Source: Nitrospirota bacterium
Lineage (GTDB): Bacteria; Nitrospirota; Nitrospiria; SBBL01; JAADHI01
Length of the DNA: 64,000 nt
Assembly (NCBI GenBank): GCA_029261155.1
Contig: JAJDBW010000029.1
Location: 1-64,000 of the forward strand
Reading direction: 5' to 3'
The notes under the pieces are model-generated. The model worked only from the letters and a program-made list of their open reading frames with translations. It ran no database searches and had not been told where the DNA came from. Positions 1-64,000 of the stretch are shown here, in pieces; positions within the stretch are counted from its first letter, which is position 1; every line of letters begins with the position of its first letter. The translations under genes were made by a program, and so were the position numbers.

Positions 1-216
1 GATGAGTGGCTGCCTTGGGTTCACATCGTCATCAGCAATATGAAGCGATTCCTTCTTGGAACCTATCACGGCGTATCCGCAATTCATTTACAAGAGTATC
101 TCAATGAATTCTGTTACCGGTTTAATCGAAGACAATGGGAGTCCCAACTTCCCAATCGACTTTTAAGCCTGTGTGTGCAACATACACCCGTTCTGAAGCA
201 AGCTGTGAATTGTTAA
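1..216 (+). mobile_element. IS1595-family (ISXO2-like) transposase, C-terminal fragment (5' end beyond the window edge)
   Basis: Frame 1 translates to ...DEWLPWVHIVISNMKRFLLGTYHGVSAIHLQEYLNEFCYRFNRRQWESQL...*, with a stop at 214-216. This matches the conserved C-terminal tail of DDE_Tnp_IS1595 transposases (…LLKRGI.G.YH.VS.KHL.RYL.EF.FRFN.R). Confidence 0.65.
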
Positions 217-228
217 GAGGCAAGTAAC

Positions 229-1398
229 TTAAACAATCACCTCGAGCCCATCACCTTGTTCTCCTCCCACCACATGCCCATCGAACAAGGCCAGGGCCTC
301 TTCATCCACCTCCCCCGTTAGTCCAATCACATAAGCATCGAAATAATCCAGCACGCGGCGAAAGTGCCGTGTGAGCGGTGCGCTGCAGGTGTCGATGACG
401 ACGATGTCGAAGGTTTCAATGGGGAGGTCGGGATTGTATTGAAGGGGGGCCACCGTTTTGAAGATTTCTTCGGGAGAGAGGGCCTCTGTCGGCTTCGGCC
501 GAGATGCCGTGTTGAGCAAGCTGTGCATGCGCGGCAAGGTTGTGATGCACACTTTTGCGCTCGTATCGATTGCCTCTGCGATGAGTTGTACAGTATGAAT
601 TGAGGTCGATGCCGCTTTAAGGTAAGGCGAACGATAGTCCTGAAAGGCATGGTGGACATCGCGCGCGATGTTTGCGGAGTTAACGAGAAAAAGCACCCGC
701 CGCGCGTCGGCAAAGCGAAGCAATCGATCGATCAAGTGAAGCGCAGCGGCCCTTCTTCGCGCCGCCGCGCTCATTTGAACAAGAACGCGTGTATTGTTTT
801 TTCTGAGCGAGCGCTCTATGGCCGTAATCGCATCGCACTGCTCCAGAGACAAGCCTTCCTCCACCACCGGCGGCATATTAATCCACAGGCGTTCTTGAAG
901 TGTCGCGCCGCGCCGCCCGTGCTCGAAGGAATCGGCGGCCACCATGTCGCGCGGCATGCTTCCGATCATCCCGTCTTCCAGCCAGGTCTTTAAGGTTTCC
1001 GATTTATGAAAGGCAAAGAGCGGGCGAGCATGGGGTTCGGAATCGAAGAGATTGGTGAATCGTATTTGTGCGCCATTGCTTTGATATAAAAAGGGGAGGG
1101 GTCGGGTATGGACCGGCAAAATAATCGGAAGCCCGCGGCGATATTTTTCAGCGAGCGGATCGACGCCCGACAAGATATCGCTTTCGGTATCGATCTCGAT
1201 GAAGCCCGCAGCCTTGCCCTCGACATAGAGCAGATAATCGGCCAGACCGTAGTCGCGCGCCAAGGGCAGAGCCCGCACCGCCATCCCTCCAGACTTTGAA
1301 ATCCCGAGATCGTCGGTGTCTTGAAGCACCCAGCCAGCCGCTCGAAGCCAGCTTTCGATTGCTATGGCTGCCTCCATATTAGAACGTTTCATCTGCAT
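229..1398 (-). pseudogene. Type I/III restriction-enzyme HsdR-like protein; HSDR_N nuclease domain followed by a helicase domain with degenerate motifs, C-terminally truncated
   Basis: The N-terminus (AIESWLRAAGW…GMAVRALPLARDYGLADYLLYV…IEIDTE) resembles the HsdR N-terminal nuclease domain. The helicase region (RVLVQMSAAARRRAAALHLIDRLLR…RVLFLV) has the Walker A GxGKT replaced by AAARRR. Motif II is DTCS (DIVVIDTCSAP) rather than DEAH. The ORF is only 389 aa and ends 13 bp from the IS fragment. Confidence 0.5.
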
Positions 1399-1403
1399 TG
1401 CGC

Positions 1404-1440
1404 TTGACGCTTAAAAGATAAAATCTTTAAAATCACTTTT
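1404..1440 (+). promoter_or_regulatory. Candidate sigma70-type promoter upstream of the pdh operon (TTGACG, 18 nt spacer, TAAAAT)
   Basis: A -35/-10-like hexamer pair sits in the AT-rich divergent intergenic region between the HsdR-like gene and pdhA. Confidence 0.3.
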
Positions 1441-1601
1441 GGGTGCAACGATTTCCTCCCTATTCAGAAATCGGGGCGAGTATAGCGCCCTCTCCCAACT
1501 GCGGTCAACGAATACGGCCCGCTTATTCCCGATCCGCTTTGCTTTTTAGGAAATGCAATGCTAAGATTAATATCCATTATCTGTACTTTTTAAATCTCCC
1601 T

Positions 1602-2600
1602 ATGCCGAAAACGAAAAAAGATAAACAAGGTCATCGCGATCAGGCTGACTTGCATCGTTCTCTCCTGCGCACAGCTCTCCTCATTCGCCGCTTCGAAGAG
1701 AAGACGGCAGAGATGTATGCGCTCGCGAAGATCGCGGGCTTTTGCCATTTGTATATTGGTGAAGAGGCCGTTGCCGTCGGCGCGATTGGCGCAGCACGGG
1801 AAGACGACTACGTCATCACCACCTATCGCGACCACGGACACGCCCTCGCGCGCGGCGTGGAACCCAAGCGCATCATGGCCGAACTTTTCGGCAAGGCCAC
1901 GGGGGTGTCGAAGGGCAAGGGCGGGTCGATGCATCTTTTCGATGTCTCACGCCACTTCATGGGCGGCCACGGCATTGTCGGCGGACATATTGCGCTGGCG
2001 ACGGGGATGGGCTTTGCGATCAAGTACGAAAAGCGCGATCAAGTGGTGCTCTGTTTTTTCGGCGAAGGGGCCGTACCGACCGGGGCCTTTCACGAATCGC
2101 TCAATCTCGCGGCACTTTGGCGGCTACCTGTGGTCTACATTTGCGAGAACAACCGTTTCGGCATGGGCACGCCGGTCGAACGCTCGTCTGCACTGTACGA
2201 CATCGCCCACGTCGCTCGCGCCTACGACATGCCCTTTCATCACTTAGACGGCATGGACATCCTCGAAAGTTACAAACACATGTCGCAAATTATCAAAGGC
2301 GTCCGCAGCGCGAAACGGCCCATCTTTGTCGAGGCCCAAACCTACCGCTATATGGGGCATTCCATGTCCGATCCGGCGCATGGCCACTACCGGACCAAAG
2401 AGGAAATCGACGCCCAAAAAAGTAGAGACCCGATCCAGCAACTAAAGCAACACTTGCTTGAAGAAAAACAAATCGACGAAAAAGCGATCCGACTTATGGA
2501 AGAAGAGATCGACGGCATCGTGCAGGACGCAGTGAAATTCGCCGACGAAAGCCCCGATCCGCCGCTCTCGTCTTTGATGGACGACGTCTATGTGGACTAA
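1602..2600 (+). CDS. pdhA: Pyruvate dehydrogenase E1 component alpha subunit (TPP-dependent)
   Basis: Carries the TPP-binding region GEEAVAVG…ITTYRDHGHALARG…GKGGSMHLF…CFFGEGA…YICENNRFGMGT. The start is taken at the internal Met (MPKTKK). The track ORF extends upstream into a non-conserved leader. Confidence 0.88.
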   Translation: MPKTKKDKQGHRDQADLHRSLLRTALLIRRFEEKTAEMYALAKIAGFCHLYIGEEAVAVGAIGAAREDDYVITTYRDHGHALARGVEPKRIMAELFGKATGVSKGKGGSMHLFDVSRHFMGGHGIVGGHIALATGMGFAIKYEKRDQVVLCFFGEGAVPTGAFHESLNLAALWRLPVVYICENNRFGMGTPVERSSALYDIAHVARAYDMPFHHLDGMDILESYKHMSQIIKGVRSAKRPIFVEAQTYRYMGHSMSDPAHGHYRTKEEIDAQKSRDPIQQLKQHLLEEKQIDEKAIRLMEEEIDGIVQDAVKFADESPDPPLSSLMDDVYVD

Positions 2601-2699
2601 ATGTGGTTGACAGTTGACCGTTTACGGTTGCCGGATAAAATCTTTGTTTTGCTGTCAAGCCTAAACCGTGAACTGGAAAAATCTCTTTAAGGAACAATC

Positions 2700-3680
2700 A
2701 TGCCAATCCTAGCCTATCGAGAAGCTTTGAACCAAGCCATGTCGGAAGAGATGCGTAAAGATCCTTCGATTTTTCTGATGGGGGAAGAGGTCGGTTTTTA
2801 CGACGGCGCTTTTAAAGTGAGCAAGGGCATGCTGAAGGAATTCGGCCCCATGCGCGTGGTCGATACCCCGATTACCGAAGCGGGCTTCACCGGCGTCGGC
2901 GTCGGCGCAGCGATGGTGGGATTGCGTCCCATTATCGAAATGATGACATTCAATTTCGCCATCCTCGGCTTGGATCAAATCATAAACAATGCGACCAAGC
3001 TGCATTCGATGTCGGGCGGGCAGTTGAAAGTGCCGATGGTCTTTCGCGGCCCTAACGGCTCGGCCAAGCGCCTGGCGAGCCAGCATAGCCAAAGCCTCGA
3101 ATCGCTTTACTGCCATATCCCCGGCCTCAAGGCCATCGCCCCTTCCACACCAAAGGATGCAAAGGGCCTCCTGAAATCAGCGATCCGCGACAACAACCCC
3201 GTGATCTGCTTCGAGGCCCAGGCCCTCTACGGCACCAAGGGGGAAGTCCCTGACGGAGAATATACCATTCCCATCGGCAAAGCGGATATCAAGCGAGAGG
3301 GAAAAGACGTCACCCTCATCGCCTGGTCGAAGATGTTGCTCCTGTGTCTCCAAACGGCAGACTTTCTGGCGAAGGAAGGCATCGATGCCGAAGTCGTTGA
3401 TCCCCGAACTTTGCGACCGCTCGACATGGAAACGATTTTAGAATCGGTAAAAAAGACGCATCGCGTGGTCATCGTCGAAGAGGCCTGGCCCTATGGCGGC
3501 GTCAGCGCTCAAATCTCCGACCGAATCTACTACGGCGGTCTGGACGATCTCGATGCCCCCATCGAACGGGTCTGCGGCGAGGACTGTCCCATTCCTTATG
3601 CGAAAAATCTCGAAGAGGCCGCCTTGCCCTCGTCCGAAAAAATTATCGCCGCCGTCAAAAAAGTCCTGTATCTCAAATAA
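2700..3680 (+). CDS. pdhB: Pyruvate dehydrogenase E1 component beta subunit
   Basis: Shows the transketolase-like fold signature (MREALNQAM…DPSIFLMGEEVG…GPMRVVDTPITEAGFTG…) and sits immediately downstream of E1 alpha. Confidence 0.92.
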   Translation: MPILAYREALNQAMSEEMRKDPSIFLMGEEVGFYDGAFKVSKGMLKEFGPMRVVDTPITEAGFTGVGVGAAMVGLRPIIEMMTFNFAILGLDQIINNATKLHSMSGGQLKVPMVFRGPNGSAKRLASQHSQSLESLYCHIPGLKAIAPSTPKDAKGLLKSAIRDNNPVICFEAQALYGTKGEVPDGEYTIPIGKADIKREGKDVTLIAWSKMLLLCLQTADFLAKEGIDAEVVDPRTLRPLDMETILESVKKTHRVVIVEEAWPYGGVSAQISDRIYYGGLDDLDAPIERVCGEDCPIPYAKNLEEAALPSSEKIIAAVKKVLYLK

Positions 3681-3692
3681 GAGGAGTGTGCC

Positions 3693-4988
3693 GTGGCAAA
3701 CCGCGTGGTGATGCCGAAGTTGACCGATACCATGGAAGAGGGCGTTCTTCTTCAGTGGTATAAAAAAGAGGGCGATACCGTCGAAAGCGGCGACGCCCTC
3801 GCCGAAGTCGAAACCGACAAGGCCGTGATGGACCTCGAGGCCTTCGCCTCCGGCACGCTTAAAAAAATCCTCGTTGAACCCGGCTACATCGTTCCCTCCG
3901 GCGACCTCATTGCGCTTATCGCCCGGGACGACGAAGACATCGAAGCCCTGCTTGCGAAGGAAAAGATGCCCCGGACCCGTCAGGTGGGCGAGGAAGGAAA
4001 AGCTGCGGCGCCAGCGGAGGAAGCGCCAGCTAAAACCACGAGTCCAAGCCCTCAACAAACTAAAACCCAATCTGATACGACACCTGAACCTGAGGCGAAA
4101 CCCAAAGCCGCAAGTCCCCCTTCCGCGCCCATCGCGCATACCGACGGCGAGATCAAGGCTTCGCCCTTGGCAAAAAAGATCGCCGCCGAACGGCAGATCG
4201 ATCTCAGCCAGATTCAAGGCAGTGGACCCGCCGGCAGGATTATTCAGCGCGATTTGGAAGGCCTTTCAGCAGGTGCCATCGCTTCGACGGGCGCAGCACC
4301 TTTGAACGAAGCCGAGCGGGTCGAGTTGACCATGCTGCGCAAGGCCATCGCCAGCCGCATGATTCAAAGCAAGGCCCCTGTGCCGCATTTTTATGTCACC
4401 TCCGAGATCGACATGGGCAAGATCCTTCCCCTGCGGGAAGCCCTGCAAAAAGACGGCGACACACCCAGACCCAGCATGAGCGATCTCTTTATCAAAGCAA
4501 CCGCACTGACCCTGCGCAAGTTCCCTGCCTTCCGGTCGAGCTATGCGGGCGATCATCTTAATGTTTCCAATGCGATAGACATCGGCCTCGCCATCGGCAT
4601 GCCGGAAGGCGTGATTACGGCGGTCATCCGCAACTGCGATCAAAAGACTCTGAGTCAAATCTCGGCGGAGGTCAAGGACAAGGCCGCGCGGGCCCGCGTC
4701 AAGAAACTCAAGCCGGAAGAATACACCGGCGCGGTGTTTAGCATCTCGAATCTCGGTATGTTCGATGTGGAATCCTTCAGCGCCATCATCACCCCGCCGG
4801 AAGCAGCCGTTCTGGCCATCGGATCGATCCTCGAAAAACCGGTCGTTTCAAACGGAGAAATAGTCATCGGTAAAATCATGAAGGTCACGCTCTCGACCGA
4901 CCACCGCGTCGCAGATGGACTGCAAGCCGCCGAATTTTTAAAGGCCCTGAAATCGACGATGGAAAATCCCTTGAGCCTCGCGCTCTAA
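3693..4988 (+). CDS. pdhC: Dihydrolipoamide acetyltransferase (E2) of the pyruvate dehydrogenase complex
   Basis: Has an N-terminal lipoyl domain (ETDKAVMDLEA). A Pro/Ala-rich linker and an E3-binding domain follow. The C-terminal catalytic domain carries DHRVADG. The start is GTG. Confidence 0.9.
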   Translation: MANRVVMPKLTDTMEEGVLLQWYKKEGDTVESGDALAEVETDKAVMDLEAFASGTLKKILVEPGYIVPSGDLIALIARDDEDIEALLAKEKMPRTRQVGEEGKAAAPAEEAPAKTTSPSPQQTKTQSDTTPEPEAKPKAASPPSAPIAHTDGEIKASPLAKKIAAERQIDLSQIQGSGPAGRIIQRDLEGLSAGAIASTGAAPLNEAERVELTMLRKAIASRMIQSKAPVPHFYVTSEIDMGKILPLREALQKDGDTPRPSMSDLFIKATALTLRKFPAFRSSYAGDHLNVSNAIDIGLAIGMPEGVITAVIRNCDQKTLSQISAEVKDKAARARVKKLKPEEYTGAVFSISNLGMFDVESFSAIITPPEAAVLAIGSILEKPVVSNGEIVIGKIMKVTLSTDHRVADGLQAAEFLKALKSTMENPLSLAL

Positions 4989-5002
4989 GATAGGGCAAGC
5001 AA

Positions 5003-6430
5003 ATGGAAAAAGAATACTCTGAAAAATCGGGCGAGTACCAGTACGATCTTTTAATTCTAGGCGGCGGGCCGGGCGGCTATGTCGCGGCCATCCGCGCGGG
5101 GCAACTCGGCATGAAGGTCGCCGTGATCGAAAAAGAAGCCATCGGCGGCACCTGCCTCCATCACGGCTGCATCCCCTCTAAGGCCATCATCCGCAATGCG
5201 GAAGTTCTGTCTCTGATTCAGGATGCTAATAAATTCGGCATCCAGGTCGATAATGTCCGGGCCGACTTCGGCGCGGCCATCGACCGCAGCCAAGAGGTCC
5301 TCGGTAAACTCCACAAGGGTGTTACACATCTGATGGAAAAACAGAAGGTCGAGATTCACGCGGGCTTCGGTAAACTCACAGGGCCAAAGACCATCGAAGT
5401 CAAAGGCGAAAAAGAAACGAAGACCCTCCGCGGCAAATCAATTATCATTTCGACGGGCAGCCGGGTGCGCAGCCTGCCCCATCTTAAAATCGACGGCAAA
5501 CGCATCCTCACCAGCGACGAGGCCCTGCTCCGGAAAGACCTCCCGAAGTCCGTGCTCATTGTCGGCGGTGGGGCCATCGGCTGCGAGTTCGCCTATATCT
5601 ATGCCGCCTACGGCGTGCCGGTGACGATTGTGGAAACCTTGCCCAACTTGCTGCCGCTTGAAGACAGCGAGGTCTCGAAGCTTCTCGAACGGTCCTTCAA
5701 AAAACGAAAGATCACCGTACTGACGAATACCTCAGTGACTGCAGTGAAGGATGAAAAAGGTGTATTTAAGATCGAATTCAAAACCGCAGACGGGGAGAGC
5801 GAGACGCGCGAGGCCGAAGTCATCCTCGTCGCCGTCGGGCGCGCGCCCAACGTCGAAAGCATCGGCCTGGAGACCCTCGGCGTGAGTGTGGACGAAAAAA
5901 CAAAGCTCATTCAGGTCGATGAAAAGATGCAAACCAAAAAAGCCAATATTTTTGCCATCGGCGACGTATCGAGCCGACCCGCCTTGGCCCACGGCGCGAT
6001 GGCGCAGGGCGTCTTCGTTGTCGAATCGTTGGCAGGCATCGCACGCACGCCCATTGAACTGCTCAACGTCCCCAGCGCGGTCTACTGTCATCCGCAGGTC
6101 GCTTCAATTGGCTTGACGGAAGAAAAGGCCAAGGCCGCCGGACATAGCGTGAAAGTCGCGAAGTTTCCCTTAAGCGCCAACGGCAAGGCCTTAGCCTTGG
6201 GCGAAACCGAAGGCTTCGTGAAGATCGTCACCGACGAAAAATACGGTGAGATCCTCGGCGCGCACATCATTGGCGCGGAGGCAACCGAACTCATCGGCGA
6301 ATTCGTCCTCGCCAAGACCCTCGAATCCACCGCCGCCGAACTCAAACAAAGCATCCACCCCCACCCCACCCTCAGCGAAGCCGTCATGGAAGCCGGCGGC
6401 GCGATTTTTGGCGAAGCGATTCATTCCTAG
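5003..6430 (+). CDS. lpdA: Dihydrolipoyl dehydrogenase (E3)
   Basis: Carries the FAD-binding GGGPGGY motif. The redox-active disulfide is GGTCLHHGCIPSK. The C-terminal region has the HPHPTLSE interface motif. Confidence 0.93.
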   Translation: MEKEYSEKSGEYQYDLLILGGGPGGYVAAIRAGQLGMKVAVIEKEAIGGTCLHHGCIPSKAIIRNAEVLSLIQDANKFGIQVDNVRADFGAAIDRSQEVLGKLHKGVTHLMEKQKVEIHAGFGKLTGPKTIEVKGEKETKTLRGKSIIISTGSRVRSLPHLKIDGKRILTSDEALLRKDLPKSVLIVGGGAIGCEFAYIYAAYGVPVTIVETLPNLLPLEDSEVSKLLERSFKKRKITVLTNTSVTAVKDEKGVFKIEFKTADGESETREAEVILVAVGRAPNVESIGLETLGVSVDEKTKLIQVDEKMQTKKANIFAIGDVSSRPALAHGAMAQGVFVVESLAGIARTPIELLNVPSAVYCHPQVASIGLTEEKAKAAGHSVKVAKFPLSANGKALALGETEGFVKIVTDEKYGEILGAHIIGAEATELIGEFVLAKTLESTAAELKQSIHPHPTLSEAVMEAGGAIFGEAIHS

Positions 6431-6521
6431 AAAACTAATTGTTACACAATCCTCATACCGCAGCTTGACTGCGGTATCCATTCATTCATATAAGTATTAC
6501 TCACATGATGAGGAGACCTAA

Positions 6522-7076
6522 ATGAGTTGGCGCTCCGAGAAAACCTACGTCGCAAGGATTGGAGGGATAATCTACAAAAACGTCCAATTGCCGATTGTGT
6601 GCAATGGTTCTCCCATGCTAAAAATCACACGGTCCACTGAAACAGGTGAGTTGGGACTAACGTTTTTGGTTTTCAACGAAAAAGGTGAGCACATTGGGAA
6701 TGTTGAGAACAACAAGATTAGTTTCTCGGACACAGATAGCTACATCGTCCAAATCGGACTCAAGAGGCAAGCCTTGATTGATAAGAAGAATGGGAGAGTT
6801 CTCTGTGATCTGAAGTTTTCAATTCGCCCTTCCGATCCAGAGGTTGAAGTAGTTGCAATTCTTTTTTCGGAAGGCCGTTTTCCAATCATCCTCCACCCAG
6901 ACAGAAGCAAATTTGGAAAAGCTAATGATAATACGCCACCTAATATTTCAGGGTTGACTCTGACCACAGCCGAGAACAGTGAAGCATGCGCAGTATTATT
7001 AGAAAAAGAAAATGCAGTGTATTTGCTTGGGATTACAATTGAGAATTTCAAAACAGGAATATCGGTAAAAACATGA
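6522..7076 (+). CDS. Hypothetical protein (first gene of the low-GC islet)
   Basis: A 184-aa ORF with no recognisable motifs. Its composition is AT-rich relative to the flanking genes, and it lies 9 bp upstream of the DUF2971 gene. Confidence 0.5.
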   Translation: MSWRSEKTYVARIGGIIYKNVQLPIVCNGSPMLKITRSTETGELGLTFLVFNEKGEHIGNVENNKISFSDTDSYIVQIGLKRQALIDKKNGRVLCDLKFSIRPSDPEVEVVAILFSEGRFPIILHPDRSKFGKANDNTPPNISGLTLTTAENSEACAVLLEKENAVYLLGITIENFKTGISVKT

Positions 7077-7085
7077 GATCTTAAG

Positions 7086-8057
7086 GTGAACGTTAACGAT
7101 CAGGAAAAGCAAGCAATATCGAAGCTAACTGAATCGATCCTTTCAAAATGGATAGATTCACATAAATTTTTCCCCAATACCCTCTATCATTATACATCCG
7201 CTGACAGCTTAGTCGGAATATTTACGAGCAAGAGCATATGGCTTACAGATTTGAGGTATATGAGCGATGCGTCCGAATTACAGTATTCAAAGGCGTTAAT
7301 ACGCAAAAGACTGGAGGAAAAATCCAAGGAGCCAGGTCTATCATATGAGGGAAGTGAATTCCTTAAGAGAATACGGGACAGCTTCGATCCTTTTTCCCAT
7401 AGATTCTCTGCGTTTTCCGCCTCATTTTGTGAAGAAGGAAACCTACTCAGCCAGTGGCGCGCATATCGGGGGCAAGGCGGCGGATACTCACTAGGATTTG
7501 ATTTCTTACATTCACTCCGATTCCTTGATAGGCCATGTGTCTTGCGAAAAGTAATTTATGATGAGATGCAGCAAGTCAGTGAGGTCGATACAACAATAAA
7601 TCTGTTCTTGGAAGCCATAGACGAACAAGCATCTAACAAAGCTGCGGAACACATAAGCTCCTCAATTCTCCCTGCTTTTTGTAAAGCTTTCTCTTCTACA
7701 GTTGGAGAATATTTGTTCTGCTTCAAGCACCCGGATTTTCATGAAGAGAAGGAATGGAGACTCGTCTACTCTTGCTCAGTCAATCCGACCTTTGAACGAG
7801 ATATGAAATTTCAGTTGCCATCATTTAGGGCCAACCACGGCAACGTGATACCCTATCATATCGTCCACCTTGATAACGCAATAAATGCATCCAAGGATGA
7901 TACATATGGTGTCCCTTTCCCAATTGTAGAGGTCATTATAGGACCGACGATTAGCAGCAAACTTAACATGGAGTCCCTAAGCATAATGATTTTGTCTATG
8001 AATTCAGATGTCGTTCCTAATATTAGGCAGTCTGAGATTCCATTAAGATGGCTTTAG
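7086..8057 (+). CDS. DUF2971 family protein
   Basis: Has the N-terminal LYHYTS…L..I…S.WLT…MSDASE motif and the SQWRAYRGQGGGYSLGF motif typical of DUF2971. The start is GTG. The gene is low-GC. Confidence 0.6.
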   Translation: MNVNDQEKQAISKLTESILSKWIDSHKFFPNTLYHYTSADSLVGIFTSKSIWLTDLRYMSDASELQYSKALIRKRLEEKSKEPGLSYEGSEFLKRIRDSFDPFSHRFSAFSASFCEEGNLLSQWRAYRGQGGGYSLGFDFLHSLRFLDRPCVLRKVIYDEMQQVSEVDTTINLFLEAIDEQASNKAAEHISSSILPAFCKAFSSTVGEYLFCFKHPDFHEEKEWRLVYSCSVNPTFERDMKFQLPSFRANHGNVIPYHIVHLDNAINASKDDTYGVPFPIVEVIIGPTISSKLNMESLSIMILSMNSDVVPNIRQSEIPLRWL

Positions 8058-8103
8058 CAAGGTAGATCAAATACAAAGATGTAGACGATGCCCTTACACC
8101 AAA

Positions 8104-8382
8104 TTGACAAGATCCGTAAAAAAAATATCCGGTTATATATTAGCCAGTAAAAAGAAGGGCACTATATACACGGGTATGACGCCAAATCTTCCCCAGCGGA
8201 TCTGGCCGCATAAAAATAAAGAGATTGAAGGCTTTACTAAAAAGTATGCGGTTGATAGGCTTGTTTATTATAAACTGCACGAAAGTGCTGAGGCCGCAAT
8301 CAAGCGAGAACGGGGGATCAAGGAATGGCCCTGCCAGCGGCTTCACCGCAATATCCGAAATTTCAGAAATAAAACAGGATAA
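8104..8382 (+). CDS. GIY-YIG nuclease family protein (UPF0213/YhbQ-like small endonuclease)
   Basis: Contains GYILASKKKGTIYTGMTPNLPQRIWPHKNK…FTKKYAVDRLVYYKLHESAEAAIKRERGIKEW, which is the GIY…YIG, R, E, N core arrangement. The start is TTG. The gene is low-GC. Confidence 0.6.
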   Translation: MTRSVKKISGYILASKKKGTIYTGMTPNLPQRIWPHKNKEIEGFTKKYAVDRLVYYKLHESAEAAIKRERGIKEWPCQRLHRNIRNFRNKTG

Positions 8383-8390
8383 GAGCAGCG

Positions 8391-9311
8391 ATGCCCAAAC
8401 AACATTTTTTAACCCCCCCTCAACCACGAACTGAGCGGCTTCCTGCCTGGTTCAAGGTCAAGGTACGGACAGGTGAACGCTACCTCAAGATTCGGCAACT
8501 GACGAAGGACTTGAATCTGCACACCGTGTGCGAAGAGGCGCAGTGCCCGAATATTTGGGAGTGCTGGAATGCGGGGACGGCGACCTTTATGATCTTGGGC
8601 GATATCTGCACGCGCAGTTGCGGCTTTTGCGCCGTGAAGCTGGGCCAGCCGGGACCGCTCGATTTAGAGGAACCGGCGCACGTCGCAGAGGCGGTGGCTA
8701 ATCTTGGATTGGGCCACGTCGTCATCACCTCGGTTAACCGGGATGAGTTGGAGAATGGCGGGGCGGAAATCTTCGCAGAGACGATTGCCAAGATTCGGGA
8801 ATGCTCGCCCCGGTGCGGCGTCGAAGTGCTCATCCCCGATTTTCTGGGCAAGCCCATTCCGCTCGACATCGTCATCAAAAAACGGCCCGACATTCTCGCA
8901 CACAACATCGAAACGGTGCCCTCTCTTTATCGCCTCGTGCGGCCCCAAGCGCAGTATCAACGTTCACTGGACGTACTGGTGCGCGCAAAGCAAGCGGGGC
9001 TTCGGACGAAAACGGGTTTGATGTTGGGAATAGGAGAAACCATTGCAGAGGTCGAAACGGTGATGGCCGACTTGGTGAAAATCGGCTGCGACATTTTGAC
9101 GCTCGGACAGTATCTTCAGCCGACGGCCAAGCATCTGCCCATAGCCCGCTTCGTTCCGCCGGAGGAATTTTTAGATCTTAAAAAACGGGGAGAGGCCTTG
9201 GGCCTAAGCCACGTGGAATCCGGCCCCTTGGTGCGCAGTTCCTACCACGCCGAACAACAGGTCGGCGAACTGCAAACCGCCAATCGAAATCCGCTGGACG
9301 TCATTAAATAA
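8391..9311 (+). CDS. lipA: Lipoyl synthase
   Basis: Has the auxiliary cluster motif CPNIWEC. The radical-SAM motif is CTRSCGFCAV. Confidence 0.93.
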   Translation: MPKQHFLTPPQPRTERLPAWFKVKVRTGERYLKIRQLTKDLNLHTVCEEAQCPNIWECWNAGTATFMILGDICTRSCGFCAVKLGQPGPLDLEEPAHVAEAVANLGLGHVVITSVNRDELENGGAEIFAETIAKIRECSPRCGVEVLIPDFLGKPIPLDIVIKKRPDILAHNIETVPSLYRLVRPQAQYQRSLDVLVRAKQAGLRTKTGLMLGIGETIAEVETVMADLVKIGCDILTLGQYLQPTAKHLPIARFVPPEEFLDLKKRGEALGLSHVESGPLVRSSYHAEQQVGELQTANRNPLDVIK

Positions 9312-9327
9312 AACCCCAAAAGAAAGC

Positions 9328-9846
9328 TCAGATTTTCTCCGAGGGTTTAACCTCGAACCAGAGCAGGTTGGTGACAATCAAGCCTGTCCAAGTTTCGTCG
9401 CCCTTCGGTTTTTCTTTATTGACATAGCTAATCCGCAGGGCGTAGCGGCCCGCCTTCAAGGGCGCGGAAAAAATTTCGTTTAAATTTGGCAAAAACCTGA
9501 TGATTTCTTCAGCGACCTCCATCCGCACAAAATCGTCCGGCTTCAAGGGTTCACTCGACATGGCTTTTATCGGCACATAGCCGAAGCCGTCATGGAAAAG
9601 ATCCCATTCGAGATCGCGGCCGGGATGGAAGCGATTGTTGACGATGAGGGGAACGTCGGTATGGTTTTTTAGCGCGGCGATAATCGAAATGGGCTCGCCA
9701 ATTTCATACTTCGGCTTGCTCGATTTAATGAGCATGATGAGATGGCCGTTCCGCCCAAACTCATCGGCCCGGATATCCTGCCCTTGCGGAAAAAAGAAAC
9801 AAGCCAAAATTATTGAAATAAAAATCAGCTTGCGCATCGCGGCCAC
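9328..9846 (-). CDS. Secreted hypothetical protein
   Basis: The N-terminal hydrophobic stretch (MAAMRKLIFISIILACFFFPQG) suggests a signal peptide or membrane anchor. No known domain. Confidence 0.5.
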   Translation of the reverse strand: MAAMRKLIFISIILACFFFPQGQDIRADEFGRNGHLIMLIKSSKPKYEIGEPISIIAALKNHTDVPLIVNNRFHPGRDLEWDLFHDGFGYVPIKAMSSEPLKPDDFVRMEVAEEIIRFLPNLNEIFSAPLKAGRYALRISYVNKEKPKGDETWTGLIVTNLLWFEVKPSEKI

Positions 9847-9896
9847 CTCCTTATTTCGAATACACTATTATGATGGGAGCTAGGAGAAGGTGTCAA

Positions 9897-9932
9897 GTTG
9901 GAGCCCGCCCCTGCAGGTTTGTGCAGGGGCGG
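9897..9932. other. Perfect 15-bp inverted repeat hairpin (GAGCCCGCCCCTGCA-ggtttg-TGCAGGGGCGGGCTC)
   Basis: Read directly from the sequence. It lies between the 3' end of the fbpA-like gene and the start of the secreted hypothetical gene, both on the minus strand. It is a possible terminator or regulatory hairpin. Confidence 0.5.
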
Positions 9933-9974
9933 GCTCTGGAGTTCGGAGAGGGAGATAAAGCGCGTAAAACGTAC

Positions 9975-11027
9975 TTACTTATAACCCATCCGGTCCATCA
10001 ATCGGATCGCGGCCTGTTGCAGTTCGCCCGCCTTCGCCAGGTTGGCCTGGTCTTGCTTAAACGCACCCCAGGTGGACACTGCCGGGGCGGACTTTACTTT
10101 TGGGTTTGCCGGATATTCGAGGTTGTCATCGGCGAAGAGGTTTTGGGCCTCGGCGGATGAGAGCCATTCCAGCAGGCGCAGCGCGGCTTCAGGGTGTTTG
10201 CTATGCCGGGTGACACCGGCACCGGAAATGTTGACATGCACGCCACGGCCATTTTGGTTGGGCCAAAACAGGGCCAAGGGCAATTTGGGCTTGTCTCTGA
10301 GCAGACGCCCGTAATAATAGGTATTGACGATGCCGACATCGCACTGACCGGCGGCAATGGCTTCCAAGACTTGGGTGTCATTCGAAAAAACCGGCGTGGC
10401 CAAGTTCGCCACCCAGGCACGGACAACCGCTTCCGTTTTTTTCTCGCCCAGGGCGTGGATCATCATCGCCACCATCGATTGATTGTAAACTTTATTGGAG
10501 GTACGAAGGCAGAGCCGCTTCTTCCAAGCAGGGTCACCCAAGGCTTCGTAGCTGGAGAGGACGGAGGGCTTAACCACTTTCGAATTATAAACGATCGTTC
10601 GGGCACGGATCGACAAACCGGTCCAATAACCTTCGGCATCGCGCAGATGGGCAGGGATATTCGTTTTGAGAATCTTGGAATCGACGGCTTTGAGCACGCC
10701 TTCACGCGCCGCGTGCCACAGATTACCGGCATCGACCGTAATGAGGAGATCGGCGGGGCTATTCTTTCCTTCTGCCTTAAGCCGCACTAAGAGCGCCGCT
10801 TCCTTATCAGTAAAGAGTTCATACTGAAGTCCGGTTTCTTTTGCATAGCGATCGAGCACCGGTTTAATCAGGTGCTCATTGCGGGCCGAATAGATAACGA
10901 TTTTCTCGGCGGCGAATACGGGCGAACGCGGAAGGAAAAAATACGTAAGGCTCAGCAGACAGCAGAGACTAAGGCAGGCTCTAGAAAAAACATTCAAACG
11001 ACACATCAAAACACTCCTTTTCAACAA
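9975..11027 (-). CDS. Fe(3+) ABC transporter substrate-binding protein (FbpA/AfuA family)
   Basis: Has a signal peptide followed by the IVIYSARNEHLIKPVLDRYAKETG…DLLITVDAGNLW…GYWTGLSIRARTIVYN pattern typical of iron(III)-binding periplasmic proteins. Confidence 0.78.
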   Translation of the reverse strand: MLKRSVLMCRLNVFSRACLSLCCLLSLTYFFLPRSPVFAAEKIVIYSARNEHLIKPVLDRYAKETGLQYELFTDKEAALLVRLKAEGKNSPADLLITVDAGNLWHAAREGVLKAVDSKILKTNIPAHLRDAEGYWTGLSIRARTIVYNSKVVKPSVLSSYEALGDPAWKKRLCLRTSNKVYNQSMVAMMIHALGEKKTEAVVRAWVANLATPVFSNDTQVLEAIAAGQCDVGIVNTYYYGRLLRDKPKLPLALFWPNQNGRGVHVNISGAGVTRHSKHPEAALRLLEWLSSAEAQNLFADDNLEYPANPKVKSAPAVSTWGAFKQDQANLAKAGELQQAAIRLMDRMGYK

Positions 11028-11230
11028 GGCATCTATATAATTTAGGATCGCGATTCTTCCTCGAAATAGCCTTCCATTTTTAAGGCCGAATTTTTCTTAA
11101 GAATCTCGCACCTTTCTTGATGGATACAGGAGATGAATCGGCCTTGTCAAGTGATCCCCCACCACTCATATTCCCTGCAGCAAGCCTTGAGCAAAAACGT
11201 CTTCTCTTGAACCGGTTTTGCGATTATCGT

Positions 11231-11908
11231 ATGATCGCCTATTCACTCCATCAACGAGGACATCACATGGCCGCCGCACTCCAATGGGAAGAGATTGCAT
11301 CAAAAAATTCACCGAAAACCACTGTGTTCTGCATTCACGGGCGCGGGGCCAATGGGGAAGACCTCATTCCACTTGCCGACGAAATCGATTTGCCCGATAC
11401 GCGATGGCTTTTCCCGCATGCCCCCTTTCCCTGCCCAGGGCTGCCCGGCGGACGAATGTGGTTTGGCACCGCTGCCGAGGGTTTAGCCGGTATCGAAAAC
11501 AGCCGCACCTTGTTAATTGCCCTCATCGATCTTGTAATTCAAAACGGCCCAAACCCCGCTGAAAAACTGGTGCTGCTCGGTTTTTCTCAAGGCGCGGTCA
11601 TGGCCTTGGATGCCGGACTTCGCTATCCGAAACGCCTGGGCGCCATCACGGCCTTGAGCGGTTTTTTGGCTCGACCCGAAACCCTTCACGATGAGAGGTC
11701 GGAGGCCTCGAAAACCCTTCCCATATTATTGGTTCATGGCACGGAGGACGAGATCGTTACCGTTGACGGCTCCCGTAAGGCCCGCGAAACCCTAGCGGCC
11801 GAAGGCTACGAGGCTCAACTCAAGGAATACCCCATGGGTCATCAGATCGTTCAAGAAGAAATTAATCTCATCCGGACCTTTCTGATGGACAAGCTGGATC
11901 TGACTTGA
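11231..11908 (+). CDS. Phospholipase/carboxylesterase-family alpha/beta hydrolase
   Basis: Carries FCIHGRGANGEDL…GFSQGAVMALDAG…LLVHGTEDEIV…GH, the pfam02230-like Ser/Asp/His arrangement. The start is uncertain (11117, 11231 or 11267). Confidence 0.72.
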   Translation: MIAYSLHQRGHHMAAALQWEEIASKNSPKTTVFCIHGRGANGEDLIPLADEIDLPDTRWLFPHAPFPCPGLPGGRMWFGTAAEGLAGIENSRTLLIALIDLVIQNGPNPAEKLVLLGFSQGAVMALDAGLRYPKRLGAITALSGFLARPETLHDERSEASKTLPILLVHGTEDEIVTVDGSRKARETLAAEGYEAQLKEYPMGHQIVQEEINLIRTFLMDKLDLT

Positions 11909-11963
11909 AAAAGCGGAACGACCAAAGGTCCCTCGAATTTGATGGGTTGAATCGGATGAGAGG

Positions 11964-12221
11964 ATGAAGGCGATGGTGCTAGAAAAAGTGGGCGCGCCGC
12001 CGGCCTTTTCCTATGATCTGCTCTGGGGCGAACGGCAGATTCGCTCCGTCGCCAATCTCACGCGGCAAGACGGCATCGATTTTTTTAAAATCGCTCCAAA
12101 AGTACCGGTCATCGCGGAGATCAAAACCTTCCCCCTCGAAGCCGCCGATGTGGCCTTGGACCAATTGAAAACGGGGGAAATCCAAGGGGCAGCCGTTCTG
12201 GTGATGAGGGGCAAATCATAA
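11964..12221 (+). pseudogene. Zn-dependent alcohol dehydrogenase remnant (in-frame internal deletion)
   Basis: The 85-aa ORF begins with an ADH-type N-terminus (MKAMVLEKVGAPP). It then jumps to the extreme ADH C-terminus (LLWGERQIRSVANLTRQDGIDFFKIAPKVPVIAEIKTFPLEAADVALDQLKTGEIQGAAVLV). The catalytic and Rossmann domains are absent. Confidence 0.5.
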
Positions 12222-12240
12222 AACAAATCGGAGTAAAGGG

Positions 12241-12492
12241 ATGACCCAATTTAAAAGTCGATGGAAAAGCGGTCTTTGTGCCTTGCTTGTCTTGGCCTTG
12301 AGCGCCTGCTCCAATCCGGAAGGAAAGAGCCAATCGCTCTTCGAGACCGCCCAATTCGAAGAACAGCAGCATAATTTTAAACACGCCGGACAACTTTACA
12401 AGGAGATCCTCGAAGACTTTCCCGAATCTTCCATCGCACCAAAGGCAAGGGAACGTCTTGAGGCCATCGAAAAAAACCTTCTGCCCCAGTAA
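12241..12492 (+). CDS. Small lipoprotein (hypothetical)
   Basis: Has a signal peptide with a lipobox (LALSACS). 83 aa. Confidence 0.5.
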   Translation: MTQFKSRWKSGLCALLVLALSACSNPEGKSQSLFETAQFEEQQHNFKHAGQLYKEILEDFPESSIAPKARERLEAIEKNLLPQ

Positions 12493-12609
12493 GGAGTTGA
12501 CAATCGCGAGGACCGGATATACCCTGATGCACGGTTTGACGACGGGCATCGACATGAAAGAGTACGATATGCGTTCATTATGTGATGGTGGTGAAAATGG
12601 GGCGATTCA

Positions 12610-13449
12610 GTGACGCGCCAGGCGCTTGGAAAAGGCTTAGGACTTTCGGCCCTGGTCCCTACGGAAGACAAAGGCCGGGATGGTGTCTTGGAGATCAATG
12701 TTGCCGACATTGGGCCAAATCGCTTTCAACCGCGCCAGGTCTTCAATAAAAAAGCGCTCGAATCCTTGGCCGCCTCCCTAAAAAGCAATGGCCTGATCCA
12801 ACCGATTGTGGTGCGAAAGGGCGAAGCAGGGGCCTACGAGCTGATTGCGGGAGAACGCCGCTGGCGGGCCGCCCAAATGGCCGGGTTTCTAAAAATTCCG
12901 GCCATCGTTAAATCAGCCGAAGATCGGCAGCTGATGGAATGGGCCCTGCTCGAAAACCTTCAACGCGAGGACCTCAACCCCATCGAAAAGGCCCAGGCCT
13001 ACGAACGCTTGATTTCTCAATTTTCACTAAAGCAGGAGGCCATTGCTGAACGCATGGGCATCGACCGATCCTCCGTCTCCAATTTCCTCCGCCTCCTCCA
13101 ACTCCCCAAAGAATTGTGGAACGAAATCGCCGGAGGGCGCTTAAGCATGGGCCACGCCAAAGCGATTTTATCTTTGGACAAAAAGGCCGCGCAATTATCC
13201 TTGGCGGCTGAAATTGTCGCAAAAAAAATGAGCGTCCGCCAAGCCGAAAAGGCCGCGCAGACACTGAAAAAAGGACAGGCAAAAAAATCGGCCCAGCCGA
13301 CAACACCGGAAGTCTCGATGCTAGAAGAGCGACTCCGTCAAACACTGGGCACCAAGGTCCGGCTCATCCCCCATGGCAAGGGCGGGGAGATTCGCGTGAC
13401 CTATTATAGCTTGGATGATTTAGACCGTATTTTGGAGACCCTGTCTTAA
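12610..13449 (+). CDS. parB: ParB/Spo0J-family chromosome partitioning protein (no adjacent parA)
   Basis: Has N-terminal GKGLGLSAL and the ParB box GERRWRAA. The HTH region (AIAERMGIDRSSVSNFLRLLQLP) precedes a C-terminal dimerisation region. The start is GTG. Confidence 0.87.
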   Translation: MTRQALGKGLGLSALVPTEDKGRDGVLEINVADIGPNRFQPRQVFNKKALESLAASLKSNGLIQPIVVRKGEAGAYELIAGERRWRAAQMAGFLKIPAIVKSAEDRQLMEWALLENLQREDLNPIEKAQAYERLISQFSLKQEAIAERMGIDRSSVSNFLRLLQLPKELWNEIAGGRLSMGHAKAILSLDKKAAQLSLAAEIVAKKMSVRQAEKAAQTLKKGQAKKSAQPTTPEVSMLEERLRQTLGTKVRLIPHGKGGEIRVTYYSLDDLDRILETLS

Positions 13450-13491
13450 CGCGGCCTGCGAAAGGGCATGGCGGGAAAGGGTAGAGACTGA

Positions 13492-13857
13492 ATGGCACGT
13501 AAAGAATTGTCCGACGACGATATTGCCGCCTTTCTGGGAAAAGGCACCTCGTTTAAAGGGGTGATCACCTATAACGGCAGTATTCGTATTGACGGAAAGG
13601 TCGAAGGCGAAATTATTTCGCAGGGGGCTTTAATTGTGGGAGAATCCGCTGTGATTGAAGCCGATATTTCAGTCGGCACCATCGTTTGCGCCGGAAAGAT
13701 TTCAGGCAATGTCCAGGCCAGCGGCAAAGTTCATTTGCAATCGACGGCCTCATTAAGCGGATCAATCAACACCCCCGATCTCATCATCGATCAAGGGGTC
13801 GCCTTTAACGGCCAATGTGAAATGAAGAAACCTGCCGGCAAAAAAGAGCGGGAGTAG
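13492..13857 (+). CDS. Bactofilin (DUF583) cytoskeletal protein
   Basis: Has the repetitive beta-helical pattern (G.I.G.V.G…) typical of bactofilins. 121 aa. Confidence 0.82.
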   Translation: MARKELSDDDIAAFLGKGTSFKGVITYNGSIRIDGKVEGEIISQGALIVGESAVIEADISVGTIVCAGKISGNVQASGKVHLQSTASLSGSINTPDLIIDQGVAFNGQCEMKKPAGKKERE

Positions 13858-13877
13858 TTGCAGATCCACAACGACAA

Positions 13878-14978
13878 ATGAAACAAACAACTCAAAATAA
13901 AAAACGGGTGGTCGTCGGCATGAGCGGAGGGGTCGATTCGGCCGTAACTGCGGCGCTTCTGAAAGACCAAGGTTACGAGGTTATCGGCCTCACGCTAACG
14001 CTCTGGAAGGATGAGCACGAAGAAGAAAAGTCTTGGCAAGACCGGTCCTGCTGCAAAATCGGCCTGGCGCGGCATGTCGCAAAAACGCTGGCCATTCCGC
14101 ATTATGCGATCAACATTCAAACGGAATTTCAACAAGAGATCATCGACGATTTTTGCGACACCTACTTGCTCGGTCAAACGCCCAACCCCTGCGTCCGTTG
14201 TAACGAACGCATGAAGTTTGGGCACCTCTTAAAAGCGGCCGCGCGACTCAAGGCCGACTATTTCGCCACGGGACACTACAGCCGCATTCAATGGCATCCC
14301 CACAACAATCGCTATTCCCTGCTGAAGTCTTCCAACCTCGAAAAAGATCAGAGCTATTTTTTGTATCGCCTGAATCAGGCTCAGCTTTCACGCACCCTTT
14401 TTCCGCTGGGCGAGATGACAAAAGAAGCCGTCTACAAGGTCGCGGCCGATCTGGGACTTCCCTATGAGGAGGTGCTGGAAAGCCAAGAGGTTTGTTTTGT
14501 GACCCAGAAGGATTACCGTGTCTTTCTAGAAGAAAACCGTCCAGAGGCGCATGCCCCAGGAGAAATCGTTAAGGAATCGGGCGAAGTAGTTGGCCGACAT
14601 GAAGGGGTGGCCTTCTACACCTTGGGGCAGCGGCGTGGACTCGGTGTGGCCCTGGGTGAGCGGGCCTATGTGACCCGCCTCGACCCAGCGAACCGGAAAG
14701 TCGTCATCGGGAATGAAATGGACTTACTCTGCGATGAATTGGTGGCCGAAGACATCGTTTGGGGTGGGGCGGATCTTCCCAAAAAACCGATTCCGGTTCA
14801 CGCCAAAATCCGCTATCGAACACCGGAGCAGGAGGCCCTGCTCATTCCACTTGATGATGGAAAGGTACGCCTGAAATTCAAGGCCGCCCAGCGTGGGATT
14901 ACGCCGGGCCAGGCCGTGGTTTTCTATCAAAAAGAACATGTTATCGGCGGCGGGACGATTTCAAAAGCGTCGACATAG
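13878..14978 (+). CDS. mnmA: tRNA-specific 2-thiouridylase
   Basis: Carries the PP-loop VVVGMSGGVDSAV. The catalytic Cys region is …CVRCN…. Confidence 0.92.
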   Translation: MKQTTQNKKRVVVGMSGGVDSAVTAALLKDQGYEVIGLTLTLWKDEHEEEKSWQDRSCCKIGLARHVAKTLAIPHYAINIQTEFQQEIIDDFCDTYLLGQTPNPCVRCNERMKFGHLLKAAARLKADYFATGHYSRIQWHPHNNRYSLLKSSNLEKDQSYFLYRLNQAQLSRTLFPLGEMTKEAVYKVAADLGLPYEEVLESQEVCFVTQKDYRVFLEENRPEAHAPGEIVKESGEVVGRHEGVAFYTLGQRRGLGVALGERAYVTRLDPANRKVVIGNEMDLLCDELVAEDIVWGGADLPKKPIPVHAKIRYRTPEQEALLIPLDDGKVRLKFKAAQRGITPGQAVVFYQKEHVIGGGTISKAST

Positions 14979-15026
14979 GGGGCGCTTAGACCCACCTCGA
15001 CAAAACCGCTGATCGGGATAAGTGAC

Positions 15027-15530
15027 TTGAAACGCTATCGCTTTCCTCTCCTCACCCAGCCTGTGAAGCCAGGGTTCGGCTTTACAAGCATCGTCATCGT
15101 CATTCTCTCTCTATTCCTTTATTCCTGCGGCGAAGAAGGCGAGACCGAGGTGCCCAGCGCCGGCACGCGGATATCGCAGGGCGGGTCCGTCACAGACTAC
15201 CTCAGTTTGGTCGATAATTTACGGGCCGCAGGTGCAGCGGTCACGCCGATCGATTCAATCACGCAGGTCTTCTTCATACCGAAGGGACAAGTAATTGAAG
15301 TCGATGGCCAGAATGTTCAGGTTTTTGAGTTTGAAAGTGCCGATGTCGCGAACGCAACAGCAAGCACGATTTCGCTAGACGGCCAGACCATCGGAGAAAC
15401 GCAGGTCGACTGGGAAGCCCCGGTTCACTTCTACAGGTCTGGAAGATTAATTGTGATCTATATTGGGGATAACGGGGACCTGATCTCGATTCTCGAAGAC
15501 GTACTCGGGCCGAAATTCGCGGGGGATTAA
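15027..15530 (+). CDS. Hypothetical lipoprotein
   Basis: Has a TM/signal sequence and the lipobox LYSCG. The start is TTG. Confidence 0.45.
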   Translation: MKRYRFPLLTQPVKPGFGFTSIVIVILSLFLYSCGEEGETEVPSAGTRISQGGSVTDYLSLVDNLRAAGAAVTPIDSITQVFFIPKGQVIEVDGQNVQVFEFESADVANATASTISLDGQTIGETQVDWEAPVHFYRSGRLIVIYIGDNGDLISILEDVLGPKFAGD

Positions 15531-15666
15531 ACGTCGCTACGCGCGTTTATCCCCCGTCAAATATCTGAATTTCTTTAGCATCCGCCTGGAAAGGCCGACG
15601 AGATCAATCACGGATCGAGAGAAGGCATTCGTTGTGTCGTCCGAGAGTGTATCGTCTAAATGAGGC

Positions 15667-16095
15667 TTAGCCGACGGCTTGAATTGCGGGCTTGATCGGG
15701 TCTTTTTGTTGGTGAATGGCGGGGATGGCCTCTTTTTGGACTTTTCCCATTTTCGAAGCCCCGTTAAATTGCGCCCCTTCCTCTATCACCAAGGAAGGTG
15801 TGTGAATATCGCTGCTGACAACAGAAGTTTTTAAGAGCTGTACCTTATGGTGAGCGGTGATCCGGCCTTTGACCCGGCCCCCGACGATAATGGTGTCGCC
15901 GATGACTTCGGACGAGACTTCGGCGCCGTCGCCTAAAATGAGGCTTCCCTTAACCGAAACCTTCCCTTCGACTTTGCCGTCGATCCGACCGGAACCTTCA
16001 AAACTGATCTCTCCTTTGATCTCGACCCCTTTTCCCATGTAAATCACCAGCTCATCGGATCCCGCTTTAACCGTTTCTTCTCTTCCAAACCCCAT
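15667..16095 (-). CDS. Bactofilin (second copy, convergent)
   Basis: Bactofilin beta-helical repeats (ISFEGSGRIDGKVEGKVSVKGSLILGDGAEV…). Confidence 0.82.
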   Translation of the reverse strand: MGFGREETVKAGSDELVIYMGKGVEIKGEISFEGSGRIDGKVEGKVSVKGSLILGDGAEVSSEVIGDTIIVGGRVKGRITAHHKVQLLKTSVVSSDIHTPSLVIEEGAQFNGASKMGKVQKEAIPAIHQQKDPIKPAIQAVG

Positions 16096-16308
16096 AATCG
16101 ACCTCCCTTATCATCTTAAGACGACTGCAAATACTACTCTTGAAAAATATAACCGAGTCCAAAATATTGTCAAGAAAAGGGGCTTTTTATGTCGATTTAG
16201 TTTAAAAGAAAGTAAGAAGACGAAGAAAATTCCCGTATAGGGCTTAAACGGTCAAAATTTATTAGGGACAAAATAATAAAGGTGAACGAAATGCTCCGAT
16301 TTTAGGGT

Positions 16309-16893
16309 CTAACAGCGATAGAGTTTTGGGAAAAGACTCGAAGGCGGGGCGGGTGTGAGAACACGGACCTCGGTTTCGTCGGAGGCACTGCGATATCCCA
16401 CGGTGATCCCATTTTTTTCCATATCCTTAAGGAGGGCTTCAAACCATTCGAAACCCTCCACACTGGCCAGAAAATGGTTGGCCGGAGCAACATCGGCTTT
16501 TTTGAAGGCCTCTATCGGCTTTCCACGAGAGGTCTCTAGCCAAGCCTTTTCTATTTTTATCGGGCTACGCTCGGAGGGTTCGGCCGGATTCACCTTATCC
16601 GCCGAGAACTTCATGAGCGTTATCCAGCGCTCTTTTTCTGAATCAATCGTCTGCTTCACTAAGGAAAGATGCATTGAAAGGAGGATGTCTCCTTGCGTCA
16701 GGCCGGAGAATTGAATATAACAGCGCTTCCCGCCCGACTCCCCCATGAGCACATCCGCCTGCCAGTCATAGAAACGGATCGCTTCGACCGAAAAAACGGG
16801 TGAGATAAAGAATAAAATCGAAGTGAGAACAGTCCCACAGAAAAATAGCTTTTTTCTTCCCAAAAAACGTGTTTTTCGATTAGAAATAGACAT
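16309..16893 (-). CDS. Hypothetical membrane-anchored protein
   Basis: Has an N-terminal TM helix (LFFCGTVLTSILFFISPVF). No known domain. Confidence 0.5.
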   Translation of the reverse strand: MSISNRKTRFLGRKKLFFCGTVLTSILFFISPVFSVEAIRFYDWQADVLMGESGGKRCYIQFSGLTQGDILLSMHLSLVKQTIDSEKERWITLMKFSADKVNPAEPSERSPIKIEKAWLETSRGKPIEAFKKADVAPANHFLASVEGFEWFEALLKDMEKNGITVGYRSASDETEVRVLTPAPPSSLFPKLYRC

Positions 16894-17099
16894 TCTATTT
16901 TAGAACGACCCTATTTCGATGCGAATTGAAAGCCCTCCCCCCTCTTTCGAGGGGTATTGACCTTCCCTATCATTTGAATTAAAGTAAGGAACTTTTTTTA
17001 CCTTATAAAAAACAATGAAATCAAGACCGCAAAGAAGGAGCCTGATACCGGTGATAAAGAAAATCCGAAGGGCTCTGACTTTTTTAGGGGACGCCGCGC

Positions 17100-18050
17100 A
17101 TGACTGAGCAGGCCATCTTTTTTCCAGAACCCGATCGCAGGAGCGGCTCCAGTTTTAATCGAATCCGCCGCTTTATCAATAACTATTGGTTGATTCCGGT
17201 TTTAATTTGTTATTTGCAGCTCGCAACCCAAGCGATCTACCCGGGCGATCCGCCTCTTGAGCGCCTTACGAAAGGCAACAACGCCTTTTTAAAAGGGATT
17301 CCGATCGCCTATAAAATCGCGACGGACGACTTCCCCTATACCTTGTTGGGTCATTTTTACGAAATCGGGACCCAGGTCCTTTATAAATCGCAGCTGCTCC
17401 AAGTGTCTCACGACGATATCAAGGCCGGACTCTCGGCCCCAGGAATGCAGACCGAACTCTATCGCCGACTCATTGCTTCCCGTACACACCGTGAAAGCGA
17501 ACTCGGCGGGATTTTGAGCCTTTCTTATTCCGATGGTGCGGCAAAGCTCCATTTTCACGCAATCCCCTCTCTCAATGAAGGATATTTGATCAAGCTACGC
17601 AATGCCATTGATTCTCCACGCACCTTTCGCCATCTCTTGGAATCGGAAGGGTATCAGGAAATCCTTGAGTCGGTTGGCATCCAAAAACGATGGGCAAAAG
17701 ATACCCTCTTTCTTATGCAAAATCAAAATATTCCCCACAAGAGTCGGCGAATGGCCACCGAAAATTTTGTCGATATGTTTTCCGCCCTTTCGGAATCACG
17801 CTACCTCCTTTCCCCCTATCAACTCAAGAATGCCCTCGGTAAACTTCCCCTTAAGGAACGATTTGTCGGTTTGTTCCACTTCCATAACGGCCTCAACGAA
17901 CCCCCCTCTTCAGTCGACACCCAGCAGAGCATGAGAAAAAGGCAAGTGGTCTTGACGGTCGCGAATGAAGGCTGGACCCTCTACGACCTGGTTCAACGCG
18001 AGGCCTCAAAAATAGACATAGAGATTGACAAGCAGATCAGGCTCCAATAG
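17100..18050 (+). CDS. Hypothetical protein with C-terminal JAMM/MPN+ metalloprotease-like motif
   Basis: Contains VGLFHFHNGLNEPPSSVDTQQ, which matches H-x-H-x7-S-x2-D with the preceding hydrophobic VG.F and following T/Q as in JAB domains (VGWYHSHPGFGCWLSGVD). The ~190 N-terminal residues are unassigned. Confidence 0.55.
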   Translation: MTEQAIFFPEPDRRSGSSFNRIRRFINNYWLIPVLICYLQLATQAIYPGDPPLERLTKGNNAFLKGIPIAYKIATDDFPYTLLGHFYEIGTQVLYKSQLLQVSHDDIKAGLSAPGMQTELYRRLIASRTHRESELGGILSLSYSDGAAKLHFHAIPSLNEGYLIKLRNAIDSPRTFRHLLESEGYQEILESVGIQKRWAKDTLFLMQNQNIPHKSRRMATENFVDMFSALSESRYLLSPYQLKNALGKLPLKERFVGLFHFHNGLNEPPSSVDTQQSMRKRQVVLTVANEGWTLYDLVQREASKIDIEIDKQIRLQ

Positions 18051-18095
18051 AATGGCGTGTTTATAAGGCGAACTGGAGAAGAAAGGGAAACATAA

Positions 18096-18551
18096 ATGAA
18101 AGTCATCCTCGCAGCAGATGTGCATCACTTGGGCCGCATGGGGGATCTCGTTGAGGTCGCAAACGGGTATGCCCGAAATTTCCTCTTACCGAAAAATCTG
18201 GCCACGACGGCAACCCTGAAAAATGTTCGTGCTCTAGAACACCAAAAGCGGGTTATCTCAGACCAAATCCGAAAAGAAGTGCGTTCTGCGGAAGGCCTTG
18301 CCAGCAAGCTTGGCGGATTGACCCTCAGCCTTGAAGCCACCGTCGGTGAAGAAGGAAAGCTCTTTGGGTCAATTTCTTCCAAAGACATCTCCGAAGCGCT
18401 CGCCGCGCAAGGCTTTGAGATCGAAAAGCGTCAGGTTCTTCTGGAAAAACCGATCAAAGAGGCAGGCGCGCACCATGTTTCGATTAAAATACGTCACGAT
18501 GTCAATGTTGAGCTTAAAATAGACGTCGTCGCCAAAGCAGAAGAACAATAG
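18096..18551 (+). CDS. rplI: 50S ribosomal protein L9
   Basis: Carries MKVIL…VHHLGRMGDLVEVANGYARNFLLPKNLA. Confidence 0.92.
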   Translation: MKVILAADVHHLGRMGDLVEVANGYARNFLLPKNLATTATLKNVRALEHQKRVISDQIRKEVRSAEGLASKLGGLTLSLEATVGEEGKLFGSISSKDISEALAAQGFEIEKRQVLLEKPIKEAGAHHVSIKIRHDVNVELKIDVVAKAEEQ

Positions 18552-18754
18552 GGCATCGTCCCACCCGATCTTTACAATCCGTTAGCCGATTGATGTCAAA
18601 CGTAAAAGCGTGGTGCAGTCGCTTTGAACACCAGGACAGATAAAGAATTCCTTCCTTTGTCGCTTCAAGATAAGGACGCTGCCGAGGACAAGGACGCGGT
18701 CGCTAAAAGCAGTCTTAAATCGCCGCTTATGCCTTCCGTCAAGGAGCACAGACG

Positions 18755-19693
18755 ATGAAAAAGTTAAAGCTTTTTTCCGGAAATTCGAATCCGGTCCTTG
18801 CGAAGGAAATCTGCGATTATCTCGGCATTTCACTCGGTCAGGCGACCGTCTCCACCTTTAGCGATGGCGAGATTTACGTCAAAATAAAAGAAAATGTCCG
18901 CGGCAACCCCGTCTTCGTCATCCAGTCCTTCTCCGACCCTGTGAACACCAACTTAATTGAACTTTTAATCATCATCGATGCCTTAAAGCGCGCCTCGGCA
19001 AAAGAAATTACGGCCGTTATTCCCTACTATGGCTATGCACGTCAGGACCGCAAAGATCAGCCACGTGTCCCCATCACAGCCAAACTCGTCGCCGACCTGG
19101 TTGCCGTTGCGGGAGCGCATCGGGTTTTGACCACCGATCTGCATACCGGCCAGATCCAGGGCTTTTTTAACGTCCCCGTCGATCATCTCTACGCCAGCCC
19201 GGTCTTGCTCGACTATTTCAAAAAAAAGCAATTTGACGACCTGGTTGTCGTCTCGCCGGATGCCGGCGGCGTCGAACGCGCCCGGGCCTTCGCGAAACGC
19301 ATGAAGGTCGGCTTGGCGATCATCGACAAGCGGCGAGAAGGCCCGAATCAGACCAAGATTATGAATATTATCGGTGAGGTCGTCGATCACGATATCCTTA
19401 TCCTTGACGATATGATCGATACGGCAGGAACCATCAGCCAAGCCGCGACGGCGATTAAAGAAAAAGGCGCGCGGCGCATCCTCGTCGGTTGCACGCATCC
19501 GGTCTTTTCCGGTCCCGCAATCGAACGACTGATGGAAGCCCCCATCGATGAGATTGTCGTCACCAATACCATTCCACTTACTGCAGCAGGAAGCGCGTGC
19601 AAAAAAGTCACCGTCTTATCTGTCGCGTCTTTATTGGGCGAAGCGATTAAACGTATTAATGAAGAATTATCGGTGACCTCGCTCTTTGCATAA
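18755..19693 (+). CDS. prs: Ribose-phosphate pyrophosphokinase
   Basis: Has MKKLKLFSGNSNP…, the PRPP-binding loop DLHTGQIQGFF, and DDMIDTAGT. Confidence 0.95.
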   Translation: MKKLKLFSGNSNPVLAKEICDYLGISLGQATVSTFSDGEIYVKIKENVRGNPVFVIQSFSDPVNTNLIELLIIIDALKRASAKEITAVIPYYGYARQDRKDQPRVPITAKLVADLVAVAGAHRVLTTDLHTGQIQGFFNVPVDHLYASPVLLDYFKKKQFDDLVVVSPDAGGVERARAFAKRMKVGLAIIDKRREGPNQTKIMNIIGEVVDHDILILDDMIDTAGTISQAATAIKEKGARRILVGCTHPVFSGPAIERLMEAPIDEIVVTNTIPLTAAGSACKKVTVLSVASLLGEAIKRINEELSVTSLFA

Positions 19694-19768
19694 GGAGACA
19701 AAGGCCCCTCGGCCTTTAAGAACCGAAACAGAAAATCGAATTTTGTATCAATTTAATGGAGAAACAAC

Positions 19769-20479
19769 ATGGAAAAAATAGAAATTCACGGGCAATATCG
19801 CAATAATTCAGGCAAAGGGGTTGCACGTCAACTCAGGAGAGATGGAAAAGTTCCTGCGGTGATTTATAGCAAGGGGAGTTCAAAACCGCTCACCCTAAAC
19901 CCGAAGGAAGTTGATGCGGTTCGCCATTCCAGTGCCGGTGAAAATGCCATGGTCAATTTAAAGGTATTTGACGAAAATCAGAAGGAGATCGCAAGCCATG
20001 TGGCCATCCTTCGCGACTTTCAAAAAGACCCGCTGACCGGAAAAGTTCTCCATGCCGACCTTTTTGAAATTTCCATGTCGGACGAAATCGACGTGAACGT
20101 GGTCATCGAAATTATCGGCTCCGTTCCCCTGGGTGTAAAAAATGACGGCGGCTCATTAAGGCAGCAGCTTCGAGAATTGGAGGTCCGATGCCTCCCCTCC
20201 GACATCCCAGATCATATTCAGGTTGACGCGTCGAACTTGGAGATTGGCGACACCATCCATGTGAAAGACCTCTCCCTGCCTACGGGCGTTAAAGTGCTTG
20301 ATTCGGAAGACTTGGCCGTGGTTTCCGTGAGCGCCGCCATCTCGGAAGAAAAGCTCGAAGAATTGTTGACCGCCACGCCGGAAGAAGGGAAGGTCCCTGA
20401 AGTTACCGCCCAGAAACCCGAAGGGGAAGGGGAAGAGGAAGAAAAGAAAGACGCCAAAGAAACGAAGGAACAGAAATAA
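19769..20479 (+). CDS. rplY: 50S ribosomal protein L25 / general stress protein Ctc
   Basis: Has an L25/Ctc N-domain with an acidic, Glu/Lys-rich C-terminal extension. It sits in the conserved position between prs and pth. Confidence 0.88.
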   Translation: MEKIEIHGQYRNNSGKGVARQLRRDGKVPAVIYSKGSSKPLTLNPKEVDAVRHSSAGENAMVNLKVFDENQKEIASHVAILRDFQKDPLTGKVLHADLFEISMSDEIDVNVVIEIIGSVPLGVKNDGGSLRQQLRELEVRCLPSDIPDHIQVDASNLEIGDTIHVKDLSLPTGVKVLDSEDLAVVSVSAAISEEKLEELLTATPEEGKVPEVTAQKPEGEGEEEEKKDAKETKEQK

Positions 20480-20521
20480 GCCTGGGACACGCATGCCTAA
20501 TGCCCTTCTTCATAGTGCGGC

Positions 20522-21100
20522 ATGAAACTCATCGTCGGCCTAGGCAACCCCGGAAGGCCCTATGAGGCCACCCGGCACAATCTGGGTTTTTGGGTTATCG
20601 ATGCCTTCGCACACAAGCAAGATCTAACGTTCTCGGCAAAAAAAGGAGAGGCGCTCACCAGCCGGGGACACTGGCCGCATTCCGACGGCGCCATCGACTA
20701 TCTCCTCGCCAAACCGCAAACCTTCATGAACCGCTCCGGACGTTCGGTTCGCTTGCTTCTCGACTATTATAAAATTCCGATCTCGGATTTCATTCTCGTC
20801 TACGACGATGTCGACATGGATTGCGGACGGATCCGCATTCGGAAAAAAGGGCGCGCGGGCGGACATCGGGGCGTGGAATCTGTAATCACCGAGATCGGAT
20901 CGGATACCTTTGTCCGTCTGAAAATCGGAATCGGAAAAGACGCCTTAAAAGAAACCTCGGATCATGTCCTTTCGAATTTCCGCGCGGACGAAAAACAAAT
21001 CATGGAAGACGCCGTCGATCAGAGCCTCAGCCTGCTTCCCCTTTTGATCGAAGGGCGGATCGACGAAGCCATGAATCGGATTCCCAATAACCTAGGTTAA
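20522..21100 (+). CDS. pth: Peptidyl-tRNA hydrolase
   Basis: Carries MKLIVGLGNPG…TRHN.GF and the catalytic His/Asp. Confidence 0.93.
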   Translation: MKLIVGLGNPGRPYEATRHNLGFWVIDAFAHKQDLTFSAKKGEALTSRGHWPHSDGAIDYLLAKPQTFMNRSGRSVRLLLDYYKIPISDFILVYDDVDMDCGRIRIRKKGRAGGHRGVESVITEIGSDTFVRLKIGIGKDALKETSDHVLSNFRADEKQIMEDAVDQSLSLLPLLIEGRIDEAMNRIPNNLG

Positions 21101-21104
21101 CACG

Positions 21105-22199
21105 ATGGCAACGCAATGCGGCATTATCGGCCTCCCCAACGTCGGCAAATCGACGATCTTTAACGCCCTCACACAGGCCGAAGCCGAAACCGCCAACTAT
21201 CCCTTTTGCACCGTGGACCCCAACACGGGCATCGTCAGCGTCCCCGATCCCCGTATCGATTTTTTAACGGCACACTACCACCCCAAAAAAACGACGCCCA
21301 GCCACATGGCCTTTGTCGACATCGCCGGATTGGTCGCCGGGGCCAGCAAGGGCGAAGGGCTCGGCAATCAATTCCTAGGACATATTCGTGAAGTCGACGC
21401 CCTGGTCCACATCGTCCGCTGTTTCGACGATCCTGAAATCGTCCATGTCAACGGCAAGGTCGATCCGAAAAACGATGTCGAGCTCATCACCACCGAATTA
21501 ATTCTCAAAGACCTCGACACCGTCGAGAAGCGTTTGCACAAATCGGGTAAAAAAGCGCGATCGGGCGAAAAAGAGGCCAAACGGGAAGAGGCCCTTTTAA
21601 ACCGAGTGAAGGAGAGCCTGACGAAGGGAATCAGCGCGCGCAGCCTGTCTTTGTCGACCGACGAACAGGCCCTGATGAAAGAACTGTCGCTTTTGACCCA
21701 AAAACCGATTCTCTATGTCGGCAATGTTCCCGAAGGCGACATCGAAAAAGGCAACGCCTTCTCGGAGGCCCTGGAGGCTTTGGCTGCCGCGGAAGGCGCG
21801 GAGTCTCTCATCATTAGTGGAAAAATCGAATCGGAAATCGCCACCCTCCCACCGGAAGAAGGCGCCCTCTTTCTGGAAGAGCTGGGTTTGAAAGAAACCG
21901 GCCTGGCCCGCCTCATCCGCGCCTCTTATAAAATGCTGGGCCTCCTGACCTTCTTCACCGTCGGCGAAGACGAGGTCAAAGGCTGGACCTTAAATGAAGG
22001 CACATCGGCGGTAGACGCGGCGGGGAAAATCCATTCCGACATCGCGCGCGGTTTTATCCGCGCCGAAATTTTTCGCTATCAAGATCTCGTCGAACAAGGC
22101 CACGCACAGGCGATTAAGGAAAAAGGCTTGCTTCGTTTAGAAGGAAAAGACTATCGCGTGCAAGACGGGGATTGTATCTATTTTCGATTTAATGTCTGA
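21105..22199 (+). CDS. ychF: Ribosome-binding ATPase YchF
   Basis: Has the Obg-type G domain ([12 protein letters not shown]) and a C-terminal TGS domain. Confidence 0.95.
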
Positions 22200-22291
22200 G
22201 CCCCAGCGGTAAAACGTCTTCGACCTTCCACTTCCTTCTTTCGTCCATCACGACCCCATCGATTTACGGATTTAATCCAATCGGCTTATCG

Positions 22292-22801
22292 TTATGACTT
22301 TTTCTTAGCCGATTTTCTTTTCCGCTTCTTGCTTTTCTTCGGCTCCAGCAAGGTGCCTCGGCAATGCGCCGAGCCGCAACGGCAAGGATAGCGTTTCTCG
22401 ATGTCGCCTTCGTCGTCTTCAACGCGGTGTAGACTGTAGTCATAACACAGCTCCTCTCCCGCTTGGATGGTTCGAATCGCTTCGATGAAGATCCTTTTGT
22501 TTTCTTCGATGGCCTCACAATTGGGATCGCAGGAATGGTTAATGTATCGCGCCTCGTTGCTATTCACGCCGCCGTCAATGACCGTTTTTTTATCGACGGT
22601 AAACAGGAGCACGTGCGCCTGCTCTCCCTGATCGTCGTCATAACGTGAATCGCCCTCCGCCGTCGAGATCCGCTCGCCTTGATATTCGATAATTCGCGTG
22701 CCCTTGCGGATCTTCCGTGCAGCAAAGACTCCACGGCCGCTAATACGTGACTTCCGGAGCTTAAATAAAGGTTCCGCTTTCTTTTTTGTCATCCGTCTCA
22801 T
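22292..22801 (-). CDS. SET-domain protein-lysine methyltransferase-like protein with polybasic C-terminal tail
   Basis: The SET core carries RGVFAARKI…IEYQGE…, NHSCDPN and ELCYDY. A post-SET Cys cluster (CRCGSAHCRG) follows. The tail is KKSKKRKRKSAKKKS. Confidence 0.8.
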   Translation of the reverse strand: MRRMTKKKAEPLFKLRKSRISGRGVFAARKIRKGTRIIEYQGERISTAEGDSRYDDDQGEQAHVLLFTVDKKTVIDGGVNSNEARYINHSCDPNCEAIEENKRIFIEAIRTIQAGEELCYDYSLHRVEDDEGDIEKRYPCRCGSAHCRGTLLEPKKSKKRKRKSAKKKS

Positions 22802-23053
22802 CCCTCATTCAACAACGCCTAGGCTTGCGCTCTAATGGCGATTGGGTTTAAAGAAAAAATCGATTCGCGGTTTGAAAAACGCCAAGGCGCTTTGCGGAGC
22901 TCAAGATACCAAAAAGGGACCCTAGGATGCGACAGGAAAACGCCGGGCCGCCCTTCACAAGACCATGATTTCCGCTATACTGATAACAAGTCTTTTAAAA
23001 CTTGCCGAGCAGTAAGGCCTTCGTATCCTTATCAACTCCCGGGAGAAAATCGT

Positions 23054-24205
23054 ATGGGCACAAATAACTTAATTTTTTTGGAGAATATCGAATGGCTTGA
23101 TACCACAGGTCAAGGGATCGTACACCGGATTCCAGAGGGCGGGTCCGGCGAAATTAAATACGGCGCGCAATTGACGGTGCGAGAAAGCCAGGCCGCCGTG
23201 TTTTTTTATCAGGGCAAGGCCATCGACGCCTTTGCCGCCGGACGCCATACCTTGAAAACGGCCAACATTCCCATCTTAACGAAGATCCTCAGCCTGCCTT
23301 GGGCGATGTCGAGTCCGCTGCGCGCCGAGGTCTACTTCGTCAACATGAAACTCTTCACCAACCTGAAATGGGGCACGAAAAATCCCGTCGCCTTTAAGGA
23401 CTCCAAACTAGGCCTCGTACGTTTGCGGGCCTTCGGGGTGTATAACTTCCGGGTGACGCAGCCGATTCTCTTCATCAACAATCTCGTCGGCACCCAAGGC
23501 GTCTTCAACACGGACGACATCGAAGAATTTTTAAGCCGGGTGCTGGTTTCGCGTTTCAACGACCACCTCGGCGAAAACTTGGACTCGCTCTTGGAGCTAC
23601 CCGGAAAATACGACGAACTCTCCAAGGGCCTCATGGAACGGCTTCAGGACGATTTCAGCCACTACGGCCTGGGACTCACGCAGCTCTACATCTCTTCCAT
23701 CACACCGCCGCAAGAGGTCCAGAAGGCGATCGACGATAAAAGCCGGATGAGCGTCTTCGACGATTTGGACAAGCTTTTAAAAATGAAGGCGGCGATGGCG
23801 GTTGAGAAAGCCTCCGAGCAACAGGGCGAGGCGGGTGCGGGTTTGGGCATGGGTATGGGTATGATGATGCCTGCGATGTTCGCGCAACACCTAGGCGGAC
23901 AAGGCAATGGCGGCGGAAACGGCACCAGCGGCGCGCCCACCGCGCCATCGAAAGATGGACCCAAGTGCCCGGACTGCGCCCACGGCCTTTCACCCGAAGC
24001 CAAATTCTGCCCCATGTGCGGACATCAGATCGTGATCTTCCAACAATGCCAAGACTGCGGGAAAAACCTGCCGCCCAACGCCCAATTCTGCTCGAAATGC
24101 GGGACCAAGGTTGCGGCGGCACCCCACATGAAAACCTGCGGCGGCTGCGGAACCGAAAACCTACACGAGGCGGTTTTCTGCAACCAGTGCGGCGAACGGC
24201 TCTAA
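23054..24205 (+). CDS. SPFH/Band-7-like (YdjI-type) protein fused to a C-terminal triple zinc-ribbon
   Basis: The N-terminal ~280 aa matches the Band_7_1/SPFH (YdjI-like) family. A Gly/Met-rich linker follows. Then come three CxxC…CxxC zinc-ribbon repeats (CPDCAHG…CPMCG; CQDCGK…CSKCG; CGGCG…CNQCG). The start is taken at the ATG with SD GGGAGAA. The track ORF starts 219 nt upstream. Confidence 0.75.
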   Translation: MGTNNLIFLENIEWLDTTGQGIVHRIPEGGSGEIKYGAQLTVRESQAAVFFYQGKAIDAFAAGRHTLKTANIPILTKILSLPWAMSSPLRAEVYFVNMKLFTNLKWGTKNPVAFKDSKLGLVRLRAFGVYNFRVTQPILFINNLVGTQGVFNTDDIEEFLSRVLVSRFNDHLGENLDSLLELPGKYDELSKGLMERLQDDFSHYGLGLTQLYISSITPPQEVQKAIDDKSRMSVFDDLDKLLKMKAAMAVEKASEQQGEAGAGLGMGMGMMMPAMFAQHLGGQGNGGGNGTSGAPTAPSKDGPKCPDCAHGLSPEAKFCPMCGHQIVIFQQCQDCGKNLPPNAQFCSKCGTKVAAAPHMKTCGGCGTENLHEAVFCNQCGERL

Positions 24206-24214
24206 GGCGCACCC

Positions 24215-25441
24215 TTGCAAGTCGAACACCCATGCCCGCAATGCGGCGGCCCCGTCACGCTGGAAGAAAGTGACCGCTTTCTCGAATGTGGTTTTTGTCG
24301 GGTTCGGCTCTATATTTTTTCGAAGGGTTCGCTCAGATATTTCCTGCCCCCAAAATCGAGGCCGGTCGATGAAAGCCTCTTCGTCCCCTATTGGCGATTC
24401 CGGGGCATGGTCTTTTCCATAGGGGCCTCGGACATTCAACACAAGGTCGTCGATGCCAGTTTCCGCGCCCGCGATGTGCACTCCCTGCCGCCTTCCCTGG
24501 GTTTTCGCGCACAAGCCCTGAAAATGAAATTCGCAAGCCCCGAAATCAAGACAGCATTTTTAGCTCCGCAATATGCCCTGAAGAGTGATCTTTCAAAGAT
24601 CGATGCGGTGGCGGATTTTCTCGGCAAGCCTACCGGAGGGGTCTTTCATCGCGCCTATCTCGGCGAAACCCTCAGCCTCATTTACGCACCAGTCTACATA
24701 AAAAACAACACACTCTTCGACGGCGTACTGGACAAAGCCCTGGGCGCGGCCGGACCCGAAATTGAAACCGCCCTCTCAGACCGGGAGGCGGATAGGGGCT
24801 GGGGCCTCCGCTTCGCCTCCGCCCTCTGCCCGAACTGCGGCTGGGATCTCTCCGGGGGACGAGAGAGCCTCGTCTTGTTTTGCGGCCATTGCGAAACGGC
24901 TTGGCAGGCTCAAGGGGCAGACTTTAAAAAAGTGGCGCTCGGGGTTTTGCCCAGCGAGGGCGGTGGCGAAGTTTATTTGCCTTTTTGGCGTGCGTCTGTG
25001 GAAATCAAGGGCTTGCAACTCGAAAGCTATGCCGATCTCGTCAAAGCCGCGAACCTCCCCAAGGCGATCCGGCCCGAATGGCATGAAAAACCGCTTCTAT
25101 TTTGGTCGCCCGCTTTTAAATCGCATCCTAAAATTTATTTGAGATTATGCAGTCAACTGACGACCTTACAGCCCGAAGCGGAGCCCGAAGCAGCGATGCC
25201 CAAGGCCACGATTTGCCCGGTGACCGTGGATGCGCAAGAGGCCTTCGAAAGCATCAAGGTCACGCTTGCGGAAACCTTGACTTCAAAAAAAACCCTGCTC
25301 CCTGCGCTCGACGCCCTGCCTGTGAAAGCCAAAGCGGCGACACTGGCCCTCATCCCCTTTCACTTGCGCGGCAGCGAACTCATCCAAAACGAGTTTAAGT
25401 TGAGCTTTCAGAAGCGCAGCGTGCATGGCCTGGAATTTTAG
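24215..25441 (+). CDS. Zinc-ribbon protein, YdjG-like (two CxxC…CxxC ribbons)
   Basis: Has CPQCGG…CGFC at the N-terminus and CPNCGW…CGHC mid-protein. It lies immediately downstream of the SPFH gene. The start is probably TTG at 24215. Confidence 0.55.
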   Translation: MQVEHPCPQCGGPVTLEESDRFLECGFCRVRLYIFSKGSLRYFLPPKSRPVDESLFVPYWRFRGMVFSIGASDIQHKVVDASFRARDVHSLPPSLGFRAQALKMKFASPEIKTAFLAPQYALKSDLSKIDAVADFLGKPTGGVFHRAYLGETLSLIYAPVYIKNNTLFDGVLDKALGAAGPEIETALSDREADRGWGLRFASALCPNCGWDLSGGRESLVLFCGHCETAWQAQGADFKKVALGVLPSEGGGEVYLPFWRASVEIKGLQLESYADLVKAANLPKAIRPEWHEKPLLFWSPAFKSHPKIYLRLCSQLTTLQPEAEPEAAMPKATICPVTVDAQEAFESIKVTLAETLTSKKTLLPALDALPVKAKAATLALIPFHLRGSELIQNEFKLSFQKRSVHGLEF

Positions 25442-25477
25442 GCGGGGCCCGATAGCCGCACCCTTGGAAAAAGGGAA

Positions 25478-25513
25478 CAAAAAAAGCGGGTGGAACCCTT
25501 GTCCCACCCGCTT
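25478..25513 (-). terminator. Rho-independent terminator for grxD (minus strand)
   Basis: Hairpin GCGGGTGG-aacccttgtc-CCACCCGC followed by a T7 run on the minus strand (AAAAAAA on the plus strand). Confidence 0.6.
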
Positions 25514-25531
25514 CGTCATCGAAACAGTCGC

Positions 25532-25873
25532 TTATTTTTCTTCGCCGCCGGCCGCGCCAAAGGCCTTGTCGAGCAAGGGTTTGACTTCGCCATTTCTTTC
25601 CATTTCGTCGAGGATGTCGGTATCTCCATAAAATTGACCGTCGATAAAGACCTTCGGCAGGGTCGGCCAATTGGTCATCTTCGACAGCGCCTCTCGTTTT
25701 TCCATATTCCGTAAGACATCGACGACCTCGAAGTCGTGGCCGTATTTATCGAAAAAGACGATGGTCTCTTTGGTGAATCCGCACATCGGCATGGACTTGG
25801 TGCCCTTGCCGTAAATTAGAATCTTATTTTTGGCGATTTCTGTTTTGATTTCCTCATCGATATTGTTTTCCAT
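25532..25873 (-). CDS. grxD: Monothiol glutaredoxin (Grx4 family)
   Basis: Carries the CGFT active site (KSMPMCGFTKETIVFF). Confidence 0.9.
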   Translation of the reverse strand: MENNIDEEIKTEIAKNKILIYGKGTKSMPMCGFTKETIVFFDKYGHDFEVVDVLRNMEKREALSKMTNWPTLPKVFIDGQFYGDTDILDEMERNGEVKPLLDKAFGAAGGEEK

Positions 25874-25914
25874 GGTTTCTCCTTAACAACTCATTTTCCG
25901 CTCTGCCCGAACGC

Positions 25915-26163
25915 TTAAGCGGATGCCGCTTCTTCCGGCGTTTGCGATTTAATCTCCAGGGCATGAATACGCCCATCTTTCATCGGTTCGTCCAGGGCCG
26001 CGTAAACAAAGCGCTGCCGATCAAGCAAGTTTTTCCCTTCGAAGGCCGTCGAGACGATCTGAACCTTGTAATGGTCCATGGTCCCTGTCCGATCAGTAAG
26101 CATCACCTCGGCATCGGGCATGGCCTTTTGGATATAACCGATTATTATGTCCTTACTAATCAT
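25915..26163 (-). CDS. bolA: BolA family protein
   Basis: An 82-aa BolA-like fold (…HYKVQIVS.AFEGK…). It is adjacent to grxD, the canonical Grx-BolA pair. Confidence 0.82.
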   Translation of the reverse strand: MISKDIIIGYIQKAMPDAEVMLTDRTGTMDHYKVQIVSTAFEGKNLLDRQRFVYAALDEPMKDGRIHALEIKSQTPEEAASA

Positions 26164-26325
26164 CGTGTCCTTCCTTTCTCGTCATTCTAGTTTTAAAAAG
26201 TATAACCCAGGCCCTTTCCAGTCGTAAAGGGGAAATGTCGTCCGGGGCATCCTAGCTAGGGAATAAGGACCGTCAAACGCGAACTAAAACTGACACCCAA
26301 AAGACTTCTCTGCTAAGATTGCAGC

Positions 26326-27579
26326 ATGATGCCTCCCCAGACAAAAACGGACATGGCCCAGCAAGCGCACAGCACGCGCTCTACCGCCAGACCGTCCTTG
26401 TTTAATTTGAACTTTTTTCTGCTTTTCATGGCCCATCTCTTCTTCGGCTTTGCCTTTTGGCCCTATGTTTTGCTGCCTGTATTTCTTCAAAATCTGGGAA
26501 GCGACCTCTCGAGCGTGGGAGTCATCATGGGGGCCGCCTCCGTTTCGGGCATTCTCATCCGTCCCTGGACCGGCGTCGCCCTCGAACGCATCGGGCGAAA
26601 ACGCTGCCTCTTGGTGGGTGGACTGATCTTTCTGGCCGCCCACTTTTTTTATCTCGCAATCGATGAGATCGGATGGTTCATCTATTTTGTTCGCTTCATC
26701 CACGGCCTGGGCATTGGGATGTTGTTTTCGACCTTTTTCACCCTTGCGGCCGATCTGTCGCCCGAAACCCGACGCACCGAAGGCATCGCCCTCTTCGGCG
26801 TTGCGGGGCATTTATCGGGCGCACTGGGCATTCCCTTGGGCGAGTGGATTATTAATCTGGCGGGATACCCAGGGCTCTTCAAGGCCTGCGCGGGCTTCAC
26901 CCTCTTGTTCATGGCTATTAGCCACTTCATCAAAACGCCAGCGGCCCTCGTGGGCAATCCGCAATTCGGCGCGAGACAATTTATGGAGATCGCCGCGCAG
27001 CGGTCCAATCGTATTCCCCTCGCCGTTACCGGCCTCTTTGCGGTCGGGCTGATCTCTTATATGACTTTTTTAAAACCCTACGCCCATGAACTCGGCATCG
27101 GGGTCTCAACCTTCTTCCTCGCTTACAGCCTCACTGCCGTCGCAGTGCGGCTGGTTGGTGGGACTTGGCCCGACCGCCTGGGTCTTATGCAGGTGCTCTA
27201 CCCCGCCCTGTTCTCCCTGTCGACGGGCATCACCCTCCTCGCCCTCTGGCCTTCGCCGAGTGGCCTCATTGTGAGCGGGGTGCTTTGCGGCATCGGCCAC
27301 GGTTTTATCTTTCCCATTTTATCGGTTTTACTGCTCAATCGCGGACCCGGCAGCGAACGCGGCACGCGCATGGCACTGTTCACCCTCTTTTTCGATATCG
27401 GCATCCTTGTCGGCGCACCCCTCTGGGGCCTGATGGCCGAAAGCTTCGGCTACACAGCTATGTTTTTCTTCTCCGCCGCCACCGTGCTCATCAGCGTGGG
27501 TGCCTTTGTCTTTATGGATCGCATCGATGCCCTGGTTCCCGCCCTGGATACGGAGAGACTCTCTCGCCTGAGGCGCTAG
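26326..27579 (+). CDS. MFS transporter
   Basis: Twelve predicted TM segments. Loop 2-3 carries the MFS-type motif (GVALERIGRKR). Confidence 0.8.
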   Translation: MMPPQTKTDMAQQAHSTRSTARPSLFNLNFFLLFMAHLFFGFAFWPYVLLPVFLQNLGSDLSSVGVIMGAASVSGILIRPWTGVALERIGRKRCLLVGGLIFLAAHFFYLAIDEIGWFIYFVRFIHGLGIGMLFSTFFTLAADLSPETRRTEGIALFGVAGHLSGALGIPLGEWIINLAGYPGLFKACAGFTLLFMAISHFIKTPAALVGNPQFGARQFMEIAAQRSNRIPLAVTGLFAVGLISYMTFLKPYAHELGIGVSTFFLAYSLTAVAVRLVGGTWPDRLGLMQVLYPALFSLSTGITLLALWPSPSGLIVSGVLCGIGHGFIFPILSVLLLNRGPGSERGTRMALFTLFFDIGILVGAPLWGLMAESFGYTAMFFFSAATVLISVGAFVFMDRIDALVPALDTERLSRLRR

Positions 27580-27616
27580 CCCGGCAGTGGCCCAGATCGC
27601 CATCGCAAGATTTAAA

Positions 27617-27645
27617 TTGATTCTTCCGATCCATCCTGCTATAAA
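27617..27645 (+). promoter_or_regulatory. Sigma70-type promoter (TTGATT, 17 nt spacer, TATAAA) driving the riboswitch-btuB transcript
   Basis: Near-consensus hexamers with a 17-nt spacer lie ~20 nt upstream of the riboswitch aptamer. Confidence 0.5.
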
Positions 27646-27664
27646 CGGAAAAATTAAATACGCT

Positions 27665-27945
27665 TCTCAGGTTAGCCCGCTTGATTGCCGGGCTTAAAAA
27701 GGGAATCCCGTGAAAATCGGGAGCGGTCCCGCCGCTGTATTGGGGGACGAAACCCACATCAATGCCACTGTCCGACACATTCGGACGGGAAGGCGTGGGG
27801 AGTAGGACGAACCCAAAGCCAGAAGACCTGCCTGTGGAAGATCATCACGAACTGTCTTCGAGGGATAAGACAACGGGATCGGCCACGCTGTCCCCATCTT
27901 CTTCCCAAGAAGCTGGGGATTTTTTTTGCTTTTTCAAAAAAAGAG
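27665..27945 (+). ncRNA. Cobalamin (AdoCbl) riboswitch with terminator expression platform
   Basis: The aptamer reads GGTTAGCC…GGCTTAAAAAGGGAATCCCGTGAAAATCGGGAGCGGTCCCGCCGCTGTA…GCCACTG…GGGAAGGC, which matches the B12-element consensus including the B12 box. The 3' hairpin is CCCCATCTTCTT-ccc-AAGAAGCTGGGG followed by T8 (27892..27929). Confidence 0.85.
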
Positions 27946-27951
27946 GGCCTG

Positions 27952-29826
27952 ATGAAAAAACCGTACGCACATTATTTAGACTTTTGTTTTACCCTCCTGT
28001 TCACACTCAGCGTGGTCACGCCCGCAGATGCGGAAACTGCGTCAGATAAAAGCCTTGCCGTCCTTCCACCGGTTGTGGTGACGGCCACGAAAGTCGAAGT
28101 CCCTTTACGAGAAACCGCGGCTTCGACCACCGTGATCGACGGACGGACCTTAGAAGAAAAGCACACCAACACGGTCCTCGATGCCCTACGCGCAGTCCCG
28201 GGACTTCATGTGGTGCAAAACGGCGGTCCGGGTTCGGCCACTTCGGTTTTTATACGCGGCGCGAAATCCGAACACACCCTGGTATTAATCGACGGCGTTC
28301 AAGTCAATAGTCCGACCTTGGGACTCTATAATTTCGCGAACCTAACGACGGATAACATTGAACGCATCGAAATCATACGGGGTCCGCAAAGCACGCTCTA
28401 TGGTTCGGACGCGATTGGCGGGGTGATTCATATCATCACAAAAAAAGGGAGCGGCCCCTTCTCCGGATCGGCATCCTTCGAAGGTGGCGCTTTCGACAGC
28501 TTCAAGGAAGAGGTTCAATTGAATGGCGCGGCGGGACACTTCGATTATTCTTTTTCGGCGGCGCGCTTCGATACCGAAGGTTTCTCGAAGGCCAACGCGG
28601 CGGCCGGCAATACCGAGGAAGACGCCTATGGCAACACCACGGTTTCTTCGCGACTCGGACTCAACTTTACGCAGGACGCCCGCTTGGATTGGAGCCTTCG
28701 TTTCAGCGATGCCAAGGTGAATCTGGACAATTCCTTTCCTGTGATGGACGACCTCAATGCCAGCCAGGAAAACGAAAGCCTGTCAACCGCATTGATCCTG
28801 GTCACGCCGGTCATCGAAAATTGGAGTCAAAAACTTCAAGGCCACTTCCAGCAGGAGGAAAGCGTGGGTAAAGACCCCGACACCGCTTTTAATAATTTTA
28901 AAATCAAAACACGGGTCGAGGAGGTCGACTGGCAGCACACGATCAATTTCGGGGAACACACGAACTTCAGCCTTGGCTACGCCTACGAACAACAAGCAGG
29001 AGAAAATGTCGGTACTTTCGATAAACGACTGCGCACCCAAGCCCATTATGGCTTTTACCAAACTCAACTGGCGGCCTTGATCCTCAACCTCGGCCTCCGC
29101 CACGATGACAATAATCAGTTCGGTGGCAAGACCACCTATAAAACAGAGGCCGCCTTCCTAATCGATGACGAAGGGAGTAAAATCAGAGGGGCCTATGGCA
29201 CCGGATTTCATGGACCGACTTTAAACGACCTCTACTTTCCCGGATTCGGCAATCCCAACCTGAAGCCGGAAGAAAGCGAAAGCCTCGAAGTCGGCTTCGA
29301 TCTCAATCGCATGGACGGGCGATTGAATTTCTCCGCAAGCTATTTCCAAACGCAGATAGAACAATTGATCGTCTTTGTTTTCGATCCGAATACTTTTCTA
29401 GGCATGCCGGAAAACGTAGAGAAGGCTAAAATAAGCGGCTGGGAAATTGGGGCCACTGTGGAAATAACAAAGCGTGTTCAGCTTTCCGGTGAATACACCT
29501 TTACGGACACTCAAAACGAGACGACCGGCGCGGAACTCGCCCGCCGTCCGAAACACAAGGCCAGCGCAACCCTGACGCTCAAACCGATCGACCCTTTGCG
29601 CATTGATTTCGGCCTACTTCATGTCGGGAAACGATTTAACGACACGGCGAACACAAACCTCATGGGCGACTACACCGTGTTTAAGCTGAGCGGCAACATC
29701 GACATCAAAAAAAATATCCAGATTTTTGCCCGAATCGAAAATCTTTTCGACCGTCATTATGAAGAGGTCGCCGGATTCGGCACGGCAGGCCTATCCGCCT
29801 ATGGGGGTTTAAAAATTTCTTTCTAA
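27952..29826 (+). CDS. btuB: TonB-dependent vitamin B12 outer-membrane receptor
   Basis: Has a signal peptide, a TonB box/plug (VVVTATK…DALRAVPGLHVVQNGGPGSATSVFIRGAKSEHTLVLIDGVQVN) and a C-terminal beta-barrel ending …F. It is downstream of the cobalamin riboswitch. Confidence 0.9.
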   Translation: MKKPYAHYLDFCFTLLFTLSVVTPADAETASDKSLAVLPPVVVTATKVEVPLRETAASTTVIDGRTLEEKHTNTVLDALRAVPGLHVVQNGGPGSATSVFIRGAKSEHTLVLIDGVQVNSPTLGLYNFANLTTDNIERIEIIRGPQSTLYGSDAIGGVIHIITKKGSGPFSGSASFEGGAFDSFKEEVQLNGAAGHFDYSFSAARFDTEGFSKANAAAGNTEEDAYGNTTVSSRLGLNFTQDARLDWSLRFSDAKVNLDNSFPVMDDLNASQENESLSTALILVTPVIENWSQKLQGHFQQEESVGKDPDTAFNNFKIKTRVEEVDWQHTINFGEHTNFSLGYAYEQQAGENVGTFDKRLRTQAHYGFYQTQLAALILNLGLRHDDNNQFGGKTTYKTEAAFLIDDEGSKIRGAYGTGFHGPTLNDLYFPGFGNPNLKPEESESLEVGFDLNRMDGRLNFSASYFQTQIEQLIVFVFDPNTFLGMPENVEKAKISGWEIGATVEITKRVQLSGEYTFTDTQNETTGAELARRPKHKASATLTLKPIDPLRIDFGLLHVGKRFNDTANTNLMGDYTVFKLSGNIDIKKNIQIFARIENLFDRHYEEVAGFGTAGLSAYGGLKISF

Positions 29827-29853
29827 GAATAAACTGTCTTAAAGTGAGCACCC

Positions 29854-30801
29854 ATGAAAATCGTCTCCTTTCTCCCCAGTGCCACCGAAATTGTGTATGC
29901 CCTTGGTTTGGAAGACCAACTTGTCGGCGTCACCCACGAGTGCGACTATCCCTCCCATGCGAGGGACAAACCCGTGGCTGTCCGCAGCGCCCTCGACATG
30001 ACCAATCTCGGACAAGAAGAAATCGACCAAAGCGTCCGCGAAGCCCTGCATGCAGGTAAAAGCCTCTACGCCGTCGATGAAGCCTTCATGAAATCGGCCG
30101 AACCCGATTTGATTCTCACGCAGGACCTCTGCCAGGTCTGTGCCCCCTCCGGAAACGAAATTACTACATTGTTAAAATCGCTCCACAAAAAACCGGAGAT
30201 CCTTTGGCTGACACCGACTTGTATCCAAGACATTTTAGAGAACATCAAAACCGTCGGCGATGCGACGGGCAAAACTTCCGAGGCCGAGGCCCTCGTGGAC
30301 AAATTACGAGAAAGAATCACGACGATTAAAAACCGCGTGCAGCACATTCCTTCTCGCCCGCGCGTCTTCTTCATGGAATGGCTTTCGCCCCCTTATTGCG
30401 GAGGTCATTGGGTGGGAGAGATGATTGACCTCGTCGGAGGTTTCGACGGCTTTGCAAAAAAGGGCGGCGACTCCATCCGCATCCCTTGGAAAGCAATTAC
30501 AGCCAACGCACCGGAGATACTCATTCTTTCGCCTTGCGGATTCGATCTCCCGCAAGTCATCGAACAAGCCGAACTGCTCACCCATTTTTCCGGCTGGGAA
30601 AAACTTCCCGCCGTTCAAAAGGCACAAGTCTTCGCAGTCGACGCCAACAGCTACTTCGCCCGGCCGGGCCCGCGCGTGGTGGACGGCATTGAATTGCTGG
30701 CCCACCTTTTTCACGCGGAGGAATTCGAATGGGCGGGCCCGGAGGATGCGTATCGAGTTTTGGATAGGGAGATGCTAGAATCCTTGGCATCGTCAAAGTA
30801 A
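29854..30801 (+). CDS. BtuF-like cobalamin-binding protein (periplasmic-binding-protein fold, no signal peptide)
   Basis: Begins directly with MKIVSFLPSATEIVYALGLEDQLVGVT, a BtuF/FecB-type core. No N-terminal signal sequence is present. Confidence 0.68.
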   Translation: MKIVSFLPSATEIVYALGLEDQLVGVTHECDYPSHARDKPVAVRSALDMTNLGQEEIDQSVREALHAGKSLYAVDEAFMKSAEPDLILTQDLCQVCAPSGNEITTLLKSLHKKPEILWLTPTCIQDILENIKTVGDATGKTSEAEALVDKLRERITTIKNRVQHIPSRPRVFFMEWLSPPYCGGHWVGEMIDLVGGFDGFAKKGGDSIRIPWKAITANAPEILILSPCGFDLPQVIEQAELLTHFSGWEKLPAVQKAQVFAVDANSYFARPGPRVVDGIELLAHLFHAEEFEWAGPEDAYRVLDREMLESLASSK

Positions 30802-30811
30802 ACCGGGGAAA

Positions 30812-30848
30812 GGCAAATCCCCCCTTGCCCCCCTTTTTCAAAGTGGGG
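30812..30848. repeat. REP-like palindromic element, type A (GGCAAATCCCCCC-TTG-CCCCCCTTTTTCAAAGTGGGG)
   Basis: G5/C5 palindrome. Near-identical copy at 34108..34145 and inverted copy at 31325..31363. Confidence 0.7.
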
Positions 30849-30881
30849 TAAAAGATTAGTGGAGTTCTTTTCTTCTTTAGA

Positions 30882-30923
30882 TTTTTCCCCCTTTACAACA
30901 AAGGGGGATGAAGGGGGATTTTT
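30882..30923. repeat. REP-like palindromic element, type B (TTTCCCCCTTTACAACAAAGGGGGATGAAGGGGGATTT)
   Basis: Inverse arrangement of type A. Similar copy at 34044..34077. Confidence 0.7.
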
Positions 30924-30926
30924 ACA

Positions 30927-31310
30927 ATGCTCAACTACAACCCCAAGCTAAAACCTTTGGCGCGGCGGCTGCGCGCTGAGATGACGGAGAGCGAAAAGAA
31001 ACTTTGGTTCTATTTGCGGAATAGGCAGATGGGCATTCCTTTTTACCGACAGAAATCCATTGGGAATGTCATTGTAGATTTTTACGGACCGAAAGCCAAG
31101 CTGGTGATCGAGGTGGATGGCTCGCAACACTTCGAGGACGATCACCGAGAAAGCGATCTCAGTCGCGACAGATATCTGACCGAAAAAGGCCTGCACGTTT
31201 TGCGATTCGATAACTTCCAAATCTTGCAACAAACTCAGGCCGTTCTGGAAATCATCGCGAGAGAAATCCCCCTCCATCCCCCTTTGCCAAAGGGGGACAA
31301 AACCAAATGA
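30927..31310 (+). CDS. DUF559 endonuclease-domain protein (Vsr/restriction-endonuclease-like fold)
   Basis: Carries LARRLRAEMTESEKKLWFYLRNRQMGIPFYRQKSIGNVIVDFYGPKAKLVIEVDGSQH…LHVLRFDNFQI, which matches DUF559. The 3' end of the CDS is itself built from a REP-like copy. Confidence 0.8.
   Translation: MLNYNPKLKPLARRLRAEMTESEKKLWFYLRNRQMGIPFYRQKSIGNVIVDFYGPKAKLVIEVDGSQHFEDDHRESDLSRDRYLTEKGLHVLRFDNFQILQQTQAVLEIIAREIPLHPPLPKGDKTK
31264..31296. repeat. REP-like palindromic element inside the 3' end of the DUF559 CDS
   Basis: AAATCCCCCTCCATCCCCCTTTGCCAAAGGGGG encodes …IPLHPPLPKGD…. Confidence 0.6.
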
Positions 31311-31324
31311 AAAGCACCACAATG

Positions 31325-31363
31325 TTTTACCCCACTTTGGAAAAGAGGGGCAAGGGGGGATTT
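31325..31363. repeat. REP-like palindromic element (reverse complement of type A)
   Basis: TTTTACCCCACTTTGGAAAAGAGGGGCAAGGGGGGATTT is the reverse complement of the 30812..30848 copy. Together the two bracket the DUF559 gene. Confidence 0.7.
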
Positions 31364-31383
31364 AATGTCGCAAGAGGTGACAC

Positions 31384-33417
31384 ATGATAGGCCCTGAAAT
31401 CGCCGCCGGAGCCGCTATGCTTAAAACATTTCAATGGGTATGGGATAACTTCGGCAAAGAGATTAGCCAATCCGCAAGCGGAGCCATTCAAAAAAAATGG
31501 AAGTCGTTTCAGTACAAATCCGCCGCCACTGCATATGCGCAACAAATGAAAAAGCGCTACGGCCAGATGCAGCTATGGAAGATGTCTGCACCCACCTCGG
31601 TCGATCAAATTTTCACGCAGGTCAATATCCTCGAAAAACAATCTGCTTTTCGTCACTTGCCCAAGGCACAGATCGAAAAGATGATCTTAAACGAAGCTTC
31701 TTTTGGAGAGACGGTCGAAAAAAGGAAGGACGGCATGGCCGTCGTGCGGGAAAATAATCGTCTGTTCATTCTCGGCAAACCGGGTGCGGGCAAAACCACC
31801 TTTCTTAAACACATCACCTTGCAGGCGATCAAGGGCAAGATCGACGCCATTCCCATCTTTGTGACCCTGCAGGAACTTTCTGAATCCCAACTCACCTTAA
31901 TGGATTTTATCACCCAGCAATTCGATATCTGCGGATTTCCGGAAGCCCTGCCCTTTATTGAAACCCTTTTAAAAGAGGGCAAGGCCATTGTGCTTTTTGA
32001 TGGACTCGACGAGGTCAACACGGCCCAGGGCCTGCGCGACAAACAGATTCAAGCCATGAAAGACTTTAGCCACAAATATGATCGGAGCAAAGTGGTCATC
32101 ACCTGCCGGGTCGCGGCCACCGAATACAATTTTGAAGGCTTTACCTATGTCGAAATGGCGGATTTTGACGACGAACAAATCAAAACCTTTGTCCGCCTTT
32201 GGTTTGCAAAAAATAAAAAGACCTCTGAATTGTTTTTCGAGGCCTTTAAAAAACAAGAAGGCAATCGGTTGCGTGATCTAGCGAAGAACCCCTTTCTCTT
32301 AACGCTCTTGTGCATTGGTTTTGAAGAAACCTTGCGCTTCCCCAATCGCCGTTCCGAGATTTATGGAGAGGCCCTCAATGCCCTGCTGCAAAAACGAGAC
32401 AGCTCCCGGGGAATTAAGAGAGACGAGATCTATCACAAGCTTTCCCTGGGTCGGAAAAACCAGATGTTCGCCCGCATCGCCGCAGAGACTTTTGAAAAAG
32501 GGAAATACCTTATTGAAAAGAAACCCTTGGAAAAGAAAATCGTCGCATACTTGAAAAATCTACCTCCCGGCGACCCAGGAGAAGAGATTGACGGCGAAGC
32601 CGTGCTCAAAGCCATTGAGGCCCAGCACGGCATCTTTGTCGAACGGGCAAAAGGCATCTACTCCTTTGCTCATCTCTCTTTTCAGGAATACTACGCGGCC
32701 CAATATACGGTTTCACACCCCAAACAAATCCAAAAACTCATTGCTTATTGTGGAGATCCCCGTTGGCGCGAGGTCTTTCTTTTAACGGCGGAATTGTTGG
32801 ATGATGCGGATAGCTTTTTTGATCATTTTATTCGCCAATTGAATGAACATGCATCGAAAGAAGAAAGGCTTAATGCACTGTTAGTAAAAGGGAGGGGTCG
32901 CACTTTTGAACTAAGAATACTTGCACTATGGAATAACATAATTTCTACCAGGGCCCTCGATAGCTCTCTCACCACCATATCAAACGACGCCATCGTGCTC
33001 ATCGCTAAAGTCCTCCCCTACGATCTCTCGAAAAGCGCTAGCTCACGCAACCTCGACAAGGCCCTCGCCCGCACGAGAGCCGACGTCCTCGACCGCGAGC
33101 TCACCAGAGGCCGCGATTGGTTTAAGGAAGCGCTGTCATTTAGTCAAAAAGAAGATAAAGCATGCCACTGTTTACTTGCCAAGCTTTCATTTCCCCGGAA
33201 GAATGCCACAAAGAAAACCCGGCAAGACTTTGCGGATGCGGTTTACAAAATTTTCAAAGCAAGGTGTCGCATTGAAGACTATGAATTTACAACGGAAGAG
33301 TTCCAACACGTGAATAAATATCTCGAAGCCACCATACTACTACACGACTGCCTCAAGGTTGCGTATGTCTCGGATCGTGCAGGTATTGAAGACCAGTTGT
33401 TGCAGCCAGCGAGGTAG
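31384..33417 (+). CDS. NACHT-domain STAND NTPase (bacterial NLR-like)
   Basis: Walker A is GKPGAGKTT. Walker B is IVLFDGLDEV. The NACHT GxP/sensor region is NPFLLTLLC. About 110 N-terminal residues and ~300 C-terminal helical residues are unassigned. Confidence 0.8.
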   Translation: MIGPEIAAGAAMLKTFQWVWDNFGKEISQSASGAIQKKWKSFQYKSAATAYAQQMKKRYGQMQLWKMSAPTSVDQIFTQVNILEKQSAFRHLPKAQIEKMILNEASFGETVEKRKDGMAVVRENNRLFILGKPGAGKTTFLKHITLQAIKGKIDAIPIFVTLQELSESQLTLMDFITQQFDICGFPEALPFIETLLKEGKAIVLFDGLDEVNTAQGLRDKQIQAMKDFSHKYDRSKVVITCRVAATEYNFEGFTYVEMADFDDEQIKTFVRLWFAKNKKTSELFFEAFKKQEGNRLRDLAKNPFLLTLLCIGFEETLRFPNRRSEIYGEALNALLQKRDSSRGIKRDEIYHKLSLGRKNQMFARIAAETFEKGKYLIEKKPLEKKIVAYLKNLPPGDPGEEIDGEAVLKAIEAQHGIFVERAKGIYSFAHLSFQEYYAAQYTVSHPKQIQKLIAYCGDPRWREVFLLTAELLDDADSFFDHFIRQLNEHASKEERLNALLVKGRGRTFELRILALWNNIISTRALDSSLTTISNDAIVLIAKVLPYDLSKSASSRNLDKALARTRADVLDRELTRGRDWFKEALSFSQKEDKACHCLLAKLSFPRKNATKKTRQDFADAVYKIFKARCRIEDYEFTTEEFQHVNKYLEATILLHDCLKVAYVSDRAGIEDQLLQPAR

Positions 33418-33446
33418 GACTCAACTATATATAAAGGACAAAACCC

Positions 33447-34031
33447 ATGCGCATCACAAAAGTTTACACACGCACCGGAGACAAAGGCACGACCCGCTTG
33501 GCGGGCGGACAGGAAATCACAAAAGATCATCTCCGCATCGAGAGCTACGGAACGGTCGATGAGTTGAATGCCATCGTCGGCCTGGCGCGGGTCTTCACGC
33601 AGGAACTTCCGGAGACGATGCCGGAGCGCGACCGACTCGATGAAGCCCTGCAAGGGATGCAGGACCGGCTCTTCGACATCGGCGGTATTCTGGCCTCACC
33701 GCCGGGTAAAGAATCTCAAGAAATGAAGGCCATCTTAAACCGGGAGATCGACGGCCTCGAGGCCTTGATGGACGATTGCCAAAAATCGCTTGAACCCTTG
33801 AAGGAATTCATCCTGCCCGGCGGTGGAAAAATCGCGGCCTTTCTGCACCAGGCAAGGACGGTGTGCCGACGCGCGGAGCGGCTCTGCGTAACGCTCAATC
33901 GAGAAGAGGCTGTGCCGGAAGAAGTGCTGCGTTATTTGAATCGCCTGAGCGACGCCTTCTTTGTGCTCTCCCGCTGGATCGCCAAAGTCCAAGGCGAAAG
34001 CGAAACCCTCTGGCGGCGGCATAAAACATGA
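33447..34031 (+). CDS. PduO-type ATP:cob(I)alamin adenosyltransferase
   Basis: Carries MRITKVYTRTGDKGTTRL…GTVDELN. This is the PduO/MMAB N-terminal family. Confidence 0.87.
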   Translation: MRITKVYTRTGDKGTTRLAGGQEITKDHLRIESYGTVDELNAIVGLARVFTQELPETMPERDRLDEALQGMQDRLFDIGGILASPPGKESQEMKAILNREIDGLEALMDDCQKSLEPLKEFILPGGGKIAAFLHQARTVCRRAERLCVTLNREEAVPEEVLRYLNRLSDAFFVLSRWIAKVQGESETLWRRHKT

Positions 34032-34043
34032 CATTGTTTTAAC

Positions 34044-34077
34044 TTCCCCCTTTGACAAAGGGGGAGTGAGGGGGATT
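34044..34077. repeat. REP-like palindromic element (type B-like)
   Basis: TTCCCCCTTTGACAAAGGGGGAGTGAGGGGGATTT. Confidence 0.7.
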
Positions 34078-34107
34078 TATCTTTTTGGTTCTAAGCGTCA
34101 ACATTAA

Positions 34108-34145
34108 AGGCAAATCCCCCCTAGCCCCCCTTTGCTAAAGGGGGG
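34108..34145. repeat. REP-like palindromic element (type A-like)
   Basis: GGCAAATCCCCCCTAGCCCCCCTTTGCTAAAGGGGGG. Confidence 0.7.
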
Positions 34146-34173
34146 AATGACAAGAGAAGTTAAATTCAAAAAG

Positions 34174-35700
34174 ATGAATAAAAATTCAAAAACAAAATAC
34201 CTTATGATTCAAGGGACCGGCTCACATGTGGGCAAGAGCGTGATCGTGTCGGCGCTCTGCCGGATCTTCGCCAATCAGGGCCTGCGCGTCGCGCCTTTTA
34301 AGGCGCAGAACATGGCGCTGAATTCCTTTATAACGGCCGAAGGCGGGGAGGTCGGGCGCTCGACGGCGGTACAGGCCAAGGCAGCGCGGGCCATTTTGCA
34401 GGTGGAAATGAATCCCGTGCTTTTAAAACCCAAGGGCGAAAAAGAGGCGCAGTTTATTCTCAACGGCAGGGCCCATGCCGACATCTCGGCCTTCGACCAA
34501 TTCCATCAAAATAAAATCCTGCGGGATATGAAGTGGGAGGCCATCCGAGAGGGCCTGGCTGCGCTGTCCCAGGATTACGAACGCATTGTCATCGAAGGCG
34601 CGGGCAGCCCGGCGGAAGTCAACTTGCGCGCCTTCGATCTCGTGAACATGGAAGTCGCCCGCCACTGCGGCGCGCCGGTGCTCTTGGTGACGGACATCGA
34701 CAAAGGCGGCAGCCTCGCGTCCATCGTCGGGACTTTAGAATTGTTGACCGAGGAAGAGCGCGCCCAAGTAAAAGGCTTCATCTTCAACAAATTCCGGGGC
34801 GACAAGCGGCTCTTCGATCCGGCCATCGATTTTTTAAAAAATAAAACGGGCCTGCCCACCTTGGGCTTGGTCCCCTTCGACCCCACACTTGCGCTGATGG
34901 AAGAGGACGCCCTGCGAGAACTCGCTCCCACGAACGGCGATCCGGAGATCGACATCGCCGTCGTCGCCCACCGCCACCTTTCCAATTTTACGGACTTCGA
35001 TCCCCTGTTGATCGAAGCGGGCGTCCAAGTGCGTTTCGTGCGCACGCCCGCGCAATTGGGCAAGCCCGATGCAATCATCCTGCCCGGCAGCAAGAATACG
35101 ATGAACGATCTGCAGCATCTTTACGACACGGGCCTGGCAGGGCGCATCCAAAAGCTGGCCGAGGAAGGCTTGCCCATCGTTGGCATCTGCGGCGGCTATC
35201 AAATGATGGGCAAGGAATTGTTCGATCCGGACAAGGTCGAATCGAAACAAGGCGTGCTCGAAGGCCTGGGCCTGCTCGATGTGGTAACGGAATTTCAGGT
35301 GGAAAAAATCACGCGGCAGGTGCGGCTGCGGGCCTCGGGCCAGCCGCCTTTTTTCTCCGATGCGGAAGAGGAGGTCGAGGGCTACGAAATCCACTGCGGC
35401 GCGACGCGCTCGGTGGCATCCATCGGCAACCCCGCCTTCTTCGGGACCTTGTTAGAGGAGGAGGAAGGCTGCGTCGACGCCGGCGGCCTAATCTTCGGCA
35501 CGGCCTTGCACGGCCTCTTCGAAAACGACGCCTTCCGCCGCCGCTTCGTGAACGTGCTCCGGGTAAGGAAAAACCTCTTGCCGATACCCGAACCTCTGCT
35601 CTCTTTTCATGAAATAGAAGACGAACAGATCGAACGCTGGGCCGCCTTCGCCGGCGGCCACCTCGATTTGGAAACAATCGAAGCGCTCTTGGACCAGTGA
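34174..35700 (+). CDS. cobQ: Cobyric acid synthase
   Basis: The N-terminal CobQ/CobB ATPase region is LMIQGTGSHVGKS…APFKAQNMALNS. A C-terminal GATase domain follows. Alternative starts lie at 34132, 34147 and 34204. Confidence 0.86.
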   Translation: MNKNSKTKYLMIQGTGSHVGKSVIVSALCRIFANQGLRVAPFKAQNMALNSFITAEGGEVGRSTAVQAKAARAILQVEMNPVLLKPKGEKEAQFILNGRAHADISAFDQFHQNKILRDMKWEAIREGLAALSQDYERIVIEGAGSPAEVNLRAFDLVNMEVARHCGAPVLLVTDIDKGGSLASIVGTLELLTEEERAQVKGFIFNKFRGDKRLFDPAIDFLKNKTGLPTLGLVPFDPTLALMEEDALRELAPTNGDPEIDIAVVAHRHLSNFTDFDPLLIEAGVQVRFVRTPAQLGKPDAIILPGSKNTMNDLQHLYDTGLAGRIQKLAEEGLPIVGICGGYQMMGKELFDPDKVESKQGVLEGLGLLDVVTEFQVEKITRQVRLRASGQPPFFSDAEEEVEGYEIHCGATRSVASIGNPAFFGTLLEEEEGCVDAGGLIFGTALHGLFENDAFRRRFVNVLRVRKNLLPIPEPLLSFHEIEDEQIERWAAFAGGHLDLETIEALLDQ

Positions 35701-36584
35701 TGATTAAAGGCCTCGCTCCATTTTTTATCGTCGCCTTTCTCTTTTTCACGCCCGCAGCCGTGCTTTCGGACAGCGCCAAGCCCCAGCGCATTGTCTCACT
35801 GAGCCTCGGTTCGGATGAGATCCTCCTTTCCCTCGTCGATCCCGCGCGTGTCGTCGCCGTCACGCGCTACGCCGACGACCCCGGCATCTCGCACGTGGCA
35901 CAGGAGGCCAAGGCCGTGCCGAACAAAATCAGCCAAATCGGCGTGGAGTCCATCGTGGCCTTCCGGCCCGATCTCGTGCTTGCGGCCAGCTATACCGCGA
36001 CGGAGCAAGTGGGGCAACTCAAGGCCTTAGGACTGCCCGTGTTAATTCTAGAGGACTTCGTTTCGATGGCGGACATCCAAGCCAACGTCCGCCGGATCGG
36101 CACGGCCCTGGGGGAGACTGAAAAGGCCGAGGCCCTCGTGGCCGAAATGGATCGGCGCTTGGCGGCGGTCGCGGCGCGGCTTTCGGACATCAAAAAAAGG
36201 CCGGGCGTCCTTTCCTTCGGCGTGGAAGGCTGGACCGCAGGCAAGGGGACGCACTTCGACACCCTCCTCCGCCTGGCGGGCGGGCAAAACCTTGCAGCCG
36301 AAGCCGGCATTGTGGGGCATCCGAAACTTTCACTGGAGACCGTGGTCGATTTCGACCCTGAGGTTCTCATCCTCAACGCCTGGCGTCCCGAGGGCGGCGA
36401 GGCCGACCGGCTGGTCCGCGAACACCCGGCCCTGAAAGGGCTTCGCGCAGTAAAAACTGGAAGGGTCTACCGCCTCGAAGGGAAGGACCTTACCACGGTC
36501 TCCCACTTCATCGCCCTGGGCGTCGAGGCCCTGGCCCAAAGGCTTCATCCGGAGCGCTTCCACCCCAGCTTCTCAAAACGATGA
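35697..36584 (+). CDS. btuF: Periplasmic cobalamin/iron-siderophore ABC transporter substrate-binding protein
   Basis: Has a signal peptide followed by a type-III PBP fold (RIVSLSLGSDEILLSL…). The start overlaps the cobQ stop by 4 bp. Confidence 0.8.
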   Translation: MMIKGLAPFFIVAFLFFTPAAVLSDSAKPQRIVSLSLGSDEILLSLVDPARVVAVTRYADDPGISHVAQEAKAVPNKISQIGVESIVAFRPDLVLAASYTATEQVGQLKALGLPVLILEDFVSMADIQANVRRIGTALGETEKAEALVAEMDRRLAAVAARLSDIKKRPGVLSFGVEGWTAGKGTHFDTLLRLAGGQNLAAEAGIVGHPKLSLETVVDFDPEVLILNAWRPEGGEADRLVREHPALKGLRAVKTGRVYRLEGKDLTTVSHFIALGVEALAQRLHPERFHPSFSKR

Positions 36585-37648
36585 AGGCCGAGACCCTCAG
36601 CACCCCGCAAAAAAGGGCGGCACGGTTTTCAGACATCGCGGTCTTGTTTCCCCTCTTTCTTTTATTGATCGCCTCGGTTTTCCTGGCGACGGCCACGGGC
36701 GCGGTGGATGTGCCGCTTTCGGTCGTGCTTAAGATTGTCCTCAATGCCCTGCCCTTTTTCGAACTCAGCGGATGGGAGGCGGCCCACGAAACCATCGTCC
36801 TCTTTCTCCGCCTCCCACGCGTGCTCTTGGCCGTGCTCATCGGCGGGGGGCTGGCCCTTGCGGGGGCGACGCTGCAGGCCCTCTTCCGCAACCCCATGGC
36901 CGACCCGGGCATCATCGGCATTTCCAGCGGCGGCGCACTCGCGGCGGTCGTCGCCATCGCCTCCGGCTTTTCGGCTCTCCACGTCTTGGCCCTGCCCTTG
37001 GCGGCCTTCGTGGGGGCCCTGCTCACGCTCCTCTTGATTTATGGCATCGGCATCCGGCAGCGGAATCCCTCCTCTGCGACGCTACTGCTCTCCGGCATCG
37101 CCGTTGGTATCTTCATGGGGGCGACGCTTTCGCTGATTTTGACGCGGCTTGAGGCCAACGACGCCCTGCGGGAAATCTTCTTTTGGCTCATGGGCGGGCT
37201 TGACGGCCGGGGCTGGACGCAACTGAAGGCCGCTTTTTGGCCCATCTCCCTTGGCAGCGCGGGGCTCTTGTTTTTCTCGCTCGACCTCAACCTCCTCTTA
37301 TTGGACGGGGAGGAAGGGGCCCAGAGCCTGGGCATGAATATCCGCTTCGTCCGCAAGATGCTCCTGGGGCTCTGCGCACTCATTATCGGCGCGGCCGTCG
37401 CCTTTTCCGGGACGATTGCATTTGTGGGACTGATTGTCCCTCACATCGTCCGGCTCATCATCGGCCCCAACCACCGGACACTTCTACCCGCCGCGTTTTT
37501 GGCAGGGGGCATCCTCTTGGTCGCCGCCGACCTTTTGGCCCGAACCCTCGCCGCGCCGGAGGAGCTTCGCCTGGGAACAATTACCTCGCTAATCGGCGTG
37601 CCCTTCTTTCTTTATCTCTTGCGAAAAAACCGCAGCGCCTCATTATAA
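36581..37648 (+). CDS. btuC: FecCD-family ABC transporter permease
   Basis: Ten TM helices and the FecCD signature region. Translationally coupled to btuF. Confidence 0.85.
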   Translation: MKAETLSTPQKRAARFSDIAVLFPLFLLLIASVFLATATGAVDVPLSVVLKIVLNALPFFELSGWEAAHETIVLFLRLPRVLLAVLIGGGLALAGATLQALFRNPMADPGIIGISSGGALAAVVAIASGFSALHVLALPLAAFVGALLTLLLIYGIGIRQRNPSSATLLLSGIAVGIFMGATLSLILTRLEANDALREIFFWLMGGLDGRGWTQLKAAFWPISLGSAGLLFFSLDLNLLLLDGEEGAQSLGMNIRFVRKMLLGLCALIIGAAVAFSGTIAFVGLIVPHIVRLIIGPNHRTLLPAAFLAGGILLVAADLLARTLAAPEELRLGTITSLIGVPFFLYLLRKNRSASL

Positions 37649-37783
37649 AACCGTAAGTTATTAATTTTTCTTGTCTTCGTTCAGCCCAAACCGGTCCACG
37701 CTTAAGTTTGCGCGCTGCCGCTCCGATAAGGTTCATGTGACTCGGAATAGAAACACAGCGAGTGACAACCTAGGAGGGAAACC

Positions 37784-38776
37784 ATGAATTTAATACCCCA
37801 GGATCTACCCAGCGCCTTATCGTCGATGTCTTCGATGATCGGACACGATAAGGACCTGAAAAACCTACAGAATACCGAAGCCGCGCAACAGGAACTCAGC
37901 ATTCAAAAAAGTACGGACTTTACCCTCTATACTGCGGAAGGGGACAAAGTCACGCTGTCTTCTTTTGCCTCTTTGGAGGCAAGCCTTTCAACCTATACCT
38001 CTAAAGGCACGATGGCGGGCGAGGGCAGCCAGAGCGATGTTGAGGAATTCTCCATGAGTATGGAATTCGAACTTCAGCTCTCGGTCGAAGGCGATCTGAA
38101 CGAACAAGAAATTAAAGATATCCGCAGAGCCTTCACCCAAATGAGAAAAATGGTCAGAAATCTCCTTTCGGGAAAAACCGAGAAAGCCATGGGTAGAGCA
38201 TCGAAGTTGATGGATTTTAAATCGATCTCCGGCTTTGAAGCCGTTTACCAATATTCGCGGACCTACTCGGCCGGCGAGGCCTTAGCGGAGGAGACTATGC
38301 CTATGCCTGGGGAGACAAGTGAACAAGCGGCGACGCCGCCCGCAAGTCCCGCCATCACTACGGCCCTTCCCACCCAACCAACGGTCGCACCCACCCCGCT
38401 TAGCCCACCCGATCCGGAGCCTTCCGGAGCGGTGGAGGAAAAAGCAGCGACCAGCCCGCCCGCTGAATCGACCGAGATGCCGGGCACAGGACCAAGCCTA
38501 CAAATTGAAATTGATCACCTTGTGAAGAAAATGGCATCGCTCGTTGTGGAATCCGATGTCGAAACGGGGAAACTCGTGGAATTTACAAGTCAATTTCTTG
38601 ATCATCTTTCAGCGAAGTATTCCTATGAGAACGGCGAGAGCTCCTTCGAATTTAGCTTAGTTAGACAGATACAACTCAGCTTTATGCAAAAATTCGAGGC
38701 GATGCCCGACGCAGGAGAAGCTTCGACCGAAACCGAGGGTTCCGAAGAAAAGGCGCCCCAAGCCTTAACAGCTTAA
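37784..38776 (+). CDS. Hypothetical acidic protein with Pro/Thr/Ala-rich central linker
   Basis: No known domain. The central low-complexity region is (PASPAITTALPTQPTVAPTPLSPPDPEP). Confidence 0.45.
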   Translation: MNLIPQDLPSALSSMSSMIGHDKDLKNLQNTEAAQQELSIQKSTDFTLYTAEGDKVTLSSFASLEASLSTYTSKGTMAGEGSQSDVEEFSMSMEFELQLSVEGDLNEQEIKDIRRAFTQMRKMVRNLLSGKTEKAMGRASKLMDFKSISGFEAVYQYSRTYSAGEALAEETMPMPGETSEQAATPPASPAITTALPTQPTVAPTPLSPPDPEPSGAVEEKAATSPPAESTEMPGTGPSLQIEIDHLVKKMASLVVESDVETGKLVEFTSQFLDHLSAKYSYENGESSFEFSLVRQIQLSFMQKFEAMPDAGEASTETEGSEEKAPQALTA

Positions 38777-38813
38777 GTTTCGACCCGCCCCACGATCCTA
38801 CCTTTCACCGAAA

Positions 38814-38846
38814 AGCGCCCCGTTCCACGGACGGGGCGCTTTTTTA
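38814..38846 (+). terminator. Rho-independent terminator
   Basis: AGCGCCCCGT-tccacgg-ACGGGGCGCT followed by TTTTTT. Confidence 0.7.
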
Positions 38847-38960
38847 TTCCCCGGACGCAATAGCCCTTTTCGCTGCCTCAGGCCCGTGAAGCCCTTCTCC
38901 TTATTGCCTAAGCCACAGGCTCTATGCTATATAAAGCCCTTTATCCTCGGCGACTTCAGC

Positions 38961-40181
38961 ATGGAAAAATCGACCAAAGAATGGATTACACAAGGCGAAT
39001 CGGTCCTGATGCCGACCTATGCGCGCTTTCCCTTAATTTTGAAACGGGGAAAAGGAGCGGAAGTCACTGATTACGAGGGCAAAACCTACCTCGACTTTGT
39101 CAGCGGCATCGCCGTCAACAGCCTCGGGCACTGCGATCCCCAGCTTGTCGCCGACCTAAAAAAACAAGCGGAGTCCCTTTTACAGGTCTCTAATCTTTAT
39201 TACACGCTCCCTCAGATTGAACTGGCGACACGCCTCGTCGAGCACAGCTTCGCGGACAAGGTTTTCTTTTGCAACAGCGGCACGGAAGCGGTCGAGGCCG
39301 CCATCAAGCTGGCGCGGAAATTCGCCCAACAAAAGAAGGCCGAAAAAGGCAAGCGCTTCGAGATCATCGCGGCGGAGAACTCTTTTCACGGCCGGACCCT
39401 CGCGGCCCTCTCGGCCACCGGACAAACGAAGTATCAACAAGGCTTTGCGCCCCTGGTGCCTGGATTTAAACATGTGCCTTTTAACGATATGCATGCGATG
39501 GAAAAGGCCATCACGCCGCAGACCGCCGCAATTCTTTTAGAACCGATTCAAGGAGAAGGCGGCGTCCGCATACCGGATGCCGGTTATCTTGAGGCGGTCC
39601 GGGCGCTTTGCGATCGACATGAAATGCTACTGATCTTCGACGAGGTTCAAACTGGAATGGGCCGAAGCGGACAGCTCTTCGCCTATGAAGCCTCGGGCAT
39701 TGTCCCCGACATCATGACGCTCGCCAAGGGTTTAGGCGGCGGGTTTCCCATCGGCGCGATGTTGGCCCGCGAGGAGGTCGCCCAGGCCTTTCAGCCGGGC
39801 AGCCACGCCTCGACCTTCGGCGGCAATCCCCTGGCCTGCAGCGCAGGCCTCGCCGTCATCGACCGTCTGACGGAGAGCCCCGCCCTATTGGAACACGTTC
39901 GCGAGCTAGGCCTTTACACGATGCATGCCCTTAACCAACTCAAAGAAAAGACGCCACTTATTCAGGGGCTCAGAGGACGCGGTTTGATGATCGCCCTCGA
40001 TTTGGGCCTTCCGGCACGGGACGTGATTGAGGCCGGCCATAAAAAGGGAATCCTGTTCAACCGGACCTCCGACAATACCCTCCGTTTAATTCCGCCCTTG
40101 ACCATCGAACGCGAAGAAATCGATCGGATGATCGAGATCTTATCCGGCATTTTAATGGAGCGGACCCATGCCAAAAAGTGA
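38961..40181 (+). CDS. argD: Acetylornithine aminotransferase
   Basis: Class-III PLP aminotransferase. The pyridoxal-lysine region is …DIMTLAKGLGGG…. The start is taken at MEKSTKEW. Confidence 0.9.
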   Translation: MEKSTKEWITQGESVLMPTYARFPLILKRGKGAEVTDYEGKTYLDFVSGIAVNSLGHCDPQLVADLKKQAESLLQVSNLYYTLPQIELATRLVEHSFADKVFFCNSGTEAVEAAIKLARKFAQQKKAEKGKRFEIIAAENSFHGRTLAALSATGQTKYQQGFAPLVPGFKHVPFNDMHAMEKAITPQTAAILLEPIQGEGGVRIPDAGYLEAVRALCDRHEMLLIFDEVQTGMGRSGQLFAYEASGIVPDIMTLAKGLGGGFPIGAMLAREEVAQAFQPGSHASTFGGNPLACSAGLAVIDRLTESPALLEHVRELGLYTMHALNQLKEKTPLIQGLRGRGLMIALDLGLPARDVIEAGHKKGILFNRTSDNTLRLIPPLTIEREEIDRMIEILSGILMERTHAKK

Positions 40182-41082
40182 CCTCCTCCACCTGGCCGAT
40201 CTATCGGCCCCGGAAATCGAGGGCCTGATCAAGCGCGCGGCGATCTATAAAAAAGGGTCCGCGGAGCGACCCCTGGCCGGTCGCTCGGTCGGGCTTCTCT
40301 TTGAAAAATCTTCGACCCGGACCCGTGTCTCCTTCGAGGTGGCGATTTGGCGGCTGGGCGGCTTGCCCATTTTTTTATCCTTTGACGATATTCAGATCAA
40401 GCGGGGGGAAAGCATCGCCGATACCGCCCGTGTCTTGTCGGGCTATCTCGATGCCCTCGTGGTTCGGACCTATGAACAATCCAAAGTAGAGGAATGGGCC
40501 CAGCATGCATCGATCCCCGTGATCAACGGCCTGACGGACTGGCATCACCCCTGCCAGATTTTAGCGGACCTTTTTACGATTTGGGAAAAACGGGGAGGAT
40601 TGAAGGGACAGAAGCTGGTTTATATCGGCGACGGCAACAACATCGCCCATTCGCTGATTGAAGGCGGGGCCAAGGTCGGGATGGAAATCGTCATCGCCGC
40701 CCCGGAGGGCTTCCAGCCCGATCCGGCCATCGTAAAACAAGGCGAGCGGATGGCCGAAGTCAGCGGTGGCAGAGTGTCGGTGGAAAGCGATCCGCACAAG
40801 GCCGTCCAAGGTGCCGATGTTTTATATACCGATGTCTGGGTGTCGATGGGGCAAGAGGCGGAACGGGCACAGCGGCTTCAAACACTCGCCCCCTATCAAA
40901 TCAATCAAAAACTGGTGGATAGGGCCAAGGACGATGTCTTGGTGATGCATTGCCTGCCCGCCCATCGCGAAGAAGAAATTACCGCCGAAGTCATGGAAGG
41001 ACGGCATTCCATTATCTTCGCGCAATCCGCAAACCGCCTGCCGATGCAACAGGCCATATTAGAACTTTGGGTGACGAATTGA
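40168..41082 (+). CDS. argF: Ornithine carbamoyltransferase
   Basis: Carries the carbamoyl-phosphate-binding motif STRTR. Also has HPCQ and HCLP. Confidence 0.92.
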
Positions 41083-42290
41083 ATCAAGCACAGAATCAAG
41101 AGATTAAAAAAGCCGTCCTGGCCTATTCAGGCGGACTCGACACCTCCGTCATTATTCGTTGGATGAAAGAGATCTACAATTGTGAAGTGATCGCCTTCTG
41201 TGCCGATTTGGGCCAAGGCGAGGACCTTGCCCCTTTGACGGACAAGGCAAAAAAGACCGGGGCGAGTAAAGTAGTCATCACCGATCTCCGGGAGGAATTT
41301 GCCTCGGACTATCTATTTCCGATGTTGCGCGCCAATGCCGTCTACGAAGGTCATTATCTCCTGGGCACGGCTATCGCCCGACCCCTGATCGCAAAAAAGC
41401 AGATGGAAATCGCCAAGGCGGAAGGGGCCGATGCGGTCGCCCACGGTGCAACGGGCAAGGGCAACGATCAAGTCCGCTTTGAATTGACCTACCTCTCCAT
41501 CGACCCGAAGATCAAAATCATTGCGCCCTGGCGCGATTGGGAATTTGAATCGCGCTCCGACTTGATCGCCTACACCAAAAAATACGATATCCCAGTTGAA
41601 GCGACGGCGGAAAAACCTTATAGCATCGATCGAAACCTATTCCATGTCAGTTTCGAAGGGGGCATCTTGGAAGACCCCTGGGTCGCCCCGCCCGAATCCA
41701 TGTTCGCCACGACCACTTCGCCCGAAGCGGCCCCCGACACGCCCCAAACAATAGAGATCGCCTACGAGGCTGGCAATCCGGTGAGCGTGGATGGTAAGCC
41801 CTATTCGCCGGCAAAGCTAATCGCGGAATTGAACAAAATGGGCGGCAAACACGGTATCGGCCGGGTCGACTTAGTCGAGAATCGCTACGTGGGCATTAAG
41901 TCGCGCGGGGTTTATGAAACGCCGGGCGGGACCATCTTGCATGTCGCGCATCGGGCGGTGGAGTCTTTGACCTTGGACCGGGAAGTCCTTCACCTGCGGG
42001 ACAGCCTCATTTCGCAATATGCGTCGATGATTTATTACGGCTACTGGTTCGCCCCCGAACGGGAACTCTTGCAAAGCCTTTTCGATAAGGCCCAAGCGGG
42101 TGTTACCGGCGTCGCGCGTCTGAAACTTTACAAAGGGAACGTCATTCTCTGCGGCCGTTCCGCCCCGCGCTCGCTCTATCACCAAGAAATCTCCACCTTC
42201 GAGAAAGACACCGACTACGTGCAGAAAGAGGCGGAAGGCTTTATCCGACTCAATGCGATGCGACTGAAACTGCTGGCCCAACAGAAATAG
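41079..42290 (+). CDS. argG: Argininosuccinate synthase
   Basis: The PP-loop is AYSGGLDTS. The start is probably TTG, overlapping the argF stop. The track ORF extends upstream in the argF alternate frame. Confidence 0.88.
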
Positions 42291-42299
42291 TCCGAGACC

Positions 42300-43721
42300 G
42301 TGCCGAAAAAGAAAAAAACCACAAATAAAAGCCAATGGAAAAACGCGGCTTGGGAAGGGCGATTTAGCGAAGCGGCCGACCGCGATGCCGCCGCCTTTAC
42401 CACCTCCTTTGCCTTCGACCGCGTCCTCTTTCCTTACGATATTCAAGGCAGCATCGTCCATACGGAAGGCCTCGCCCGTGCGGGCCTGCTGACCGCCTCG
42501 GAAAAACGCAGCCTCATCTCCGGCCTGAAAAAGATAGACAAAGAGATGCGGGCGGAAACGGAAGCAGGCTTGGCCAATCGGATGCTTGTGGACGAAGACA
42601 TCCACATGCATATCGAACGGCGGCTGGTCGAGAAGATCGGCGCGGTCGGCGGCAAGCTCCACACGGGGCGCAGCCGAAACGATCAGGTGGCCCTCGACCT
42701 GCGCCTCTACCTGCGTGACGAGACCAAGCGAACCCTCGAGATGATCGACCTGCTCCAAAGAAGCCTTGTCCTGCGCGCAGAAGCCGAAATCGAAACCTGT
42801 CTGCCCGGCTACACCCATCTTCAACGCGCCCAACCGGTGAGCCTGGCACATCATCTGCTGGCTTACTTCGAGATGCTGGAGCGAGACTTCGGCCGCTTCG
42901 AAGACAGCCTTGTCCGTTTGGACGAATCGCCACTGGGCGCCGGGGCGCTTGCCGGAAACAGCTTTGGCATCGATCGCATGGCGAATGCGCGAGCCTTGGG
43001 TTTTTCCACGGTTACGGCCAACAGTATCGATACGGTCTGCGACCGCGATTTTGTCATCGAATACCTCGGCGCTTCGGCGACCCTGATGATGCACCTCAGC
43101 CGCTGGGCGGAGGATTGGATTCTGTGGGCCTCGACCGAGTTTGGCTTTATCGAACTGCCCGATCGCCTGTCCACGGGAAGCAGCATGATGCCTCAGAAAA
43201 AAAACCCCGATATCCTGGAGCTGATTCGTGGAAAAACAGGTCGGGTCTACGGAAACCTCATGCGTTTGCTTACCCTGCTCAAAGGACTTCCTTTGTCTTA
43301 CAATCGCGACCTTCAAGAGGATAAGGAAGCCCTCTTCGATACCGTTGAAACCGTCAAGAGCAGCCTCTGGATGATGCTTCGCCTGACCAACGAAGTGGAA
43401 TTTAAGAGAGCGCGGATGGAGGCGGCGGCGAACGAAGGTCTGCTCTTGGCTACCGATTTGGCCGACTATCTGGTCACCCAAGGTCTTCCCTTTCGTCAGG
43501 CCCATCGGGTGGTCGGAAAGATCGTCGCCCAGTCCATCAAAACCGGCCAAGCGATTCAAGAGTGGACCTTGCCGACCTTTCAGGGTTTTTCTCCTTTGTT
43601 TAAGGCCGATCTTTACGATCGCCTTACACTCAAGGGCGCCCTCCAAAAAAAAGGGGGCATTGGGGGCACCGCGACGCGTTCAATTAAGTCGGCGCTCCGA
43701 AAGATAAAAAAACGGTGGTAA
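42300..43721 (+). CDS. argH: Argininosuccinate lyase
   Basis: Fumarate-lyase family. Has WEGRFSE near the N-terminus and GSSMMPQKKNPD. The start is GTG. Confidence 0.92.
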   Translation: MPKKKKTTNKSQWKNAAWEGRFSEAADRDAAAFTTSFAFDRVLFPYDIQGSIVHTEGLARAGLLTASEKRSLISGLKKIDKEMRAETEAGLANRMLVDEDIHMHIERRLVEKIGAVGGKLHTGRSRNDQVALDLRLYLRDETKRTLEMIDLLQRSLVLRAEAEIETCLPGYTHLQRAQPVSLAHHLLAYFEMLERDFGRFEDSLVRLDESPLGAGALAGNSFGIDRMANARALGFSTVTANSIDTVCDRDFVIEYLGASATLMMHLSRWAEDWILWASTEFGFIELPDRLSTGSSMMPQKKNPDILELIRGKTGRVYGNLMRLLTLLKGLPLSYNRDLQEDKEALFDTVETVKSSLWMMLRLTNEVEFKRARMEAAANEGLLLATDLADYLVTQGLPFRQAHRVVGKIVAQSIKTGQAIQEWTLPTFQGFSPLFKADLYDRLTLKGALQKKGGIGGTATRSIKSALRKIKKRW

Positions 43722-43725
43722 ATCA

Positions 43726-43893
43726 ATGCGGTTTCCTTTTTTGACTTTAAAAGTGCGCGCGCTTTCCCTTCTTTTTCTCTTCCTATTTTTAGGGAGTTGT
43801 GGTAGAAAGGGAAATCCCGTCCCACCGGATGAATCCTTTCACCACGGGTTTGAACAGTCTAAAAGTCCATACGAAAAGGGCCGACAGGCTTAA
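43726..43893 (+). CDS. LptM/YifL-like mini-lipoprotein
   Basis: A 55-aa ORF with a signal peptide and lipobox (FLGSCG). The CGRKGNPVPP motif resembles the LptM CG.KGPL..P signature. It sits in the conserved position immediately upstream of lysA-dapF. Confidence 0.45.
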   Translation: MRFPFLTLKVRALSLLFLFLFLGSCGRKGNPVPPDESFHHGFEQSKSPYEKGRQA

Positions 43894-43905
43894 GGCATTG
43901 AATTT

Positions 43906-45180
43906 ATGAATGATTTTCACTATAAAAACGGCACTTTGCACTGCGAAGATCTAGCCCTTTCCACAATCGCGAAAAAGGTCGGCACCCCTTTTTTTGCCTA
44001 TAGCCACGCCAACCTGCTAAGGCAGATTCATGCCTATCAAGAGGCCTTTTCCGCCGTGCCTCATCTAATTGCCTTTGCCGTAAAAGCCAATTCGAATATC
44101 GCCGTGCTGCGCCTCTTTGGGCGGGAAGGCGGTGGGGCCGACATCGTCTCCGGGGGAGAACTCCACCGGGCCTTGGTCGCCGGAATCGACCCCAAACGCA
44201 TCGTATTTGCGGGGGTGGGCAAGACGACGGCAGAAATGAAAGATGCGCTAAAGGCCGGAATTTTAATGTTTAATATCGAATCCGCACAGGAACTGGCGGC
44301 CCTCGACGCCTGCGCCAAATCGCTTCAAATGATCGCGCCGGTCGCCTTGCGGGTTAATCCGAACGTCAATGCTCAAACACATCCCTACATTTCGACAGGC
44401 TTGAAAAAGAGCAAGTTCGGCATCGAAATCACGCAAGCCGCCTCGCAATACTACATCGCCATGGGCCTCTCGAACATCAAGATTGTAGGCATCCATTCCC
44501 ACATCGGTTCGCAACTGACCCAAATTTCGCCCTTTGTCGACACCTTAACCCGCGTTTACGAACTCATCAAGGCCTTGCGCTTAGAGGACGTGTGCATCGA
44601 CCATTGGGACATCGGCGGCGGCCTGGGCATTGTCTATAACGACGAACAGCCGCCAAGCCAGAAGGAAATCGCCAACGCACTGCTTCCGCTTTTAAAAAAG
44701 AGCGGCTGCCAAATTATCCTCGAGCCGGGCCGTTCCATGGTGGGCAATGCGGGAACCTTGGTCACCCGTGTTATTTATACGAAAAAAGGCGAAGCCAAAA
44801 ACTTCGTGGTGGTGGACGCAGGCATGAATGACCTGAGCCGCCCCAGCCTCTATCAGGCCTACCACGAAATCCGTCCCGTGGTCGAAAAGGAAAGAATACA
44901 AGAAGTCGTCGATGTGGTCGGGCCCATCTGCGAATCGGGCGATTTTCTGGCGCAGGACCGGAAGCTCGGGCAGGTGGAAGCGGATGAACTCCTCGCCGTA
45001 ATGAGCGCAGGGGCCTACGCCTTTAGCATGTCGTCCAATTACAATAGCCGTCCGCGCCCCCCCGAAGTCCTGGTTCGAGGCAAGGAATTCGAAGTGATTC
45101 GGAAGCGGGAAACCCTGGAAGACCTGCTTCGCGGCGAACAGATCCCCGGTTACTTGCAGGAAGGGGACTTGAGCTTATGA
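43906..45180 (+). CDS. lysA: Diaminopimelate decarboxylase
   Basis: Orn/DAP/Arg decarboxylase fold. The PLP-Lys region is FAVKAN. Also carries GGGLGI and CESGD. Confidence 0.93.
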   Translation: MNDFHYKNGTLHCEDLALSTIAKKVGTPFFAYSHANLLRQIHAYQEAFSAVPHLIAFAVKANSNIAVLRLFGREGGGADIVSGGELHRALVAGIDPKRIVFAGVGKTTAEMKDALKAGILMFNIESAQELAALDACAKSLQMIAPVALRVNPNVNAQTHPYISTGLKKSKFGIEITQAASQYYIAMGLSNIKIVGIHSHIGSQLTQISPFVDTLTRVYELIKALRLEDVCIDHWDIGGGLGIVYNDEQPPSQKEIANALLPLLKKSGCQIILEPGRSMVGNAGTLVTRVIYTKKGEAKNFVVVDAGMNDLSRPSLYQAYHEIRPVVEKERIQEVVDVVGPICESGDFLAQDRKLGQVEADELLAVMSAGAYAFSMSSNYNSRPRPPEVLVRGKEFEVIRKRETLEDLLRGEQIPGYLQEGDLSL

Positions 45181-45635
45181 ATCCGAGAGAAAACGTCCAG
45201 ACCCCAAGCGCCGCCTTTGCGATGGACAAAGTTCGCGCGGCAAGACGCGCCATCAAGCGGCGCCGGAGTGAAGGTCGCGGATTCTTCATCGGGCTTTTAA
45301 CCTTAAGCGGGGTCATCATCATCGTCCTCGGCCTGATTGTCTTTCAGGGCAAGAACATCATGATTTTTACCTTCGAAAATTTTGTGGTCAACAAGGCCTT
45401 TGTCTCCCTCCTCCCGGCGGACTATTCTCTCGAAAAAACGGAAGACATTCGGACAGAGGTGCTCGGTTTTTTTGAAGCGGCCTCGGCGGACCAAGTGAGC
45501 GAAGCCGCCCTCATCGCGGTGGGCGGCAAACTTCAAAACATTATCCAAGATAATCAGGTCAGCGAAGCGGAGGTGGCCGCGATTTTGTCCCTCATCCGCT
45601 TCGAACGCGGGCAAACAGAAAAGGGGAACGAATGA
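45177..45635 (+). CDS. Hypothetical single-pass membrane protein
   Basis: Has a basic N-terminus, then a TM helix (FFIGLLTLSGVIIIVLGLIVF). No known domain. Coupled between lysA and dapF. Confidence 0.5.
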   Translation: MNPRENVQTPSAAFAMDKVRAARRAIKRRRSEGRGFFIGLLTLSGVIIIVLGLIVFQGKNIMIFTFENFVVNKAFVSLLPADYSLEKTEDIRTEVLGFFEAASADQVSEAALIAVGGKLQNIIQDNQVSEAEVAAILSLIRFERGQTEKGNE

Positions 45636-46474
45636 AGCAAAAAGGCCCCATCCCTTTTTGGAAAATGAGCGGGAGCGGAAACGATTTTATCGTGATTGAT
45701 TATCGCAAGCCCACGCCCTCACCAGACGAAATGCGGATGTTTGTCTCCAAGGTCTGCCGTCGCGGCCTCTCGGTCGGCGCAGACGGAGTCATCTTGATCC
45801 GAAGCTCTTCCGTCGCAGACTATGGATGGCACTACTATAATGCCGATGGCGGCGAAGTTGAAATGTGTGCCAACGGAAGCCGTTGCGCAGCCCGCTTCGC
45901 CTTTGAGAACCGAATTGCACCGGCGAAGCACCGTTTTGAAACCCTCGCAGGCATCGTGGAAGCCGAAGTCATGCCCGGCAGCTTGGGACGCGTTCGGGTC
46001 CAACTGCCCGATCCCAGCGGACTCCGCTTGAACGTCCCCATTGTCATCAACGGAGAAGACCACACGGGGCATCTGGTCAATACGGGCGTGCCCCACGTGG
46101 TCTACTTTGTGGACGATCTGGAAAAGACCGATGTCATCGGCATTGGAAGAAAGACGCGCTACCATTCCCTTTTTACACCCAAGGGGACCAATGCCAATTT
46201 CGCAACCCAGGCCAGTCCGAACCAGATTATTATTCGCACCTACGAGCGGGGGGTCGAAAACGAAACCCTCGCCTGCGGCACCGGCGCCATCGCCACGGCC
46301 TTGGTTGCCACCGCGCTTGGAAAAATAGAACCGCCGGTCTCCATAAGAACGCGAAGCGGCGTCATGCTTATCGTCAATTTCGAGGGCGAGGGCACGGCCT
46401 TTAAAAATACGACACTGGAAGGCGACGCACGTATTATTTACACGGGTGAAATCCAAAAGGAAGCGATGCTCTAA
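45632..46474 (+). CDS. dapF: Diaminopimelate epimerase
   Basis: Carries MSGSGNDF, the two catalytic Cys (…NADGGEVEMCANGSRC…, …ACGTGA…). Confidence 0.92.
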   Translation: MKQKGPIPFWKMSGSGNDFIVIDYRKPTPSPDEMRMFVSKVCRRGLSVGADGVILIRSSSVADYGWHYYNADGGEVEMCANGSRCAARFAFENRIAPAKHRFETLAGIVEAEVMPGSLGRVRVQLPDPSGLRLNVPIVINGEDHTGHLVNTGVPHVVYFVDDLEKTDVIGIGRKTRYHSLFTPKGTNANFATQASPNQIIIRTYERGVENETLACGTGAIATALVATALGKIEPPVSIRTRSGVMLIVNFEGEGTAFKNTTLEGDARIIYTGEIQKEAML

Positions 46475-46550
46475 GCCCCCGTTTTCAGGATCATCGTTCA
46501 GAAATCAACTCAGGCCGTTTTTGCCTGAGCGAGAGAGAAAGGAAAACACC

Positions 46551-47423
46551 ATGTTTTTGGGTTCAATCGTTGCGATTGTCACCCCCTTTAAAAATGGGGC
46601 AGTCGATGAAAAGGCCCTCGGCGAGATGATCGAGAACCACATCATCTCCGGCACGGGCGGCATTGTGCCTTGCGGCACCACGGGAGAGTCGGCCACACTG
46701 ACCCATGAAGAACACAAGCGGGTCATCGAGATGACGGTCAAGATGGTGGATGGGCGCATTTCGGTCATCGCCGGAACCGGTTCGAACAGCACCGAGGAGG
46801 CTGTCGCGCTGACACTGCATGCCAAATCGGCCGGCGCAGATGGGGCGCTGCTGATCACCCCCTATTACAACAAGCCGCCCCAAGAGGGGCTCTTTCAACA
46901 TTATAAAAAGATCGCGGAATCTGTGGATCTGCCTCTGGTCTTGTACAACATCCCGGGCCGAACCGGCGTAAACATGCTGCCGGAAACGGTGAAGCGCTTA
47001 ATGCCCTATGACAATGTCGTCGCCATGAAAGAGGGCAGCGGGTCAATTCAGCAAGTGATCGAGCTCATCCACCTCTGCAAGGACCGCCTGACCGTGCTCT
47101 CCGGAGACGATGCGATCACGCTTCCCATGATGAGCCTGGGTGCAAAAGGGGCGATTTCGGTCACGGCCAATGTCGTGCCCGAAGACATGGCCAAGATGAT
47201 CGCGGCGGCGGCGCGGGATGACCTGTCTACCGCGAAGAGCTGGCACAATCGTCTCTATCCGCTGTATCAATCGCTTTTTTTGGAAACGAATCCCATCCCC
47301 GTGAAAGTCGCGCTTTCTTTATTGGGCCAATGCAGCGATGAAGTCCGCCTACCGCTTTCTCCATTGTCCGAAGCGAACCGCAGCCGCTTAAAATCTGTAA
47401 TGAGCGAGTACGGCCTGCTTTAA
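46551..47423 (+). CDS. dapA: 4-hydroxy-tetrahydrodipicolinate synthase
   Basis: Carries GSIVAIVTPF…GTTGESATL…YNIPGRTG. Start at MFLGS. The track ORF starts earlier in a non-homologous leader. Confidence 0.92.
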   Translation: MFLGSIVAIVTPFKNGAVDEKALGEMIENHIISGTGGIVPCGTTGESATLTHEEHKRVIEMTVKMVDGRISVIAGTGSNSTEEAVALTLHAKSAGADGALLITPYYNKPPQEGLFQHYKKIAESVDLPLVLYNIPGRTGVNMLPETVKRLMPYDNVVAMKEGSGSIQQVIELIHLCKDRLTVLSGDDAITLPMMSLGAKGAISVTANVVPEDMAKMIAAAARDDLSTAKSWHNRLYPLYQSLFLETNPIPVKVALSLLGQCSDEVRLPLSPLSEANRSRLKSVMSEYGLL

Positions 47424-47727
47424 TCTACTCAACCCAATAAGAGAGACCGCTTCATGAAGAAACAACAGTCCATGCCCTGCTTATTAAATTGAGATGAGGA
47501 AGGGGAAAAAGTGCCAGTTCCGTTTTGAAGACCCCCCTAAAGATTCTGCCTAGACCTGGGGAAGGGAGGTGCCGGAAAGAAGAAGGCGGCATTAAAGCAC
47601 GCGATATAAAGAGATCCAATCGAAAGTTGTCCCAACTGAGGGTCCGAGAAGCCAGGATCGATTCGGATGGGAAATCGGCTGTGGGAGATGTTTACACTTC
47701 ATTCATCTGAAAAAGGGATCGAGCATA

Positions 47728-48528
47728 ATGAAAATTATTGTTTCAGGCGCTGCGGGCCGAATGGGCCGTGCCATCCTAGAAAGCCTTTATCAGGAAGAGG
47801 AACTCGAACTGGGTGCCGCGATCGAAAGAAAAGGGCATCCGGCCATTGGGAAAGACGTGGGCATGTTGATCGGGATCGGGGAGTGGGGCGTCCGGGCCAC
47901 GGATCGGATCAAAAAAGCGGTGAGCCAAGGGGATGTCATCATTGATTTCACCTACCCCCAAAGCGCGCTAAAAATGGTTCTGGAAGCGAAAACAAAAAAG
48001 ACGGCGATGGTCATTGGCACCACCGGATTCACGAAAGATCACGAGAAAAAGATTAAGGAAGCGGCCAAAAAAATCCCGATTGTCCTCTCGCCCAATATGA
48101 GTGTCGGCGTGAACGTCATGTTCAAGTTAATAACAGACGCGGCACGGGCCTTGGGACCAGCCTACGACATTGAGATCCTTGAGATCCACCACCGCCAAAA
48201 AAAAGATGCCCCCAGCGGCACCGCGCTTCGAATGGGGGAGGTCCTGGCCGTCGCGCGGGAGGTCTCGCTTGCCTCGGTTGGCCGTTTTTCCCGGCAGGGA
48301 AACATCGGACCCCGTAAACCCGGTGAAATCGGCTTGCAAAGCCTTCGGGCCGGAGATGTGGTGGGTGAACATACCGTCGTTTTCGCTGGACTGGGCGAGC
48401 GGGTGGAGTTGACGCACCGGGCCCACAGCCGGAATAATTTTTCGCGCGGGGCCTTAATGGCCGCAAAATGGGTGGTCGAGCAAGCGCCTGGGCTCTATGA
48501 TATGATGGACGTGCTCAAACTCAAATAA
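47728..48528 (+). CDS. dapB: 4-hydroxy-tetrahydrodipicolinate reductase
   Basis: The NAD(P)-binding region is MKIIVSGAAGRMGR. The catalytic region is E(I/L)HHRQKKDAPSGTA. Confidence 0.92.
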   Translation: MKIIVSGAAGRMGRAILESLYQEEELELGAAIERKGHPAIGKDVGMLIGIGEWGVRATDRIKKAVSQGDVIIDFTYPQSALKMVLEAKTKKTAMVIGTTGFTKDHEKKIKEAAKKIPIVLSPNMSVGVNVMFKLITDAARALGPAYDIEILEIHHRQKKDAPSGTALRMGEVLAVAREVSLASVGRFSRQGNIGPRKPGEIGLQSLRAGDVVGEHTVVFAGLGERVELTHRAHSRNNFSRGALMAAKWVVEQAPGLYDMMDVLKLK

Positions 48529-48583
48529 GGGCTCGATATTAAGTTCGAACGGCGGCTTATTCGTCGCCAGTAAGCCATAAGGA

Positions 48584-49771
48584 GTGATTGTGAAGAAGTT
48601 GGACATACAATTGGCGGATCGCATCAAGGACCTGCCCCCCTATCTTTTCGCCGCCATCGACAAAATGAAGCAGGAGGCCATCCAGGCGGGCAAAGACATT
48701 ATTAACCTGGGCGTCGGAGATCCGGACATGCCCACGCCCGCCCCCATTATTCAAGCCCTTCAAAAAGCCGCCGCCAATCCGAAAAACCACCAATATCCCA
48801 GCTATGTCGGCATGCTCTCTTTTCGCGAGGCCGTTGCCCGATGGTACAAGAAACGATTCAATGCGACTTTGGATCCGGCGACGGAAGTCCTTTCCTTAAT
48901 CGGCTCGAAGGAAGGCGTGGCCCATCTTCCAATGGCCTTGATCAATCCCGGTGACACCGCCTTGATGACCGATCCCGGCTATCCCGTCTATCAAGCCGGC
49001 ACCCTCTTTGCGGGAGGAAAGTCCGTTTTCGTTCCGCTCAAAATAGAAAATGGTTTTCTGCCCGACCTTGACGCCATTCCAGGTGCGGTGGCCGCTGAAG
49101 CCAAGCTTTTTTTTCTGAACTACCCCGGCAATCCGACGGCCGCTGTCGCCAATCGGGCCTTTTTCGAAAAATTGGTCGCCTTTGCTCATCGTCACAACAT
49201 TGTCATTTGTCACGACGCGGCCTATTCCGAGATTTATTATGACGGCAAGCCGCCTATTGGCTTCATGGAAGTCGACGGCGCCAAGGAGGTCGGCATCGAA
49301 CTGCATTCCCTTTCGAAGACCTACAACATGACCGGATGGCGCATCGGCTTCGCCGTGGGAAACAGTAATGTGGTCGGCGCACTCGGTAAAGTGAAAACCA
49401 ATATCGACTCGGGCATTTTTCAGGCCATTCAAGAAGCGGGTATTACCGCTTTGGAGATGGACGATGCCCCGCTCAAGGTGATAAGAAACATCTATCAGGA
49501 GCGGCGGGATGCCCTCGTCTCCGGCCTGCAACGATTGGGGTTTAAGGTCGATCCGCCTCAGGCCGCCTTTTATGTTTGGATTCCCAACCCGCCCGGCCTC
49601 ACTTCCGCAGAAATATCGGCAAAGCTTCTCAAAGAAACGGCCATTGTCACCACGCCCGGAAGCGGATTTGGTCAAGGGGGTGAAGGCTATTTTCGGATGA
49701 CACTTTGCGTCTCGAAAGAACGGCTCGAAGAAGCGATTGACCGCATGGAAAAAGTCGGCATCCACGGCTAA
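48584..49771 (+). CDS. dapL: LL-diaminopimelate aminotransferase (DapL-type class I aminotransferase)
   Basis: Carries the aminotransferase class I motifs (…NYPGNPT…, SLSKTYNMTGWRIGF). It sits in the lysA-dapF-dapA-dapB cluster. The start is GTG at 48584 or 48590. Confidence 0.75.
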   Translation: MIVKKLDIQLADRIKDLPPYLFAAIDKMKQEAIQAGKDIINLGVGDPDMPTPAPIIQALQKAAANPKNHQYPSYVGMLSFREAVARWYKKRFNATLDPATEVLSLIGSKEGVAHLPMALINPGDTALMTDPGYPVYQAGTLFAGGKSVFVPLKIENGFLPDLDAIPGAVAAEAKLFFLNYPGNPTAAVANRAFFEKLVAFAHRHNIVICHDAAYSEIYYDGKPPIGFMEVDGAKEVGIELHSLSKTYNMTGWRIGFAVGNSNVVGALGKVKTNIDSGIFQAIQEAGITALEMDDAPLKVIRNIYQERRDALVSGLQRLGFKVDPPQAAFYVWIPNPPGLTSAEISAKLLKETAIVTTPGSGFGQGGEGYFRMTLCVSKERLEEAIDRMEKVGIHG

Positions 49772-49846
49772 TAGGATCATCATTTTCAATAGACCCTGCG
49801 CCAGCCGAGACAGATGTAATTCACGCGCGACCCAAAACCAAGGACC

Positions 49847-50380
49847 GTGAAGAATCAAACGGAAACTGTATTTATCGGAATCGGATCCAATGTCGGCGAC
49901 CGCCTGACCTTTTGCAGAAACGCCGTCCAGGCCCTGGATTCGGACGCGGCCATTCGTATGGTCCGGACATCTTCCCTTTACGAAACCGCGCCGGTTGGAT
50001 ATTTAAAACAAAACCAATTTTATAACGCCGTCGTGCAGATCGAAACGACGCGAAGGCCAGAAGCGCTTTTAGCGCGCTGCCAAGAAATCGAAGGGCTTTT
50101 TCGCAAAAAGACCGCCTTTCCAAACGGCCCGCGAACCATTGATCTTGATCTTCTTTTTTATGGCGATCAGACCTGCAACACGCCCGAACTTATGCTGCCT
50201 CATCCCGAATTGGTCAATCGTTTCTTTGTCCTCATCCCCCTCATGGAAATCGCGGCAGGCTTTGTCCATCCGGTCCTGCACCTTACGGTCCGAGGTCTTT
50301 TGCATCGCCTTGACCCCAGCCAAGGCCGCGGCGTGAAAAGACGCCATAATCCCGGTTGGGAAATAGAGGAGCTGGCTTGA
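49847..50380 (+). CDS. folK: 2-amino-4-hydroxy-6-hydroxymethyldihydropteridine pyrophosphokinase
   Basis: HPPK signature (IGIGSNVGDR…YETAPVG…RTIDLDLL). Confidence 0.88.
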   Translation: MKNQTETVFIGIGSNVGDRLTFCRNAVQALDSDAAIRMVRTSSLYETAPVGYLKQNQFYNAVVQIETTRRPEALLARCQEIEGLFRKKTAFPNGPRTIDLDLLFYGDQTCNTPELMLPHPELVNRFFVLIPLMEIAAGFVHPVLHLTVRGLLHRLDPSQGRGVKRRHNPGWEIEELA

Positions 50381-50387
50381 CGCAGGG

Positions 50388-51236
50388 ATGAAGGAGGTCT
50401 CCAGCATTAAGCGCTTGCGGGCCTACCTAGCGCCCCTGAAAAAAAAGAAGGTCATCGGCTTCGTGCCGACGATGGGGGCTTTCCATGAAGGTCACCTCTC
50501 TCTCATGCGCAAGGCAAAGCGCGAATGCGATATTGTCCTGGTTTCTCTTTTCGTTAATCCGCTTCAATTCGGCCCCCAGGAAGATTACGACGCCTATCCC
50601 AGAAACCCACAGCAAGACAGACAAATGGCGAGAGCTGAAGGCATCGATCTATTGTGGACCCCTTCCGGAGAGAAACTCCTTCCACCCGGTTTTCAGACCA
50701 CAATCGACGTGGGCCCAATCGCTCATTGTTGGGAGGGAGCCTCCCGGCCGGGTCATTTTCAAGGCGTTGCAAGCTTGGTCGCCAAACTCCTTCTTATTGT
50801 GCGGCCCGACCGTCTCTACCTTGGCCGGAAAGATTTTCAACAAACGCGGGTCATCGCACAGATGGTTAAGGATCTCGGCTTCGGGCTTCGTATCCGAATC
50901 GGATCGACCCGGCGGGAAAAGGACGGTCTGGCAATGAGCTCTCGAAATCAGCGCCTCTCGTCGGCGGATCGCAAGATCGCCCCCATCTTATATTGTGCCC
51001 TGAAGGAGGCTAAAGCGGCGCTTCGCACAGGGAAGCCGAATGCGCCGGCCCTGCTTAGGAAAGTGAAAGCCCGACTTTCGGGGGAGCCCAGGATTCAAAT
51101 TGACTACCTCGCGCTTTGCGACCCGCAAGATTTGATGCCCATAAAGCGTATAGACAAAGACGCCGTCCTTTTAGCCGCGGTCCGAATTGGGCGGGTTCGA
51201 CTCATCGACAACATTCTGCTTCAGGTCAAACAATAA
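50388..51236 (+). CDS. panC: Pantoate--beta-alanine ligase
   Basis: Carries the HIGH-class motifs (GFVPTMGAFHEGHLSL, …SSRN…). Confidence 0.92.
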   Translation: MKEVSSIKRLRAYLAPLKKKKVIGFVPTMGAFHEGHLSLMRKAKRECDIVLVSLFVNPLQFGPQEDYDAYPRNPQQDRQMARAEGIDLLWTPSGEKLLPPGFQTTIDVGPIAHCWEGASRPGHFQGVASLVAKLLLIVRPDRLYLGRKDFQQTRVIAQMVKDLGFGLRIRIGSTRREKDGLAMSSRNQRLSSADRKIAPILYCALKEAKAALRTGKPNAPALLRKVKARLSGEPRIQIDYLALCDPQDLMPIKRIDKDAVLLAAVRIGRVRLIDNILLQVKQ

Positions 51237-51382
51237 CCGTAAGAAAGCTGAAACCAAAAAGGGGGCGTCTTTCAGAACGAAGGCCCCATTACAGAGGCCC
51301 TTCGTTGACAAAGAATTGATCGAAGTGGTAGATTCTAATCAATGTTTTATGCGAAGTGAGACCGCTTAGGATGCTGGTTCAA

Positions 51383-51826
51383 ATGAAAGTTCGGGGGATG
51401 ATGTTTGACCCCTACAACAACGCCTACATCATTATTCTTCGCGGCGAAGAAGATACGGATGTCTTACCCATCTGGGTCGGACGCCCCGAAGCCAACGCCA
51501 TCAGCCTCGCCCTGGAAGGCATCTTTACCCAACGACCCATGACCCACGATCTCATTAAAAACGTCATGGATACCCTGGATGCAAAGGTCATCAGCATTGT
51601 CGTGACCGACTTAAAAGACAATACCTATTTTTCAAAAACGCACCTCTCCTATCAGGATTCTGAATTCACAATCGATTCCCGACCGAGCGATGCCATCGCA
51701 CTTGCCTTACGAGCCGACGCGCCTATTTTTGTTTCAGAATCCGTGATTAAGAAACAAAGTTCCGAAGAACTCGATCGCTGGCTTGAAAACTTGCGACCTG
51801 AAGATTTTGGAAAGTACGACACCTAA
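51383..51826 (+). CDS. Bifunctional nuclease (BFN/DUF151, DNase-RNase) family protein
   Basis: Carries LPIWVGRPEANAISLAL…RPMTHDL…RPSDAIALALR, the DUF151 signature. Start at MKVRG. Confidence 0.75.
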   Translation: MKVRGMMFDPYNNAYIIILRGEEDTDVLPIWVGRPEANAISLALEGIFTQRPMTHDLIKNVMDTLDAKVISIVVTDLKDNTYFSKTHLSYQDSEFTIDSRPSDAIALALRADAPIFVSESVIKKQSSEELDRWLENLRPEDFGKYDT

Positions 51827-51876
51827 GTCGCTCGAAGCCTTCGATGACACGGTGTCGCCCCAGGAAGAGAAACACA

Positions 51877-52370
51877 TGAACATACCCCTAAAAGTCCATG
51901 CTGTCGTTTCCGACCCCAATACGGAAGCCCAAATCGTTATCTTAAAGGACGAGCAGGAGCTGGAACTGCTGCCTATCTGGGTGGGTTTGGCGGAAGGAAA
52001 CGCCATACGATTTGCATTAGAGGGAATTGGTGTCGCCCGTCCGCTGACCCATGATCTCCTCCGTGACGTATTGGACCATTTGAATGTTCAAATGGAAAAA
52101 GTAATTATCCACGACATGAATGAGGGCACCTATTATGCCTCGCTCCACCTCATTCAAAATCGTCCGGAACCAAAGGAAAAGGCTGCGCCAAGCGAGACCG
52201 AGGAGGAGCTAACCGTCGACGCACGACCGAGTGACGCCATCGCGCTGGCCCTCCGCATGGGTGTTCCTATTTATGTTACAGAAGAAGTCCTCCAAAAAAA
52301 GGGCTCTGAGAACCTAGACTCCTGGCTAGAAAAACTCAAACCGAAAGACTTCGGCCCCTACGACGCCTAA
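51877..52370 (+). CDS. Bifunctional nuclease (BFN/DUF151) family protein, tandem paralog
   Basis: Carries LPIWVGLAEGNAIRFAL…RPLTHDL…RPSDAIALALR. Has an acidic insert (PEPKEKAAPSETEEE). Confidence 0.75.
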
Positions 52371-52502
52371 GGAACACCTCCTTTTATTCTTGTTTATTCG
52401 CGGGATTTTTGCCAAGACCTTCTTCCATCCGGTTTCTCCGTCGAAGCCGGATAATTTCTAGGAGCCGAGACGCACAATTAATGGCCTATCTAAAATTAAG
52501 AG

Positions 52503-52531
52503 TTGACAAGGTCACTAAAATATATAAGAAT
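52503..52531 (+). promoter_or_regulatory. Candidate promoter for rplM-rpsI (TTGACA -35 with an A/T-rich -10 region TATATAAGAAT)
   Basis: A consensus -35 hexamer lies ~55 nt upstream of rplM. The exact -10 is ambiguous. Confidence 0.4.
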
Positions 52532-52563
52532 TAGTCCTTTTCATCACAGAGAGAAGTTTAGAT

Positions 52564-53001
52564 ATGAAAACGACGTCTTTTAAAAGTACCGATATAGAAG
52601 AAAAGTGGTACCTTGTCGATGCAGAAGGCAAGGTCCTCGGAAGGATGGCCGCCAAAATTGCCGCCATCCTTCGCGGGAAGCATCGCCCACTTTTTACGCC
52701 CAACCAGGATCTGGGAGACCATGTTGTCGTGATTAATGCAGAAAAAGTGGTCTTAAGCGGAAAAAAAGAGGAGCAGAAGCAATATTATCGACATAGCGGC
52801 TATATCGGCGGAATTAAATCGACGAGCCTTAAGGAACTCAGGCAAGACCACCCAGATCGCATCGTAAGAAATGCTGTTACCGGGATGCTGCCGAAGACCA
52901 AGCTGGGAAAAGCCATGGCGAAAAAACTCCGCATTTATGCAGGAGGAACACACCCGCATCAAGCACAGCAACCTGAAGCCCTCCCAAAAGGACTGGCATA
53001 G
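52564..53001 (+). CDS. rplM: 50S ribosomal protein L13
   Basis: Carries KTTSFKSTDIEEKWYLVDAEGKVLGRMAAKIAAILRGKH. Confidence 0.95.
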   Translation: MKTTSFKSTDIEEKWYLVDAEGKVLGRMAAKIAAILRGKHRPLFTPNQDLGDHVVVINAEKVVLSGKKEEQKQYYRHSGYIGGIKSTSLKELRQDHPDRIVRNAVTGMLPKTKLGKAMAKKLRIYAGGTHPHQAQQPEALPKGLA

Positions 53002-53029
53002 CGCTGAATAGAAAAAAGGATAACTGACA

Positions 53030-53422
53030 ATGGCAGCGACACAGATTACCGCAACCGGGAAAAGAAAGAACGCGATCGCCCGGGTCCGCATGCAATCCGG
53101 AGAGGGAAGTATCATTGTGAATGGCCGACTCGCGGATCATTACTTTCCTCGCGAAGCATGGAAATTTCTTTTAAGACAACCCTTTAAGGTTACCGAAACC
53201 GTGGGGCAATACAATGTGGTCGCGAATATTAAAGGCGGAGGGCTCACCGGTCAAGCGGGCGCATTGCGCCATGGCATTTCAAAAGCCTTGCTTGAAGTGG
53301 CGCCTCACCTCAGAGGGGCCCTAAAAAAAGAAGGTCTGCTCTCCCGAGATGCCAGGAAAAAAGAGCGGAAAAAATTCGGCCAAAAAGGTGCGCGAGCAAA
53401 ATTTCAGTTTTCGAAAAGATAA
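53030..53422 (+). CDS. rpsI: 30S ribosomal protein S9
   Basis: Carries GKRKNAIARVR…GGGLTGQAGALRHGISKAL…RDARKKERKKFG. Confidence 0.95.
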   Translation: MAATQITATGKRKNAIARVRMQSGEGSIIVNGRLADHYFPREAWKFLLRQPFKVTETVGQYNVVANIKGGGLTGQAGALRHGISKALLEVAPHLRGALKKEGLLSRDARKKERKKFGQKGARAKFQFSKR

Positions 53423-53450
53423 AGATCTTAACTTTCCGAGTGCAACATTG

Positions 53451-53478
53451 GGAAGGTCGGAAGACCTTCCTTTTTTTT
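53451..53478 (+). terminator. Rho-independent terminator after rpsI
   Basis: GGAAGGTC-ggaa-GACCTTCC followed by T8. Confidence 0.75.
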
Positions 53479-53547
53479 GGGGTTTTCTAAATTTAAATCC
53501 CTTTCTTCACGAGTGTTCTTTCGTTTAAACCGAAACAAGGGTCGATC

Positions 53548-54582
53548 ATGATTAAGGTGGCGGTTGTTGGGGCAACGGGCTATACCGGAGGTGAACTACT
53601 TCGTCTCCTTCGCGTGCACCCGAAAGTCACGGTCCAAAGCGTAACTTCGGGAAGATTCGTCGGCAAATTGTTGACCGATCGCCAACCCTTTTTAAAGGGG
53701 CATTACGATCTTAAGCTTGAAGCCCTCGACCCTGATAAGATTTCAAAAAAGGTCGATTTTATTTTTGTCGCCCTCTCCCATACCGATGCCATGCTTCCCG
53801 TGTTCAAATTCCTTGCGCACGGCAAAAAAGTGGTGGACCTGTCGGCAGATTACCGAATACGCTCAAGCGCTTCCTATGAAAAATGGTACGGCAGTCCACA
53901 CCTCTATCCTTCGCTCCTTAAAAAAAGGGTTTATGGCTTATCGGAGGTTTATCGAAAGCAAATTGCCTCGGCAAGTTTGGTTGCCAACCCCGGCTGTTAT
54001 CCGACGGGTGCGCTTTTACCCATGGTTCCTTTTTTAGAGTCGGGCTTAATTGATCCCGCTCGCGAAATGATTATTGACGCCAAATCCGGGGTTTCGGGGG
54101 CGGGGCAAAGTCCGAGCGATCAGACACATTTTCCTACCGTGAATGAAGCCTTAACCCCCTACAAGATCGGTCGCCACCGACACCTCCCGGAGATTATCCA
54201 GGAAATTTCAACGATTGGAAAGATAAAAGCCCAAGTCCTCTTTACCCCTTATCTTCTCCCGGTAAACCGAGGGATATTGAGCACCATTTATCTTCCACTT
54301 AAGAAAAAGATGACGAAAAGGCAAATCGATGCCGTTCTTAAGCCTTATGAAAAAGAGGCTTTTATCCGTCTTGTGCCAGAATCCCCGTCCTTGTCGCATG
54401 TCCGGGGAACAAACTATTGCGATATTGGGTCTTTTGCGAGTTCGTCCGGGCGCACAGCTATTTTAATTTCTGCGATAGATAACTTGGGCAAGGGGGCGGC
54501 GGGTCAAGCCATACAAAATATGAATATTATGATGAATTGGGACGAAGGCACAGGCTTGTCTGCGCCAGGCCTCTACCCCTAA
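53548..54582 (+). CDS. argC: N-acetyl-gamma-glutamyl-phosphate reductase
   Basis: Carries IKVAVVGATGYTGGELLRLL. The catalytic Cys is in NPGCYPT. Confidence 0.93.
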   Translation: MIKVAVVGATGYTGGELLRLLRVHPKVTVQSVTSGRFVGKLLTDRQPFLKGHYDLKLEALDPDKISKKVDFIFVALSHTDAMLPVFKFLAHGKKVVDLSADYRIRSSASYEKWYGSPHLYPSLLKKRVYGLSEVYRKQIASASLVANPGCYPTGALLPMVPFLESGLIDPAREMIIDAKSGVSGAGQSPSDQTHFPTVNEALTPYKIGRHRHLPEIIQEISTIGKIKAQVLFTPYLLPVNRGILSTIYLPLKKKMTKRQIDAVLKPYEKEAFIRLVPESPSLSHVRGTNYCDIGSFASSSGRTAILISAIDNLGKGAAGQAIQNMNIMMNWDEGTGLSAPGLYP

Positions 54583-54618
54583 GATAAACCGCTTTCTAAT
54601 TTCTAACAGTTCAACACC

Positions 54619-55848
54619 ATGGCAATCATGAAAATTTCAGCTCAGTTCCGTTCAATCTCAGGGGGAATTACCGCAGTAAAAGGTTTTGTCGCTGCCGGGC
54701 TTTATTCTGGGATTAAAAAAAATGGCAAGCCGGACCTTGCCCTGATTTTTAATAAAAACACATGCACAGTTGCCGGCGTGTTTACAAAAAATCGTTTCTG
54801 CGCAGCACCTCTCCTCCTTTGTAAAAAGCACCTCAAAAAAGGACGCGGACAGGCCATCATTGTCAACAGTGGAAACGCCAATGCCTTTACGGGCAAAAGA
54901 GGACTGGACGATGCCAAGGCCATGGCCACAGCCACGGCACAACAACTCGGAATAGACAAAACATCTGTCTATGTCGCATCGACCGGCGTTATTGGGGAAG
55001 CCCTCCCGATTGACCCTATCATTGCTGCCATTCCAAATCTGGTAGATATATTGTCAAGGAAGGGAAGTTTCTCGGCGGCGGAAGCGATCAAAACCACGGA
55101 TACCTTTGCAAAAGAGATCGCCTTAGAGGGAAGGGTAGGAGAACAAAAGATTCGCGTCGGAGGGATTGCTAAAGGATCAGGCATGATCCATCCAAACATG
55201 GCAACGATGCTGGGCTTTCTGGCAACAGATGTCAACATGACCCAGCCACTTCTCCAGGATGCCCTAAAAGAAGCTGTGGATGGCTCTTTTCATCGAATTA
55301 CAGTGGATGGCGATACCAGTACGAACGACATGGTCCTTTTGTTTTCAAATAACCAGAAAGGGAAGACCATCAACAAAAAAGGACCGCCTTTTCGAGATTT
55401 CGTCGCGCTACTCAAGGCGGCCTGCCTCTCCCTTGCAAAAATGCTTGTCATTGACGGCGAAGGGGCGACAAAATGCATTGAAATTAGAGTCACGGGCGCG
55501 AAAGATAACCAATCCGCCCAGAGCATTGCCTTTGCCGTCGCACAATCAAACCTTGTTAAAACAGCCTTTTTCGGAGAAGATGCGAACTGGGGAAGAATTG
55601 TTGCTGCAATTGGAAATGCAGGGGTGAAGGTCTCGCCAGAGGAAATTCATCTGTCTTTTGGCGACCTACCTTTGGTCCATGAGGGAAAATTTATGGGAAA
55701 AGCGGCAGAATCAAAAGTAGCACACTACCTTAAAAATAAAGAACTACAACTAAATATCGCATTGTCTTCCGGAAAAGGGTGTGCCGAAGTGTGGACTTCC
55801 GATCTAAGCCTTGATTATATAAAAATCAATGCTTTGTATAGAAGCTAG
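54619..55848 (+). CDS. argJ: Bifunctional glutamate N-acetyltransferase / amino-acid acetyltransferase
   Basis: Carries the ArgJ self-cleavage site ATMLGFLATD and a conserved C-terminus. Confidence 0.92.
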   Translation: MAIMKISAQFRSISGGITAVKGFVAAGLYSGIKKNGKPDLALIFNKNTCTVAGVFTKNRFCAAPLLLCKKHLKKGRGQAIIVNSGNANAFTGKRGLDDAKAMATATAQQLGIDKTSVYVASTGVIGEALPIDPIIAAIPNLVDILSRKGSFSAAEAIKTTDTFAKEIALEGRVGEQKIRVGGIAKGSGMIHPNMATMLGFLATDVNMTQPLLQDALKEAVDGSFHRITVDGDTSTNDMVLLFSNNQKGKTINKKGPPFRDFVALLKAACLSLAKMLVIDGEGATKCIEIRVTGAKDNQSAQSIAFAVAQSNLVKTAFFGEDANWGRIVAAIGNAGVKVSPEEIHLSFGDLPLVHEGKFMGKAAESKVAHYLKNKELQLNIALSSGKGCAEVWTSDLSLDYIKINALYRS

Positions 55849-56233
55849 CCCGAAAGGATTTAATATAAAGCACCTGGATTGGCCAGTCGGAAGATTATAG
55901 GTCGAGACGAATCCGGTTAGATTTTATTTTTGTCTTTTTAAAGAAAACTTTTTTAGAATAATAATAGTAGGAGCGTCAAAAAATGGAGGGTAAGCGCCTA
56001 AAGTCCTTTAAAATAAAAGGAATTTAGTGGGTATAGCCCTGTGGATAAATGTTCTATCTTCCTTTCTCTCCTTGATTCGTCTAGAGGCTTTTAGTATAAT
56101 TCCACAGTCCTCAGTCAGACCAAGCCCAAGAGAATGTTTCTATTTCTCTACTTAGCAACGAACATCTTGATAAATAGTACCTAAATTAATCCACAGCTGT
56201 TTATAATCTTGTGAATAACCCTCTGATTATCCT
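55849..56233. promoter_or_regulatory. AT-rich DnaA-box cluster upstream of dnaA (candidate oriC / dnaA autoregulatory region)
   Basis: About 35% GC against ~58% background. A perfect DnaA box TTATCCACA lies on the minus strand at 56040..56048. One-mismatch boxes sit at about 56186..56195 (TAATCCACA) and 56209..56218 (TTATTCACA). An A/T tract (GATTTTATTTTTGTCTTTTTAAAGAAAACTTTTTTAGAATAATAATA) could act as a DNA unwinding element. Confidence 0.55.
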
Positions 56234-57556
56234 ATGAGAAATGATTTGGTTTGGAATGATCTCTTGTTGCGAATCAAACCGAGCATCAATGAGCAGGTTT
56301 ATGAAACCTGGATCAAACCAACTTCGCTTCTTGCTGTTTCAGGGGAGGAGGTTCAGATTGCGGTGCCGAATCAATTTTTTAAGGATTGGATTAAGGAACA
56401 TTATTCCCACTTGATTGAGGATGCATTAAAAAAGGAATTGTCGCAAGACACGGTTTCTATTCAATATATTGTAAAAGGAGCGGGGGAAAACGTCGAAAAC
56501 CCTCGAACTGAAAAGACACAAAAGAAAAGAAACACCACCAACCTGAATCCCAGATACAAGTTTCAGACATTTGTCGTTGGATCGAGCAATCAATTTGCGC
56601 ATGCGGCCTCCTTAAAAGTCGCCGAACGGCCCGGCATTACCTACAATCCTCTTTTCCTCTATGGTGGTGTGGGTTTAGGAAAGACACATCTTTTGAGCGC
56701 AATCGGCAATTATATAGACACAAATAATCCCAATAGTCGCATCGCCTACCTCTCTTCCGAACAGTTTACGAACGACGTCATCAATTCCATTCGATACGAT
56801 AAAATGACGGAGTTTCGGAACCGCTATCGTAATGTCGATGCCCTCCTGATCGACGACATTCAATTTATTTCTGGAAAAGAAAGGACACAAGAAGAGTTTT
56901 TTCACACCTTTAATACCCTTTATGAGGCGAGTAAGCAGGTGGTTATTTCGAGCGACCGCTCCGTGAAAGAAATGTCAGATATAGAAGAAAGGCTCCGTTC
57001 CCGATTTGAAATGGGCCTCATCGCCGACATTCAACCCCCCGACCTTGAAACCAAAATTGTGATTCTTCGCCGGAAGGCCGAACTTGAAAATATAGCCCTT
57101 CATAACGATGTTGCCCTTTTGCTCGCGACGCACATCAAAACCAACATCCGTGAATTAGAAGGCTCGCTCATTCGTTTGGGGGCCTTCAGTTCCTTGACCG
57201 GGCAGGAAATCACGGTTGAAATGGCGAAGCGGGTACTCAGGGATACCATACAGGAAAGAAAAAAGGTGGTGACTGCCGACGATGTCCTGCGCGCGGTCGC
57301 CGAGCGGTTTCAAGTCAAGATCATTGAAATTAAATCGAAGAAGCGCACTCGAAACCTGGTCACTCCCCGGCAAATTGGGATGTATCTCTCGCGGGATTTA
57401 ACGAATCTCTCCTTTCCGGAGATCGGGAAGGCCTTTGGCGGAAAAGATCACTCCACGGTGATCCATGCCTGTAAGCAGATTGAAAAAGAAAAAGCGGAGG
57501 ATTTTAACCTCAAGATGATCCTCGAGAGCCTAGCAAAACGTCTGAGGGAGGAATAG
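56234..57556 (+). CDS. dnaA: Chromosomal replication initiator protein DnaA
   Basis: The AAA+ region is GGVGLGKTHLL. Domain IV carries HTH/DnaA-box binding (…RQIGMYLSRDLT…GGKDHSTV…). Confidence 0.95.
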   Translation: MRNDLVWNDLLLRIKPSINEQVYETWIKPTSLLAVSGEEVQIAVPNQFFKDWIKEHYSHLIEDALKKELSQDTVSIQYIVKGAGENVENPRTEKTQKKRNTTNLNPRYKFQTFVVGSSNQFAHAASLKVAERPGITYNPLFLYGGVGLGKTHLLSAIGNYIDTNNPNSRIAYLSSEQFTNDVINSIRYDKMTEFRNRYRNVDALLIDDIQFISGKERTQEEFFHTFNTLYEASKQVVISSDRSVKEMSDIEERLRSRFEMGLIADIQPPDLETKIVILRRKAELENIALHNDVALLLATHIKTNIRELEGSLIRLGAFSSLTGQEITVEMAKRVLRDTIQERKKVVTADDVLRAVAERFQVKIIEIKSKKRTRNLVTPRQIGMYLSRDLTNLSFPEIGKAFGGKDHSTVIHACKQIEKEKAEDFNLKMILESLAKRLREE

Positions 57557-57558
57557 CT

Positions 57559-58680
57559 GTGAAGGTAAAAATGAATAGGAAAGACCTTCTCGCCGGAATA
57601 CAGCGCGTCCAAGGGGTCGTTGAAAAAAGGAATACCATGCCCATTTTAACCCATATCCTAATCGAGGCCCAGAAAGAGGCGTGCGCTTTTTTCGCGACTG
57701 ATCTCGAGGCGGGGATACAAGGGACTTATAGTGCGGAGGTGATTGATCCCGGTCGGATTACGGTTTCCGCCCGAAAACTCAGCGAGATTGTCCGCGAATT
57801 TCCGGAGGGGCCGGTCAGTATCCAATCCCAGCCCAATCATTGGGTCGTTATCGAATCCGGAAAAAGCCATTTTCGCATCGTTGGCCTGCCCCCCGAAGAG
57901 TTTCCCGCCTTGCCGCCCATGGATAGCGAGAATTGGATTGAAATTGATCCGGGGCTTTTCTCGGGTTTAATTCGCCGAACCCTTTTTGCTGCCGGGGATA
58001 ATGCCCCCCAATATATTTTAAATGGCCTCTTAATTCAGGTGGAAAAAATAACCAAAGAAAAGGGCGTCCTTCGCTTTATCGCGACAGACGGTCATCGCCT
58101 GGCCATCGCCGAAGGGGAGGCGAAGGGCAAAGACCTGGAAGACCAAGAAGGGGTCATCGTTCCCAAAAAGGCTATCCTTGAAATAAAGCGTGCCTTGGAT
58201 GAAGGCGAAGACCCCGCCGCGCCCGAGATTTCCATCGGGAAAAACCAATTGGTCTTTCGTTGGGGAAATGTGGTGATTACAAGTCGTTTGATCGAAGGGG
58301 ATTTCCCGGATTACAAGCAGGCCATTCCAAAAGGCAACGATCAACACGTGCCGATGCAAAAGGAGGCGCTTGAAGGCGGGCTCCGGCGCGTCTCCATTTT
58401 AGCCCGAGAGAAAACCAGCGCGATTAAATTTCAATTGGAAAAAGGCCGAGTGCTCTTGAGCGCAAGCAACCCGGAGATGGGCGAAGCCAATGAAGAGATC
58501 AACAGCAATTTTTCCGGGGAGGGTTTCACGACCGGTTTCAATGCGCGCTACCTTCTTGACGCCCTGGCGGCGCTCAAGGGAGACGAAGCCATCCTGGAGT
58601 TTAAAGATGCCCTTTCTCCCTGCTTGATTAAAGAAAAAAAAGAGGGATTTTTAGCCGTCATTATGCCGATGCGGGTTTAG
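57559..58680 (+). CDS. dnaN: DNA polymerase III beta sliding clamp
   Basis: Three-domain clamp (…ILTHILIEA…LRFIATDGHRLA…MPMRV). The start is GTG 57559 or ATG 57571. Confidence 0.92.
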   Translation: MKVKMNRKDLLAGIQRVQGVVEKRNTMPILTHILIEAQKEACAFFATDLEAGIQGTYSAEVIDPGRITVSARKLSEIVREFPEGPVSIQSQPNHWVVIESGKSHFRIVGLPPEEFPALPPMDSENWIEIDPGLFSGLIRRTLFAAGDNAPQYILNGLLIQVEKITKEKGVLRFIATDGHRLAIAEGEAKGKDLEDQEGVIVPKKAILEIKRALDEGEDPAAPEISIGKNQLVFRWGNVVITSRLIEGDFPDYKQAIPKGNDQHVPMQKEALEGGLRRVSILAREKTSAIKFQLEKGRVLLSASNPEMGEANEEINSNFSGEGFTTGFNARYLLDALAALKGDEAILEFKDALSPCLIKEKKEGFLAVIMPMRV

Positions 58681-58779
58681 TGAACTGCGCCGGGTGATTT
58701 TATGGATATAGAAGCATGACTTGTATTTGTCCCTCCTCTGTCGGAACGAAGGCCTCCCGCGTTTCGTCCACGACAATAG

Positions 58780-61209
<2,430 letters not shown>

Positions 61210-61301
61210 ATTGACACCGCCTTAAAGCATGAAAGCGATCAATCGGTTTTCCCTGTCCTGCGCGCAAATAAAAGGGAAAGCCCACTCACTGGAGACACAG
61301 C

Positions 61302-63786
<2,485 letters not shown>

Positions 63787-63797
<11 letters not shown>

Positions 63798-64000
63798 TTC
63801 CGGTCACACAGCCGCGCAGCCTAAGCGCTGGAGAACGAAGCCCTTTTTTTGGGGCGTCCTTGTCCTCCTCGCCGCTGCTTTGGTGCCTTTGGCTTTCCGT
63901 TTCCGAGCGGATTGGCAGTCGAGGCGTATGCTTCAATCCGCGGAAGAAAAGTGGCAAAAAGCGGACTATCTCGGCGCCGTACACGATTATGAACGTGTCG
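63787..64000 (+). CDS. Hypothetical membrane-anchored protein (3' end beyond window)
   Basis: The ORF overlaps the gyrA stop by 11 nt. It translates to [37 protein letters not shown]…, a TM helix followed by a soluble region that continues past the window. Confidence 0.35.

Follow-up and report, generated by a model that had tools for sequence, protein, structure and literature searches.

In the DarTG system, DarT is an ADP-ribosyltransferase (ART) acting on single-stranded DNA, DarG is its macrodomain antitoxin, and the darT gene is placed first. Both the DarG macrodomains and the NADAR proteins strip ADP-ribose enzymatically.

The DUF2971 proteins, reported in about 6,000 species, have been predicted to be ADP-ribosyltransferases of the DarT/AbiGi-like kind, with a poorly conserved histidine in motif I, a strictly conserved tyrosine in motif II and an ExE motif III (PMC12522546). 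AbiGi is itself ART-like and is resembled by DUF2971 in sequence (PMC12522546). The only experimentally studied member of this very large family is Aristaios, a protein of 316 aa encoded on the Lactococcus plasmid pUCCL641_199, which constitutes a single-gene, Abi-like antiphage system (PMC11381338, PMC13064643). Aristaios acts by interfering with phage transcription (PMC11381338, PMC13064643, PMC12184496), and NAD+-dependent ADP-ribosyl transfer was, in the literature searched, not demonstrated for any DUF2971 protein.

Here, a DUF2971 gene (ORF2) and the gene preceding it (ORF1) are described from the window, the whole stretch of 64 kb of Nitrospirota DNA that was analysed. The best reading of the pair is a DUF2971 defence variant made up of two genes and acquired horizontally, in which ORF1 would restrain or trigger the enzyme. 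ORF2 and Aristaios have in common the PF11185 family, the size class (323 and 316 aa) and the predicted ART fold; both are cytoplasmic and located on mobile DNA. Aristaios is, however, one gene, whereas the clade of ORF2 always has ORF1 upstream, and the hosts differ in phylum and habitat. For ORF2, both family and likely role have been published before. The novelty lies in the partner: one DUF2971 clade is obligately paired with a conserved protein for which no structural relative could be detected. A DUF2971 clade with an obligate partner of the ORF1 type was not found described in the searchable literature.

A low-GC stretch between lpdA and lipA

The genes lpdA (5003-6430) and lipA (8391-9311), both confirmed by Pfam, flank the stretch under study, and all features given here are on the forward strand. 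A leader (6431-6521, sequence read directly) precedes ORF1 (6522-7076), which encodes the 184-aa partner of the DUF2971 enzyme and has no Pfam domain. After a gap of 9 nt follows ORF2 (7086-8057; 323 aa, GTG start, Pfam PF11185), and then a spacer (8058-8103) holding CGATGCCCTTACACCA at 8086-8101. ORF3 (8104-8382; 92 aa, TTG start, PF01541) is a degenerate small GIY-YIG gene of the UPF0213/YhbQ-like type. A comparison of the junctions of 17 relatives assigned the last segment, 8383-8404, to residual ancestral intergenic sequence and the lipA ribosome-binding region. The gene positions, the 9-bp gap and the DUF2971 and GIY-YIG identities of the original prediction were all recovered.

That prediction had also described the stretch as AT-rich, and the windowed GC calculation agreed. 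The GC content of 6431-8390 is 41.8% (0.418), the minimum of all 1960-nt windows across the 64 kb (mean 0.528, sd 0.037) and some 3 sd below their mean. GC ran at 0.38-0.445 over about 6400-8400 compared to 0.55-0.60 on either side, and GC3 was 0.435-0.441 in ORF1, ORF2 and ORF3 compared to 0.66-0.71 in E1b, E2, lpdA and lipA. The sole other comparably AT-rich stretch in the window is the argJ-dnaA origin region; this second low-GC region (about 55.5-57 kb) was considered as another islet and dismissed, being made up of argJ, an AT-rich gap and the dnaA-dnaN-gyrB origin region.

An integrase or recombinase gene was not present in 6431-8390, no tRNA was found in the 64-kb window, nor a second copy of ORF1, ORF2 or ORF3, and Rfam gave no match over the islet. 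The repeats around it are short and imperfect, as expected by chance. The absence of an integrase and of flanking direct repeats had been anticipated, and the locus lacks the integrase, tRNA target and att-type direct repeats of a classical integrase-borne island. The repeat D5 (CGATGCCC..) brackets ORF3 with 13 matches in 16 positions and a spacing of 303 nt; its copies are at 8086-8101 and 8389-8404, the first being an imperfect repeat of the sequence around the lipA start. D5 is possibly a target duplication, though such repeats are expected by chance in 2.9 kb, and for that reason it was discarded as evidence of insertion. Neither was a resemblance between 6455-6480, 8337-8366 and positions 5939-5965 of the related locus L010 relied on (BLAST E about 2).

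Two insertions of different age

A LipA scan of species-representative genomes placed the window in the Nitrospirota, among MAGs of the Manganitrophaceae/Troglogloeales-like kind, and the 24 closest loci, all from Nitrospirota, were compared. In 19 of these, lpdA was located upstream of lipA on the same strand, and in 18 of the 24 the two genes were 15-161 nt apart, typically about 20 nt. Ancestrally, then, the junction was a tight one, and the 1.96 kb now found there were inserted into it. The expectation that lpdA and lipA are commonly contiguous was thus borne out, and with the low GC and GC3 so was the claim of horizontally acquired DNA between ancestrally adjacent units. The insertion itself is an ordinary horizontal acquisition.

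The closest relative, L010 (LipA 85% and LpdA 87% identical), also has a filled lpdA-lipA junction, of about 1.4 kb and with other content than the window: on the opposite strand, a gene for a PyrF-like protein of 239 aa and, directly 5′ of lipA (about 5790-5990), a remnant of the GIY-YIG gene of ORF3. The remnant includes a 30-nt match to ORF3 with 87% identity, the alignment runs across the gene with a 41-nt deletion, and the translated match, PHLR*QIWQDKYKVIEDFTNKDAVDRLL, is interrupted by an in-frame stop (tblastn E 4e-7). Both ORF1 and ORF2 are absent from L010. Since the remnant occurs there without the pair, the GIY-YIG gene was already carried by the ancestor that the window and L010 share, and ORF1-ORF2 came later, between lpdA and the GIY-YIG gene. 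A foreign insertion at this junction, reached in two steps, is almost certain. The older acquisition would be the small GIY-YIG gene, now decaying, and the younger one a mobile cassette of ORF1 and ORF2.

ORF3 matched the Pfam GIY-YIG family PF01541 (E 6e-12, 46.2 bits) and retains the GIY...YIG core residues Y11, Y22, R32, H36 and E69, in common with small UPF0213/YhbQ-like proteins such as BH0048 (PDB 1ZG2). These proteins have a conserved C-terminal helix with an Asn-Pro-x-Trp motif, which ORF3 lacks: its homologues (93-103 aa) cover only 71-77% of it, and it has unrelated residues in place of the nearly invariant C-terminal segment KR.WK..LIE..NP.W.DLY. At two positions a conserved acidic residue is lost (E35 to P, E57 to K), the TTG start has no evident ribosome-binding site, and the exact protein was absent from a collection of 15 billion proteins. 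By its residues, ORF3 is probably decaying and its nuclease probably inactive.

The original prediction had seen one islet of three genes, in which the GIY-YIG nuclease would work with ORF1 and ORF2. The three genes do have the same strand and a similar GC (0.42) and GC3 (0.44). A GIY-YIG gene accompanies the pair, however, in none of the 16 other pair loci, the L010 pseudogene occurs without the pair, and ORF3 lacks the conserved C-terminal third and has the TTG start described above. A joint three-gene system is accordingly most improbable, and the pair is treated below as a unit of two genes.

ORF2, a predicted ADP-ribosyltransferase

ORF2, which contains LYHYTS and SQWRAYRGQGGGYSLGF, scored 44.9 bits (E 3.1e-11) over all 89 positions of the Pfam model of DUF2971 (PF11185), whose gathering threshold is 22. 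The earlier view that DUF2971 has no established function has been overtaken by the ART prediction (PMC12522546) and by the antiphage activity of Aristaios (PMC11381338, PMC13064643). The structure model of ORF2 is confident (pLDDT 94). Among compact structures it matches DarT and Tpt1 best, and the ART-like fold begins at about residue 5 and spans the entire protein; going by this model, the protein very probably has the ART fold. Across 82 sequences there is no variation at H35/Y36, Y127 (within SQWRxY) or E221-x-E223, in agreement with the modified H-Y-E motifs described for DUF2971 (PMC12522546); in the model, these residues are on or next to the core strands E33-38 and E223-231. ORF2 is predicted to be a cytoplasmic ADP-ribosyltransferase and the effector of the module.

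The Pfam DarT family (DUF4433) was not detected in ORF2, for which DUF2971 alone was reported at E up to 1, and a profile of the ORF2 clade had no match among PDB sequences at E up to 10. ORF2 differs from DarT also in its large helical inserts. Tpt1/KptA, an RNA 2′-phosphotransferase, serves in housekeeping or repair. Unlike ORF2, it has an active site of the H-H-h type and an additional RNA-binding lobe at the N-terminus; it has no partner protein and does not resemble ORF2 in sequence. The lactococcal AbiGi/AbiGii is, as ORF1-ORF2 may be, a two-gene Abi system with a component of the ART superfamily, a likeness taken from PMC12522546; neither ORF1 nor ORF2 had an AbiG match by Pfam or PADLOC. 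The PADLOC-DB used, of 2023, predates Aristaios.

With its modified H-Y-E site (H35, the Y127 region and E221-x-E223), ORF2 most likely transfers ADP-ribose from NAD+ to nucleic acid or to some other essential target, nucleic acid being suggested because the closest folds, DarT and Tpt1, both act on it. Such an activity would halt the infected cell, or it would stop replication or transcription of the phage, as proposed for Aristaios.

Alternatively, ORF2 might be exported, as an effector or as a toxin against other bacteria, a role suggested for certain DUF2971 proteins of Legionella; ORF1 would then be its immunity protein or chaperone. About 18% of the DUF2971 proteins are predicted effectors (PMC12522546), and in one locus, L091, an Imm42-like gene and a series of small ORFs come after the pair. 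Against export, neither a signal peptide nor a trafficking or delivery domain was found in ORF2, where the ART-like fold leaves no more than the first few residues uncovered, and secretion-system genes were near no copy of the pair examined. Export is very unlikely, and an effector acting in the cytoplasm is preferred.

An obligate and mobile gene pair

In all 16 loci examined that carried a full-length ORF1 homologue, a DUF2971 gene of the ORF2 clade came next on the same strand, at most about 30 nt away or with a 14-nt overlap (L002, L007 and L009). ORF1 and ORF2 thereby show the layout of type II toxin-antitoxin (TA) systems: two small co-directional genes, tightly spaced or overlapping and inherited together. 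An ORF2 relative of 40% identity has a co-diverged partner with 20% identity to ORF1 (hhalign probability 98%, E 2e-13). A relative of 36% identity stands by itself, next to the terminase and portal genes of a prophage; the plasmid-borne DUF2971 relatives found, all of which were at most 31% identical to ORF2 (25-31%), have no partner, and the more distant members are single genes. More distant DUF2971 genes also follow qatABCD on the Agrobacterium plasmid pAt, match phrog_1762, and are present on a streptococcal phage satellite.

The identities of ORF1 and ORF2 to the window copies correlate across loci (r = 0.98). Relative to the nearest copy, L090, dN/dS is 0.126 for ORF1 and 0.092 for ORF2; at values of about 0.1, both genes are under purifying selection, ORF1 evolving faster than ORF2. 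The DNA of L090 is 79.8% similar from 4 nt before the ATG of ORF1 to the stop of ORF2, and the leader upstream of 6518 has no homology with L090. Because the similarity is limited to the two genes, the transferred unit was just ORF1 and ORF2. In 15 of 16 other hosts the GC content of the pair is below that of its flanks.

The surroundings of the pair vary and often contain genes of defence or of mobile elements. Its neighbours comprise genes of mobile elements (integrases, a resolvase and a Y1 transposase), of the toxin-antitoxin type (HipA, an MNT-type nucleotidyltransferase, RadC, and VapBC-type and addiction-module components) and of defence (a SIR2 fragment, HEPN_AbiU2 and a type II methyltransferase). 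OLD/GajA-like ATPases are encoded directly upstream of the pair in two unrelated genomes. In L101, L104 and the window, the pair stands alone among housekeeping genes with no mobile element.

A purely selfish addiction module, which would stabilise its mobile DNA and have no part in phage defence, accords with the two-gene operon, with the integrases, resolvase and TA genes beside it, and with its occurrence alone in the chromosome in the three loci just named. A member of the DUF2971 family has, however, direct antiphage activity (PMC11381338). Many TA modules, DarTG included, are moreover defence systems, so that the two readings overlap. Addiction with no defence role is considered improbable. 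A toxin, abortive-infection or defence module, which the original prediction had found plausible, is the best reading for ORF1-ORF2, and a function of the pair in defence or as a TA system is rather likely.

ORF1 and its possible roles

ORF1 had been taken for an orphan. Searches gave a different picture: 19 close homologues with 36-75% identity, all about 180-190 aa long and with strongly conserved motifs, and, by profile in 1.84 billion representatives, 175 matches of which 22 were full length. The full-length family corresponds to about 22 clusters at 50% identity, and in the loci examined it is always followed by the DUF2971 clade. About 150 further clusters consist of proteins of some 150 aa that share only the N-terminal ~130 residues of ORF1. 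As these do not adjoin DUF2971 genes, they are uninformative on the pair.

The predicted fold of ORF1 is all-beta, and no known structural relative of it was detected. Pfam, NCBIfam, PADLOC and PHROGs yielded nothing above threshold, the sub-threshold matches (YIEGIA, E 0.03; LOFI repeat, E 0.28; phrog_6544, E 1e-4) being regarded as noise. Profile matches to giant multi-GAF histidine kinases and to a cadherin-repeat protein were rejected, their scores having built up over many weak repeats. The ORF1 profile met nothing meaningful among PDB sequences and nothing in viral contigs, and a DNA-binding domain of the HTH, RHH or AbrB type was found neither by profile nor by fold. The partner of ORF2 thus differs from DarG: it is encoded upstream, reversing the gene order of DarTG, and is no macrodomain, nor does a macrodomain adjoin ORF2. 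For these reasons and because of its all-beta fold, enzymatic reversal of ADP-ribosylation by ORF1 is unlikely.

ORF1 is a candidate inhibitor (antitoxin) or sensor. As an inhibitor, ORF1, translationally linked to ORF2 and co-diverging with it, would bind the enzyme directly and hold it inactive in the manner of an antitoxin, and infection or stress would lift the restraint. A lineage present in two metagenome samples (L098/L105) bears on this: its ORF1 is intact, and its ORF2 lacks residues 1-222 and is frame-broken, as would be expected if ORF2 is harmful in the absence of ORF1.

The main rival has ORF1 as a positive sensor or activator, with ORF2 inactive alone and switched on when ORF1 recognises a phage component, which would amount to abortive infection with no TA behaviour. 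The faster evolution of ORF1 is what a component tracking phage proteins would show. ORF1 carries no known antitoxin domain, its N-terminal part stands alone elsewhere in the family of ~150-aa proteins and so looks like a reusable binding module, and the single-gene action of Aristaios means that DUF2971 enzymes can keep themselves in check. The retention of ORF1 beside a destroyed ORF2 in L098/L105, however, fits a protective protein better than an orphaned sensor, and antitoxin genes typically lie upstream and are translationally coupled, as ORF1 is. The sensor is judged rather unlikely, though not negligibly so. Taken by itself, the assignment of ORF1 as the inhibitor of ORF2 is nearly evenly balanced, leaning slightly against. 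The explanation as a whole, with two acquisitions, ORF2 as ART effector and ORF1 as its dedicated partner, most likely an inhibitor, is favoured as probable.

More tentatively, ORF1 may be the founder of a new class of partners for ART toxins of the nucleic-acid type, being all-beta, binding directly and serving as inhibitor, phage sensor or both; the pair would then represent a distinct and widespread antiphage or TA system of two genes that has so far gone undescribed. Should ORF1 prove to have a new fold and to act as antitoxin or sensor by non-enzymatic means, this would be a new control mechanism for ART-based immunity. A clade with an obligate, co-evolving partner offers an experimental way into the control of DUF2971 enzymes, and in annotation, pairs of a hypothetical protein and DUF2971 could be labelled as one candidate defence/TA module.

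Leader and transcription of the junction

The leader contains a perfect 9-bp hairpin (6455-6463/6469-6477) whose loop reads CTTGA. Two promoter-like hexamers, TTGACT at 6465-6470 and TATAAG at 6489-6494, are separated by 18 nt, and the Shine-Dalgarno sequence GAGGAG (6510-6515) is located 5′ of ORF1. The hexamers were read by eye and were not listed by a consensus scanner, so that the assignment of 6465-6494 is a reading of the sequence. The hairpin (6455-6477) overlaps the putative −35 hexamer, and the leader RNA folds with an MFE of −19.7 kcal/mol (z = −3.1 relative to shuffles).

No intrinsic terminator was predicted on the forward strand from 6014 to 8905. Because of this, and because the inserted genes are co-directional with lipA, lipA is probably still transcribed by read-through. 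One operon junction has here been hit by two independent insertions, and the transcriptional continuity into lipA was apparently kept.

The lpdA-lipA junction

In the Nitrospiria MAG D_2_bin.29 (JBHHXH010000001.1), the closest relative of the window, the equivalent lpdA-lipA junction (locus L010, 4611-6000) was occupied by a PyrF-like gene of 239 aa in the opposite orientation (4825-5544). Beside this gene the junction held approximately 450 nt of AT-rich non-coding DNA containing a GIY-YIG pseudogene. From the GIY-YIG gene, pyrF and the ORF1-ORF2 pair found in the junctions of the window and L010, it follows that the site between lpdA and lipA has been struck at least three times. The linkage of the two flanking genes was common in the lineage and not universal, since among the 24 closest relatives five (L012, L013, L016, L018 and L019) had neither lpdA nor any PDH gene ahead of lipA. 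In more distant Nitrospira, lipA was directly preceded by an E2 gene.

The GIY-YIG ORF of the window is bracketed by an imperfect direct repeat, CGATGCCCTTACACCA at 8086-8101 and CGATGCCCAAACAACA at 8389-8404, the second copy of which constitutes the start codon region of lipA. This repeat, which is statistically unremarkable, might be a target-site duplication left by the GIY-YIG insertion.

The leader of ORF1 (6431-6521) was predicted to fold with CCUCA (6450-6454) paired to UGAGG (6508-6512) in the Shine-Dalgarno region, enclosing a 9-bp hairpin (fold z = -3.1). This predicted structure might exert translational or transcriptional control, or might simply be the terminator of the PDH operon.

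Relatives of ORF1 and DUF2971 in other genomes

The pair was directly preceded by the gene of an approximately 600-aa ATPase in a MAG in GCA_044869265.1 (L002, 5907-7718) and in Salinicola sp. CR57 (L008/L009, 5569-7344), two genomes that are unrelated to each other. This OLD/GajA/AriA-like AAA_15/AAA_21 protein could belong to a neighbouring defence system or be an optional third component. Derivative pair loci were detected in two soil metagenomes (L098, 133-1163; L105, 1-710), where the ORF1 homologue was intact and the DUF2971 gene was frame-broken with the first ~222 codons gone. Small DUF433-like and addiction-module-like genes were located downstream of these loci.

In a sizeable unannotated family of proteins of approximately 150 aa (P0164-P0288), the similarity to ORF1 was confined to the N-terminal ~130 residues of the latter. 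Members of this family, represented by loci L092-L095, sit in other contexts; in L092, for instance, an excisionase-type HTH_17 gene lies close by.

Plasmid At of Agrobacterium fabrum C58 (L106, NC_003064.2, 13390-24241) carries a distantly related DUF2971 gene (27% identity) immediately 3′ of qatC-qatD, which belong to the Qat antiphage system. The same island harbours a KAP NTPase, an integrase and VapBC, and the DUF2971 gene may be an unrecognised accessory or neighbouring defence gene.

Other low-GC regions of the window

An AT-rich intergenic gap (55849-56233, GC 0.38-0.41) separates argJ from dnaA, in the order argJ, gap, dnaA, dnaN and gyrB (54619-61209). The gap very probably represents the origin of chromosome replication (oriC), and this putative origin lies approximately 48 kb from the islet. 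A smaller dip in GC content (0.445-0.463) was observed at 10800-11400, around the intergenic region that separates two divergent ORFs, at 9975-11027 (reverse strand) and 11117-11908 (forward strand).

Follow-up and report, generated by a model that had tools for sequence, protein, structure and literature searches.

Two accessory genes in a cobalamin-salvage operon

The window, a stretch of 64,000 nt from a Nitrospirota bacterium, carries a cobalamin-salvage operon in which about 2.6 kb separates the gene of a BtuF-like protein from pduO. This slot holds two open reading frames on the same strand, a DUF559 gene followed by a NACHT gene. The start of the BtuB-like receptor was set at MKKPYAHY, inside the ORF 27685-29826.

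27652-27849, + strand: cobalamin riboswitch, leading the operon (Rfam RF00174, 121.5 bits, E 5.6e-30)
27949-29826, + strand: BtuB-like TonB-dependent receptor (Pfam Plug and TonB_dep_Rec_b-barrel)
29854-30801, + strand: signal-less BtuF-like Peripla_BP_2 protein, left border of the slot (Pfam PF01497, E 2e-22)
30927-31310, + strand: DUF559, Vsr-like PD-(D/E)XK nuclease gene, 127 aa (Pfam PF04480, 108 bits, E 2.3e-31)
31384-33417, + strand: NACHT-NCH2 STAND NTPase, 677 aa (Pfam, AF2, Foldseek)
33447-34031, + strand: PduO-type corrinoid adenosyltransferase, right border of the slot (Pfam PF01923, 202 bits; TIGR00636)

Downstream of pduO follow CobQ, BtuF and FecCD, so that the Rfam and Pfam matches recover the order riboswitch-btuB-BtuF-like-pduO-cobQ-btuF-btuC that had been proposed from the letters alone. 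The accompanying claim that two genes unrelated to B12 interrupt the operon is also borne out: in two relatives (L010 and L007) the BtuF-like gene adjoins pduO, and the insert has a low GC content (47-50% versus 54-63% in the flanking genes). These results support the view that the DUF559 and NACHT genes are accessory DNA carried by a Nitrospiria lineage in its cobalamin-salvage operon.

The NACHT gene encodes an NLR-like protein

We found that the 677-aa product matches Pfam NACHT (PF05729) with an E value of 1.8e-15 and 57.6 bits (cut-off 26.7), and that the three motifs named by the sequence-only reading, GKPGAGKTT, LFDGLDEV and NPFLLTLLC (the last at residues 302-310), are all present in the translation, which confirms its assignment as a NACHT STAND NTPase. 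The parts of the protein are as follows.

31384-31563, + strand: N-terminal helical segment, residues 1-60, three helices, no known family (AF2, homologue alignment)
31774-31800, + strand: Walker A, GKPGAGKTT, residues 131-139 (translation)
31990-32016, + strand: Walker B, LFDGLDEV, residues 203-211 (translation)
32824-33153, + strand: hypervariable, partly disordered spacer, residues 481-590 (orthologue comparison, AF2)
33211-33408, + strand: NCH2, NACHT C-terminal helical domain 2, residues 610-675 (Pfam PF22727)

The Walker A motif is invariant in 81 homologues, and the Walker B contains DGLDE (D206-G-L-D-E210), in agreement with D[GAS]hDE, the Walker B signature of NACHT (Kibby et al. preprint, 10.1101/2022.07.19.500537). 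The AF2 model (pLDDT 83, pTM 0.80) has an NBD-HD1-WHD-HD2 fold, for which Foldseek returned NLRC4, NLRP3 and NOD2 at E values of 2.6e-12 to 1e-8 with probability 1.0; superposition on active NLRC4 (8fvu_B) gave an rmsd of 4.4 Å over 484 alignment columns. The motif FAHLSFQEY, with its conserved histidine, aligns to the WHD of NLRP3. The likeness to the animal NLRs NLRC4, NLRP3 and NOD2 thus extends over the fold of the whole module and the WHD motif FxHLSFQE; unlike them, the protein has only 13-18% identity, carries no LRRs, CARD or PYD, and ends in a short helical C-terminus. Collectively, these results indicate that the NACHT gene product is a true NLR-like STAND NTPase with a canonical NACHT module.

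The regions outside the module differ from the first description. The C-terminal segment of about 300 aa, previously held to be unrecognisable, contains NCH2 at residues 610-675 on HMM scan; the score is 25.8 bits for the whole protein, 27.9 bits (cut-off 27) when only residues 480-677 are scanned, and 36-51 bits in homologues. Preceding it is the spacer, where identity to the L003 orthologue falls to 24%, compared with 83-92% in residues 61-480; the region is unalignable among orthologues, and residues 526-563 have a pLDDT below 50. As for the N-terminus, described as about 110 unassigned residues, a Pfam scan of residues 1-115 at E<=1 returned no family save a chance-level DUF4269, but the truly unassigned part comes to only about 50-60 residues. 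This segment is rich in W and K, and W18, W20 and W39 are conserved.

The slot varies among relatives and the NACHT gene is probably old

At least five other Nitrospiria-type lineages have a NACHT orthologue (56-67% identity) directly upstream of pduO. The content of the slot in the relatives is as follows.

L003: DUF559 and NACHT
L005, L168 and L169: Phd/YoeB and NACHT
L167: CobS-NACHT-PduO, with the NACHT stop overlapping the pduO start; no DUF559
L007 and L010: empty, with a gap of 322 nt (L007) or 34 nt (L010) between the BtuF-like gene and pduO
L008 and L011: a 606-aa OLD-like TOPRIM protein

The BtuF-like protein at the left border is 87% identical to that of L003, 76% to that of L007 and 64% to that of L005, and the PduO proteins of the NACHT-bearing lineages are 72-79% identical. 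The NACHT and PduO trees and identity matrices are congruent, and the dS of NACHT, 0.58, falls within the 0.42-0.80 of its neighbours. Because the position is shared, the tree follows that of PduO and dS resembles that of the neighbours, the data point to an old, vertically inherited insertion as judged from sequence, and not to a recent arrival; the small mobile cassette proposed earlier does not fit a NACHT gene that occupies the same slot in so many lineages. With a dN/dS of 0.35 overall and 0.15-0.19 for residues 61-480, the NACHT gene is under purifying selection. The insert is lower in GC than its flanks in every lineage, the NACHT gene by about 4-10 points (four lineages).

The expectation that relatives would be without the insertion held for L007 and L010 and failed for L003, L005, L167, L168 and L169, which have the NACHT gene. 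Likewise, the synteny of the two genes in relatives, which had been named as evidence against a defence module, turned out to be divided: the NACHT gene is conserved, but DUF559 varies and two slots are empty. No NACHT remnant was detectable in the empty sites of L007 and L010, so that loss and original absence can be told apart by parsimony only. We infer that a single ancestor acquired the NACHT gene and that vertical inheritance followed.

A history of this kind raises the possibility that the NACHT protein has a role tied to the operon, either as a sensor co-expressed with the riboswitch-controlled BtuB, an exposed outer-membrane receptor, or as a STAND switch responding to corrinoid status. 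The position directly upstream of pduO is kept in six lineages with short or overlapping gaps (29 nt from NACHT stop to pduO start in the window, 14 nt in L003), the NACHT core evolves about as slowly as PduO, and the downstream B12 genes presumably need transcription through the NACHT gene. Furthermore, GUN4 domains, which sense tetrapyrroles, are found on some cyanobacterial NACHT proteins (Kibby et al., supplementary discussion), and the gene that fills the slot in other relatives is defence-like too. Against this, the NACHT gene is not a constant member of related cobalamin operons: L007 and L010 lack it, and L008 and L011 have another gene in its place, which means that the operon works without it. 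B12 genes were found beside none of 80 distant NACHT homologues, and Pfam scans detected no ligand-binding or DNA-binding domain in the protein. Finally, the junctions of this operon have collected toxin-antitoxin pairs, DUF559 and a RAYT-like gene, which speaks for a permissive insertion site and not for a function there. We accordingly consider an operon-tied role unlikely.

The replacement gene in L008 and L011, which does not occur in the window, scores 26.7 bits against Pfam PF20469 (cut-off 23.2) and 1.3e-6 against PADLOC GajA. It shares the OLD-like TOPRIM domain of the OLD/GajA-type nucleases (Gabija, OLD family) but, unlike them, has no detectable ABC-ATPase domain.

DUF559 and its hairpin repeats form a separate unit

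The sequence-only reading had recognised a DUF559 protein of the Vsr/restriction-endonuclease fold, and this assignment stands: besides the Pfam match (E 2.3e-31), the protein matches PDB 3hrl at E 2.7e-17. Its motif VDF...IEVDGSQH is conserved across 23 homologue sequences, and dN/dS against L003 is 0.12. Around the gene we found four copies (A to D) of a hairpin element of about 35-40 nt, and a further doublet downstream of pduO.

30815-30857, + strand: repeat A, outer left arm, 93% complementary to D over 43 nt
30879-30921, - strand: repeat B, inner left arm, 5 nt before the DUF559 ATG, 96% complementary to C over 23 nt
31264-31306, + strand: repeat C, inner right arm, within the last codons of DUF559 (complementarity to B)
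31321-31363, - strand: repeat D, outer right arm, 20 nt before the NACHT ATG (complementarity to A)
34036-34154: doublet E (- strand) and F (+ strand) between pduO and cobQ, in a B/C-like layout with no gene inside

The palindromic repeats had been thought to bracket the whole insert. They do bracket DUF559, the 3′ end of which is built from copy C, but neither the NACHT gene nor the pair is enclosed, and the 29 nt from the NACHT stop codon to the start of pduO are free of repeats. The repeats do not delimit a two-gene cassette; they either terminate the DUF559 unit or stand as independent doublets. The same hairpin inverted repeats flank DUF559 in unrelated genomes, and sequence similarity between these unrelated contexts ends at the repeats. 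By this comparison, DUF559 and its inverted repeats are an independent unit of about 0.45 kb and not a partner of the NACHT gene.

This bears directly on the earlier proposal that DUF559 and NACHT constitute a two-gene NLR-like defence module, a mobile cassette bounded by repeats in which DUF559 acts in trans as the nuclease effector. The two genes are adjacent and on one strand in the window and in L003, and in L099 a DUF559 gene likewise lies upstream of a distant NACHT homologue. It is conceivable that a nuclease acts as partner, given that the clade-6 proteins bNACHT25/32 have the architecture PD-(D/E)XK DNase-NACHT-NCH1, in which the nuclease is fused and required (PMC12169576). The window resembles them in its C-terminal helical domain and in having a PD-(D/E)XK-fold nuclease nearby, but here the nuclease is a separate, non-co-occurring DUF559 gene, and the helical domain is NCH2 and not NCH1. 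Among the loci compared, only the window, L003 and L099 have both genes. NACHT occurs without DUF559 in L005, L168, L169 (with Phd/YoeB instead) and L167, and DUF559 without NACHT in L008 (beside a different gene), L172-L176, L177 and L178; L099 is the only one of the 80 distant NACHT loci with an adjoining DUF559. Synteny, together with repeats that surround DUF559 alone and mark where similarity stops, therefore largely refutes the two-gene module, which we regard as highly improbable, and co-occurrence across lineages gives no sign of DUF559 as a nuclease partner.

A proposed standalone sensor beside a selfish unit

Our preferred reading, to which we assign a probability of roughly 55%, is that the slot holds two independent things, a standalone NLR-like NACHT-NCH2 conflict or defence sensor and an unrelated selfish DUF559-repeat unit. 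Under this reading the NACHT gene would be transcribed by read-through of the operon; promoter-like sites near it are at chance level, compatible with or without an internal promoter. The protein's mode of action would be that of other NLR-related proteins of bacteria: a phage-derived or stress cue would be sensed by the variable C-terminal region, the NACHT module would then oligomerise in an NTP-dependent manner, and the clustered N-terminal segments would give the output by engaging a membrane or a partner. The selfish unit of about 0.45 kb would sit within an older repeat doublet.

By its features, the NACHT protein resembles the effector-less clade 14 bNACHT proteins (bNACHT01, 02, 11 and 12; 10.1101/2022.07.19.500537): both are single-gene systems whose central NACHT module bears Walker A and D[GAS]hDE, both are without a discernible enzymatic effector, and in both a short region after the module diversifies much faster than the NACHT module itself. 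They differ at the C-terminus, which is a variable spacer with NCH2 in the window and a SNaCT domain in clade 14, and in setting, the one lying in a housekeeping operon with vertical inheritance and the bNACHT genes in a defence island. Curated antiphage models were missed widely (NCBIfam EruA 39.8 bits, cut-off 1000; DS8 23.6, cut-off 790), and in PADLOC (a 2023 copy, which may hold no bNACHT models) there were only weak matches to the P-loop region, PDC-S60 reaching no better than 5e-8.

The family itself is very large, with more than 5,800 matches, most of them full-length with NCH2. The suggestion of an undescribed module consequently has to be dropped, the NACHT-NCH2 architecture being common to thousands of proteins already named NACHT domain-containing; the gene is one further member of a very large and already known family. 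We examined 122 neighbours of distant homologues and found them heterogeneous, with a minority carrying the conflict domains EAD10, TIR, CHAT or TRADD-N-associated TM (raw counts).

The main competitor is that the NACHT protein is a STAND protein without a part in defence, either a switch in signalling or housekeeping or a domesticated remnant, whose accessory look reflects only relaxed constraint. Only about a third of STAND clades are associated with defence, and these are interspersed with clades that are not (Lee et al. 2026). Domain scans revealed no recognisable effector domain in the window protein, and viral contigs contain next to no members of the family. Two-component signalling proteins, that is response regulators and histidine kinases and not defence genes, are the commonest neighbours of the distant homologues (10 of 122), which counts against the defence reading. 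Defence genes normally turn over fast; long vertical retention inside a housekeeping operon is unusual for such a gene and also counts against defence. On the other side stand the hypervariability of the region that follows the NACHT module, a trait of the antiphage bNACHT01 clade as well, and the fusions within the family, some members of which carry EAD8 or a trypsin-like protease, typical conflict-system modules, where the window protein has its first 30-50 residues. The EAD10, TIR or CHAT domains among some neighbours, the patchy presence and alternation with the OLD-like TOPRIM gene in the slot, and the low GC in every lineage likewise argue against it. We consider this non-defence reading a credible minority view, more doubtful than the standalone sensor that we prefer.

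By itself the NACHT gene adds little. The unusual feature is its long stay in a single slot of a riboswitch-led housekeeping operon, and the present, absent and replaced states of this slot offer a natural series for studying how accessory defence-like genes persist, as well as how operon junctions turn into insertion hotspots.

A possibly more general association of DUF559 with the repeats

The more interesting lead is the association of DUF559 with the repeats. In the window the repeat has the form AAATCCCCC-N4-5-CCCCCTTT-N-AAAGGGGG, and its head, AAATCCCCC, occurs 7 times where 0.76 are expected by chance; the six repeat copies make up three doublets. The B-type arrangement at DUF559 recurs in L003, L172, L175 and L176. 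Repeats also occur apart from the gene: L011 has an A/D doublet that lacks DUF559, copy D precedes the TOPRIM gene in both L008 and L011, the equivalent of E/F is found in L003, and gene-less doublets are seen in L011, L003 and L176. A Pseudanabaena plasmid contains twelve repeat copies in 50 kb (0.03 expected). Furthermore, 60 of 120 DUF559 homologues end in tails of the KSP, NPP or IPP type, which correspond to AAATCCCCC in three reading frames, and different DUF559 clades have different cognate repeats.

We tentatively propose, as a possibility still well short of being probable, that DUF559 nucleases are the cognate enzymes of widespread C5/G5 hairpin repeats, a RAYT/REPIN-like relationship on a different nuclease fold that spreads across phyla. 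The units of about 0.45 kb, gene and inverted repeats together, and the gene-less doublets would then spread into intergenic sites of operons in different phyla. As in REP/REPIN-RAYT systems, the repeats are hairpins, often in inverted doublets, with one flanked gene and gene-less doublets elsewhere, and each gene clade pairs with cognate repeats of its own. Unlike RAYT, the gene encodes a Vsr-like PD-(D/E)XK nuclease and not a Y1/HUH transposase; unlike REP, the repeats have no GTAG/CGTC tag, the copy numbers observed here are low and their mobilisation is putative. If general and unpublished, the link would give a role to a functionally unassigned domain that is very common, and would define a second kind of repeat-associated nuclease beside the RAYTs. 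A true RAYT-like gene with GTAG repeats, distinct from the DUF559 repeats, is present in L005.

Gene content of the cobalamin-salvage operon

The operon occupies the forward strand of the window and holds two genes, encoding a DUF559 protein and a NACHT protein, at the junction between a BtuF-like gene and pduO (hereafter the slot):

27652-27849, + strand, cobalamin riboswitch of the gene row (Rfam 121.5 bits)
After the riboswitch, + strand, TonB-dependent receptor
29854-30801, + strand, signal-less Peripla_BP_2 (BtuF-like) protein
30927-31310, + strand, DUF559 protein, 127 aa (Pfam E 2.3e-31)
31384-33417, + strand, NACHT protein, 677 aa (Pfam 57.6 bits, cut-off 26.7)
33447-34031, + strand, PduO-type adenosyltransferase
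Downstream of PduO, + strand, CobQ, BtuF and FecCD

The insert has a GC content of 47-50%, against 54-63% in the neighbouring genes. Repeats aside, gaps of 20-29 nt separate the NACHT gene from its neighbours, and it is probably transcribed together with the operon. A scan of the operon returned promoter-like sites no more often than chance and terminator-like matches that were largely the repeats themselves; it is silent on transcription units.

Relatives sharing 40-58% identity with the signal-less BtuF-like protein (window 29854-30801; loci L012-L086) occur in Dehalococcoidia, Thermoplasmata, Nitrososphaerota, Pyrinomonadaceae, Actinomycetes and Pedobacter, and those of Pedobacter often have a TonB-dependent receptor next to them. 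The protein appears to represent a widespread cytoplasmic corrinoid-binding family. At window 22835-25441, the translations of two adjacent + strand ORFs (456 and 408 aa) contain many CxxC zinc-ribbon motifs, with several CPxCG repeats at the C-terminus of the first.

Slot contents across relatives

We compared the BtuF-like/pduO junction of this organism (Nitrospirota, class Nitrospiria) among its relatives.

Contents of the slot in the window and in loci from relatives
Window, L003: repeats, DUF559, NACHT
L005, L006, L009: Phd/YoeB, NACHT, HicAB
L168: Phd/YoeB, NACHT (contig ends after the NACHT gene)
L169: Phd/YoeB, NACHT
L167: CobS-NACHT-PduO, the NACHT stop overlapping the pduO start
L008: DUF559, 606-aa protein
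L011: A/D repeat doublet, 606-aa protein as in L008
L007: 322-nt gap
L010: 34-nt gap

The sequence-only reading had suggested that the two inserted genes may be a mobile, repeat-bracketed, NLR-like defence module, possibly with DUF559 as a nuclease partner of the NACHT protein. They do stand side by side in the window and in L003, but across the relatives they are not co-inherited, and we consider a two-gene module highly improbable. DUF559 is an element separate from the NACHT gene. The observation behind the earlier reading was confirmed, and its interpretation is supported in part only.

The 606-aa protein carries an OLD-like TOPRIM domain (Pfam 26.7 bits, cut-off 23.2; PADLOC GajA 1.3e-6), and no ATPase domain was detected in it. 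Its gene (L011 7625-9445; L008 11384-11508, where the contig end cuts it) lies about 10 GC points under its flanks, an offset like that of the NACHT gene.

In L005, toxin-antitoxin pairs occupy successive junctions of the B12 operon (Phd/YoeB, HicAB and VapBC at 7460-7982, 10164-10732 and 11399-11991), and the operon junctions of this lineage are accumulating small selfish modules. At L007 11836-12515 the CobQ match is split, with query residues 12-64 and 327-520 found and the middle missing; this cobQ may be internally deleted or rearranged.

History of the NACHT insertion

The identity matrices of the NACHT core and of PduO give an identical grouping of lineages. When the window is compared with L003, NACHT has a dS of 0.58 and DUF559 one of 0.80; the B12 genes range from 0.42 to 0.75. 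The NACHT dN/dS of 0.35 overall, and of 0.15-0.19 for residues 61-480, indicates purifying selection. In the same comparison only 24% identity remains in the spacer. In every lineage the GC content of the NACHT gene is about 4-10 points below that of its flanks. The simplest history would start with acquisition by an ancestor of these lineages; vertical inheritance would have followed, and then loss in L007 and replacement in the L011 lineage. A search of the empty L007 and L010 sites for NACHT, TOPRIM and DUF559 remnants (tblastn with word size 2, and blastn-short) returned noise only; loss and a site that never received the gene are therefore indistinguishable by sequence, and the proposed history rests on parsimony. 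The history of this slot merits follow-up.

Hairpin repeats flank DUF559 genes in unrelated contexts

Four hairpin copies of about 40 nt surround DUF559 in the nested order A[B-DUF559-C]D, with 93% complementarity between A and D across 43 nt and 96% between B and C across 23 nt; the gene's last codons lie in copy C. The repeats had been described as bracketing the gene pair; they enclose DUF559 only. Seven instances of the head motif are found in the 64 kb (0.76 expected); the six that are true repeat copies all lie within the B12 operon.

DUF559 homologues occupy unrelated positions. In L172-L174 the gene is part of a restriction-like operon, with the methylase gene on one side and the helicase gene on the other; in L175 it follows an acyl-CoA dehydrogenase gene, and in L176 a P450 gene adjoined by toxin-antitoxin pairs. 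In each of L172-L176, an element of about 33-35 nt as in the window stands in inverted copies on either side of the gene, the left copy ending 4-8 nt before the ATG (except in L176, with an insert of about 45 nt between) and the right copy lying within or just past the last codons. When six contexts were aligned, similarity ended at the flanking repeats. In 60 of 120 homologues the protein tail starts with KSP, NPP or IPP, the three reading frames of AAATCCCCC, which indicates that the repeat is conserved at the DNA level. On a Pseudanabaena plasmid and a Deinococcus plasmid, more distantly related DUF559 genes are flanked by different C5/G5 hairpin inverted repeats of their own, nested here too; the Pseudanabaena repeat has 12 copies in 50 kb, mainly as doublets, against 0.03 expected. 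Doublets lacking a gene occur in the window (34036-34154), L003, L011 and L176. Across several phyla, DUF559 genes are enclosed by inverted C5/G5 hairpin repeats, which are often nested.

Repeat-flanked DUF559 units
Window: 30815-31363
L172: 3860-4391
L175: 3959-4476
L176: 3920-4408
L177: 1301-2027
L178: 1396-1878

This arrangement is similar in layout to RAYT/REPIN systems, but it has neither of their defining features, the Y1 transposase and the GTAG tag, and should therefore not be classed with them. We also rejected ordinary RAYT-type REPs as an identity for the repeats: L005 contains a RAYT-like gene with its own repeats of the classical GTAG type, so the window element is of a different class. 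At L005 3856-4503 and 4117-4617, that gene (215 aa, faint Y1_Tnp match) is placed between the cobU and cobT genes of the B12 operon and is flanked by the GTAG-type palindromes. The DUF559-repeat unit may be an analogous system built on a Vsr-like nuclease. Over its tblastn match span, DUF559 is 48% identical to the gonococcal gene corresponding to PDB 3hrl, and the Vsr clade, to which DUF559 belongs, includes a group I intron homing endonuclease (PMC3424549). Our literature search found no paper tying DUF559 to palindromic repeats, and the association merits follow-up.

The NACHT protein has an NLR-like fold and an NCH2 domain

The three motifs noticed in the raw sequence are all there: Walker A at residues 131-139, Walker B at 203-211 and NPFLLTLLC at 302-310. 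Walker B reads DGLDE and fits the D[GAS]hDE signature that distinguishes NACHT from other STAND clades (10.1101/2022.07.19.500537). A PDB sequence search with the family profile gave weak P-loop and WHD matches only, and placing the protein required a fold search. The AlphaFold2 model, built from 81 homologues, is confident (pLDDT 83, pTM 0.80), and its best PDB matches, NLRC4, NLRP3 and NOD2, span the entire NBD-HD1-WHD-HD2 (E down to 2.6e-12). The FAHLSFQEY motif aligns with the WHD motif of NLRP3. Every structural test applied placed the protein in the NACHT clade with a NACHT-NCH2 architecture. The model (m2370bc5309e2) superposes on active/open NLRC4 (8fvu_B, 8fw2_A) at about 4.4 Å rmsd, and much worse on autoinhibited NLRC4 (4kxf, 11-17 Å).

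The C-terminal module had not been recognised from the sequence alone; residues 610-675 are the known Pfam domain NCH2, and residues ~481-590 before it are hypervariable and partly disordered. An unassigned N-terminus does exist, at a length of about 50-60 residues rather than the ~110 first estimated: residues 1-60 fold into three helices, in which W18, W20 and W39 are nearly invariant, and the first 115 residues had no usable Pfam match at E<=1.

A possible role in conflict or defence

The NACHT-NCH2 family is very large (>5,800 database proteins at E<=0.001, in Acidobacteriota, Desulfobacterota, Chloroflexota, Cyanobacteria and others), and most members have 640-770 aa and the layout of the window protein. 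The NACHT gene is in itself ordinary; the age and position of its insertion, and its alternation with the TOPRIM gene, are unusual. In a few members an EAD8 adaptor or trypsin-like protease replaces the first 30-50 residues, which places the short N-terminal segment at the effector/adaptor position of these relatives.

We hypothesize that the protein is, like the antiphage bNACHT proteins, a single-gene, NTP-dependent oligomerising switch, in which the variable spacer and NCH2 would sense and the clustered N-terminal helices would provide the output, perhaps by membrane engagement or partner recruitment. The nearest in layout is the effector-less bNACHT clade 14, in which the region following the NACHT module diversifies rapidly too (10.1101/2022.07.19.500537). 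We favour a conflict or defence sensor (probability roughly 0.55). Against defence stand the lack of a match to curated antiphage models, the absence of an effector domain in the protein and the atypically prolonged vertical retention. Many STAND clades, moreover, are non-defence (Lee et al. 2026), and such a role is a weaker but realistic alternative, at about half the weight we give to defence. A role linked to BtuB or to the B12 operon would suit the gene's position, but none of 80 metagenome loci with more distant homologues (up to 53% identity) had a B12 gene nearby, which indicates that the link is lineage-specific and positional rather than a family property; we regard this role as unlikely.

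A conserved partner gene was rejected, the neighbours of distant homologues being heterogeneous, and the viral contigs searched gave matches at P-loop level only. On two independent contigs a gene for a 439-aa P-loop protein with weak AAA/nSTAND matches (L170 6604-7923, L171 225-1544) immediately precedes that of the 827-aa NACHT homologue P0009, and the two may form a two-gene variant of the family. At L087 602-2638, a PhoH-like gene containing a LAGLIDADG intein-type insertion lies directly upstream of a distant NACHT homologue.
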